Both the position numbers and the translations under genes were made by a program. The notes under the pieces were generated by a model. That model was not told the DNA's origin and did no database searches. It saw nothing but the letters and a program-made list of their open reading frames with translations. A stretch of DNA of 63,923 bases, filler included, from Octopus bimaculoides (Eukaryota): assembly GCF_001194135.2 (NCBI RefSeq). It is 6 parts of 5 records of this genome, joined end to end, with 100 filler letters (N's around TTAATTAATTAA, not from the genome) between each part and the next. Parts side by side here need not be neighbours in the genome. Positions count along the whole stretch, not along the records: positions 1 to 19,791 come from NC_068997.1; 5 more parts are not named here. One strand, given 5' to 3'. Positions within the stretch are counted from its first letter, which is position 1. Every line of letters begins with the position of its first letter. Positions 1 to 63,923 of this stretch are shown here, in pieces.

Positions 1-350
1 AAAGGGGATATTTATCTTGGTGTGTTTTGGGTGGCATGAGCTAAAAAGGAGGTATTGTTGTGAGTCTGTAGGTTTGTGGTAGATGTCGGTTGTGATTTGG
101 TTATTAGGTGTTTTTATGATTAAGAGATCAAGAAAAGGGAGATGATGTTTGCTGAATTCCATAGTGAATTGAATGTTGGGATGTATGTTATTAAGAATGG
201 ATTTGAATTCTAGAAGTTTTTCGTAGGGTTCATTCCATATGATGAAACAATCATCCAAATATCTTTTCCAGTTATCCATTAAAAAGATGTGGAAAAGGTG
301 TCAAAATTTCTGGCGTGAGGTTTCATATAGTGTTATATATAAGAATTTTA
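1..350 (-). mobile_element. Penelope-like element reverse transcriptase fragment
   Basis: The minus frame reads DNWKRYLDDCFIIW...NNIHPNIQFTME...LPFLDLLI...TDIYHKPTDSQQYLLFSSCHPKHTKINIPF. These are typical PLE RT motifs, and the frame runs off the window edge. Confidence 0.85.
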
Positions 351-836
351 TCAGGAAGCCAGTGTGTAAAAATATTCATAAGGGAAATTTCTATTCCCAA
401 GAATATAATTATTCGCTTATATTTATATAAGGGCATTACTACAGAATAATGCCACACACTGTAAAGACAGACAAAATGCCGCTAAGCATTTCGCCCAGCG
501 GGCTAACGATTCTGCCAGCTCAACGCCTTACTACTACTACTACTAAGTTAAGAACAAAAACAACCAAATGATGATGGTGCTTGATTTTGAAGTCATTAGG
601 ACGTAGAATACCTTGTAGTATGTGTAGGCGATTGTCGAGTAAAATACTAGGGTACATTCATCGATTTGATTGCTGAATTAAGAACCATAAAGGACAAAAT
701 TATAATTATTATTATAATTAAGATTTCTTTATTAGACTCAAGAACAACTTTAAAATCAGTACATTAAGAGAGCTTTTATATGCGTATGTGTACATCTATA
801 CATGTATGATTATACACAGACACACACACACACATA

Positions 837-891
<55 letters not shown>

Positions 892-1225
892 NNNNNNNNN
901 NNNNNNNNNNNNNNNNNNNNNNNNNNNNNNNNNNNNNNNNNNNNNNNNNNNNNNNNNNNNNNNNNNNNNNNNNNNNNNNNNNNNNNNNNNNNNNNNNNNN
1001 NNNNNNNNNNNNNNNNNNNNNNNNNNNNNNNNNNNNNNNNNNNNNNNNNNNNNNNNNNNNNNNNNNNNNNNNNNNNNNNNNNNNNNNNNNNNNNNNNNNN
1101 NNNNNNNNNNNNNNNNNNNNNNNNNNNNNNNNNNNNNNNNNNNNNNNNNNNNNNNNNNNNNNNNNNNNNNNNNNNNNNNNNNNNNNNNNNNNNNNNNNNN
1201 NNNNNNNNNNNNNNNNNNNNNNNNN

Positions 1226-1297
<72 letters not shown>

Positions 1298-1369
1298 GTG
1301 TGTGAATATAATACTTAATTACAAGGTGAGCAAGAGTGTACGTACGCCGCTATATGTATATATAAATCC

Positions 1370-1610
1370 CCAAAATGGAACAAGAACGCAACAGACAACA
1401 ATAAAACATCCGGGCAGAGAGACAATGCGAAGATGTACAGGAAAAGCAATAAAAAGACGGACATTAAAAAACATGGTCGGATCAATCACGTCCTCCTCTC
1501 ATCAGTCAAGTTACCAAATTATCCTTACAGTTTCGGGAAGATACACTTGAGACTGTTCAAATCTGGCTGCCTCCAAATATCTAAGCTAAAAGCATTTAAT
1601 CTTGGGGGAG
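1370..1610 (+). repeat. Interspersed repeat family X, copy 1 (probably Penelope-associated)
   Basis: Similar to 21995-22240 (+), 29050-29275 (-) and 29850-30115 (-). Shared core: AAAATGGGACAAGAACGCAA...CAGATTATCCTT..AATTTCGG...AATCTGGC. Confidence 0.55.
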
Positions 1611-2001
1611 AAATCAAGCGAATGTGTACGACTGCTGTCAAAGTGATAATCTGAGCAGCAGACATCTAGCTGTTATCTCGCACCCCGTCGTGTAGCAGAT
1701 TCCCTAGTCGGTCATAGATGACTTCTCGTTAGGACGCTGGTTTGGCGGATCGCACACACATACACAAGTATGTGTTTATATACATAAACGCACACCCATG
1801 TATACATTTATACTTTTTTTCTTACAAAACTCAGGTTGGAAGAAGTATTGGATAAATAGGTATCTCGTATGCATACATATATCATACACACTCACACACT
1901 CACACATACATACATACATACATACACACATCTTACACACATATATACACACATACATACATACGTATGTACGTACGTACGTATGTATGTATGTATGTAT
2001 G

Positions 2002-2032
<31 letters not shown>

Positions 2033-2069
2033 GGTGTGTGTATGTATGTATGTATGTATGTATGTATGT

Positions 2070-3380
2070 ACCATCAGTAATACCCGTCGTTGATCGGGTA
2101 ATTACTTTTCCTGTTTCTCGGGCCGGAAAGCTAGAAAAATGGGTAATATCATATAAAAGAATAGCTTTACGGAATCCAGATGACTGCGATGGCACTGAAC
2201 AGGCTACAGACCAAGTGGAACATCACTGTTCATATAGGAAAAGCATTGCACGTCCTGAGTTTGTTTGGTGTTCACTTTTTGACGGTCTTTGTTTAGTAGA
2301 CATTTTTTTATTAGGTATATCAGTAATAGTGAAATGAATATACAAATGCTGTGTCCTGTCAGTGTTAGTGCTAAAATTCCAACGTTATATTATAGGCATG
2401 GAAGGCAAGGCAACAATAAGTTGTGAAATTACAAATGCTGTGTCCTGTCAGTCAGATTTAGGTTTACTCGTCCCGTATTATATAAGAAAAAACCATGTAA
2501 TAATTGAAGTAGAAAAAAGATGGATTTCATATACGAACTTCTGTTTGTTCTTCAAGTAGCATTCCAGCAACTTTTAGTGTTTGGCATTGACTTTTATTAA
2601 TGCACATATCAGAACCGAGAAGCTAGAAAAATGGGCATATCATATAGAAGAATTGCTTTACGGAATCCAGGGAGCTGCGATGGCATTGAAAAGGCTGCAG
2701 GTCAAGTGGAACATCAGTGTTCCTCACTCTTCCTTTTGACGTTTGAATAGGCGGTATATCGTGAATGAAGCTAGAAGAATAGCCATATCATATAGAAGAA
2801 TAGCTTTAGGAAATGCAGGAGACTGTGCGATGGCACTGGGAAGGCCACGGATTAAGTGGGAGACCCATTTGTCACGGTTTCTTTTGACATATGAATAAGC
2901 ATATGCCCAAGCAGAATTGAAAGATTCAGGTTCGAATCTGAAGCAGGGGGAGACTACGACTACAGATTTATGTTTGCGCGTGTCTCATCCTCATTTTGTG
3001 CAGCCCGTCGTGCGTTTGTTTGGTGTTCGTTTCTTGACAGCCTTTTTTTTTTTTCGTAGACACTTTTTGATTAGAAATATCAGTGAGAAATAGTGAAATG
3101 AAATTACAAATACTGTGTCCTGTCAGTGTTAGTGCTGAAATTCCGACGCGATATTACAAGCATGGAAACCAAGGCAACAGGAAGTAATAGTCCAATGGAA
3201 TTAAAAATGTTGTGTCCTGTCAGTCAATTTAGGTTTACTAGTCTTGTATAAGTGTATTATATAAGATAAAACATAATAAATGAAGTAGAAAAACGATGAA
3301 TCTCATATACGAACTTTTGTTTGTTCTTCAAGTTGCAATCCAGCAACTTTTAGTGTTTGGCCCTGACTTTAATAAATGCT
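2070..3380. repeat. Imperfect tandem duplication, offset about 755-775 bp
   Basis: Block about 2258-2600 recurs at about 3013-3372. Block GCTAGAA.AAT.G...ATCATATA.AAGAAT.GCTTTA occurs three times (2130, 2622, 2770). Confidence 0.85.
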
Positions 3381-3590
3381 CATGGCAAAAGAAAGTGGGA
3401 TAGGAAATTGTAAGGACTCAAATTTTAATGAGACATTAGATGTTACAACTGGTATGCAAGGAACGGTGGCGATGCTGCATTTACCACAACCAGTGAGAAT
3501 ATTCGCCTCAATGCAGTTCGGCATAGGTTTGTGCACAACTAGTGTTGCCTTCCTTGAAACATTTGCTTTTATTGTTATGGGACAAACAAA
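3320..3590 (-). mobile_element. Helitron Pif1-like helicase C-terminal fragment
   Basis: The minus strand reads MPNCIEANILTGCGK...IPVVTSNVSLKFESLQFPIPLSFAMSIY*SQGQTLKVAGLQLEE. This matches the Helitron RepHel motif QFP(V/I)RL.FAM(S/T)INKSQGQTL. A second copy (INKSQCQTLKVAGMLLEE) lies at about 2545-2602. Confidence 0.85.
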
Positions 3591-3635
3591 CACACAAACA
3601 GAGAGAATCTGTCATATATATATATATATATATAT

Positions 3636-3672
<37 letters not shown>

Positions 3673-4415
3673 NNNNNNNNNNNNNNNNNNNNNNNNNNNN
3701 NNNNNNNNNNNNNNNNNNNNNNNNNNNNNNNNNNNNNNNNNNNNNNNNNNNNNNNNNNNNNNNNNNNNTATACATACATATATATAAATATATATGTGCA
3801 TATATGTACATATATACATGTATATGCATATATGTATTCGCGTATAGCCTAATACACTCATATATACGGATGTAGGTATTTACGTGAGAACATGTTTGCA
3901 CGTGTATGTACGATGCACTCTAAAAACTAAATCAAAACAAAAAATCAAGAAGAAAAAGCAACAAACAACAAGAAAATTCAGGTATGCGCAAATATAACTA
4001 ATTTTTATTAGATAATGAGTGTCAGCAAGGATTGTACCCAGTCTTGTTGCGTTGAATTCCCTCGGAGCCTTTCAATTTCAAATAGCAGCATAGTTTCGTA
4101 CTGTTTCACATACATATATATNNNNNNNNNNNNNNNNNNNNNNNNNNNNNNNNNNNNNNNNNNNNNNNNNNNNNNNNNNNNNNNNNNNNNNNNNNNNNNN
4201 NNNNNCTTACATACATATAAAGTTTCACATAATTTTAGATAATATATGTATATATGTGTGTATGTATATTTATGTATGTATATATACACGTATATATATA
4301 CATATGTCTATATGTATGTATGAATGTATGTATATATATGTATTATATAGAAGGTTCATATTGCTATGTAAGCGGAAAAGAGGATATAATATTATTTTTA
4401 CATGACTATATATAA

Positions 4416-5331
4416 TTAGTTTAGTTCAGTTATATCATGTGGCGGGTGATCTGTAGATTCTTTACGTTTTCTTGAGCATAATTTCCGTGCACTTTCTTTT
4501 ATAGTGGCATCAAAAAGCCACAAAAACGACATCATCAAGAAGCTGACAAAATGAGAGTAACGGTAAATGATGAACGTCTGATAATCGAATGGCGGAAAAA
4601 CTCCCAGTTCAAATAAGTTTTGTTGAAGATAAGAAATGAAAACCAAAATAACAACAATAATTAATGTTCTTAAAGGGGATTTCATCATCTCACATTGTTT
4701 ACCTTTGATAGCAATATAGATCAACAAGCCAATATACACTAACATTGTTATCATCATCAATATTGCGAATGTAGCCATGATTGTTATGAAATTACTATTT
4801 ATATCAATATCGCATCTCTTTGGATTAAATACGGAGCATGCTTGAAACATTACCAATCCTTTTACCCAGAGAAAGGCCCACAAAATCCCTGTCACTGCGT
4901 ACTGGATAATTAGAAATTTCTGACTTTCATATTTGCTAGGTTGAAAGTATTTCACGATAAAATCACAGCAAATAGGTAATAAGAAATATTTAGACCCTTC
5001 GTCTAGAACATTATGAGTCATAAATATAAATGCACAGGCTGGAGTTGGCAAATATGGGAACAGGTGGATATGTATATTCTCGAAATAAACGAACAAGGTA
5101 AACAATGCAAAGTTAAACATATAGTTCAGCAACGACAGAGAGCGCGTTTTTCCATGAGATTTACGATCTAGGAAAATGGCGATCATTAGAAATGCATTGG
5201 TCAGGATAACTAAGATGATCGAGACACATAAATATATTCAACCGCCCGAATGTATTATTTGCGAAGACTGAAAATTTTGGGGTATAATCGTAGTCGTAGT
5301 TATAATCTACAGTCACTTGTAAATCTTCCAT
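4416..5331 (-). pseudogene. Frameshifted divergent 7TM GPCR-like gene, paralogue of 10339-11244
   Basis: The 256-aa ORF (4416-5186) aligns with TM1-end to C-terminus of the paralogue. An upstream ATG at 5331 encodes MEDLQVTVDYNYDYDYTPKFSVFANNTFGRLNIF in another frame. Codon alignment shows a 2-nt deletion near 5229-5230. Confidence 0.8.
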
Positions 5332-7904
5332 CTTGTGTTTTGAGCAGTTTGAATTGTCTCAAATCTGAAATGGAGATAATAAGATAAATAAAGAAACCAA
5401 CGGGTTAAATTTTTTTCTTTATATACTGATAATGGTAACTGAAATAGTTGTAACTATAATTTTAGAGAGATGCTAAGGAATAATAAATAGTAGCAACTAT
5501 GCCAAACGTAGGATCTGTTGTTACAATAACGATGTATGTGTGTAGCCAATCACAACTGTATTGTTCTGGATTCCGTTTGTCTCAATAAACGACAGAAAAC
5601 ATTTCAGAAGTCATGCGATGAAGAAATGTCTGTTTTGGAATAGTTTCCATAATGTTAAGATATGCATGGAAGTCAAATATAGCATTGAAATCTTTCATGA
5701 AGCATAATGCCATATGGCTTAGTAGAGGAAAAATGAAATTAACATTTAGAAAATAATGTACTAAACGTACTTGCGGATGATGCAGTACAATTTGTGGTGA
5801 GATTTTTCTTTCAGAAAAATCTATGGACGTAATGAAAATGAGTGTCTTCTCGGTTAAGCAAATTTTACAATTCAAATATGAGAGAAAAGTGTCAGACGAG
5901 ATAATTTTGTCGAAAACAATGGTATTTCCTGATCTTTTGCCGGAAATATGCTGGAACTTAGGAGAAAAATGCACCACCTCGGCAAGTGAAGAAATGGCAA
6001 CCGGTTGAATGAAAAAAGAATAAAATAAAAAGATCTCTAGAAAGTCTGAAACATCATCTAAATATCTTTAAGAAAGAACTTAATATCATTGTATACCTTT
6101 AATATATAGAACATTTCGTTAGACAGATCCAAAGGAGTTGTATGGTATGAATAAAGCATATATAACGTACTTTTTTATGACATGGCGAATGCTACACATA
6201 CAGCTATATAAAAAAGACGCTAAAGAAATCACCACTATCCTCATAAGATATATATATATATATATATANNNNNNNNNNNNNNNNNNNNNNNNNNNNNNNN
6301 NNNNNNNNNNNNNNNNNNNNNNNNNNNNNNNNNNNNNNNNNNNNNNNNNNNNNNNNNNNNNNNNNNNNNNNNNNNNNNNNNNNNNNNNNNNNNNNNNNNN
6401 NNNNNACTCCTGGGAATTACTTGTGTGGGTACCGTCTTCGTTAGAAGGTAACCAGAGGCAGGTAATTTATTGTTTAAACCGCAGTTTATAATTATAGTTA
6501 TGTGGAGAATGGAGAAACAAACACAAGAAGAAGCAAGTCAACTGGGCTAGTTAGCCATTGATTTAATTATGTGGAGCTTATATAATGAGTCATTTACGTA
6601 CGATTCGATGTGCCAAATGGTTTGGTAGATCTCTTCAGAATGTTGAGGAGTATGTTAGAGTTCATGGTGTGAGAGATGCAGGAGAAACAATTAGTGGATA
6701 TATTAATGCATGTGGTGGTATAAGAATAGCATTAGGTAAAGTTAGTCTTACATTTTAGTTGAAGTTGTGTTAGTCTGTCTCGAAGGGGAGGTAGGGTGGG
6801 TGCTATTTAAGCTCGTAGTTCCAATCTTAATCAGATGCATTCCGCACGTGCTTGTTTTTAGAATTGAGGCGTGTGTCTTTTACTTTTAGCACCGGCGGTG
6901 TTAGTAAAGGGGAGTAACCCTAAGTTTTGGTGAAGAGGGAGCTAACTCTGATCTTATTAATATTTAATTATAATTAATTATACTTAGAAAAAGAAAATTC
7001 TTTTTTGCATATTTAATTATGCTTAGGAAGTGGAATGCATTACATATTTAATTATACTTAGAAAATGAGTATTTAGTAGCGTGTAGACAAATTAGGCTAC
7101 GTTCATATCTTTTGTTTAAGAGATCCTTATTAGCCGTTAGGATTTTGAGGCGTTCAGTTAGACAGAGGTCACAGCGTCTGTTTGTTGGGTTATGAGAATT
7201 AGCTGCTTTTAGTATGTGCCACTTTAGTTTATATTCTATTTTATTTCCTTTAATTCCCAGATATAGCTACTAAGTCCTGTTGAATTTGCCTTTTTTCTAT
7301 TTCTAAAGCTAGATTGGTGCTCATTATATCTGAGGCCTATTTGGTTTTTCGTAGCGCCGATGTAAGATTTAATATGGTTGTTTGTGTGTATTACGGCAAC
7401 ATCGACAATAAAAACAAGCTTAAAATGTGAATAATTGAATAAACAATTGCCCTTATTTTCAAAAGTATTTTCAAATTTTTTTTATTATATGTTAGAATCA
7501 TCTGGAAATACAAGCAGTCGAAATATAGTTTTGACATTCCATATAATATTGATAAATAAATTACATGCAAGTAGTCTTTTAATGGTGATCAACCAATCGG
7601 CAGCCATATTTTGTACTGTAGTTTATATCATTAGATCATAAGGAAGAAAAGAATTGAAGAACTGCTAGTTTAAAGAAGGGGACGATAGCTCGGGAATCAT
7701 AGATGAACAATATCTGATTTATGTTTGAAAAGACGTACATCAGACATTAATATGTGATTATAATCTTTATACTGATTTAAAGAAATGCCAACAATTGAAA
7801 AATGTATTGATATTAAAAGTTTTTTGTTTGCAAGGTAGCTCGCTGTCTTAATGATAATAATTCTTTCTACTACAGGCACAATATCTGAAATTTTTGGGGA
7901 AAGG

Positions 7905-8072
7905 AAAAGTTGATCACATCGATCCCAGTACTTGACTGGCACTTAATTTATCGACCCCGAAAGGATGAAAGCTCGGTCGACTTGGCGTAACTTGAACTCA
8001 GAGCGTAAAGACAGTCGAAATACCACTAAACATTTCACCCAGTGTGCAAACGACTCTACCAGTTCATCGCCT
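7905..8072 (-). mobile_element. tRNA-derived SINE, family A
   Basis: Carries the family core TTCAAGTT..GCC.AGTCGAC....CTTTCATCCTTTCGGGGTCGATAAATTAAGT.CCAG shared with the copies at 33045, 49.6-50.4 kb, 61883 and 63640. Confidence 0.8.
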
Positions 8073-8076
8073 TATA

Positions 8077-8121
<45 letters not shown>

Positions 8122-8709
8122 CATTATTATGTTTTTTTTTCTTCTTTCTTCAAATTTTCTTCCATTTCTCGCCGAGTGTTTTCCGTACACCTAGGGCAGA
8201 GAAACTCGTTGTATGCATTCCCAGTTTACACACGCAAATTCACAGGTAAAATATGTATTTAAAAAAAAAATTCATGAATGGATGTTGTTTTCACAGCGAT
8301 AATGCTCTTCTCANNNNNNNNNNNNNNNNNNNNNNNNNNNNNNNNNNNNNNNNNNNNNNNNNNNNNNNNNNNNNNNNNNNNNNNNNNNNNNNNNNNNNNN
8401 NNNNNNNNNNNNNNNNNNNNNNNNNNNNNNNNNNNNNNNNNNNNNNNNNNNNNNNNNNNNNNNNNNNNNNNNNNNNNNNNNNNNNNNNNNNNNNNNNNNN
8501 NNNNNNNNNNNNNNNNNNNNNNNNNNNNNNNNNNNNNNNNNNNNNNNNNNNNNNNNNNNNNNNNNNNNNNNNNNNNNNNNNNNNNNNNNNNNNNNNNNNN
8601 NNNNNNNNNNNNNNNNNNNNNNNNNNNNNNNNNNNNNNNNNNNNNNNNNNNNNNNNNNNNNNNNNNNNNNNNNNNNNNNNNNNNNNNNNNNNNNNNNNNN
8701 NNNNNNNNN

Positions 8710-8849
<140 letters not shown>

Positions 8850-9404
8850 ATGCCCTGTTACAGTAGCAGGCAGTGGGTTTTATGGCTTCTCATCTTAACT
8901 GATTGGAAGTGTTATCATGTATATTGTTTTGTCTTGGTATAAAAGATGGACTACAGCAAATATTCTGCTCAATACCACAGATTTGTTTGTCACGTGTTTG
9001 ACCTTAACCATTTGAGCATGTCCCTTGGTGGCTGACGATATGTGCATCTCTGATCACGAGCAGAAGTAGTGAGGGGGCATCATAGCCAAGTGTTGAGAAG
9101 AATTCTTTGGGGTTTGGATAATTCCCCCTTGGAAATATGGGTGTTTTGTTCAACATCCTTAAACAACCCTTATTCAGAGTCCTTTTGAGCGGGACGGGCT
9201 ACTCAACCTGAAGAAAATTCTAATTGGGCCCCACCTGCAAGGCCATGCGCTGTTAATCTTGATATGAGATCACCATGTTGCGCACATATGGTTATGATGC
9301 ATGCGCCTGGTGTACCCTTATCAGACGGGTAGTCATGATGGGTATACTGGGCTTCGTATATTTTACCCCAGTGTCACTTTGATAGCATGCACTGCTCTCT
9401 GACA
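8850..9404. mobile_element. About 555-bp interspersed element embedded in triplet/TAA repeats
   Basis: A more GC-rich island with no clear ORF, bounded by (AAT)n(AGA)n on the left and (AAT)n at 9405-9430. It resembles a common octopus repeat (recalled, not searched). Confidence 0.5.
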
Positions 9405-9429
9405 CAATAATAATAATAATAGTAATGAT

Positions 9430-9774
9430 AACTTAAAATCGCTGAATATCTTCAAAATTTCTCCTGCGATTTCAAACTTCCTGAAGCACAACATGGTCAA
9501 TGTGGAATACGAATGTCCAATAATACTACTCTAATGGAGTACTGACCAGAAAAATATTAATATCAACTGCGGTATTTTCCAAGGTGACTCACTTTCACCT
9601 TTAATTTTCTACATAGCCCTTACAAGTGAACTTAACAGAACAAGGTATGGACATAAAAATGGCGACAAGAAAATAAGTCATCTATTTTATATGGATGACT
9701 TAAAACTCTATGGCAAAACGATAATGAGCTCAAGGACTACTAAATAATTTAAATAAAAATATATACATACATAC

Positions 9775-9805
<31 letters not shown>

Positions 9806-9823
9806 AATGTATATATACATATA

Positions 9824-9880
<57 letters not shown>

Positions 9881-10190
9881 ATACATATGTATATATAAAT
9901 ATGTATATATAGATAGATAATATAAAAGCTTTATGTGACAAATGAGAAGCAGCTTGAAAGTCTACATACTGTTCGCATTTTCTCAAATGATGTCGATATG
10001 GAATTTGGGATTGAAAGTGCACTGTATTGATAATGAAACGAGGAAGATTTGAAGAACGTCAAGAAATTGAAGTGCCAAATGGGCGAACAATGAAAGCAGT
10101 TGGTGAAGGACAGTGGTATAAGTATTTGGGAATAATGGATGCAGATAAAATAAAACATGAAGAGATGAAGCAATTGCCAGTAAAATGAGG
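9430..10190 (+). mobile_element. R4/Dong-like (RLE) non-LTR retrotransposon RT fragments split by a microsatellite
   Basis: INCGIFQGDSLSPLIF...KISHLFYMDDLKLYGK at about 9560-9720. LKLYVTNEKQLESL-HTVRIFSNDVDMEFGIE...MKRGR...YKYLGI at about 9922-10140. Confidence 0.8.
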
Positions 10191-10338
10191 AAAATATTAC
10201 AAAGTTGAATTTAAAAAATGCTATTGAAGCAATAAATTGATAAAATATTTACAGGGCTATATAAGCTGATATATTGCATGCAGACTTACGAGATACTCGT
10301 AAGTAGATATAATACATTTTTTACATCGCTTTATGTGA

Positions 10339-11244
10339 CTAATTAAGTTCAGTAGTTAACTCATGTGACGGAGGGCGTATAGGTTTTTTACATTTCCCTG
10401 AATATAATTTCCGAATACTTTGTCTTATAGTAACATCAAAAAGCAATAGAAATGGTACTATTACAAATCTTATCAAATTTAATAAAAGGGGTACGTAAAG
10501 AATAGTGATTTGTATTATTCCATACAGTCCAACAAACACAATGGTTTCAGCAGAGTATAAGGTTATGACGAATATAACAATAACAATCATAGTTATTAAT
10601 GACAATTTCATCGTATCATTTTCTCTACTTTTCACTGCGATGTAGATCAGTAGACATACAAGTACCAACATTGTAACAATATACAAGCTTTCTATGGCTA
10701 AATGGATACAAAGGGAAATGAAATGTAAGAATATATAGCATTGGTCAACTCCGTAATCTGAGAAAGCTAGAATCATTAATAATTCTTTGATCCAGATAAA
10801 AACCCACAAAACAACTGTGAATATAATCTGGGTACGCAGAAAACTGTGACTTTCATATTTGCTTGGTTTAAAGTATTTCACAATAAAATCACAGCAAATA
10901 GGAAGTATGAAATACAGAGCAGCGTCGTTAGTAACGGAAGTTAGTATAATAATAAATAAGCAGGTAGACTGAGGTAAATCTGTAAATATATGAATATGTA
11001 CGTTGTGGAAATAAAAGAACAAGGCAAACAGCGTGTAGTTAAACATATAGTTCAGTAATAAGAAAGAGCGTGTTTTCCCATAGGCTCCACGATCTAGAAA
11101 AATGGCAGTCGTTAACAATGCGCTGAACAGGAATATTACGATGGTTGCAACACAAGCAGATAAATTCACCCAGATAGATGAAGAGGGTTCAGTGAATGTA
11201 GAATTGTACTCATAATAATAATAATACTCTGGATAGTTTTCCAT
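10339..11244 (-). CDS. Intact single-exon divergent 7TM receptor, class A GPCR-like orphan, 301 aa
   Basis: Seven hydrophobic segments and a short Tyr-rich N-terminus with an NST sequon. Cys at the TM3 start and in ECL2 (QSTC / DQC), TM4 Trp, a TM3-end/ICL2 pattern ICCDFIVKYFKPSKY at the DRY...P..Y position, and a helix-8-like TIRQSIRKLY. Confidence 0.85.
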   Translation of the reverse strand: MENYPEYYYYYEYNSTFTEPSSSIWVNLSACVATIVIFLFSALLTTAIFLDRGAYGKTRSFLLLNYMFNYTLFALFFYFHNVHIHIFTDLPQSTCLFIIILTSVTNDAALYFILPICCDFIVKYFKPSKYESHSFLRTQIIFTVVLWVFIWIKELLMILAFSDYGVDQCYIFLHFISLCIHLAIESLYIVTMLVLVCLLIYIAVKSRENDTMKLSLITMIVIVIFVITLYSAETIVFVGLYGIIQITILYVPLLLNLIRFVIVPFLLLFDVTIRQSIRKLYSGKCKKPIRPPSHELTTELN

Positions 11245-12964
11245 GTTGCATTGGCCAGAATTGCTTCAAACCTGAAATGGAGACAAATTTCAATAAAAGG
11301 GATCACATGAAATCATTTGCATGAAACTAATTTGAAACATTTCAACCTATCGTGGTTTGTTTTAATTACGAGCTACAGTTTCAATTCATCAATGAATCTT
11401 CTGAAATATTTAGATTCTTCATCTGTATTACAGTTTGGAAGTTATTTAAAAAAGTTTGATCAAATAACTAACATATCATTCAACTACAGTAGTAGTTGAA
11501 TAACATTCTTAAGGCCATAATTTACTCACACGCAGCATCTTCAGAGCTTTGTTGCTAATTTAGTTCTTAAACAAATTGAAAACTGTTAACATTTTTGAAG
11601 AGAACTGGTCCCTAGCTACATTTTAGCATAAATAATTGAGATTTGGTCCAGTAGAAAAAAGTTTGCATCAAACTTTGTAGCAACGTTATACGAGAGTAAG
11701 TAACTCCTCCAGTTTAGTTCTAAATAACATTTTTGTATTTTAAACGCAAAATATATTATCTTAGCTTCAATGATAGAAGAAAGCATGTGGAATTTCATAC
11801 ATTTGGTCTCATGCAACAAAAATTTGTATAAAAAATGTTGTGAGGTAAAATATCACGAAAAAATATAAGCAAGGCAAAAAGTTGGATTTAAGTATAATTA
11901 ACTTTTTTTATTTAAAAAATAAACTATATTTTAATTAAGCTTAAATGATAGAAATAAATTCGAGGAAATTCATGGTATCAATTTCATTTAGTGAAGTTTT
12001 AAAAGAAATAAATTATGAGTGTTTGTTTTTTTTTATGAATATAGTTCTATAAGGGGACTTTTAATATATGCCAACGGCATCATTGAGGTAATTTTCAATA
12101 AGGTAAAATCTTAAATTATTAATTGACATATTAATTAGCATAATAAATATTGGCTGTATATTACTAATAATAATAATAATGATAGCAATAATAATGGGAC
12201 CCTGAGGAGATGGAGTATCCTATATTTTATAATATTTTATAATATGTATTAATCATTCTGGATGTTCCATCGAAATGTACATAGGTCAATTTCATTATTA
12301 TTATTATTATTGTTGTTGTTGTTGTTGCAATAAAGTATTTTCAACGGATCAGTTTTGAGCTCTATTTAAAGTTGATATATATATACATATATATATGTAT
12401 ATATACATATGTGTGTATACACACACACACACACACACACACATATATGTATATATACATTTGTATATATATATATGCCATCCATTTTTATTTTATTTTA
12501 TTTTATATTGTATATTGTATATTATATTATATATTGTATATTCCATATTCTATACCCCACATTAGTTCTGCAGGAATATAAATAAAACAAAAAACAGACA
12601 GTGTTGGAACTCTTTTAANNNNNNNNNNATATATAACGTGAGAGAGTTAGGGGTTGGGGGTTCAACCCACTAAGGGATAGTATCTATCCAGTATACTGCT
12701 GGGAGGGTACCCAATTATTGCTACACTAGTGCTATACTAGGTGCAATCAATGGGAGCGGGTAAAAGCGGAGGTTTTACCCAAAATTTGTATAACAATTAG
12801 AAAATGGAGGATAATATGCTGAACCCAACTACTTGCAGACGGTGTATCCCGTTGAATTCATTAATCTAATCCATAGCAAAAGTGACAAAAAAAGAAAGAA
12901 AAGGAAAGAAAGAACCAAAATATATATATGTATATATTTTTATTTAAATTATTTAGAATTTATT

Positions 12965-14925
12965 CAAAAATGTTTCTGCTTGAAAGCTGCGGTCATGCTG
13001 TGGCACCACCGTTGAATGAGCTACACCATTATTTGGAACCTCGTCTGATATGTGGTATTTGGTCAATGAGGGAATTTGATGCTGCTGCTCTCATCTGTGT
13101 TTCCTGCCGTGAGGTAGGCTCGTCTGGAACCCTTGACTGGAAGAGATCCAGTTTTGTTTTAAAGACACTTACATCCACACCATGCAGGTCTCTTAGGCAT
13201 TTTCGAAGGATATTAAAGAGCTGTGGGCCCTTGAAGCCCAAGCTGTTGCAGTATCTGGTCCTGTATTTTGATGGCGATGCTAGGAACTTTAGCACTCTGC
13301 AGCGGCGCCTCGTTCTACAGTTTGAGTAACTTTCAATCCCAAAGTTTGGTACAAGGCCTTCTAGGATTTTCCAGATGTTTATCACTGCATATCTCTCCCA
13401 CCTTCGTTGCAGGAAGAAGAGTTTTAATTCTTTCAGTCTTTCTCAGTAGCTGATACGTTGCATCGAGACGACTTTCTTAGTGTAGCTTCGTTGGATTGCT
13501 TCGAGTTCCACCGTGGATTTTATATTGTGTGGTGACCATAGTTGGGAGCAGTAGTCCAAGGGGCTGAGGACGTATGTCCTCCAGAGGATCATCAATGTCT
13601 CCTTTTCTCTTGTTTTGAAAGTTCGGAGGATCCATCCAACCAGCCGTATGCATTTTATTACCAAATTGGTAATATGCACTTGAAAAGATGCATCATTGCT
13701 CATGTCAATGCCCAGGTCACATACTGATTTTGATTCAGGGATTTCAATTCCTCCTGGGCCAGTGTATCCTGTATGCATGTCGTTTAGCTTTGTGTGCTGG
13801 TAGTGTAGAGTCTGGAATTTTCCTGCATTAAACTGCATGTTGTCCTCAGCCCACCTGTATATTGAGTCCAACTCTCGTTGCAGATGTGCAATATTTCCAG
13901 GATTTTGTATTGCCTGAGAAACTTTTGTATCATCTGCCTAGCTAGTAAGGGTGGCTCTCTGAGCAGCCGAGGGCATGTCTGAGAGGGCCACTATGAGACG
14001 GCCCCAAGACAGTGCGTTGTGGAACATCACTTGCTATTTGTGTTTCCTTGGATGTGGCTCCATTGGCCACTACTGACTGACGTCTAGCTTTTAGAAAGCC
14101 GTGCAGCCACTCTCCAAGTCTTCCGCCAATGCCAAGACCACGCAGTTTGTTACATATCATACCATGGTCGACTTTGTCAAAGGCTTTTGCAAAGTTGAGA
14201 TGTATCACAGCTGCTCTTGAGTCATTCAGCAGCTGTCTTAACACCCAGTCGTAGTGTTGCAGGAGCTGTGTTATACAGATGCTACCTGGTCGAAATCCAT
14301 GCTGGGTGTCAATCAGCAAGTCATTTTCTTCTAGGAACGCGATTAGTTTCTTGCGGACTATTCGTTCCACGACTTTACTGATGTGTGAAGTCAGAGTGAT
14401 AGGCCTATAATTTTTAGCATCTGCTCTACTTCCTCCTTTATGAATAGGGCATATTATCCCTTCCTTCAGATTGTCTGGGAGCTTACCATTTGCAAGGAAG
14501 CTCTGGAAGAGAAGCTGCAGTGGTTTTGAGTAGGACCGCTGGAAATCCATCCGGACCAGCAGCTGAGTTTGTGCCAATCTCATTTATGGCCAGCATTAAA
14601 TCTTCAATGCTTATGCACTCAATTTTTACCTCTTTGGTTTCAGGTGTGGCAAAGAATTCTGCTGGTTTGTTCACTTGCCTGCGTCCCAGTGGTGTAGTGA
14701 ACACACTTTGGAACAGTTCGTTCATTATTTCACTTACCCTCATGGGATTTCCTGTGAGGGAGACATCTTTTTGGAAGAGGGGTTCTATGTTGTGGTGTGT
14801 TGAGGCTGTTTCTTTGGCGAATTTAAAGAAATCATTAGGGTTCGACTTGATATTTTCTATAACCCAAGCTTCTTTGTTTGCTCTCTCCTTTTCATGAGAC
14901 TGATGCAGACTTTTATAAATCTCGC
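12965..14925 (-). mobile_element. CR1/L2-clade LINE, 5'-truncated and degraded, RT plus 3' end
   Basis: ICPIHKGGSRADAKNYRPITLTSHISKVVERIV, QHGFRPG, FAKAFDKVDH, DVPQRTVLGP, YADDTKV-like, DLGI, and YCSQLWSP...LEAIQRSYTK, spread over several frames. Confidence 0.9.
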
Positions 14926-15199
14926 CATGTGGTGAGCGGAAACTTGTTATTGATGAAAGGCATATACGCTGAAACCACGTGATCTAGCAGTTCTGCAAAT
15001 CATGCCAGACGACTTTCCCCGGCTAAAGTTATACATATGGTTTTAGCACTGTGCATCTATCTATATAAGAGGAGCTCCCAAGGCGAATACTGCAGTAATA
15101 TGGCGTTCTCAAAATACATCCCATGTTAAACCGAATATTAAGACTGCTAGTCGGTGTTAATACTGTTTCCGTTGATAATACACACACACACAAACACAT

Positions 15200-15287
<88 letters not shown>

Positions 15288-15349
15288 GTGTGTAAACATA
15301 AATACGTTATCACATGTATACATCGATGTGTATGTTCAGTATCATAATT

Positions 15350-15770
15350 AAAACGCAACCAGGTTGATATTATTGCTAGCCGTCACGATAGATAAAATAT
15401 GCTCTGTTGAGAAAGTCAATGTGGGAAAAAGAATGCTGGAGAAAGACTTTGTAATTTGAACACTTATTGTTTCCCAAAAAGTTCTCGACAATACTCTTGA
15501 AGTTCCTCCATGCCTGCTTTTGAGATTCATTCATAGATTTCTCATAATCTGGACCAACAGACGATCTTATCACGAACCCAGTTGTCAGAATAGACTTTTA
15601 GTTTCATAACCATCATCGTTGAAACCAAAACGCGTGTACAGCTCGTTTGGGTAAAAGCAGGATGTAACTGAGACTCCTGAATACAGTACATCACTTATGT
15701 GCTCCATATTATCGTCATATCTGGGAGATTAACAATCGTCTTGAAGTTCTGAAGTTTTATCAGGAGAAAA
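15350..15770 (-). mobile_element. Degraded DNA transposase relic, Chapaev3/CMC-like
   Basis: QAWRNFKSIVENFLGNNKCSNYK followed by FLQHSFSHIDF. This resembles the AW..F..V..NFLGN.K..NY...HFLHSHLDFF block. The family assignment is from memory. Confidence 0.5.
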
Positions 15771-16149
15771 ATGAAACGAACAAGACACCATTATTTTGCT
15801 TAATTTTTTATTATTATTGTTATTCTAGTTTTACTTCTCAGAGCACCCGGTCTTGTTTGCTCTGGTTGATTCTGTCATATCTATAATCTTGGTTTTTGTT
15901 TTTCGTTTATCTATCACAATATCTGGTCCCCAAGCATCGATTAGAGAGATACTATTCCTGCCCCATATTCTTCTTCTTATTATTATTATATGAAAACTCA
16001 CAGCGGATTTTGCTGGGTATGATGCTAAGTGTCAGCTGTCCACAGCCAGCAGACTAAGATCACGTTTACTGATCATGCTTCAAGAACCCTGCAAGGAATT
16101 CTTGCAGTTCTAAGCAATGCTGATTTTTGTTATTATTATCCTTATTGCT

Positions 16150-16500
16150 GACCTGTGGGTTTATGTCGCGTGTAGGACAGATCCGGCTATCAACTGAATC
16201 CATAGTGAGGATTGCCCCGCCGCCCTCGTTTGACCAGGAGGAGCAGGCAATTTTTATTTGTCTGGTGGATGTAGCGAAAGAGGTAGTATGGTGGACTCGT
16301 TTGAAAGGGCTAAAGTCAGACTCTTTCCTCTTTGGTTAAGCCCTCATCAACTACTTCAAGTTTTACTTGAAGAGAAAAATGAGGATGGAGAGGGAAGTGT
16401 TACCTTCTAGCAAGTTTGTCGAAAGGTGGGTGAATGTCAGAAGAATAGCCAGTGTGAAAGGATCAATTCTGAGCATACACCTGTGAAGAAATAAAAGGAA
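16150..16500 (+). mobile_element. Tx1/L1-like ORF2 C-terminal relic, copy 1
   Basis: AIFICLVDVAKEVVWWTRLKGLKSDSFLFG*ALINYFKFYLKRKMRMEREVLPSSKFVERWVNV. It is homologous to 19305-19560. Confidence 0.55.
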
Positions 16501-17155
16501 AAGGGCTCTTGTTCTGTTGATCAGGTACCCGTGTAGAGGAAGTTTGAAAAAGTGTAAATTACTTTAAAGCCATGACAAGTGCATTAAAAATATATATTTA
16601 GTCATTATATAGGCCTACATACCATTCAGCTATTTTTTATTATTGTTCTAGTCATTTGTTCTTGATTTCATCATTGTCTTATCTAAAAGTCTGTCGCAAA
16701 AAGAAATGAATAACAAGAAAAATCATCATATTTTTGGCAGCCATTTGTGCAAAATTTGTGCAAAATCTGTACATGATAGGCGAAAACTAAAGGCATTTGA
16801 AATTAGCATTAAAAAATACTTCAGAATCACCTATAAGCAGACAATCATCATTTACTTCATTTAAAAATGCAAACTTGTGTAAAGAAACAATGTCATAATG
16901 ACCCCTAAATTGACGTAGTAAAGTGAAATTAACTTAGCAAATAGCTGTGGAAGTTACACTTTTATCTTCTACATGTTCCAGACCAAAACCTGTGGCCATG
17001 CTGAAGCAACGCTTTGATTCATTTAATTTTTTTTTTATTATGTTTGAATGCTTATTAGTATTACGATAATAAATAGATACATCGCCAGAACGGAAAGTAG
17101 ATATGATAGTTACTTAGGCAGACAGACAGACAGACAGACAGACAGACAGGCAGGC

Positions 17156-17188
<33 letters not shown>

Positions 17189-17846
17189 GGCAGACAGGCA
17201 GGCAGACAGACAGACAGACACAGACAGACAGGCAGGTAGGTAAGTTTACCGATATATCAAATGTTATGCAAATAGGGATACATAATAGATAAACAAATAG
17301 ACAGAGAGCTGAACTGAAGTGGAATGAAAAGAAATGAAAATGGCTTCAATTGGTAAATAATTTAGACTGAGCATTGTTGGTGGTTTGACAGCGAACAGTG
17401 TGGTTTGTTTACATATTTTTAGTTTTTTAAATACCCTCACTTAGCGCATGTGTTTTAATGCTATTTCATTATCGTCTGCTCAATCGAAACATATATTTAT
17501 AAAATATGGACAACGGTAGATGACATTAGCTAAACAGAGAAAGAATGAAAAGAATTATTTTTCAAAAAATAAACATGTACTACATGTAAGATGTGTCTGC
17601 CTGCTCAACAATTGCATTGAAGCCACTTCATTAAAAGGTGCACAAGAAGGAATACGCTTCCTAATACCTCGTACGAAGCTAGTGTCAAATGGCTCCAACT
17701 TTCCATTCATTTCGGAATGGAATGTAAGGCTGTCCTATTATCTGACAATAATAAATAAGGCACATGGACAGACATTTAACAAGATAGAATATATTTGTCA
17801 CATCTTCTGTTCAGCCATGAGCAAATATATATGTGGCATTTTCTAG

Positions 17847-17907
17847 GGCCAGGAAATTGTCTGATGCGACAGTAAGAGTAGTTAAGACTATCAGACATGT
17901 CAAACAA
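17847..17907 (+). CDS. Putative short internal exon A (ARKLSDATVRVVKTIRHVKQ) of an unknown gene
   Basis: Acceptor TTTTCTAG, donor CAA|GTAAGT, and clear peptide similarity to 18262-18343. Confidence 0.5.
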
Positions 17908-18261
17908 GTAAGTTATACAAAAAGCAAGTGCTGTGATAGTAAATGTAGAATTTTATTAATCTCATGTACATGTATGCCATTCATATTACATTTAGTTCAT
18001 AGAATCTGTAAAGTATTTTTTGTGATCATACCTATTTCATACACATCTAAATTAGTTCATCTTTAGTATTTCCGTTTATATATGGATGTCACATACAAGT
18101 TGTGTAGTCCATTTTGTAATATAGAATGTTTGATTCTGATTCAGGGAGTAAGCTCATGTTTCTTTCTACGTATATAGCACAATCATATGAAATATAGTTT
18201 GTATTTATTTATTTATTTAATTTTAGTACTTAGTCAGGGATAGTTATGTTGTATTTTCTAG

Positions 18262-18343
18262 GGCCAGGAAACTAAATGATATTGTTCTTAAAGTAGTAAA
18301 TACAATTAGGAAAGGAAAACAAAAGAAGAAAAACAATCATTAA
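18262..18343 (+). CDS. Putative terminal exon B (ARKLNDIVLKVVNTIRKGKQKKKNNH*), paralogous to exon A
   Basis: Same acceptor context TTTTCTAG|GGCCAGGAAA and same phase as exon A. It ends in TAA followed by AT-rich sequence containing AATAAA. Confidence 0.5.
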
Positions 18344-19102
18344 AAACAATGTATATAAGGAAGTATTAAATTAATGGTACTATGATAATGCTAATTAATG
18401 GTTTCATGGTTTAAATGATACAATGACGTAATAATTATACTGGTATCTCTACAATGTTATTAATTATTGATTTTTATTAATTTCTTTTGTAAATCATATT
18501 CATTATATAAAATACATGTCAATGTTTATTTAAATGTAAATAAAATCACGTGTATTTTAGAAAATAATTACTTTTCCTTAACTTTAGCTTAATTTAATTA
18601 AATCACTTAAATTACATAATGTGTGGATGCACAAATAAATGTAAAAGTTATTTATTGCCTTAGTTGCCTATGGTTGTGGAACTAGCATGAGTTCAGTTAC
18701 AGCATACTGAAACAAAGTAATTATATAGATAATGTAAACATGCGCGAATTAGACAACAGTGACCACTGAGAATCTATTCATTAATACGCTGTGGTTGAAT
18801 GCGTTACGCTATCACGTGATTAGTGGAGGGAGAGGTGAAGTGCGAGAGAAAAAGAGGAAGAGTGAGAAGTGTTAACAACATGACATAGAAAGGAAATAAT
18901 AGTTATTACATTAAGACCGACTGTGTGACGCTGTCACGTGGTTAGTTTAAAAAAAGAAAGAGAAGAGTGTTATCGTTGAGAGGCAAAAGAAAGGTATTGC
19001 TATTACGTTGTGTTGTTAGTTAGTTGAAGAAAGAGGTAGAAAGTAGAAAGAGGGAGATATAAACATGTAAAGTGCAGAGGCATGTGGCATAGTTGATGCA
19101 AG

Positions 19103-19184
<82 letters not shown>

Positions 19185-19304
19185 NNNNNNNNNNAGAAAG
19201 GAATATGGGAATGGAAATCAGTTACATGATTTTAAACGAAGTACAGCAAAATATTGTGACAGACAGTAAAAATAAAAGTTTAGTCGCTATTATAGGTTTT
19301 AATA

Positions 19305-19560
19305 TCAGCCAGTGGACCAAGTTGAAAGGGTTGAAGACTGACATTTTCCTCTTTGGCCGAACCCTCATCAACTTCTTCAAGTTTCACTTGAAAAGGAAAA
19401 TGAAGGTAAGGAGGGAAGTGCTGCCTCCCAGCAATTTTGTTAAAAGGTGAGTGAATGTAGCGCGAATAGCCCGAATGAACGGGTCTATTCTAAGCATGCG
19501 CCTCTAGATCGAGGAGTGGGCACTTTCCCTAGAGGTTAGGGGGATCGTGGTTTCTGTGGA
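19305..19560 (+). mobile_element. Tx1/L1-like ORF2 C-terminal relic, copy 2
   Basis: QWTKLKGLKTDIFLFGRTLINFFKFHLKRKMKVRREVLPPSNFVKR, similar to 16290-16470. Confidence 0.55.
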
Positions 19561-19580
19561 GTTTCCTCAANNNNNNNNNN

Positions 19581-19622
<42 letters not shown>

Positions 19623-20135
19623 GGAGAGAAGGGCAAAGAGAGTGCTGACAGAAAGGAATATGGGAATGGAAATCAGTTACATGATTTTAAACGAAGTACA
19701 GCAAAATATTGTGACAGACAGTAAAAATAAAAGTTTAGTCGCTATTATAGGTTTTAATATCAGCCAGTGGACCAAGTTGAAAGGGTTGAAGNNNNNNNNN
19801 NNNNNNNNNNNNNNNNNNNNNNNNNNNNNNNNNNNTTAATTAATTAANNNNNNNNNNNNNNNNNNNNNNNNNNNNNNNNNNNNNNNNNNNNTCGGGTTAA
19901 AATTTCATCAACATCAAAAATATATGAATTTTCATGGGAGTTATGGCCGTTATGCATAGAATATAATTTCCAAATTTCATAAAGATCCATTCAGTACTTT
20001 TGACGTAGTTTTGGATAAGAAAACAAATGACTAATGTGTGTGTTTGTGTGCATGTGTTTGTGTGTGATGGGTGTATATATGTATAGATATCTGTATGCAT
20101 GTATATATATGTATATATGTGTACATATAACATGT

Positions 20136-20176
<41 letters not shown>

Positions 20177-20274
20177 CATACACATATGTATACATGTACA
20201 TGTATGCATATAGATCTCTCTCTATATATATCTATACCTATACGTGTACATATACATCTATATATATACAAATA

Positions 20275-20323
<49 letters not shown>

Positions 20324-20449
20324 TTCTCTCTTTCTCTCTCTCTCTGAAAGTATCTGTCATTACAGTATCGAAATGTGATTGTTTCAGTTAGTGGAATAGT
20401 TTCATTTTTAAAGTGAAAGTATTTGACATGAGTGTTTTTGTTTCACTTT

Positions 20450-20765
20450 TGACACGTAATACTTAAATAGTGGAGGAGATATTATGTTGCCGTGGGCTCG
20501 AACTCTGCAAGAAGTTAAAAAATTTTTTGACTAAAACACAACTGGAACCCTAAGTAAGGCATCTGTAAAATTTGAATGAAATTGGTTGCGCAGTTCTCGA
20601 GTTTTAGGGATTCACACAGACAGACAGACAGACAGACAGAAAGACAGACAGACAGACAGAAAGACAGACAGACAGACAAAAAGACAGACACACATTCTCA
20701 TTTTTATATATAGAGAAGACAGACAGACAGACAGACACACATTCTCATTTTTATATATATAGATG
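20450..20765 (+). mobile_element. Helentron-associated non-autonomous (HINE/DINE-1-like) 3' part
   Basis: AAATTTGAATGAAATTGGTTG...GAGTT, then (CAGA)n, then TTTTATATATATAGA. This is the typical DINE-1-like 3' organisation. The terminal block is duplicated. Confidence 0.55.
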
Positions 20766-20769
20766 ATTG

Positions 20770-20900
20770 GATTGCAAGAAGAAAGAACCGCAAAACGGAT
20801 TCTTCAAGACAGTCGGCAGGAGATGTAAGAGTAGACCAAGAATGAGATGGTTGGACAATATCCATAGACTCAGTTGGTCATGCCTGGGAATCTATGCATG
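20770..20900 (+). mobile_element. RTE-like LINE 3' fragment
   Basis: RTAKRIL...GRCKSRPRMRWLD, resembling the RTE GRR.RGRPR.RW.D C-terminal motif. Confidence 0.5.
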
Positions 20901-21994
20901 AGGTGTCTGAAGATTCTACCTCCGAGACCCTCCCAGGAATAGTGGATAGAGAATTAATGGATAAATGGATGGATTACTGCTTGAGGATTCAATCTCTCAT
21001 TGTCAATATGTCATTGCATCACGAGCCAGAGGACCAAAAAATTACCCATCCCTATACTCTGTAGGGGAAAACAAAGAGCATTGTTTATGAAACTTTGATA
21101 TAAAATCTCGCTCGAACGACAGAAAGATGAAACAGATAGGAAAAGAAGAAAAGGAGGAAGGTGAAGAGAAAATAAAAAGCAAAATGCAAAACCTACACTT
21201 GAATAGGATAGAATAGAAAACTACATCCATTTGGTTTCACGTCCAGGTTGGAGCAAATCGATTCCATGTACGTTTCCGACAAGCTCTTAAACAAACTATA
21301 ACGTTTACGTCAACAGTAAATACATTGTAATGCAACTTCATACTGTGGCTAAAGTACATTGTAATGTAACTTTATATTGTGCTTGTGTGTATACCCTTGG
21401 GCCGCCATCATCAAACCAAACTGGCTAAACGACTTTCTATTTTTTTCTTTTATTCTAAATACACTCATATACGGACATGTATTTGTCAACATACGTATTT
21501 ATATTCATATTTACATCTATATTTATTGACCGTTGACTGAACACTATTCAATTTTTTTTCTCCGTGTTTTTCTCCTTGTCTCCGTATTCTTTCTGTTGAA
21601 GAGCGTAGCTCGAAACGTCAAAGACTTTCCGTATTCCCGAGCGTNNNNNNNNNNAGCGTAGCTCGAAACGTCAAAGACTTTCCGTATTCCCGAGCGTCAT
21701 ACTAATATATACTTTTGTTATTTACACCACCTGTCCTCGTCTGTTGTTATTATTTGTATATTCTCCCATAGATATTAGAGTACTTGAGCGGAGAGAGATA
21801 GTAGCTCGTCTTGCCTTTATGCTGGCCGAAAGGAGAAAGGAAGAGGTGACCACAGGTCACATGTGATCAACGAGGAGTGGTAGAGAGAGGAAAAAGGAGG
21901 AAAATGGAGGAAGTGGAACAAAGGTGAGCGACGAGAGACAGAGAGTAAGAGTAAGAGAGAGATGTGTATAGCAGTGAAGGGGAGAAGCAAGGAC

Positions 21995-22310
21995 AATACA
22001 AAATGGGACAAGAACGCAAAACATCCAGACAGTTCGGTGATACAAGAAAGGGACAAAACATCCAGATAGACGATACAAAGAAAACACGGACAGGTCATTC
22101 GGAGTTTTCTCTCTTCAGTCGAGATCCAGATTATCCTTGCAATTTCGGCTGGTTATTCTCGATATTGCTCCAATCTGGCCAACCCCAAGGAAAAACTAAG
22201 CTAAGAGCATTAGATTCCTTGGAAGAAAGCAGCGAATGTATACAAAAACAAGGACGGAAAAAAACGAACAATGTTACACAAATACAATAAAAATAATAAA
22301 ACAGGACATA
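21995..22310 (+). repeat. Interspersed repeat family X, copy 2
   Basis: Direct similarity to 1370-1610 and inverted similarity to 29050-29275 and 29830-30115. Confidence 0.7.
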
Positions 22311-22344
22311 ACAACAGATGTCTTTCGACTAAGGACGAAATATA

Positions 22345-24930
22345 TACTACCAGCTAAGCCCGGTTTCTCAACCTTACCATTTTGGATCCCCTGTTTCGAT
22401 TGGAGCCTCCAGCTGTATGAAAATTTCTTGACCCCTCCACTTGTTAGAAAACAGCTTCAGGAGTTGTGAAGAACGAATTTGTACGTAGTCTGTTCTGAGA
22501 GCTATTCTATTGGACCTCTAATCATTAAAACATTGGGCGATCTTTCGATACGGGAACACATGACTGTCACTTACAAATAACTAATAAAGTACGTGTTTAT
22601 TTAGATTTTTGAAGATGAACGTCAGTTTCCGTAAAAAATTATTATTTTTTTAATATGGGGTTGGGTGGAAAGGGGATCTTTTGAAGTCGGCGTGAAAGCG
22701 AGACAGAGAGAGCGCGATTGTATGAGTGAACTTTGGCGTGAAGCGGAAGAATTGATGTGTATGCGTACGTTTGTGTGTGAGAGAGAGAATGTGTGTGTGA
22801 GAGAGGGAAAGTGTGTGTGTGTTTGATAGGGTGTGTGAGACAGAATGTGTGGTGTGAATTGCTTTTGTTATTGTGTGTGAGAGACAGAGAAAGTAATGTT
22901 GCTGGTGTTTGTGTGTATGTGTGTGTGCGTGTGTGAGAGAGAGAGTGAGAGAGAGAAAGAAAGAGACAGAGATAACTGAAAATTTTATTCACTTTTTGCA
23001 GTGAGTAAAAGTTTGAGTGATTGACAGAGAAAAAGCGAGAGAGAGTGAGGTTATGTATATATGTATGGCTTCAGTCACACACACACACACGCACACGCAT
23101 GCACACGCACGCAGGTTGTTATGTATGTATGTATGTATACATAGATGTATGTAACTATGTATGGCCGAGAGAGAGTTAACTGAAATTTTGTTATTCACTT
23201 TTTGTAGTGAGTGAATGTATGATTGACTGACTGAGAAAAGGAGAGGTTATGTATGTATGTATGTATGTATGTATGGCTTTGGCTGAGTGTCATCCTGTAC
23301 TCCCCTTGTTGCTAGCGAAATGGTATATGCCGGCTATCTGAGCAACTGGTTGTTTTAATGCCGGGGAAATTCCATTAGAAAAGTTTTAATCGATTTTCTC
23401 GCTAACTATGGGGGCTAGAAAAAAAATACAAACCGCATTCCGATCTATGCACCTGTCTCCACATGTGTGCCAGTTTTCACGCGAATCCACCCAGCCATTT
23501 GGCTGTGAACCTCAAGGCAAGAAAGAATACAACAACCGTCCATGTTCAATTTATATTGTAGAGAAGACTAGCAGCTAAGTCCGGTTTCACCCGGTCTGTT
23601 TGGTTGATGTGGCTGTGATCGTTTCGGTTAAGCATAATCTATAACAGCGTTTCTTAACCTTATCATTTCGGGTCCCCTGTTTCGATTGGAGCCTCCAGCT
23701 GTATGAAAATTTCCTGGTTCCCCAGGAGCCAGGAAACAGCTTCAGGAGTTGTGAAGAACGGATTTGTACATAGTCTGTTTCTGAGAGCTATTCTATTGGA
23801 CCTCTGTCTAATCATTAAAACACTGATTTAATTATGAACATAGAAAGAAATTATACATTAATCCCTATTTTGTAAGCAGTTGTATCCGTAAAAATTTTAT
23901 TTGCAGAGAGTAGAAATTGNNNNNNNNNNNNNNNNNNNNNNNNNNNNNNNNNNNNNNNNNNNNNNNNNNNNNNNNNNNNNNNNNNNNNNNNNNNNNNNNN
24001 NNNNNNNNNNNNNNNNNNNNNNNNNNNNNNNNNNNNNNNNNNNNNNNNNNNNNNNNNNNNNNNNNNNNNNNNNNNNNNNNNNNNNNNNNNNNNNNNNNNN
24101 NNNNNNNNNNNNNNNNNNNNNNNNNNNNNNNNNNNNNNNNNNNNNNNNNNNNNNNNNNNNNNNNNNNNNNNNNNNNNNNNNTGTATGTGTTTACAATACT
24201 TGATTTATGGAAAAGATTAAATTTTTGAAATGCAAATATGTGAATGAAAATTAAGTTCAGAACTCTACATGGTAGCTAGACCTGCTAGAAATAGCAGCCA
24301 AATCTTCCTCAAAACACCCTACTGTCTTAATCCGACAACTCTGCCTATTATGTAGTTTGAATGAGAAACTGTAAGTAAAGATTAAGATTATTAACGCCAC
24401 AAAGAGGTGAAAGAAGAGCGACAGCATAGCGAAAGTTTTGGCAGACTGTGATCCTGTACTCCCCTTGTTGCTAGCGAAATGGTATATGCCGGCTGTGTGA
24501 TACCTGAAGATTAAAATGTAAGAGCTATTGTTTTCGACGCGTGTATAATCATAGAGAAAGTGAAAGACATGAAATGTCCGTTTGCGTGTGTATGTGTGAG
24601 TATTTTTGGCGGGATTTTTGCATTTAGCAGGAGTTTGTTTGCTTTATCTGTCGATCAATGACCGGACAAGTGTATAGGGAAGGCGATCTTTTGAAGTTGC
24701 CGGCGAATGAAGATACATGGCGAGTTTTATGACTGAACTTCTTTTGAAGTTGTGGTGAGAGGGGAGAATTGATGTGCGTGTGTATGTCTGTGTGTGTGTG
24801 AGTGTGTATCTTTGATGGGGTGTGCGCGACAGAGTATATGTATATATGTATGAATGGCTTCAGTGACACACTCACATACACGCACGCAGGTTGTTTTAAT
24901 CGATTTTCTCTGTAAGTATAGGGTCTAGGA
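22345..24930 (+). mobile_element. Tandem HINE/Helentron-like non-autonomous elements
   Basis: Two starts, ACTACCAGCTAAGCCCGG (about 22345) and ACTAGCAGCTAAGTCCGG (about 23568), share a 200-bp block. Internal blocks recur at 22680/24685 and 23291/24450. Confidence 0.6.
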
Positions 24931-25120
24931 AAAAAAATNNNNNNNNNNNNNNNNNNNNNNNNNNNNNNNNNNNNNNNNNNNNNNNNNNNNNNNNNNNNNN
25001 NNNNNNNNNNNNNNNNNNNNNNNNNNNNNNNNNNNNNNNNNNNNNNNNNNNNNNNNNNNNNNNNNNNNNNNNNNNNNNNNNNNNNNNNNNNNNNNNNNNN
25101 NNNNNNNNNNNNNNNNNNNN

Positions 25121-25959
25121 TTAATTTCGAGCATGTGCATTGTTTGTTTTTTATTTTGTCGACAACACATTATTGTAGGGTCAGCTGGACACCGTCGGCG
25201 AGTAAAACAGCACCATGACGCAATTCACTAGGCTAGAAACGTGGAAACGACATGCTGTACTGCTTGGCATTCGCGCCGGAAGGTCCAATACGAACATTTC
25301 AGAGTGTTTGGGTGTCAATCTGAGGACATGTACCGAGAGTGATAAAAATCAAACATCCAGTCAACATCATGGTGTTTGGAGTGAACTAGTGATGGTAACA
25401 TTATACCTCCATCCATCTTCTCACACAGCATCACAATCAACACGGAGTCCCTCATCAAGTGCCTGGAGGTGATAGTGCTGCCCTGGATCAAGAGGGTGGC
25501 TGTTGAAAGACCCTATGTCTGGCAACAGGACTCTGCACTATGCCACACAAGCAGAAGAACCCAGTCATAGCTGTCAGACAATTTCTGCAATCACATCACC
25601 CTTAACATCTGGTCATCTAACTCCCCAGACTGCAACTCCCTTCATTATTATGTGTGGGTGGCAGTTGAACGAGGGATCAACAAAATTTCTTTGTAACATC
25701 AAAGGTGAACTGAAGGCAAGGATTATGGCAGCATTCACCAACTTAAACAAGGAGATCGTCCAGAAGAGTCGCAGGAAATTCCGAAGTCGTCTGAAAGCCG
25801 TAATTGAGGCCAATAGCGATTTTATTGAATAGATTTACTATTTAGCATTTCAAGATATTTTTTTATCTAATTTTGGTAAATATATCTGTTAAAATGAGAT
25901 GTCAGTGTTATTTTTATTTTTGCCTTAATTTAGACGACAGTTTATTCACTGCAACCAGT
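25121..25959 (+). mobile_element. Internally deleted maT (DD37D) Tc1/mariner element
   Basis: Colinear with 60989-62465 but missing about 430 bp. It retains QDSA...SPDCNSLHYYVW...KARIMAAFTNLNKE...IEANSDFIE*. Confidence 0.85.
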
Positions 25960-26104
25960 ATATACACACACAAACATACATACATACTTACATACATACA
26001 TACATACATACGTGCGTGCGTGTGTGTGTGTGTGTGTGTGTGTGTTTGTGTGATTAAATATGACTGAGTATTAGAATACCTACACTGCTAGAAATAAATG
26101 TGTG

Positions 26105-26943
26105 GTCTGATCAATAAGTATCCGGACTGTTGCCATACTAACGAAACTGAAGCACACAGACTGATGCCGCATGGGGCACAGATTGACCTTGAACTCTGCT
26201 GTGCATGCGCTCTAAGCTTTAACGTTCTATCTCACTTCCGCTGTTTACAACAGTGTTTGGAAGGAAGATGTGTAGCGTGTGATTGTCGCACTGACCATGA
26301 TTGAGAAAGTTGAGCAGAGAATCTGCATCAAATTTTGGACAAAGCTTGGCGATACCTGCTCAGAGGCCTACGCAAAGTTTTCAGAAAGTTTTCATCGTTC
26401 TTGACACAATCAAGGAGATCTTGTGCAACTAAAACCCGAGTGCCGTTTTGGTTAGCTGAAAACAGTTTTGGCACAAACTTGGCAGACACGCGTCGCATAC
26501 CCAAATCTTCAGTGATAATGGACTGAACTGAATCGCAATTTATCTGCACATCCTCTGATANNNNNNNNNNGATAATGGACTGAACTGAATCGCAATTTAT
26601 CTGCACATCCTCTGATAACTCATGGATGGGGATTCGACGATTTCCCCTCACAGCTGCACGCACATCTGCGATGTTGTTTTTTCATTTCCGCTGGTTGCAG
26701 GTTTCCCAAAACGTTCGTGACTATCGACATTCTTTCGAACCACTCACATACTTTGTGCAGCTCATACACTCCTCTCCATACTTTCTACAACTTTGCCTAG
26801 GCCTCTGAGCAGGTATCGTCTTGACAACTTTCTCTGTCATGGTCAATACGACGATCACACGCAACACAGGTTCATCCCAAGCACTGCTGTAAACAGCAAA
26901 AATGAGCTAGAATGGCAGCAGTCAGGATACTTATTGATCAAAC
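26105..26943. mobile_element. Two mariner 5' halves in inverted orientation
   Basis: Plus strand: end sequence and MIEKVEQRICIKF. Minus strand: a homologous end sequence and RRIPIHELSEDV...TEDLGMRRVSAKFVPKL. The 30-bp terminal inverted match is 26105-26134 with 26914-26943. Confidence 0.75.
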
Positions 26944-27043
26944 NNNNNNNNNNNNNNNNNNNNNNNNNNNNNNNNNNNNNNNNNNNNNNNNNNNNNNNNN
27001 NNNNNNNNNNNNNNNNNNNNNNNNNNNNNNNNNNNNNNNNNNN

Positions 27044-27080
<37 letters not shown>

Positions 27081-27899
27081 AAGAAGGAGGGAGTGAGTGA
27101 GATAGAGATAGAGATAGATAATAGAGAAAGAGAGAGAGGTGTGTATGTATGTGTGTGTGTGTATATTCACTTCTGACTTGTTGTGTATCGAAAATCGTTT
27201 TCAAAGATGATAGACATTGGTGTAATCATCACGGCGACTGAAGTTTGTACTTCTTTATAACGATAAATATTCTTAACCTCTTATTTGATCAAGATTAACC
27301 GTAAGTAAATTATTGATTGATATACTTCTTCATCGTATTTTTAGTTTTTAGATTTAAAACTACCAAGCGCTTCAGATGATTTTTAAAAGTTCAATTACGA
27401 ACCGTTTTAGCTTTGTCACGACACAGCTGTAGGTTTTTGTCGTCACTGTAAACTGTATTGTTTATCTTTTATCTTTCAATTGTTCCAGTCATTAGCCTAC
27501 GCCTTGAAGAATTTTTAGTCGAACGAAATCGAATTCCAGTGCTTATTTTCTTTTTAAAACTTAGCATTTACTCAATTACCCCCCTTTTGCCGAACCGCTA
27601 GATGACAGGGACGCAAACACTAAAAGTTTTATTCTCAGACTGACTACTTACATTGCACATTTCATGCGCATTTATTGTACGTTAGTTTTCATTGACTGGT
27701 TTCCGCTAGGTATTTTCTTTTCGAATGTTTGCAGTCATTTTTGCACTTTTCTATATTTTTTGTAAAAAAAAATACAACGTTCATATAAATATGCATACAT
27801 GGTTATACTCATTTACACACATGCACCACAGTATTATGCCTTTATTGATTTGTTTTCTAATGCCTGTACTTGCTCACCTCTTTTTCTGACTCAACCTGT

Positions 27900-28480
27900 G
27901 TTGAATGGATGTCACGTCTATTAATCAGTTGAGAAAAATTTACTCTAATAAAGGAAAAATATGTAATGACCATCATTTACAACTTGTCTTATATATCACT
28001 CTGTGTGAAAACCAGTCTGAACAAAGCCAAACTACGGGTTTACAATATAAAACTGTGATGTATCATAACCTCAGACCCTGCCGTAAGAATACTTGGAGCT
28101 ATTCACTAATCTAAACAATATTGTTAGTCCGGTGTGTCAACAGAAAGCCTATGAAGTATTTTGCTCAGATTGATAATCCCTCATTATAATTCTATAAGGA
28201 ATTTAATATACGCTCTCAAATGTCAAGGATGTAATGAAGATTACATAAGTCAAACAAAGCCTACTATAAGAAATAGACTGACCATTCACCGACAGCAAAT
28301 ACGAGACCACAGTACTACACAGATTCCACTGATTGTTCACATAGACATATATGCCAAAAAAATAAGCCTCCCAAATTCCAGGTCTTTCCACTCTACCCAT
28401 GATCAGTGAATATCACAGATGAAGCACGGATAAACAAAGAAAATACTTTCATACAAAAGTACAAACCAAACTTAACAAAC
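27900..28480 (+). mobile_element. Penelope-like GIY-YIG endonuclease relic
   Basis: NLIYALKCQGCNEDYISQT...RNRLTIHRQQIRD...HID, a GIY-YIG pattern typical of PLEs. Confidence 0.75.
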
Positions 28481-29002
28481 CTTAACAGAGTAGATTCACA
28501 AATAACTATTCACATACAAAACTCATTCTTCTACTTAACATGAGGAAATAACAATCTAAACTTTAGTCACTGAATTACATACAAACGACTCCTGTCCACT
28601 CTACCACCAGGCAGATTAAACAGTCTTCTATGTACTATATTGGATACACGGTGTTCGTTTGGTATATTGATTTTCTACTTACTGCTATTATTTTTGACCA
28701 TATTATACTGATGCGTAGAGGTTGTATAATACTACAATAACTACGAAATCATGATCAATTCAGTCTGTTTTTAAGGGGCTGGCTTTCAGAGTTGCATTTC
28801 CTCGCGTTCGGTAAAAATGTGTATTTTATGGTAGTCTGACCTTGGAGTTCCTCATAGCGTGAGGCATTATTGTATAGTAATGACCTTATATAAATAAAAA
28901 TATATATTTTGGGAAATTAATGATGGATTTTTTTCCCTTATGAGGTTTTTTTCACGCTAGCTACTTGATAAATTCTTGTAAAAGAATTCATCCTATTATT
29001 GA

Positions 29003-29038
<36 letters not shown>

Positions 29039-29049
29039 GAAGAATCTAC

Positions 29050-29357
29050 CAGAGTAGATACATGCGCTAATATATGATTGGAGCAATCTCGAGTATAACC
29101 AGCCGAAATTGCAAAGATAATCTGGAACTCGACTGAGGAAAGAAAACTCCGAATGACCCGTCCTTGTTTTCTTTGCATCGTCTGCCTGGATGTTTTGCTG
29201 TCCCTTTTTTGTATCACCTAACTGTCTGGGTGTTTGCGTTCTTGTCCCATTTTTGTATTTTTATATATAAAAATATAGCGGCGTACGTGCACNNNNNNNN
29301 NNNNNNNNNNNNNNNNNNNNNNNNNNNNNNNNNNNNNNNNNNNNNNNNNNNNNNNNN

Positions 29358-29399
<42 letters not shown>

Positions 29400-30115
29400 T
29401 TTGTATGACTATTATTCTTTCTATTCTTTCATTCTTTCCTTCTTTCTATCAGCCCTTTCACACTTATTTCGGTCATTCCACTCTTCATTCTTTCTTTCCC
29501 TCTCACATTTCCTGGCCTTCTCTTCATGCTCACCTTCCCTCCTCTTTCATTTCACTGAGTCCCTTTCATTTTTTCTCGCCCCTCCTTGATTCTTCTATCC
29601 GTCTGCCTCTACCTCTCTCTCTTCTCTCCCCACATGACTGGTGTTCGGCCAGGCCTGACCTTTCTTTCTTGGTTCGACTATTATCCGTGCAACATCTATA
29701 TTCCTCCCTGTACCTGACAAATGTTATGTCCCTGCCGTAAGGCTTTACTTCCACACACGCCAGCTTAATTTAATTCGTCCTTAATCGAAAGACACTCGTT
29801 GTTAATGTCCTGTTATTTGTATTTGTGTACCATTTCTCTGCCTTTTTTCCGTCCTTGTTTACGTATACATTCGCTGCTTTCTTCCAAGGAATCTAGTGCT
29901 TTTAGCTTAGTTTTTCCTTGGGGCTGGCCAGATTAGAGCAATCTCGTGTATAATCAGCCGAAATTGCAACGATAATCTGGAACTCGACTGAGGAAAGGAA
30001 ACTCCGAATTACCCGTCCTTGTCTTCTTTGTATCGTCTGTCTGGGTGTTTTGTTGTCCAGTTTTTGTACCACCTGTCTAGATGTTTTGCGTTCTTGCCCC
30101 ATTTTTGTATTTTAT
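29050..30115 (-). repeat. Interspersed repeat family X, copies 3 and 4
   Basis: 29075-29270 and 29930-30115 are near-identical to each other and are reverse complements of 21995-22240. Confidence 0.75.
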
Positions 30116-31419
30116 ATATATATATATNNNNNNNNNNNNNNNNNNNNNNNNNNNNNNNNNNNNNNNNNNNNNNNNNNNNNNNNNNNNNNNNNNNNNNNNN
30201 NNNNNNNNNNNNNNNNNNNNNNNNNNNNNNNNNNNNNNNNNNNNNNNNNNNNNNNNNNNNNNNNNNNNNNNNNNNNNNNNNNNNNNNNNNNNNNNNNNNN
30301 NNNNNNNNNNNNNNNNNNNNNNNNNNNNNNNNNNNNNNNNNNNNNNNNNNNNNNNNNNNNNGATGGGTGTAATTGAAATTTTGAAAATGCGCTTTTTGAA
30401 AAATTCTTTTTTCGGAATCGGATCCTCCTTAACCAAAAACGTAGGATTCCGAAAAAAGAAAACAAAAAACCAATATATATCCATTTTACCGGAAGTTATG
30501 ACGGAAAAATCGGATCTTGTGAATTTTACGAAAGTCTTCTCCCCACCCCCAGTGTCGTCAGCGCGCATATTTTTCATATTCGTTTTCCACACACTTGTTA
30601 ACACCCACCAGGATATTTTTTTTTGTTTCCGGGTGAAGGTCTTTATTTGACCCTAAAAATAACTATTCTGGATATGCTCCTTTCAAATTTCTTCAGCTTT
30701 AAGTAACTTGGTGAAAGCTCCAGCTAAATGAAAGTTCTGACTTTCTCTTTCATATGCAAATGTAAATTAAGCATACACACGCATAATATAAACATCAACA
30801 CATACATTTAATGGGTTCACCCATTATCTCCCTTCATGCAAACTTATTAATCATACTTTTTGGAAATTATATTTGCAAGTTACAGAAGAAAAATGATGAT
30901 GATGATGATGATGATGAAAATAATAAACATAATAATGATTCTCCTATATGCTATCATGGTGACGAACATTTGGGGACGGATTTTATGTGGGGGTAATCTG
31001 AAATCTTAGAGGGTAACTTGAAATCACTTTTAAATTACTGCTCGGGTTAATCTGAAAGCGATTTCGAGTTACCTGGGGTGGGGGTAATGTGAATGGGAGG
31101 TAATCCGAAATCGCTATACCGGCACTGTCGCTCACGCATGTGCTCTCTCTCCCTTGTGTGAAGCTTCCTATCTTGAACATGTGAACATGCGCACAACAGC
31201 CAAACACCGTCTCGCTAGAACTATGATGCGTACAGTTCTACACAAAGACTTTTGTATTTTTTTCATAAACAAGGGGCTGGCTACTGAAATTAAGCTTAAA
31301 GATTATATAATGTACAAGTATAAAGAAAGAATTATAGAAAAAAGGACTCATTATATTGAATGTTATTGATAATATCGAGTGGAAATATGGGGTGCTGCAG
31401 TTCCGCAGTTCCTATACAC

Positions 31420-31925
31420 GAGCAGTCAGCGAATTTTTTTTCCTACGAGAGTTCCGGACCCCATTTATGAACTCATCTGTATACAGTTAATCAGCTCAAC
31501 AATCAAACTAATTCATGAGCGCATAACAAGGGAAGGACAATAAGATAAGGTCACTTGGGTAAGGAATAACCATACTTCTTTTCTCTTAATGCTTGTTGTT
31601 CTTGTTCTTGCTTCAACCATGGCTGTCTCTGCTTAGTTATTTGTGTTGTTATTTACTTTGTAAAACAGAAAGGGGAGAGGGTTGCTAGCACATCACCCTT
31701 TACCCACATTTTTCCCATCCACATCTTTACCAAAATTTGATATGTATAGATGCAAATCTATCTAATTTGCAAATCTATCTAACCCATTACTTGTCTCCTA
31801 AAATCAGGAATAACTTCGCGATCCGTCGACTTACAACACCGGTCTTTGTCTTGAGTTTAGTAGGAAAAGTGTGTTTGTTAACTTGACAACAAAGTCAATG
31901 TGAGCTCTGATTGGCTGTATGCAAG
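31420..31925. mobile_element. Non-autonomous DNA element, truncated copy of the 43330-44046 family
   Basis: Colinear with 43480-43985 (GCGAA.TTTTTTTCC.ACGA.AGTT...GGTTGCTAGCACATCACCCT). It is fused at its right end to a HINE-like tail. Confidence 0.7.
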
Positions 31926-33044
31926 GGCCAAAATTTGACACCAATAGAACCTTCCCTGAGTAATGAAACAACCTTCATGCCAAATTTGGTGCAAATTGAT
32001 CCAGCGGTTTGGTCGTGCATAGAGGAAACACACACACACACACACGCACTCACACACACACACACGCACTCTCACACACACTCACACACACACACACACA
32101 CGCACTCTCACACACACACACACATACACACNNNNNNNNNNCACACACACGCACACACACACACACAAGATTTTATATATATATATGTATATATATATTA
32201 CAGCTCTATATTTAAGAGATGAGGAATTATGTACATTATTTACATTTGACGGATATATTATTATTATTGTTATTGTTATTATTCAGGTCACTGCCTGGAA
32301 TCTTGGGGTTAGTAGTCCGCGTTCTTAACCCCTAGATTCTAAGTTCGATTACTGGCAGTGACCTGGATGGTGATAATAATAATAATAATAATAATACAGA
32401 ACACCGGGGAAGTTTAACAGAACACCGGGGAAGTTTAACATGTGAGTACGATAAATCACTGCTCCGAAACTTATCCAAGAACATCGGAAATAAAGACATC
32501 GCATGGAGCCCAAATATAGCTGACAAAGGGTTGGACTATACCCGAGTAAGTAATACTCATTGAAATTTATTCCTATTTTTCCAAATATAATGATGTATTT
32601 TAACTTGATACCTCCACTACCCGAACAGCGATCGTAAAGACACGTGTTACATCAAAATACAGACCATCCCCAAACCCAAACACCATATACAAAAAATAGC
32701 TGACAAAGGGTTGGACTATATCCGAGTAAGTAATACTCATTGAAATTTATCTCTATTTTTACAAATNNNNNNNNNNNNNNNNNNNNNNNNNNNNNNNNNN
32801 NNNNNNNNNNTTAATTAATTAANNNNNNNNNNNNNNNNNNNNNNNNNNNNNNNNNNNNNNNNNNNNACATGTAGGGTGGCGATGAAAGTGGTGGTGGTGG
32901 TGGTGGTGGTGGGCTGATTTAAACGAAGGAATTTCAATTATGGCAGGAGATGAGGAGAGAGGAAGAGAAAAGAGATTTGAGAGACTGTGGGGTGAGCAAG
33001 TTAAATTGTTAAACGCAAGTGTTAGTAATATTAAGTTAAAATAA

Positions 33045-33247
33045 GGCGGCGAGCTGACAGAGAAGTTAGCACGCCGTAGCGGCATCCCGTCCATCTTAAT
33101 GTTCCAAGTTCAAATTCCACCGAGGTCGACTTTGTCTTTCATCCTTTTGGGGTCGATAAAATAAGTACCATTCAAGTACTTGGATCAATTACATCGACCC
33201 TCTCCCACGAAATTTCTGCCCTCGTGCCGAAATTTGAAACCAATATT
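33045..33247 (+). mobile_element. tRNA-derived SINE, family A
   Basis: GGCGGCGAGCTG head, GTTCAAATTCC B-box-like motif and family core. Confidence 0.85.
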
Positions 33248-33879
33248 CAGTTAAAATATAAAAATACGCTTTGTACATTCTATTTAGAACACTGAGTGTC
33301 TTTAACGATAATTATAAACTCTTAGGGTGCTGAAATGACTGGACTGTAGAGCATTAAACCGTTTCAACAATATCTAGTTACGTCCCTTTATAGTTTGAAT
33401 TGAAACAAATCCTACCAGAGTCTACTTAACTTTTCAGCCTTCCGGTCATGTAAAATACCATTTAAATGATGATGGTTTTCCATCAGTTTAAATGGTAGGC
33501 ATTCAGTTGTTCTATCAATTAAGCTGCCTATGTATGAGCTAAATTTACGTACAAGTGTCTACGTACAATTTACGTACAAGTGTCTACAGACACGTGCACC
33601 CTCAATCCTTTGCCTGTCCAAAGCATTTTCATAAGTTTGTCCTAAACGTCCATGCTTGTTTTAAGACTTTTAGTCAGCCGTTGTGTCATACGTTCTGAGT
33701 AATATAAAGCTTTCCTTTCGCCAGTTCCAGGTTACTGTGTTGGCCGAAAAAAAGATTGAGAATGTGTATCGTATATGACGCATGGACGCCAGGGAAATGT
33801 GTCCTCTATATCACGTGATACACAACACAGGCAAAGAGTTTATGTAATTCTTGGTCAGAATGAGAATGACTAAATATGT

Positions 33880-34060
33880 GTCAAGACTGGAATTCTGAGA
33901 CATAGGTACAATCGATTCGCCGGACTTCCTCATCTTTAGCTTGAATCGACCTGAGGCAATGGTAAAGAACACTTGCCAAAGATACCATGCAGTGGAATCG
34001 AACTTGGGACTTTGTGATTACGAGGCGAGCTTCTCATCCACTCAGCTATGGCCTGCACTT
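33880..34060 (-). mobile_element. CORE-type SINE fragment, family B
   Basis: The minus strand has a tRNA-like head and TTTGGCAAGTGTTCTTTACCATTGCCTCAGGTCGA, matching the family at 56452. Confidence 0.6.
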
Positions 34061-34464
34061 ATACTATGAATATACTCGAGTCTACTTAATCGACTAACAA
34101 TACCCTGTGTGCGTATGTATGAACATATTTACACTTACAACACTTAGCAGCAGGTGCTGATTGCTTCTGTACAGTGAGCTGACGGTCCGAGAAATAAATA
34201 TCGTTACACTAGTAACAGATTCAAAAATAAAGAAATGGGTCGATATAACAGACCAAATACTTGATGGCGGTACCATGAAACCCAAAGAATGATATACTTC
34301 AAGCAGTGCATATGTTATAAAGTCATTTCTAAAATATAAAGACATACTTCTAAATATTACGTGCATCATAAAGATATTCCAAAAGCTCTAAGGACATAGC
34401 TCAAAATAGTATACGCACTATATGGAATATATATGAAAATGTTTATATAATATATAGATAATAA

Positions 34465-34712
34465 ATGCGCCCTTTTAAAGCCTAGCCAGGCTCATGGGCC
34501 CGGTTTCCCGGTTTCAATGGCGTATGTGTTCCCCAACTGGACGGGACGCCAGTCCATTACATCGTTACTCATTTTTACCAGCTGAGTGGACTGGAGTAAC
34601 GTGAAATAAAGTGTTTTGCTCAAGTACACAACGCGTCACCCAGTCCAGGAATCGAAACTGCAATCTAACGAACATGGTGCTGACACCCTAACCACTAAGC
34701 CACGCGCCACCA
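34465..34712 (-). mobile_element. tRNA-derived SINE, family C
   Basis: The minus head is GGCGCGTGGCTTAGTGGTTAGGGTG...GTTTCGATTCCTGG, containing A and B boxes. Confidence 0.8.
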
Positions 34713-34826
34713 CATAAAATATATAGGTATAGCCCAAAATAACACAAACATTTCCAAAAACATAAAGACATACTCTTAAATAATAGATTACAAAGTTACT
34801 TCTAAAACATACGGATAGCTCATAGT

Positions 34827-35412
34827 GGATCTATTTTAAAACGGGGGCCACATTTTTCATTAATGTTTTACGTAGTGTTTTTGGTACGGAAAGACTTTCA
34901 AACTTCGTATACTTATCTATTTTGTGTTATAGAACAGAAAAATATTTTTGTATTCGAATTTATTTCATGTAAAAAATTGTCTTATTTCGATAATTTCAAC
35001 CAATCACTGACAAGTATTCAGTTGTTTACATTTACTCCTTTGGCTGATTAAGCGATGTAAAGCGTATTTAATCTCCATACATTCGTTTTATTTGCTTTTT
35101 TCATTTTAAATTTGCTTTAACCCTAACCCTAACCCTAACCCTAACCCTAGGGTTAGGGTTAGGGTTAGGGTTAATTGTTTCAGAATCGTTTGTTTATGTA
35201 GTCGGCACTTAATGTATATCGGCTGAATGGACGTCAGTGATTGGTTGAAATTACAGAAATACGACAACTTTAACATGGAAAAACTTATGGATTTCTTTTT
35301 TTTTTAAGAAGACTAAGAGTAAAAGATGTTTTATATGACACATTCTACCAGTGTTCCAAGTTTCAAAGTGTTTCGTTAATGAAAAATGTGGCCCCCGTTT
35401 TAAAAAAGATCC
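34827..35412. mobile_element. 586-bp MITE with 37-bp TIRs, 8-bp TSD and telomeric-repeat palindrome (Merlin-like)
   Basis: TIRs GGATCT(A/T)TTTTAAAACGGGGGCCACATTTTTCATTAA match at 36 of 37 positions. The TSD CTCATAGT lies at 34819-34826 and 35413-35420. Confidence 0.9.
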
Positions 35413-49599: not shown

Positions 49600-50750
49600 T
49601 TGGCACAAAGCCTGAAATGTTTTCAGGGGGTGGGGAAATAGTCAATGACATCCACCCCAGTGCGCAACTGGAACTTATCTTAACGATAAAAGGCAAAGTC
49701 GACCTCGGTGGAATTTGAATTCAGGGCGTGAAGACAGACGAAATGCTGCTTAGTATTTTTCCCGGCGTCTTATCGATTCTGCGAGCTCGCCACCTTATTG
49801 AGTAGTATTATAATCGTGTATAATTCAGACAGAAAGCAAGCAATTAATACTTGACTATTGTCATATTTAATCGATTCCTGAAGGATGAAATGCAAAGTAG
49901 ACCTCAGTGGAATTTGAACTGAGATTGTAAAGAGCCGGAAACAAATACTGATTTCAGATTTTGGCACAAGGCGATCAATTTGTGGGAGCAATTTTACATC
50001 GACCTCAGTGTTCAACTGGTACTTATTTTATCGACCCCGAAAGGATGAAAGGCAAAGTCAACCTCAGTGGAATTTGAACTCAGAACGTAAAGGCGGACGA
50101 AATACCGCCAAGCATTTTGCTCGGCGTGCTAACGATTCTACCAGCTCACCGCCCTAACCGGAACAAATATTTATTTCTTTATTGCTCACAGGAGCCTAAA
50201 CATAGTGAGGACAATCAAGCACAGGCAAAGGGATTAAGTCGATTACATCGACCCCAGTGCGTAACTGATACTTATTTGATCAATCCCAAAGGATGAAAGG
50301 CAAAGTCGACCTCGGCGGAATTTGAACTCAGAACGTAACTCCAGACGAAACGCTAAGCATTTCGCTCGGCGTTCTAACAATTCTGCCAGCTCGCCGCCCT
50401 CCAACCAGAACAACCGAAACAAATATTGCAACCAGAACAAAATATTCCAACCGGAACAAAAATATTGTGAAGCATTTTTTCCGATGATCTAACGATTTTG
50501 TTGATACACCGTATTAATAAAATAAATAAATGTTTCTAATTTGGGTACAAAGGCAACAATTTTGAAGGAAGAGGCATTATCGATACCATTGCCCCCGTAC
50601 TTGACTGATGGTTTGTTTTAACGAAACCCGAAAGATGAAAAAAAAAAAACAAAAAAAACGGTTGATCTCTGTAGTATTTTGAATTCAGAACATACAAGGT
50701 CGTATTTAAATACAAAAAGTCATTTTGTCCGATATTTTACTGATTTTTCC
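49600..50750 (-). mobile_element. Stack of about five co-oriented family-A SINE copies and fragments
   Basis: The GGATGAAAGGCAAAGT.GACCTC.GTGGAATTTGAA core or its remnant occurs near 49690, 49880, 50045, 50290 and, degraded, 50630-50690. Confidence 0.85.
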
Positions 50751-51397
50751 CAAATAGGCTGAAGCTTGGTTCATTTGCGAGAAGAGAAAAGAAAAGGAAA
50801 CTGAGCAGAATTTTGTTTGTAGTTATGGTTTAATATCGTTTATCGATAGGATGCAAAGGTGGCAATGAAATACGCTATAAAAATGTTCTGTCACATCAGT
50901 GAAATGGCACTCAATATGTTTGCTTTAAAGTGCATCATTACAAAATGCTTTTAACTATTTGAGAAGAAAAGGTTTTAATTAAATCAACAAGATTAGACCA
51001 TAAAAATATATCCAAGCGAGCTAAAATTACACCTGACCGCAATAAAAGTGTAATTGAGATACTGATATTTGAAATTCATTTATGACTTTGTTGTAATTCT
51101 AATGTAGGTTGCATGTTAAACGCAATGCAAGGCGCCTATAAATATTGCAACTACAACTTTTTATTGATTCTTAAAGGAAGATAATGATGGCTTTGGTGCG
51201 ATTAGAGCTCAAAACTATAGACAGTTGATTCTATTAGATATCCAGATAGACTCTCTACCGTATGTATCAACGTCACCGCTTTGTTTTTCACTATTTATAT
51301 TATTGTTTTTCACTAATCTAACGTTTGCATACATCAATCTTCCATCCAATGGTCAAGTTAAGGGAGGACCGTTACCGTTAACTTAAAACAAGCTGAC

Positions 51398-51506
51398 CTG
51401 AAAGTGAAGGGAAACACACTGCTGTCGCACCTCGGTGCACGTGTAAACCTTCCAAGATCAATTTCCTCGCACATGTAATATTGGATTGTGCACGTATGCT
51501 TTACTT
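51398..51506 (-). CDS. Probable downstream exon of the vWA gene (EVKHTCTIQYYMCEEIDLGRFTRAPRCDSSVFPFTF)
   Basis: Acceptor TTCTATCATGCAG and donor AG|GTCAGC. The phase-1 start fits the 53103 donor and the frame is open. Confidence 0.45.
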
Positions 51507-52197
51507 CTGCATGATAGAAGGTAAGTATGCCTGCTGTTTTTCTAATTTTCATAAGCTAAGGTTAGGACGTCAAGAAAGACATATGAAAGAGTAAACTAGC
51601 ATTGTAGACTTAGATTAGGTGGAAAGATGGCGTCATCTTGTTACCACAGACCTATGATACAACAAACGGATGCAGCGTAAATGTCTGTTCCCATTATTTG
51701 AGATTAGTTCAAACATACTTCGTAGCTTTGCTTTCCATCTTCCTACAACACTCTTGGATTTGTTTAAGAGTAAACAGGTGCCGAATTTCAAGGGGGTTTT
51801 CGACTGCACATTTTGTTTCATGAGAAGCAGTTGCAAAGACACGCCAGCCTCGGAGCACAGTCTCAAAGGAGTTCGAGAGTTGACAGTACAATGCAGAATT
51901 TTTTTTCAAGTGGTTTAAACAAGCTTTAAATTATGTTGAAAAACCTTTCTACTTAATTTCGAATTTTCCAGTTAAGAAAATAAGTAAACTCTTCTCTGTT
52001 TAACTAAGCTTTATAGAAGTTGTATCTTTTCTTTATCGTTCACACGGAAAATATTTGCATATCTCATGCTTGTTCTACGAGGCGGAACTGACTCTAATGT
52101 ATTGTGTTTGATAGCCCCTGGTCTATCACATGGAGATTTCCCACAGAAATTGAATCGGCACTCTGAAATTTCGTTTCTCTTTCCAATCATATATATA

Positions 52198-52256
<59 letters not shown>

Positions 52257-53102
52257 CGTAGCAGCAGAAGCAATACGCATGCACGCAACACAAACACACA
52301 CACATGCGTATGTGTTGACTTTTCAACGGGATTCGTTTTGTATCATACTTCTTTCGAAAACGCAATTCATGTTACGTTGTTTTTCTATCAAGTTGTTAAT
52401 TCGATTGAGATTAAAGGGTTATGAAATAGTGTGTCAATATTTCGGTAGTTGTAATTGACTAAATTACTAAAACTAATTTCTGCTTAAGCTTCTTTGCAGC
52501 TTAAGCTGGAGGTTATTTAATAGATAAGAGTGAAGAAAAGGAAGGAAAGAAACGAAGATAACAAGATAAAAGAATATCAAAATGGAAGGAAAATATCTGT
52601 GTTTAAATTAATTAATACACTAACAAGTTTGCATATTAAGATATTACTATCGAAATACCTTTCAAGAAGTTATAACAGTGTGTAAATACAGTTATGCAAC
52701 AAATTTTCATTGCTATAATCTCCGAGATAATATAATTCAATATCTTTCTATCTTTATATANNNNNNNNNNNNNNNNNNNNNNNNNNNNNNNNNNNNNNNN
52801 NNNNTTAATTAATTAANNNNNNNNNNNNNNNNNNNNNNNNNNNNNNNNNNNNNNNNNNNNGAAATATAGAAAATTGTCGTTTATCCTGTTTCGCCAATCA
52901 TATAATTATGCTTCTGTAGAACAAAAGTTATGAATAACATGTTTTTCAAGACGCAGAAGCGCTGGTGTGCATTTTCTATAACCATAAAATATAGTTTTAA
53001 AAATTGCTTCAGTTATTACAAGAAAAACGAGTGTTTAACTTAAGCAGTAAAATATGGGTTTCCACCGAATGTAACTCTGGTTAGCTTTTATTGATAACTT
53101 AC

Positions 53103-53333
53103 CTGGCTTGTCTTGCGATTCTGTTTCATTCTTGTAGTTGCTGGTTGTTGTTTCAGAGATAGAAATAGTAGTTCTTGGTGTAGGAACAGTGGTATATGAT
53201 ATAGTAGTTGCAGTATTTGGTGAAACTACTGTGGTGGTCGTATCATTTACTTTCAACACAGTGGGCTTGGTTGTCTTCTTAAGCACATCAGGTGTTGTCT
53301 TTGATACGACGTTACTGGGAACTTCAGGTTCTG
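53103..53333 (-). CDS. Thr/Pro-rich mucin-like exon of the vWA gene
   Basis: 231 nt, phase 1-1. Branch point CACTAAC, acceptor TTTCAG and donor G|GTAAGT. It encodes AEPEVPSNVVSKTTPD...TTTTVVSPNTATT...SQDKP. Confidence 0.8.
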
Positions 53334-54469
53334 CTGAAATTAAAATTTCCCAGTTAGTGATAAAATAAACAACCCCTATATTAATATCATCGGCAGGACA
53401 AACAACAAGGATCAAAACATTGGTTAGTCAACTGCTCGAAAACATCATTCAGGCGGTTGAGACTAGTGTCTTGTTTGAACTATTGAAGTTTTAAATTACA
53501 TATTGTGCCATTGAAGTTTTAGATTACATATCCAAGAATGTGATCTAAACAATCGTCCGTTCAGCAGATTAGCCAGAAGTATGCAACCAAGCGAAATGAA
53601 ACAATTCGGCGCCGCTGTTTGGACGCTAGCGATTTGACATGGTTAACTTGGACATTGAACATATTCTGGCGACAATATATTTTAGCACAGGTGGCAAACA
53701 CATACTCATACATTCACACACGCAAGCACGCAGAGCTATGCGCACACAGATAGAGAGGAAGAAAGAAAGGGAGAGAGAGAACGGGAGACAGAGAAAGGGA
53801 CACAGGGGAAAAGAGAGAGAGAGAAAGAAAGAAAGAGGGAGGAAAGAGAAAACTAGAAAAAAATTATAACATTTGATGTCAAATTAGCAAGCGTCGAATC
53901 AATGATACCGAATAAACGACACCAAAGTGACCATCCGAAACGTTTCATACTCACAAGTAGGTGACATTTAATACTACTCCTTATGTATATGTTCAGAGTC
54001 GCCTGGAGTAGATCGCCCCTCGCTCCTACTCCAAGCTGCGCTATTAGTTGTGTCAAGTCTTAAAAAAATTATATTTCTGTACATCGAAAAATATATTTAG
54101 TAATTTTTCCTATTACACTACTTGAGTTCATTTCCATGTATGGGTAACTGAATAATGACATACATACATACATACATACATACATACATACATACATACA
54201 TACATACATACATACATACATACATGCTTATAGTCATATACACGTTGTATTTCATATATATATATATCATTAACAGCTTGTGACGCAAATTAAAATAATT
54301 CACTGTTTATTTAATCCTATATTTATAATTTACGACTTAAATACTAATAAGCAGGCATATATGCATATATGTGTGTGTGCACATACACATATATGTGCAT
54401 AGATACATATATGTGCATGTATGTATGTATGTATGTATGTATGTATGTATGTATGTATGTATGTATGTA

Positions 54470-54542
<73 letters not shown>

Positions 54543-54639
54543 ATGTGTGTGTGTACATTTTTGGTATTTATATATTTATGTGTGCACGAGAAATGATATC
54601 TAATGAAAGAAAAACCAACGACATCAAAGCTTAACGCAG

Positions 54640-55790
54640 GATAAGAGTAGATTATTTTCCTGTTGGGGGTGACAGTGAGCTATGCATCGAAAAGAAGAAT
54701 TTCGGAAGGGCGATGGCGCTCTTCATCAGAATAAGGGTTGAATAAGAATCGATCAAGCACAACCGGTCGGTCATCCTTGTCAGATTTTCTTGCTCGCTTT
54801 CCCGGCACTATTCAAGAGAATCAGCAAACCAAGAACGTACGCATTGTCTGTAGAGTAGAGTTCAGTTGCATTTAAATTAGGACAGATCAAACGCTGCATC
54901 AGGCGTCGTCAATTTAACTTTCCTCGAATTTCATATTTATCACTTCTGATCTGGAGGAATTTATTTTGATTCTAGGAAGCGTTTGGTCAAGAAAAAACGT
55001 TGCAAAGATTGTCTGAGATGGACAACCCATCCAGTGTTGTCATGGCCCAAAAAGAAGCAGTCCGAGTGAGGTGTCTTGCTGGACTCTGCCAGCTAATGTT
55101 ACTATGTTATCAGCAACGATGAGCATGTTACAAGCCCCGAAGAAATGATATGCACCACTTAGCAGATTTCTTGGACATGGTGTCCTCTAACGTCATTGAA
55201 GACATTTTGCATGTTCAAATTTATAAAAAGGTGAGGAGAATCGAGGTGTGCGCTTTGAAGTAAAGTATCTGGATGCGATGGCAGCTGCTTCTCATCTATA
55301 TTAGACATTGACATCGAGTTGGATGGAGCAGTGGATTACTCTTATGCGGCCGGAGAAGCTGGACACTTCAGTTAGACGCCAAACACTGCTGGCTTAAGAC
55401 CTCTTCAAAATATGGAGGGTGTAATGCTTCTCTATAACAGCAAACACTAGGTGATTATCTCTCTTTGCCATTGGTCACCGAGCTTCGGCCGCGCCGCCAC
55501 CTTGTGGTCACCGAAGAACCACGAAGGTAAACGATTGTCTACCTTCAGCCTTGGCTATTGGCTTCCTGCTGTAGCGTCACCTTGCGTATTCCAATATGCT
55601 AGCAGGAATCCTCTAAAATGCGAGCATGACCCGAAAATCTCCGTTCTGGAGTTCAGCATGCTCTCTGGCTCGATCGAGTCTTTTAGGATTTTCGTGTGTT
55701 CGGCAATACATACCGGGTGGTGCTGCAATGAAAGTTTCCCAAGTTAGTAACAAAATAACATCATCATCACCACCATCACCAGCAAGAAAA
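54640..55790 (-). mobile_element. Decayed non-LTR RT relic, possibly CRE/NeSL-like
   Basis: Broken motifs FINLNMQNVFNDVR, RVQQ.D..LGLLLFG and AIALPK in the minus frames, with many stops. Confidence 0.4.
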
Positions 55791-55994
55791 AAAAACACAA
55801 TAACAGCTATGCTATAATAAAATGCTAAAGTCTCATTTAGTACATTAAATCATGTTTTGTTTGAATTATTGAAGTTTAGTATTTTAAATTATAAGAATGT
55901 GGCCCAAAGAATTGTTTATTTGGCAGTCTAGCTTTACTGCTCAAAACTAAAAAAACCAAGGGCAATCTTTTTCTGTTTCATATCAGTTTAACAC

Positions 55995-56370
55995 ACCTGT
56001 TGTTGGCACTCCGTCGCTTACGACGTCGAGGGTTCCAGTTGATCCGATCAACGGAACAGCCTGCTCGTGAAATTAACGTGCAAGTGGCTGAGCACTCCAC
56101 AGACACGTGTATTCTTAACGTAGTTCTCGGGGATATTCAGCGTGACACAGCTGACCTTTTGAATTACAGGCACAACAGAAACAGGAAGTAAGAGTGAGAG
56201 AAAGTTGTGGTGAAAGAGTACAGCAGGGTTCGCCACCATCCCCTGCCGGACCCTCGTGGAGCTTTAGGTGTTTTCGCTCAATAAACACTCACAACGCCCG
56301 GTCTGGGAATCGAAACTGCAATCCTATGACCGCGAGTCCACTGCCCTAACCACTGGGCCATTGCGCCTCC
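55995..56370 (-). mobile_element. tRNA-derived SINE, family D
   Basis: The minus head is GGAGGCGCAATGGCCCAGTGGTTAGGGCAG...GTTTCGATTCCCAG, containing A and B boxes. Confidence 0.8.
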
Positions 56371-56451
56371 TTAACACACCTACTTACTACTAAATTTGTA
56401 ATTCGATAGATCTATTCTCCATCAGGAATTTAAATGGTAAAATGAAATATT

Positions 56452-56620
56452 CAGGCATGGCTGTGTTGTAAAAAGATACCTCCTCAACCACATGGTTCCA
56501 GGTTCAGTCTAATGATACCTTGGGCAAGTGTTTCCTACGATAACCCTGAGTCGACCAAAGCCTTGTGAATGGATTTGGTAGACGGTAGCTGAAAGAAGCC
56601 CGTCGTGTGTATAAATATGT

Positions 56621-56660
<40 letters not shown>

Positions 56661-56930
56661 ATGTGCGTGCTTGTGTGTGTGTGTGTGTGTGTGTGTGTAT
56701 GCGTGTGTATGTGTGTGCACGCGCGTGTATGTGTTTTTCTCGCATCACCGCTTGACAACTAGTGTTGCCTTGTTTACGTGCCCGTAAGAGACCGATAGAA
56801 TAAGTACCAGGCTTTAAAATACCCCACAAAAATATGAGTATTGGGGTTGGTTTGTTCGATTAAATCCTTCAATGCAGTGCCCCATCATGGCAGCAATCTA
56901 TTAACTGAAACAAGTAAGAGATCAAAGATA
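56452..56930 (+). mobile_element. CORE-type SINE, family B, near full length
   Basis: tRNA-like head, CCTTGGGCAAGTG core, internal (GT)n, and tail GTGCCCCATCATGGCAGC...CTGAAACAAGTAAGAG. Confidence 0.8.
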
Positions 56931-56956
56931 TTAAAAAAAAATATATATTAAATTAC

Positions 56957-57511
56957 CTTTGCAAGACTTTATGAAGAAGTTTTTCCCAATAGACTCCAAA
57001 GATTTATAATTGAAAAATCTATAGACACCATTTTCTGGGTCACTTGCAATAACTTTTAATTCCTTTAAATGATATTTTTTACCGATTCCGACAGCATAGA
57101 CTTTTATACCAAGTCGATGGAGCTTTTCTGCTTCTGCTTTTGTCTTTTTGTGGGAACGAGAATTACCATCTGTGATAACTATTGTGACCAAAGTGGCGTT
57201 GCTTTTGACTAATGACTGAAATTGCTCATTAACAAGTTTTAGAGCTGCTGCTGTATTTGTCCAACCACTTCGGTAACGAATTTTACCAATAGCTTTCTGC
57301 AATTTTTCTTTGGTAACATATCGTCCAATAGGAAATTCCAAATGGGCTTTTTTACTGTATGTTACAACACCCATGCGCATTTTATTCATACCTACTTCAA
57401 AAGTATCTACGAATTCCTGTAGAAATTTCAGAAGCCGCTCATAATCCTTTGGCCAGATACTTGAAGAAGAATCCAAAATAAACATGATGTCGGTTTCTTT
57501 TCCAACACATT
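56957..57511 (-). CDS. von Willebrand factor A domain exon with intact MIDAS (extracellular matrix/adhesion protein)
   Basis: 555 nt, phase 1-1, with a poly-T acceptor and donor G|GTAATT. It encodes C...DIMFILDSSSSI, MGVVTYS, GWTNTAAAL, IVITDGNS, VYAVGIG, LKVIASDP...C. Confidence 0.92.
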
Positions 57512-58150
57512 CTAAAAAAAAAAAAAAAAAAAAAATTAGTGAAACAAAATGGATATTATTAAATTCGTTAAGAGAAAAGTGCGGATATTTATCAAATATA
57601 TATAACTTGCAGAATTGAATTAATTACGTCCTTTAAACTTATGCCTTCAAATATTGCAGAGATTGAATTTACTTTTTTTATCTTGGCGGATCGATAAAAA
57701 TAAAAGCCAGTAATAAAATAAAAATGATTCACTTGATTATATCGACCCCACTTTAAAAAAGATCGGCTTTATATCTCTTCTAAAACCAAATCAGCATTTA
57801 TTTGTTCAGTATTATTGCTAACAGCTCTGTTTTTCAATAAGTCTTTTGCATTGAGAAACAATTTACAACAATCTCAAATGGTTGTACTAGCACAAAATTC
57901 TAGACGCCGATGCTTTACACTGCAGTTCAAATAGTCATATCTTGTAGCAAACTCACTTCCAGACAGTAATTTTTTTTTTACACCTAATGCCGTTCATGAC
58001 TAAATCTAGTTATCATTCTTTTGTTTCTATTAAAAGTGTTAACGGTACTTAAAAAGAACTGAAAGTTGAGTCAGTAGCGGGCCGTCAGAAAACTACACTA
58101 GCGACCAGAACCTGTTTTGCTTCGTATGGTACACTACACAGTCTCTCTCT

Positions 58151-58199
<49 letters not shown>

Positions 58200-60203
58200 G
58201 CACACACACTCATCACAAACGCTTGGGCACGTGGCCCCCCCATCCTGCCTCTCTTTCTCACACAGAGCAAAACTCTCGGCCGCAGCCGCAGCCGCAGCAG
58301 CAGCAGCAGCAGCAGCAGTAGCAGCAGCATTCTAAAAGTTGGCGAATTTTCGTTGGCTTTCAAATAACTTCAATTTTACTGCGGGGAAAAGTTTGTGTAG
58401 ATTGTTTTCTTTTAAATTCATTGGATATTTTACCCACAAAAGCGTAGATCAACAGACAGTATTTAAATTTCATTGTATATTATAATAGAATCGGTGAAAT
58501 AAGTACCAATAGTATATGCAATAATGATTAAATCGAGGGCTTTAGGGTTCCAACTTAGAGTTTTAAATGTGGAACAATATTTCAAATGAGATGCAAAATG
58601 CACGGGCAAATAAACAAACAATCAGACAAAAAACAAACAAACAAACAAACAAACAAATAAATAATAAGGTAAAAAAAATAATAAAACTAATCCGAGACAG
58701 AGTTCTCATAGCTAAGTAATAATTCCCAGATATTTTCATATCCAAAATCATTTCGAGCTCAAATCATTTTATGATTTCATCTAAAATTGTTGTATTGGAT
58801 TTCTGTTAGGCTAACCTAAACAACTAAAATTCTTAGCTTTTGAAAACTATTTATATGCTTTGGCAAAAGAAATATGTTATTAGTGAGTTCTCTAGATTAA
58901 TGAATTTGAGTCGAATTCTCGAAATACTTTTGATTTCTATGGAAACCAATTCATTTGCGTCACAAGAAAACTAACCGCGTCACCTTCTCTAAAATATAGT
59001 CTTAGTGTCTAGTCAAAAAGAGACCAATATTTGATTAATTATAAATGATTTCTAATAATTCAATACTAAACAAACCACCCTCGAATACCATATGCGATAC
59101 ACGAGGAATGCCATATGTAACATGAACTGAATGACTGGCAGGAATCAACAAATGATGGTAAACTAATTAAGACTAATATAAGACTGCATTTTCGGTATGA
59201 TTTATCCAATTGAAAGTCAACAACGCCAGAATGTTATAGCACGCACACAAACGCACACACGCTTACACGCATGCTCACACACATACATACACACATACAC
59301 AAACAAACGTACACACATACACAAACATACATATACACACAAACACATAGATACGCATATTCACATGCGCGCACACGCACTCAGAAATACGCACGCACAC
59401 GCATACAAATACTAACACAAAGCACAAACACACACACATTCACATACATGTACACACACACACACACACACACACACGTACACTTACTAAATATGTATAT
59501 GTAAACACAAATTTGACATAAAGTATATAAAATGAAATATCAGCAAAACGTTGTGTTTTTGTTTTTTTTTAATAATCGCAGTAACGTAGAAGAACCGAAC
59601 CGTTTCGAAAGAACTTAATTATATCCCTGACAGATAAAGCTAATAAACATAAATATGTTTATTAGTTTTATCGTTTGGTGGTAGGAAGACAAGAAGGGGA
59701 AGAGGAAACAATAACTTATGAGTTGCTGCTAACTACCATGTCGTTCCACGTGTGTATAGTCCTGAGGGAAATCAGTGGCTGCCAGTAAGCTTTTCGAAAT
59801 TCTGTGTTGGTTGGGTTACTAGTTACGAACTAAGCATGATGAGAATACAGGAATATGCACCAGCTTATAAGACAGCCTACTGCGGATTCCAGCCCATGTT
59901 CTATCTGGTCGTAAACTTTTAATTGGATACCGTTGCTATCGAAAACTCCCTGGCGATTAGTGCACTTCTCTTCTTTCTGATGGAGCCGGGGGGAATAGAT
60001 CACACGAATACTGTATCATCCTAAAATAAGACACATGGTCTGAATGCTTGGGATAGCTAAAACCTAGCTAAAAACACCACAGCACCGTTTTATCATATAT
60101 ATANNNNNNNNNNNNNNNNNNNNNNNNNNNNNNNNNNNNNNNNNNNNTTAATTAATTAANNNNNNNNNNNNNNNNNNNNNNNNNNNNNNNNNNNNNNNNN
60201 NNN

Positions 60204-60701
60204 AAGTCCTTCAACTTCATGGACTTTTACCCTCCGTGCCTTGAATCCAGAGCTTCCACTCACTCGTAAATTTCCGATGCTCGGTTTCATACAGGACTCG
60301 CACTCCAGAGCCCTAGCCAACGCTTCTTGTGGCTTCTTCGTAGCCGGGACCACACCGCTACATTCAACTTCAGGAGATCCGCACTCAGACGTCGGAGTAT
60401 CACGTGATGACGTAGCAACAGCACCCACTTCAGGTTTAGCGACCTCAGGCTCGGCAGCACAAAACTTCTCCACGTGCTCCGTCCTCTCATTGGGCCTTTC
60501 AATCTGCTGCTTACCACATACGACATCACTACTCAGTCTGCGGAACTCATCCCGCATCCTCTGTTGTTCCCTCCTGAATTCAGCGAAGCTCTCCTTCAGC
60601 TCTTCCAGCATCTTCACAACCAAGGCCAGGGATACTTCCTCCCTCCCAGCCTGACCCTTCGCACGCGCACCATCCGAAGCCATGACGAACAACCAACTCA
60701 C
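60204..60701 (-). mobile_element. Gag-like N-terminal ORF of an LTR retrotransposon, cut by an assembly gap
   Basis: A coiled-coil-rich ORF (KMLEELKESFAEFRREQQRMRDEFRRL) starting just after a PBS. Confidence 0.65.
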
Positions 60702-60717
60702 TGCAGCAAATCAATAG

Positions 60718-60735
60718 ATCCCACTTCTGACACCA
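60718..60735 (-). promoter_or_regulatory. Primer-binding site complementary to the tRNA-Leu 3' end
   Basis: The minus strand reads TGGTGTCAGAAGTGGGAT, 4 nt after the LTR end ...CGTAACA. Confidence 0.85.
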
Positions 60736-60739
60736 ATTT

Positions 60740-60948
60740 TGTTACGAACGCCCGCACGCGAAGCACCTCCCTAACACCGAAGAGGGGACTCGCGCATGCG
60801 CGACCGGAAAGGGGCAGCTACGCTAAAAATAGCTGTGGCTGCCGACAAGACAAAGGAAATACCATTCTTCTCAACTGACCAGAGTACGGGTTCAAAACCC
60901 AGCCCGGGAGGTAGGGATATAATGCCAACTGTATTTTCGGTCGTCGCA
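60740..60948 (-). mobile_element. Short 5' LTR (about 209 bp), Gypsy-like
   Basis: The minus strand runs TGCGACG...CGTAACA, giving TG...CA termini with a short inverted repeat, next to the PBS. The outer boundary is less certain. Confidence 0.65.
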
Positions 60949-60951
60949 TCA

Positions 60952-60988
<37 letters not shown>

Positions 60989-60989
<1 letters not shown>

Positions 60990-62465
60990 GCTGTGATGGG
61001 TAAATTGTCACCATTTTATATTTTCAATTTCGCACATCTGCACTGTTTTTTTATTATTTTGTTGACTACACAGTATAGTAGGGCACTGTCTATGACAAAA
61101 ACAGCACCATGACGTAATTCACTCTGCCAGAAATTTGGAAACTATATGCTGTACTGTTTGACATTCACACCAGAAGCTCCAATATGAACATTTCAGAGTG
61201 TTTGGGTGTCAATCTGAGGACAGTGCAGAGGATTTGGAAAGAGTTGGATGAGTCTAATGGGGATTACAAAGGTACAGTAGCTCAGAAAACTCACTCTGAT
61301 CATTCTGATAAGAAAAGAACTCCTAAATTTGTTGATAAGATCCAGGCCACGATTGACAACGATCCCTCCAAGTCAATCAGGTCCATTGCCAGGGACATGG
61401 GAGTATCTGAGTTTCTTATTAGGCAAGTAGTGCGTGAAGACATTCGGTGTTCCTCATATAACATGAGAAAGCACCAATTTTTATCCCAAGCCATCAATGA
61501 CAAAAGGAAAGACCATGCTACGAAAAGTTTTTGAACAAACTCAAGCATCTCCTCCAACCAAACATGCTTTGGTTTTTCTGAGAAAATTTCTGCCAGGATC
61601 AGATGGTGAACTCACAGAACAACTGTTGGCTTGCCTTGTCCCCGAAACATACAGTCAACATCATGGTGTTTGGAGTGATCACTAGTGATGGCAACGTTAT
61701 GCCTCCATTCATCTTCCCACACAGTCTCAGACTCAATACGGAAGCCTACATCAAGTGCCTGGAGGAGGTGGTGCTGCCTTGGGTAAAGAAGATGGCCTCT
61801 GGAAGACCCTATATTTTACAATAGGACTCTGCACCATGCCACACAAGTAGGAGAAGCCAGTCATGACTGTCAGACTATTTCTTATTTCTTTATTGCCCAC
61901 AAGGGGCTAAACATAGAGGGGACAAACAAGGACAGACAAAGGGTTTAAGTCAATTACATCGACCCTAGTGCGTAACTGGTACTTAATTTATCGACCCCGA
62001 AAGGATGAAAGGCAAAGTCAACCTCAGCGGAATTTTGAACTCAGAACGTAGCGACAGATGAAATACCGCTAAGCATTTTGCCCGGCATTCTAATGATTCT
62101 GCCAGACTATTTCTGCAACTGCATTACCTCTAACATTCAGCCACTTAACTCCCCAGACTGCAATCCCCTTGATTATTATGTGTGGGGCGCAGTTGAGTGA
62201 GAGACCAACAAAACTCCTTGTAACACTAAAGATGAACTGAAGGCAAGGATTATGGCAGCATCGACCAACTTAAACAAGGAGACTGTCCAGAAGAGTTGCA
62301 GGAGATTCCAAAGTCATCTGGCGGCTATGGTTGAAGCCAATTGTGATTTTATTGAATAAATTTACTCTTTAGTATTTCAAGATATTAATATATATGTTAA
62401 AATGAGCTGTCAGTGTTATTTTCATTTTTGTGTAATTTAGACGACAATTTATTTACCACACCCTG
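60989..62465 (+). mobile_element. maT-family (DD37D) Tc1/mariner transposon, degraded
   Basis: HTH region (ISECLGVNLRTVQRI...SKSIRSIARDMGVSE) and VMVFGVITSDG. After removing the nested SINE, DSAPCH...SPDCNPLD has 37 residues between the Asp residues. The right end CCCTG is followed by TA. Confidence 0.9.
61883..62102 (-). mobile_element. Family-A SINE nested in the maT element with a 12-bp TSD
   Basis: CAGACTATTTCT at 61871-61882 and 62103-62114. Confidence 0.9.
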
Positions 62466-62510
<45 letters not shown>

Positions 62511-63125
62511 NNNNNNNNNNNNNNNNNNNNNNNNNNNNNNNNNNNNNNNNNNNNTTAATTAATTAANNNNNNNNNNNNNNNNNNNNNNNNNNNNNNNNNN
62601 NNNNNNNNNNGAAAGAGAAACAGACAGACAGAAAGGGTAAGTATATATCTATGCATTAATTGATGCATCATCGCACAAGAACATACAAACACAAGGACGC
62701 CAAGTCGAGCACTCAGACAAGCACATACATACGTATGTATGCGTGTTTGTTTGCATGTATGTACGTACGTACGTTCGTATATGAATGTGAATCTGAGTGG
62801 ATGGATGTACGCAAATATATATGTATTTATTGGTGGACTGAGGCAGGTAGGTAGGTAGGTAGGTAGGTAGGTAGTTATAGGTATATATTAATGTTCTTTG
62901 TTGGTAAAGCTTAATCGTCATATCTGAAAAGCAAGAATAAATATCGTACACACACACACACACACACGTTCTTTTATTCTTTCACTCGTTTCAGCGATGC
63001 CGCTGCGGTCATGCTGGAGCACAACTCACACACCTGTATATATATATATATATAGTAACCAAAATAATTTCTTGTGGGGGGTGGGTGCGCGTGTATATGC
63101 ATATTTATATATATGCGTGTGTGTG

Positions 63126-63184
<59 letters not shown>

Positions 63185-63468
63185 AAGTGCGCATGGGTGG
63201 CCATATGTTAAGAAGTTCGCTTCCCCACAGCGTAGTACGTTGTGTCCTCAACTACAGTCACGGGCCGAACAATAATATCCAGTGGTAGACGGAAACTGAA
63301 AGAAGCCCGTCGTATATATCTACTAGATATGTTTGTGCATGCGTGAGTGTGTGCGTGTGTCTATATTCGCGTGCGCGCATGTCTTTGTACCTGTTTTTGT
63401 CCCCCACCCCTCCTATTGACTGAACTTAAGAGCCTTGTAGTTGAGGATCAAACTTGTTACCACAAAGT

Positions 63469-63470
<2 letters not shown>
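63185..63470 (+). mobile_element. Family-B SINE derivative
   Basis: GGTAGACGGAAACTGAAAGAAGCCCGTCG followed by (GT)-rich sequence, as at 56575-56610. Confidence 0.6.
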
Positions 63471-63499
<29 letters not shown>

Positions 63500-63639
63500 A
63501 CACATACAGGCACGTACGCACACACACATACACACTCACACATACAGGCACATACGCACATACACACACACACACACTCACATATACACACACATAGAGA
63601 GAAAGAGAGAGAGAAAGAGGGATAGCATATATATATATG

Positions 63640-63873
63640 TGTTATTTCTTTACTACCCACAAGGGGCTACACACAGAGGGGACAAACAAGGACAGACAAA
63701 CGGATTAAGTCGATTATGTCGACCCCAGTGCGTAACTGGTACTTATTTAATCGACCCCGAAAGGATGAAAGGCAAAGTCGACCTCGGCGGAATTTGAACT
63801 CAGAACGTAGCGGCAGACGAAATACTGCTGAGCATTTCGCCCGGCGTGCTAACGATTCTGCCAGCTCGCCGCC

Positions 63874-63874
<1 letters not shown>
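63640..63874 (-). mobile_element. Full-length family-A SINE
   Basis: The minus strand runs from the GGCGGCGAGCTGGCAGAATCGTTAGCACGCCGGGCGAAATGC head to the CCCCTTGTGGGTAGTAAAGAAATAA tail. Confidence 0.9.

Positions 63875-63923
<49 letters not shown>

What the first reader, a model, noticed from the sequence alone, without database searches (positions are those of the whole stretch)
4416..11273. Tandem pair of highly divergent single-exon orphan 7TM receptors: a possible lineage-specific chemosensory or peptide receptor cluster
Seen: two co-oriented paralogues about 6 kb apart. They are strongly similar across TM1-ICL2 (AIFLDR...GKTRS..LLNYMFN, YF.LPICCDFIVKYF.PSKYES), much more diverged in ECL2 and TM5-7, and both end in ...TELN*. 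Known: class A GPCRs have the TM3-ECL2 disulfide, TM4 Trp and helix 8 seen here. Intronless tandem arrays with variable ligand pockets are typical of chemoreceptor birth-and-death evolution. Inference: this is part of an orphan cephalopod receptor expansion of unknown ligand, and the best candidate for an undescribed system in this window.
Basis: partly seen in the sequence, partly recalled or inferred. Interest (0 to 1): 0.8.

Follow-up and report, generated by a model that had tools for sequence, protein, structure and literature searches.

The report
Octopus-only divergent GPCR-like receptor gene pair
Two neighbouring octopus genes (one intact, one frameshifted in this assembly) belong to a small octopod-only tandem family of very divergent rhodopsin-like receptors that lack the usual G-protein switch motifs; the genes are already predicted in RefSeq, but I found no paper on them and their ligand and function are unknown.

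Summary
The window is Octopus bimaculoides chromosome CM046617.1, 260.5-280.3 kb. It carries two co-oriented minus-strand paralogues, 46% identical.

- **Copy B** (10339-11244, 301 aa) is intact.
- **Copy A** (4416-5331) has a 2-bp deletion in a short TG run in TM1. Only 256 codons from an internal Met stay in frame.
- **Assembly gaps:** both lie between the genes, not inside them.

The genes belong to a family of about 25 proteins, found only in Octopus, Argonauta and a few unnamed assemblies. A profile search of 1.84 billion proteins gave 7 representative clusters. There is no Pfam hit and no PDB sequence hit.

The AlphaFold model (pLDDT 79) matches only class A GPCRs among the top Foldseek hits. 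A profile-profile alignment gives the canonical register:
- present: TM3-ECL2 cysteines, W4.50, P7.50;
- absent: R3.50 (Phe instead), CWxP, and the N and Y of NPxxY.

The cytoplasmic face and a C-terminal HELTTE[LI]N motif are conserved. The extracellular half is variable, with dN/dS up to about 1.

The genes are not strictly single-exon. Every CDS is preceded by a conserved splice acceptor, and RefSeq models distant paralogues as isoforms of one locus. A chemosensory role is plausible but untested. I rate it a new variant of a known kind, of moderate interest.

The parts
10339..11244 (-). Copy B: complete CDS (301 aa plus stop) of an octopod-specific class A-like 7TM receptor. It is intact, and its O. 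sinensis orthologue is P0002 (81% aa identity).
   Evidence: ORF list. An exact protein match places it on O. bimaculoides CM046617.1 270826-271731. AF2 gives 7 TM helices plus H8, pLDDT 79.3. The top 50 Foldseek hits are all class A GPCRs, TM-score 0.6-0.71.
11272..11290 (-). Polypyrimidine tract plus AG splice acceptor (tttgtctccatttcag|g), 27 nt upstream of copy B's ATG. The terminal coding exon starts at about 11271.
   Evidence: Sequence. The same motif precedes all nine family CDSs examined, including the most distant one.
4416..5331 (-). Copy A: full-length homologous CDS (ATG 5331-5329, stop 4418-4416) with one frameshift. Its O. sinensis orthologue is P0013 (87% aa identity).
   Evidence: tblastn footprint 4419-5331. 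The nucleotide alignment to O. sinensis shows it is otherwise intact, with one in-frame 3-nt indel. dN/dS vs the orthologue is 0.39, Fisher p=6e-4.
5224..5232 (-). Site of the 2-bp deletion in a short TG/AT run inside TM1 of copy A. It puts the N-terminal 34 codons out of frame with the rest.
   Evidence: Alignments to the O. sinensis orthologue and to copy B. The Logan homologue P0017 reads ...NIFMCVSIILVIL... in one frame.
4416..5186 (-). The longest in-frame ORF of copy A as assembled: 256 aa from an internal Met at the end of TM1. It would lack TM1.
   Evidence: This exact 256-aa product is not in the protein collection.
5365..5380 (-). Polypyrimidine tract plus AG splice acceptor (attatctccatttcag|a), 33 nt upstream of copy A's ATG.
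   Evidence: Sequence. It is conserved in the O. sinensis orthologue.
10339..10365 (-). Codons for the conserved C-terminal motif of copy B (SHELTTELN plus stop).
   Evidence: The family alignment has HELT(T)E[LI]N/S/E at the extreme C-terminus in Octopus, Argonauta and the ENA member.
4416..4442 (-). Codons for the conserved C-terminal motif of copy A (PHDITELN plus stop).
6269..6405 (.). Assembly gap in the intergenic spacer. It lies in the interval where O. sinensis has 17.5 kb more sequence, including paralogue P0007. Continuity across it is not established.
   Evidence: N runs. blastn synteny: window 7452 matches O. sinensis 16472708, and the next match is window 5602 to 16490184. P0007 lies at 16476801-16477703.
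8314..8709 (.). Assembly gap in the intergenic spacer, flanked by (TAA)n. Order and orientation on both sides agree with O. sinensis.

Best explanation
These are two adjacent members of a small, octopod-restricted, tandemly duplicated family of highly derived rhodopsin-like (class A fold) 7TM receptors. The O. bimaculoides array has at least six co-oriented copies over about 65 kb.

Shown:
- Each protein is about 300 aa. It has a short glycosylatable N-terminus, seven helices, an ECL2 beta-hairpin tied to TM3 by the canonical cysteine pair, W4.50, P7.50, helix 8, and a short tail ending in a conserved HELTTE[LI]N motif.
- The whole CDS sits in one exon, and that exon is preceded by a conserved 3' splice site.
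- The cytoplasmic half is conserved across paralogues and under purifying selection. This covers ICL1 DR..K.R, the TM3-ICL2 motif LPICCDFIVKYF.PSKYE, helix 8 and the C-terminal motif.
- The extracellular half evolves at or near the neutral rate.
- The canonical class A activation switches are absent: R3.50 (Phe instead), CWxP, N7.49 and Y7.53. By a weaker single-sequence alignment, D2.50 (Ala instead) is absent too.

Inferred:
- The family works as a set of receptors that share one intracellular partner or output but differ in the extracellular ligand they recognise. That is a chemoreceptor-like, environment- or conspecific-facing repertoire evolving by birth and death.
- Coupling may be non-canonical.
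- The CDS exons are probably spliced to upstream non-coding leader exon(s). RefSeq shares these leaders between paralogues.

Copy B is a functional gene. Copy A is either a very recent pseudogene or the victim of a 2-bp assembly error.
For: **Identity and restriction**
- The exact protein sits on O. bimaculoides CM046617.1.
- Homologues are found only in O. bimaculoides, O. sinensis, Argonauta hians and unnamed Logan/ENA contigs.
- An exhaustive HMMER profile search of 1.84e9 representatives returns 7 clusters and nothing else at E<=1e-3.

**Array**
- O. bimaculoides copies lie at about 295, 286, 271, 265, 238 and 231 kb, all on the same strand.
- The O. sinensis array is syntenic.

**Fold**
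- AF2 gives pLDDT 79.3 and pTM 0.77, with 7 TM helices plus H8.
- Foldseek finds 833 PDB hits at E<=1e-3. The top 50 are all class A GPCRs, TM-score 0.6-0.71.

**Sequence homology to class A**
- hhalign against a rhodopsin/beta2AR/A2A profile gives probability 78.6% and E=1.7e-5 over 209 columns in canonical register.
- UniProt gives the family the PROSITE family-1 profile name.

**Selection**
- Column entropy is 1.33 bits in the cytoplasmic halves and 2.0 bits in the extracellular halves (p=3e-10).
- dN/dS is 0.2-0.53 in the cytoplasmic half and 0.4-1.08 in the extracellular half.
- A vs its orthologue gives omega 0.39, p=6e-4.

**Splice acceptor and leader exon**
- The acceptor is conserved in all nine CDSs examined.
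- RefSeq joins CDSs up to 58 kb apart as isoforms of LOC106869328. It does the same for LOC115220942 and LOC115220941 in O. sinensis.
Against: - No expression, ligand or signalling data were available, so the chemoreceptor-like role rests on evolutionary pattern alone.
- No member has a Pfam 7tm_1 hit, and there is no PDB sequence hit at E<=10. The hhalign probability is only 78.6%.
- Whole-gene dN/dS for copy B vs its orthologue is 0.82, not significantly below 1 (p=0.49).
- With R3.50, CWxP and NPxxY missing, G-protein signalling is uncertain.
- The family is small, about 7-9 genes per species, compared with typical chemoreceptor repertoires.
- Most O. bimaculoides and O. sinensis copies are one-to-one orthologues, so turnover is modest.
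- The shared-leader inference rests on RefSeq isoform names, not on reads I could inspect.
Confidence: 0.7

Rival explanations
1. They are receptors for endogenous peptides or neuromodulators, expanded in octopods, and not exteroceptive chemoreceptors.
For: - The ECL2 beta-hairpin and short N-terminus in the AF2 model are typical of peptide-binding class A receptors.
- Foldseek hits include opioid, somatostatin, chemokine and C3a receptors.
- Mostly one-to-one orthology between the two Octopus species.
- The family is small.
Against: - There is no detectable relationship to any bilaterian peptide-receptor family, even with a profile against 1.84e9 proteins.
- Extracellular-half dN/dS is near 1.
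- The activation motifs that neuropeptide GPCRs conserve are lost.
- Foldseek shows no preference for any subfamily.
Confidence: 0.2
2. They are 7TM proteins of GPCR descent that no longer signal through G proteins. They could be arrestin-only or decoy receptors, trafficking or accessory subunits, or constitutively active scaffolds.
For: - R3.50 is Phe/Ile/Tyr/Val/Leu in every member.
- There is no CWxP, and NPxxY is replaced by [VL]PF[LA][WL]. D2.50 is Ala in the alignment.
- The cytoplasmic surface and the acidic/Thr-rich C-terminal HELTTE[LI]N motif are strongly conserved. This suggests a dedicated, possibly non-G-protein, partner.
Against: - Other divergent chemoreceptor GPCRs, such as vertebrate T2Rs and nematode Sr families, also lack these motifs yet signal through G proteins. 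This is from my own knowledge and was not tested here.
- The variable extracellular pocket argues that ligand recognition still matters.
Confidence: 0.15
3. The pair is non-functional: decaying duplicates that the annotation pipeline strings together as spurious 'isoforms'.
For: - Copy A is frameshifted.
- Copy B's whole-gene dN/dS is 0.82, not significantly below 1.
- No canonical AATAAA lies within about 730 nt of B's stop.
- The 256-aa product of copy A is absent from protein databases.
Against: - Full-length ORFs of about 300 codons are kept in an AT-rich genome in both Octopus species for all other copies.
- Cytoplasmic-half dN/dS is 0.2-0.53.
- Family-wide invariant residues persist out to Argonauta and a member only 26% identical.
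- The splice acceptors are conserved.
- Copy A's dN/dS is 0.39, so any inactivation is very recent.
Confidence: 0.05

Closest known systems
Class A (rhodopsin-like) GPCRs, Pfam PF00001 / PROSITE PS50262
   Same: - Seven-helix fold plus helix 8 (Foldseek TM-score 0.6-0.71 to A2A, SSTR3, LPA1, H4, opioid and chemokine receptors).
- The C3.25-ECL2 cysteine pair, W4.50, the ICL2 Pro and P7.50 in canonical register.
- Cys after helix 8 in most members.
- N-terminal N-glycosylation sequons.
   Different: - No Pfam 7tm_1 match in any member.
- R3.50 is replaced by Phe (DRY becomes C-D-F-I).
- No CWxP.
- N7.49 and Y7.53 are absent.
- D2.50 aligns to Ala.
- No affinity to any named subfamily.
- Found only in octopods.
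Aplysia candidate chemoreceptors AcCRa-c (Cummins et al. 2009, PMC2700072)
   Same: - A mollusc lineage-specific family of rhodopsin-like 7TM proteins.
- Very low identity to anything else.
- Short N-terminus.
- CDS largely without introns.
- Multigene families that include pseudogenes with frameshifts.
   Different: - The AcCRs keep the conserved Arg at the cytosolic end of TM3. This family does not.
- No detectable sequence relationship: no non-cephalopod hit.
- The octopod family is much smaller (about 7-9 genes vs 90).
- No expression data exist for the octopod genes.
Cephalopod- and octopus-specific GPCR expansions (Ritschard et al. 2019, PMC6408891; Nath et al. 2025, PMC11886862)
   Same: Tandem clusters of lineage-specific GPCR paralogues in O. 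bimaculoides, with elevated dN/dS. The concept is the same.
   Different: - Ritschard et al. collected GPCRs by Pfam PF00001/2/3/PF01534 signatures, which this family does not match.
- Their octopus-specific groups are class B.
- Nath et al. report that their lineage-specific sets keep DRY and NPxxY.
- I could not check whether these genes are in either dataset, because no supplements are held.
Octopus chemotactile receptors (CRs; cited in PMC11886862 as van Giesen 2020 and Allard 2023)
   Same: A cephalopod-restricted, tandemly expanded sensory receptor repertoire. They are the established contact chemoreceptors of octopus suckers.
   Different: CRs are nicotinic-receptor-like pentameric ligand-gated channels (from my own knowledge). 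That is an unrelated fold, and the genes here are 7TM.
Clustered receptor loci that use alternative exons with shared exons (protocadherin and UGT1A clusters, insect Gr genes such as Gr28b/Gr39a, and occasional shared 5' UTR exons among mammalian OR genes; all recalled from memory, not tested)
   Same: One annotated locus yields several different receptor proteins by joining a shared exon to one of several tandem variable exons.
   Different: Here the arrangement would be the mirror image: shared non-coding 5' leader(s) joined to alternative terminal exons that each hold a complete CDS. It is supported only by RefSeq isoform names and by conserved acceptors.

Membership tests
Class A (rhodopsin-like) GPCR | Seven transmembrane helices with an extracellular N-terminus, plus amphipathic helix 8 | tested here: met
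   AF2 DSSP helices: 21-50, 57-86, 92-125, 133-160, 175-205, 210-241, 250-267, and H8 at 271-285. N-x-S/T sequons occur in the N-terminus. This holds for copy B. Copy A as assembled loses TM1 to a frameshift.
Class A (rhodopsin-like) GPCR | Significant match to the Pfam 7tm_1 (PF00001) HMM or a clan member | tested here: not met
   No 7tm family at E<=10 for any of 14 members. The family profile has no PDB sequence hit at E<=10.
Class A (rhodopsin-like) GPCR | Profile-level sequence homology to bona fide class A receptors | tested here: inconclusive
   hhalign against a 3-sequence rhodopsin/beta2AR/A2A profile gives probability 78.6% and E=1.7e-5 over 209 columns in canonical register. The probe sequences were checked against PDB. 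UniProt applies the PROSITE family-1 profile name.
Class A (rhodopsin-like) GPCR | Structural similarity to solved class A receptors | tested here: met
   Foldseek against PDB gives 833 hits at E<=1e-3. The top 50 are all class A, TM-score 0.6-0.71. An independent first model gave the same picture. Both models are predictions.
Class A (rhodopsin-like) GPCR | Conserved Cys3.25-ECL2 Cys pair and Trp4.50 | tested here: met
   C95, C169 and W147 are invariant in 20 sequences. They align to rhodopsin C110, C187 and W161.
Class A (rhodopsin-like) GPCR | E/DRY motif with Arg3.50 | tested here: not met
   D119-F120-I121 aligns to E/D-R-Y. Position 3.50 is F, I, Y, V or L in every member, never R or K.
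Class A (rhodopsin-like) GPCR | CWxP in TM6 and NPxxY in TM7 | tested here: not met
   The TM6 columns aligned to C-W-x-P read L-Y-S-A in copy B and are variable across the family. TM7 reads [VL]-P-F-[LA]-[WL], so only P7.50 is kept.
Class A (rhodopsin-like) GPCR | Ligand-dependent heterotrimeric G-protein activation | not testable with these tools
   Needs heterologous expression and signalling assays.
Birth-and-death chemoreceptor repertoire | Lineage-restricted tandem array with copy gain or loss between close species, and pseudogenes | tested here: inconclusive
   The tandem array is confirmed. O. sinensis P0006 and P0007 have no counterpart in the syntenic O. bimaculoides sequence examined, but an assembly gap lies at the P0007 position. 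Copy A's frameshift may be real or an assembly error. Most copies are one-to-one orthologues.
Birth-and-death chemoreceptor repertoire | Variable, fast-evolving ligand-facing half alongside a conserved signalling half | tested here: met
   Entropy is 2.0 vs 1.33 bits, p=3e-10. dN/dS is 0.4-1.08 in the extracellular half and 0.2-0.53 in the cytoplasmic half across six pairs.
Birth-and-death chemoreceptor repertoire | Expression in chemosensory epithelia (sucker, olfactory organ, lips) | not testable with these tools
   No RNA-seq access. No paper mentions these loci or accessions.
Aplysia AcCR candidate chemoreceptors | Detectable homology to AcCR subfamilies, and a conserved Arg at the cytosolic end of TM3 | tested here: not met
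   No gastropod protein appears among the hits of the exhaustive profile search. Arg3.50 is absent, whereas it is conserved in the AcCRs.

The most novel reading that the evidence does not exclude
The roughly 65-kb array may be one or two transcription units. In each, a common non-coding leader exon would be spliced, mutually exclusively, to one of several terminal exons that each encode a complete and different receptor. That would be a splicing-based way to choose one receptor per transcript, the mirror image of protocadherin and UGT1A clusters. It would serve a Pfam-invisible, octopod-only receptor family that has lost every canonical G-protein activation switch and signals through a dedicated partner that reads the conserved cytoplasmic face and the HELTTE[LI]N tail.
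Probability: 0.2. Interest if true: 0.75.

Novelty: new variant of a known kind. Interest (0 to 1): 0.45.

Why it matters
Octopus chemosensation is currently explained mainly by the nicotinic-like chemotactile receptors. Surveys report few lineage-specific class A GPCRs in cephalopods (PMC11886862), and at least one survey selected GPCRs by Pfam signature (PMC6408891). That method cannot see this family.

An octopod-restricted receptor family with a conserved cytoplasmic face, a diversifying outer half and none of the usual activation switches would matter in three ways:
- it would be an additional candidate sensory or recognition repertoire;
- it would be a natural test of how far a class A scaffold can drift and still signal;
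- if the shared-leader architecture is real, it would be an unusual model of receptor choice by alternative terminal-exon splicing.

If the genes turn out to be lowly expressed orphans, this is simply another lineage-specific GPCR cluster.

Tried and rejected
- **Pfam scans** of both window proteins and of all 14 family members at E<=10 gave only spurious small TM families (TgpA_N, FixQ, DUF6768) and no 7tm family.
- **Family profile vs all PDB sequences** at E<=10 gave nothing.
- **hhalign vs rhodopsin alone** gave probability 0.4%, although the register was sensible. It only became informative with a 3-receptor profile.
- **A second word-indexed homologue search** with a wider alignment added no members. 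A third, with the most distant member P0018, found one unnamed Logan relative.
- **The taxon of ENA contig L005** could not be determined. It shares no repeats with the Octopus loci.
- **Literature search** by locus and UniProt accessions gave no papers. The supplements of PMC11886862 are not held.
- **Search for extra copies or fragments** in the window by tblastn with all family proteins found only the two copies.
- **Search for a paralogous proximal promoter or leader exon** found none. Similarity between paralogues stops 75-140 nt upstream of the ATG.
- **Poly(A) signals** downstream of the stops were uninformative.
- **Rfam** gave no hits in the window.
- **The other long ORFs** in the window are translations of microsatellites or gaps, or fragments of a reverse-transcriptase gene.
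- **Chemotactile (nAChR-like) receptor identity** was rejected on fold.

Full report
**1. What is in the sequence**

The window has two long minus-strand ORFs.
- Copy B spans 10339-11244 (301 aa).
- Copy A's longest ORF spans 4416-5186 (256 aa).

They are 46% identical (E=8e-73), and both end in ...TELN*. TM1-ICL2 is 62.5% identical and ECL2-TM7 is 28% (p=2e-6).

The assembly gaps flagged by the scan (6269-6405 and 8314-8709) lie in the spacer between the genes. A third gap, at 4122-4205, lies downstream of copy A's stop. No reading frame touches a gap.

**2. Copy A is frameshifted**

Upstream of copy A's internal Met, the homologous N-terminus (MEDLQVTVDYNYDYDY...) is present from an ATG at 5331, but in another frame.

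Alignment to the O. sinensis orthologue and to copy B shows a 2-bp deletion in a short TG/AT run at about 5224-5232, inside TM1. A Logan homologue reads through this site in one frame.

The rest of copy A is intact. Its dN/dS against the orthologue is 0.39, which is significantly below 1 (p=6e-4). The lesion is therefore either very recent or an assembly error. The 256-aa product is not in the protein collection.

**3. Not intronless**

A polypyrimidine-AG acceptor (tctccatttcag) sits 27-33 nt upstream of both ATGs.

A similar acceptor lies 5-31 nt before the ATG of all nine family CDSs I examined, including the most distant one. Paralogous DNA similarity stops 75-140 nt upstream of the ATG, and I saw no paralogous proximal leader or promoter.

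RefSeq names complete, different CDSs as isoforms of one locus:
- LOC106869328 X1 is the 315-aa copy at about 295 kb, X4 is the copy at about 286 kb, and X2/X3 is the 301-aa copy at about 237.5 kb.
- The same pattern appears in O. sinensis for LOC115220942 and LOC115220941.

This implies shared 5' exon(s) in the transcript evidence, but I could not inspect any reads.

**4. Genomic context**

The window is Octopus bimaculoides CM046617.1, about 260,488-280,278. The family forms a co-oriented array with copies at about 295, 286, 271 (B), 265 (A), 238 and 231 kb.

The O. sinensis array is syntenic, in the order P0006, P0002 (orthologue of B), P0007, P0013 (orthologue of A), P0012.

Between the B and A orthologues, O. 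sinensis has 17.5 kb containing P0007. The window has only 1.85 kb there, and that stretch includes the 6269-6405 gap. The true number of paralogues between B and A in O. bimaculoides is therefore uncertain. Order and orientation across the second gap agree with O. sinensis.

**5. Distribution**

- The word-indexed search found 13 proteins. All are from O. bimaculoides or O. sinensis, plus two Logan contigs.
- An exhaustive HMMER profile search of 1.84 billion representatives found 7 clusters and nothing else at E<=1e-3. They include Argonauta hians proteins, one ENA contig and Logan contigs of unknown taxon.
- Wider-profile and distant-member searches added only one unnamed sequence.
- In a neighbour-joining tree, the Argonauta proteins group with the conserved 315-aa first gene of the array, which is 94% identical between the two Octopus species. 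The clade containing A and B has only Octopus and unnamed sequences.

**6. Fold and family**

No member matches any Pfam 7tm model at E<=10. The family profile matches no PDB sequence at E<=10.

Structure prediction does place the family in class A:
- With 18 sequences, AlphaFold2 gives pLDDT 79.3 and pTM 0.77. The model has seven helices, an ECL2 hairpin and helix 8.
- Foldseek returns 833 PDB hits at E<=1e-3. The top 50 are all class A GPCRs (TM-score 0.6-0.71), with no preferred subfamily.
- A first, shallower model agreed.

I also ran hhalign against a small profile of rhodopsin, beta2AR and A2A. The result was probability 78.6% and E=1.7e-5 over 209 columns. The register is canonical:

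| Family residue | Class A position |
|---|---|
| C95 | C3.25 |
| D119-F120-I121 | D/E-R-Y |
| P127 | ICL2 Pro |
| W147 | W4.50 |
| C169 | ECL2 Cys |
| P264 | P7.50 |

Several canonical residues are missing:
- R3.50 is never Arg or Lys in any member.
- CWxP is absent.
- N7.49 and Y7.53 are absent (Y7.53 is Trp in most members and Leu in B's clade).
- D2.50 aligns to Ala, but only in a weak single-sequence alignment.

The TM1 register (N1.50) is ambiguous, and I make no claim about it.

**7. Selection pattern**

Across 20 sequences, the cytoplasmic halves of the helices are much more conserved than the extracellular halves (1.33 vs 2.0 bits, p=3e-10).

Family-specific conserved blocks are:
- DR at the TM1 end;
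- K.R in ICL1;
- LPICCDFIVKYF.PSKYE at TM3-ICL2;
- D.TIRQSIRKL in helix 8;
- a C-terminal HELT(T)E[LI]N motif, which survives even in the member only 26% identical.

Partitioned dN/dS over six orthologous or close paralogous pairs is 0.2-0.53 for the cytoplasmic half and 0.4-1.08 for the extracellular half. Whole-gene dN/dS for copy B vs its orthologue is 0.82 and is not significantly below 1. Its cytoplasmic half is at 0.53.

**8. Interpretation**

The evidence supports a real, octopod-restricted family of class A descent. It has a conserved intracellular interface and a diversifying extracellular half.

The most likely mechanism is a set of receptors with different ligands and a common intracellular output. 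This chemoreceptor-like reading is inferred from the evolutionary pattern, not shown. Because the activation switches are missing, coupling may be non-canonical. A peptide-receptor role and a non-G-protein role remain live rivals. Pure pseudogene decay is unlikely.

**9. Comparison with the literature**

- Ritschard et al. 2019 collected cephalopod GPCRs by Pfam signature, which this family does not match. Their octopus-specific groups are class B.
- Nath et al. 2025 used broader methods, including 7TM topology plus HHpred. They report few lineage-specific class A genes in cephalopods and retention of DRY and NPxxY in their sets. I could not check whether these genes were included.
- The Aplysia AcCR candidate chemoreceptors are the nearest conceptual analogue, but they keep Arg3.50 and show no detectable homology to this family.
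- No paper mentions these loci.

**10. Verdict**

The genes already exist as uncharacterised RefSeq and UniProt predictions, and lineage-specific GPCR clusters are a known phenomenon. The motif-less, Pfam-invisible nature of the family and the possible shared-leader, alternative-terminal-exon architecture make it a new variant of a known kind, of moderate interest (0.45).

Noticed in passing
O. bimaculoides CM046617.1 about 231-296 kb (loci L001, L003, L004); O. sinensis CM016875.1 about 16.44-16.50 Mb (L002, L006, L007): RefSeq labels complete, different receptor CDSs lying up to 58 kb apart as isoforms X1-X4 of a single locus. It does so in both species, which implies shared 5' exon(s) spliced to alternative terminal coding exons.
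   Followed up: partly
window 5602-7452 (includes gap 6269-6405) vs L006/L002 (O. sinensis 16472708-16490184): O. sinensis has 17.5 kb with an extra paralogue (P0007) between the orthologues of copies B and A, and the window has no counterpart. This could be a deletion, an O. sinensis gain, or sequence lost in the assembly gap.
   Followed up: partly
window 13029-14583 (minus strand): A degraded non-LTR retrotransposon. One ORF matches Pfam RVT_1 (E=1.9e-12), and the neighbouring ORFs are broken. A copy 90.6% identical sits at the collinear position in O. sinensis, so the insertion predates the species split.
   Followed up: partly
window 8772-9431: A dispersed repeat. Copies 85-92% identical occur in inverted orientation in L004, L006 and L007, near other family members.
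   Followed up: no
window 814-1297, 3673-3768, 4122-4349, 8072-8850, 19107-19194, 19571-19629: The assembly gaps I checked abut microsatellites: (AC)n/(AT)n, ATATATGT-type units, (TAA)n/(AAG)n and (AG)n. Several of the 'long ORFs' in the mechanical list are translations of these repeats and N runs.
   Followed up: yes
window 2248-3383 and 19123-19791: Local direct repeats: 2248-2607 vs 3003-3383 (80%), a 148-nt tandem unit at 2619-2897, and 19123-19336 vs 19581-19791 (92%).
   Followed up: no
window 4241-5927 vs L002 (O. sinensis 16497012-16498626): Copy A's upstream flank, about 600 nt beyond the ATG, is 75% similar to the flank of paralogue P0012. Its match to its own orthologue P0013 stops about 270 nt upstream. 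This may reflect a flank exchange or a repeat insertion.
   Followed up: no
L005 1930-2844 (ENA ERZ21867824 contig ctg66120l): The most distant family member (P0018, 26% identical to copy B) keeps the splice acceptor, the cysteine pair, W4.50 and the HELTTDIS tail.
   Followed up: partly
L003 989-1936 (O. bimaculoides, about 295 kb): The first gene of the array (315 aa) is by far the most conserved between the two Octopus species (94%, vs 76-88% for the others). It is the one that groups with the Argonauta proteins, so it may be the ancestral member.
   Followed up: partly
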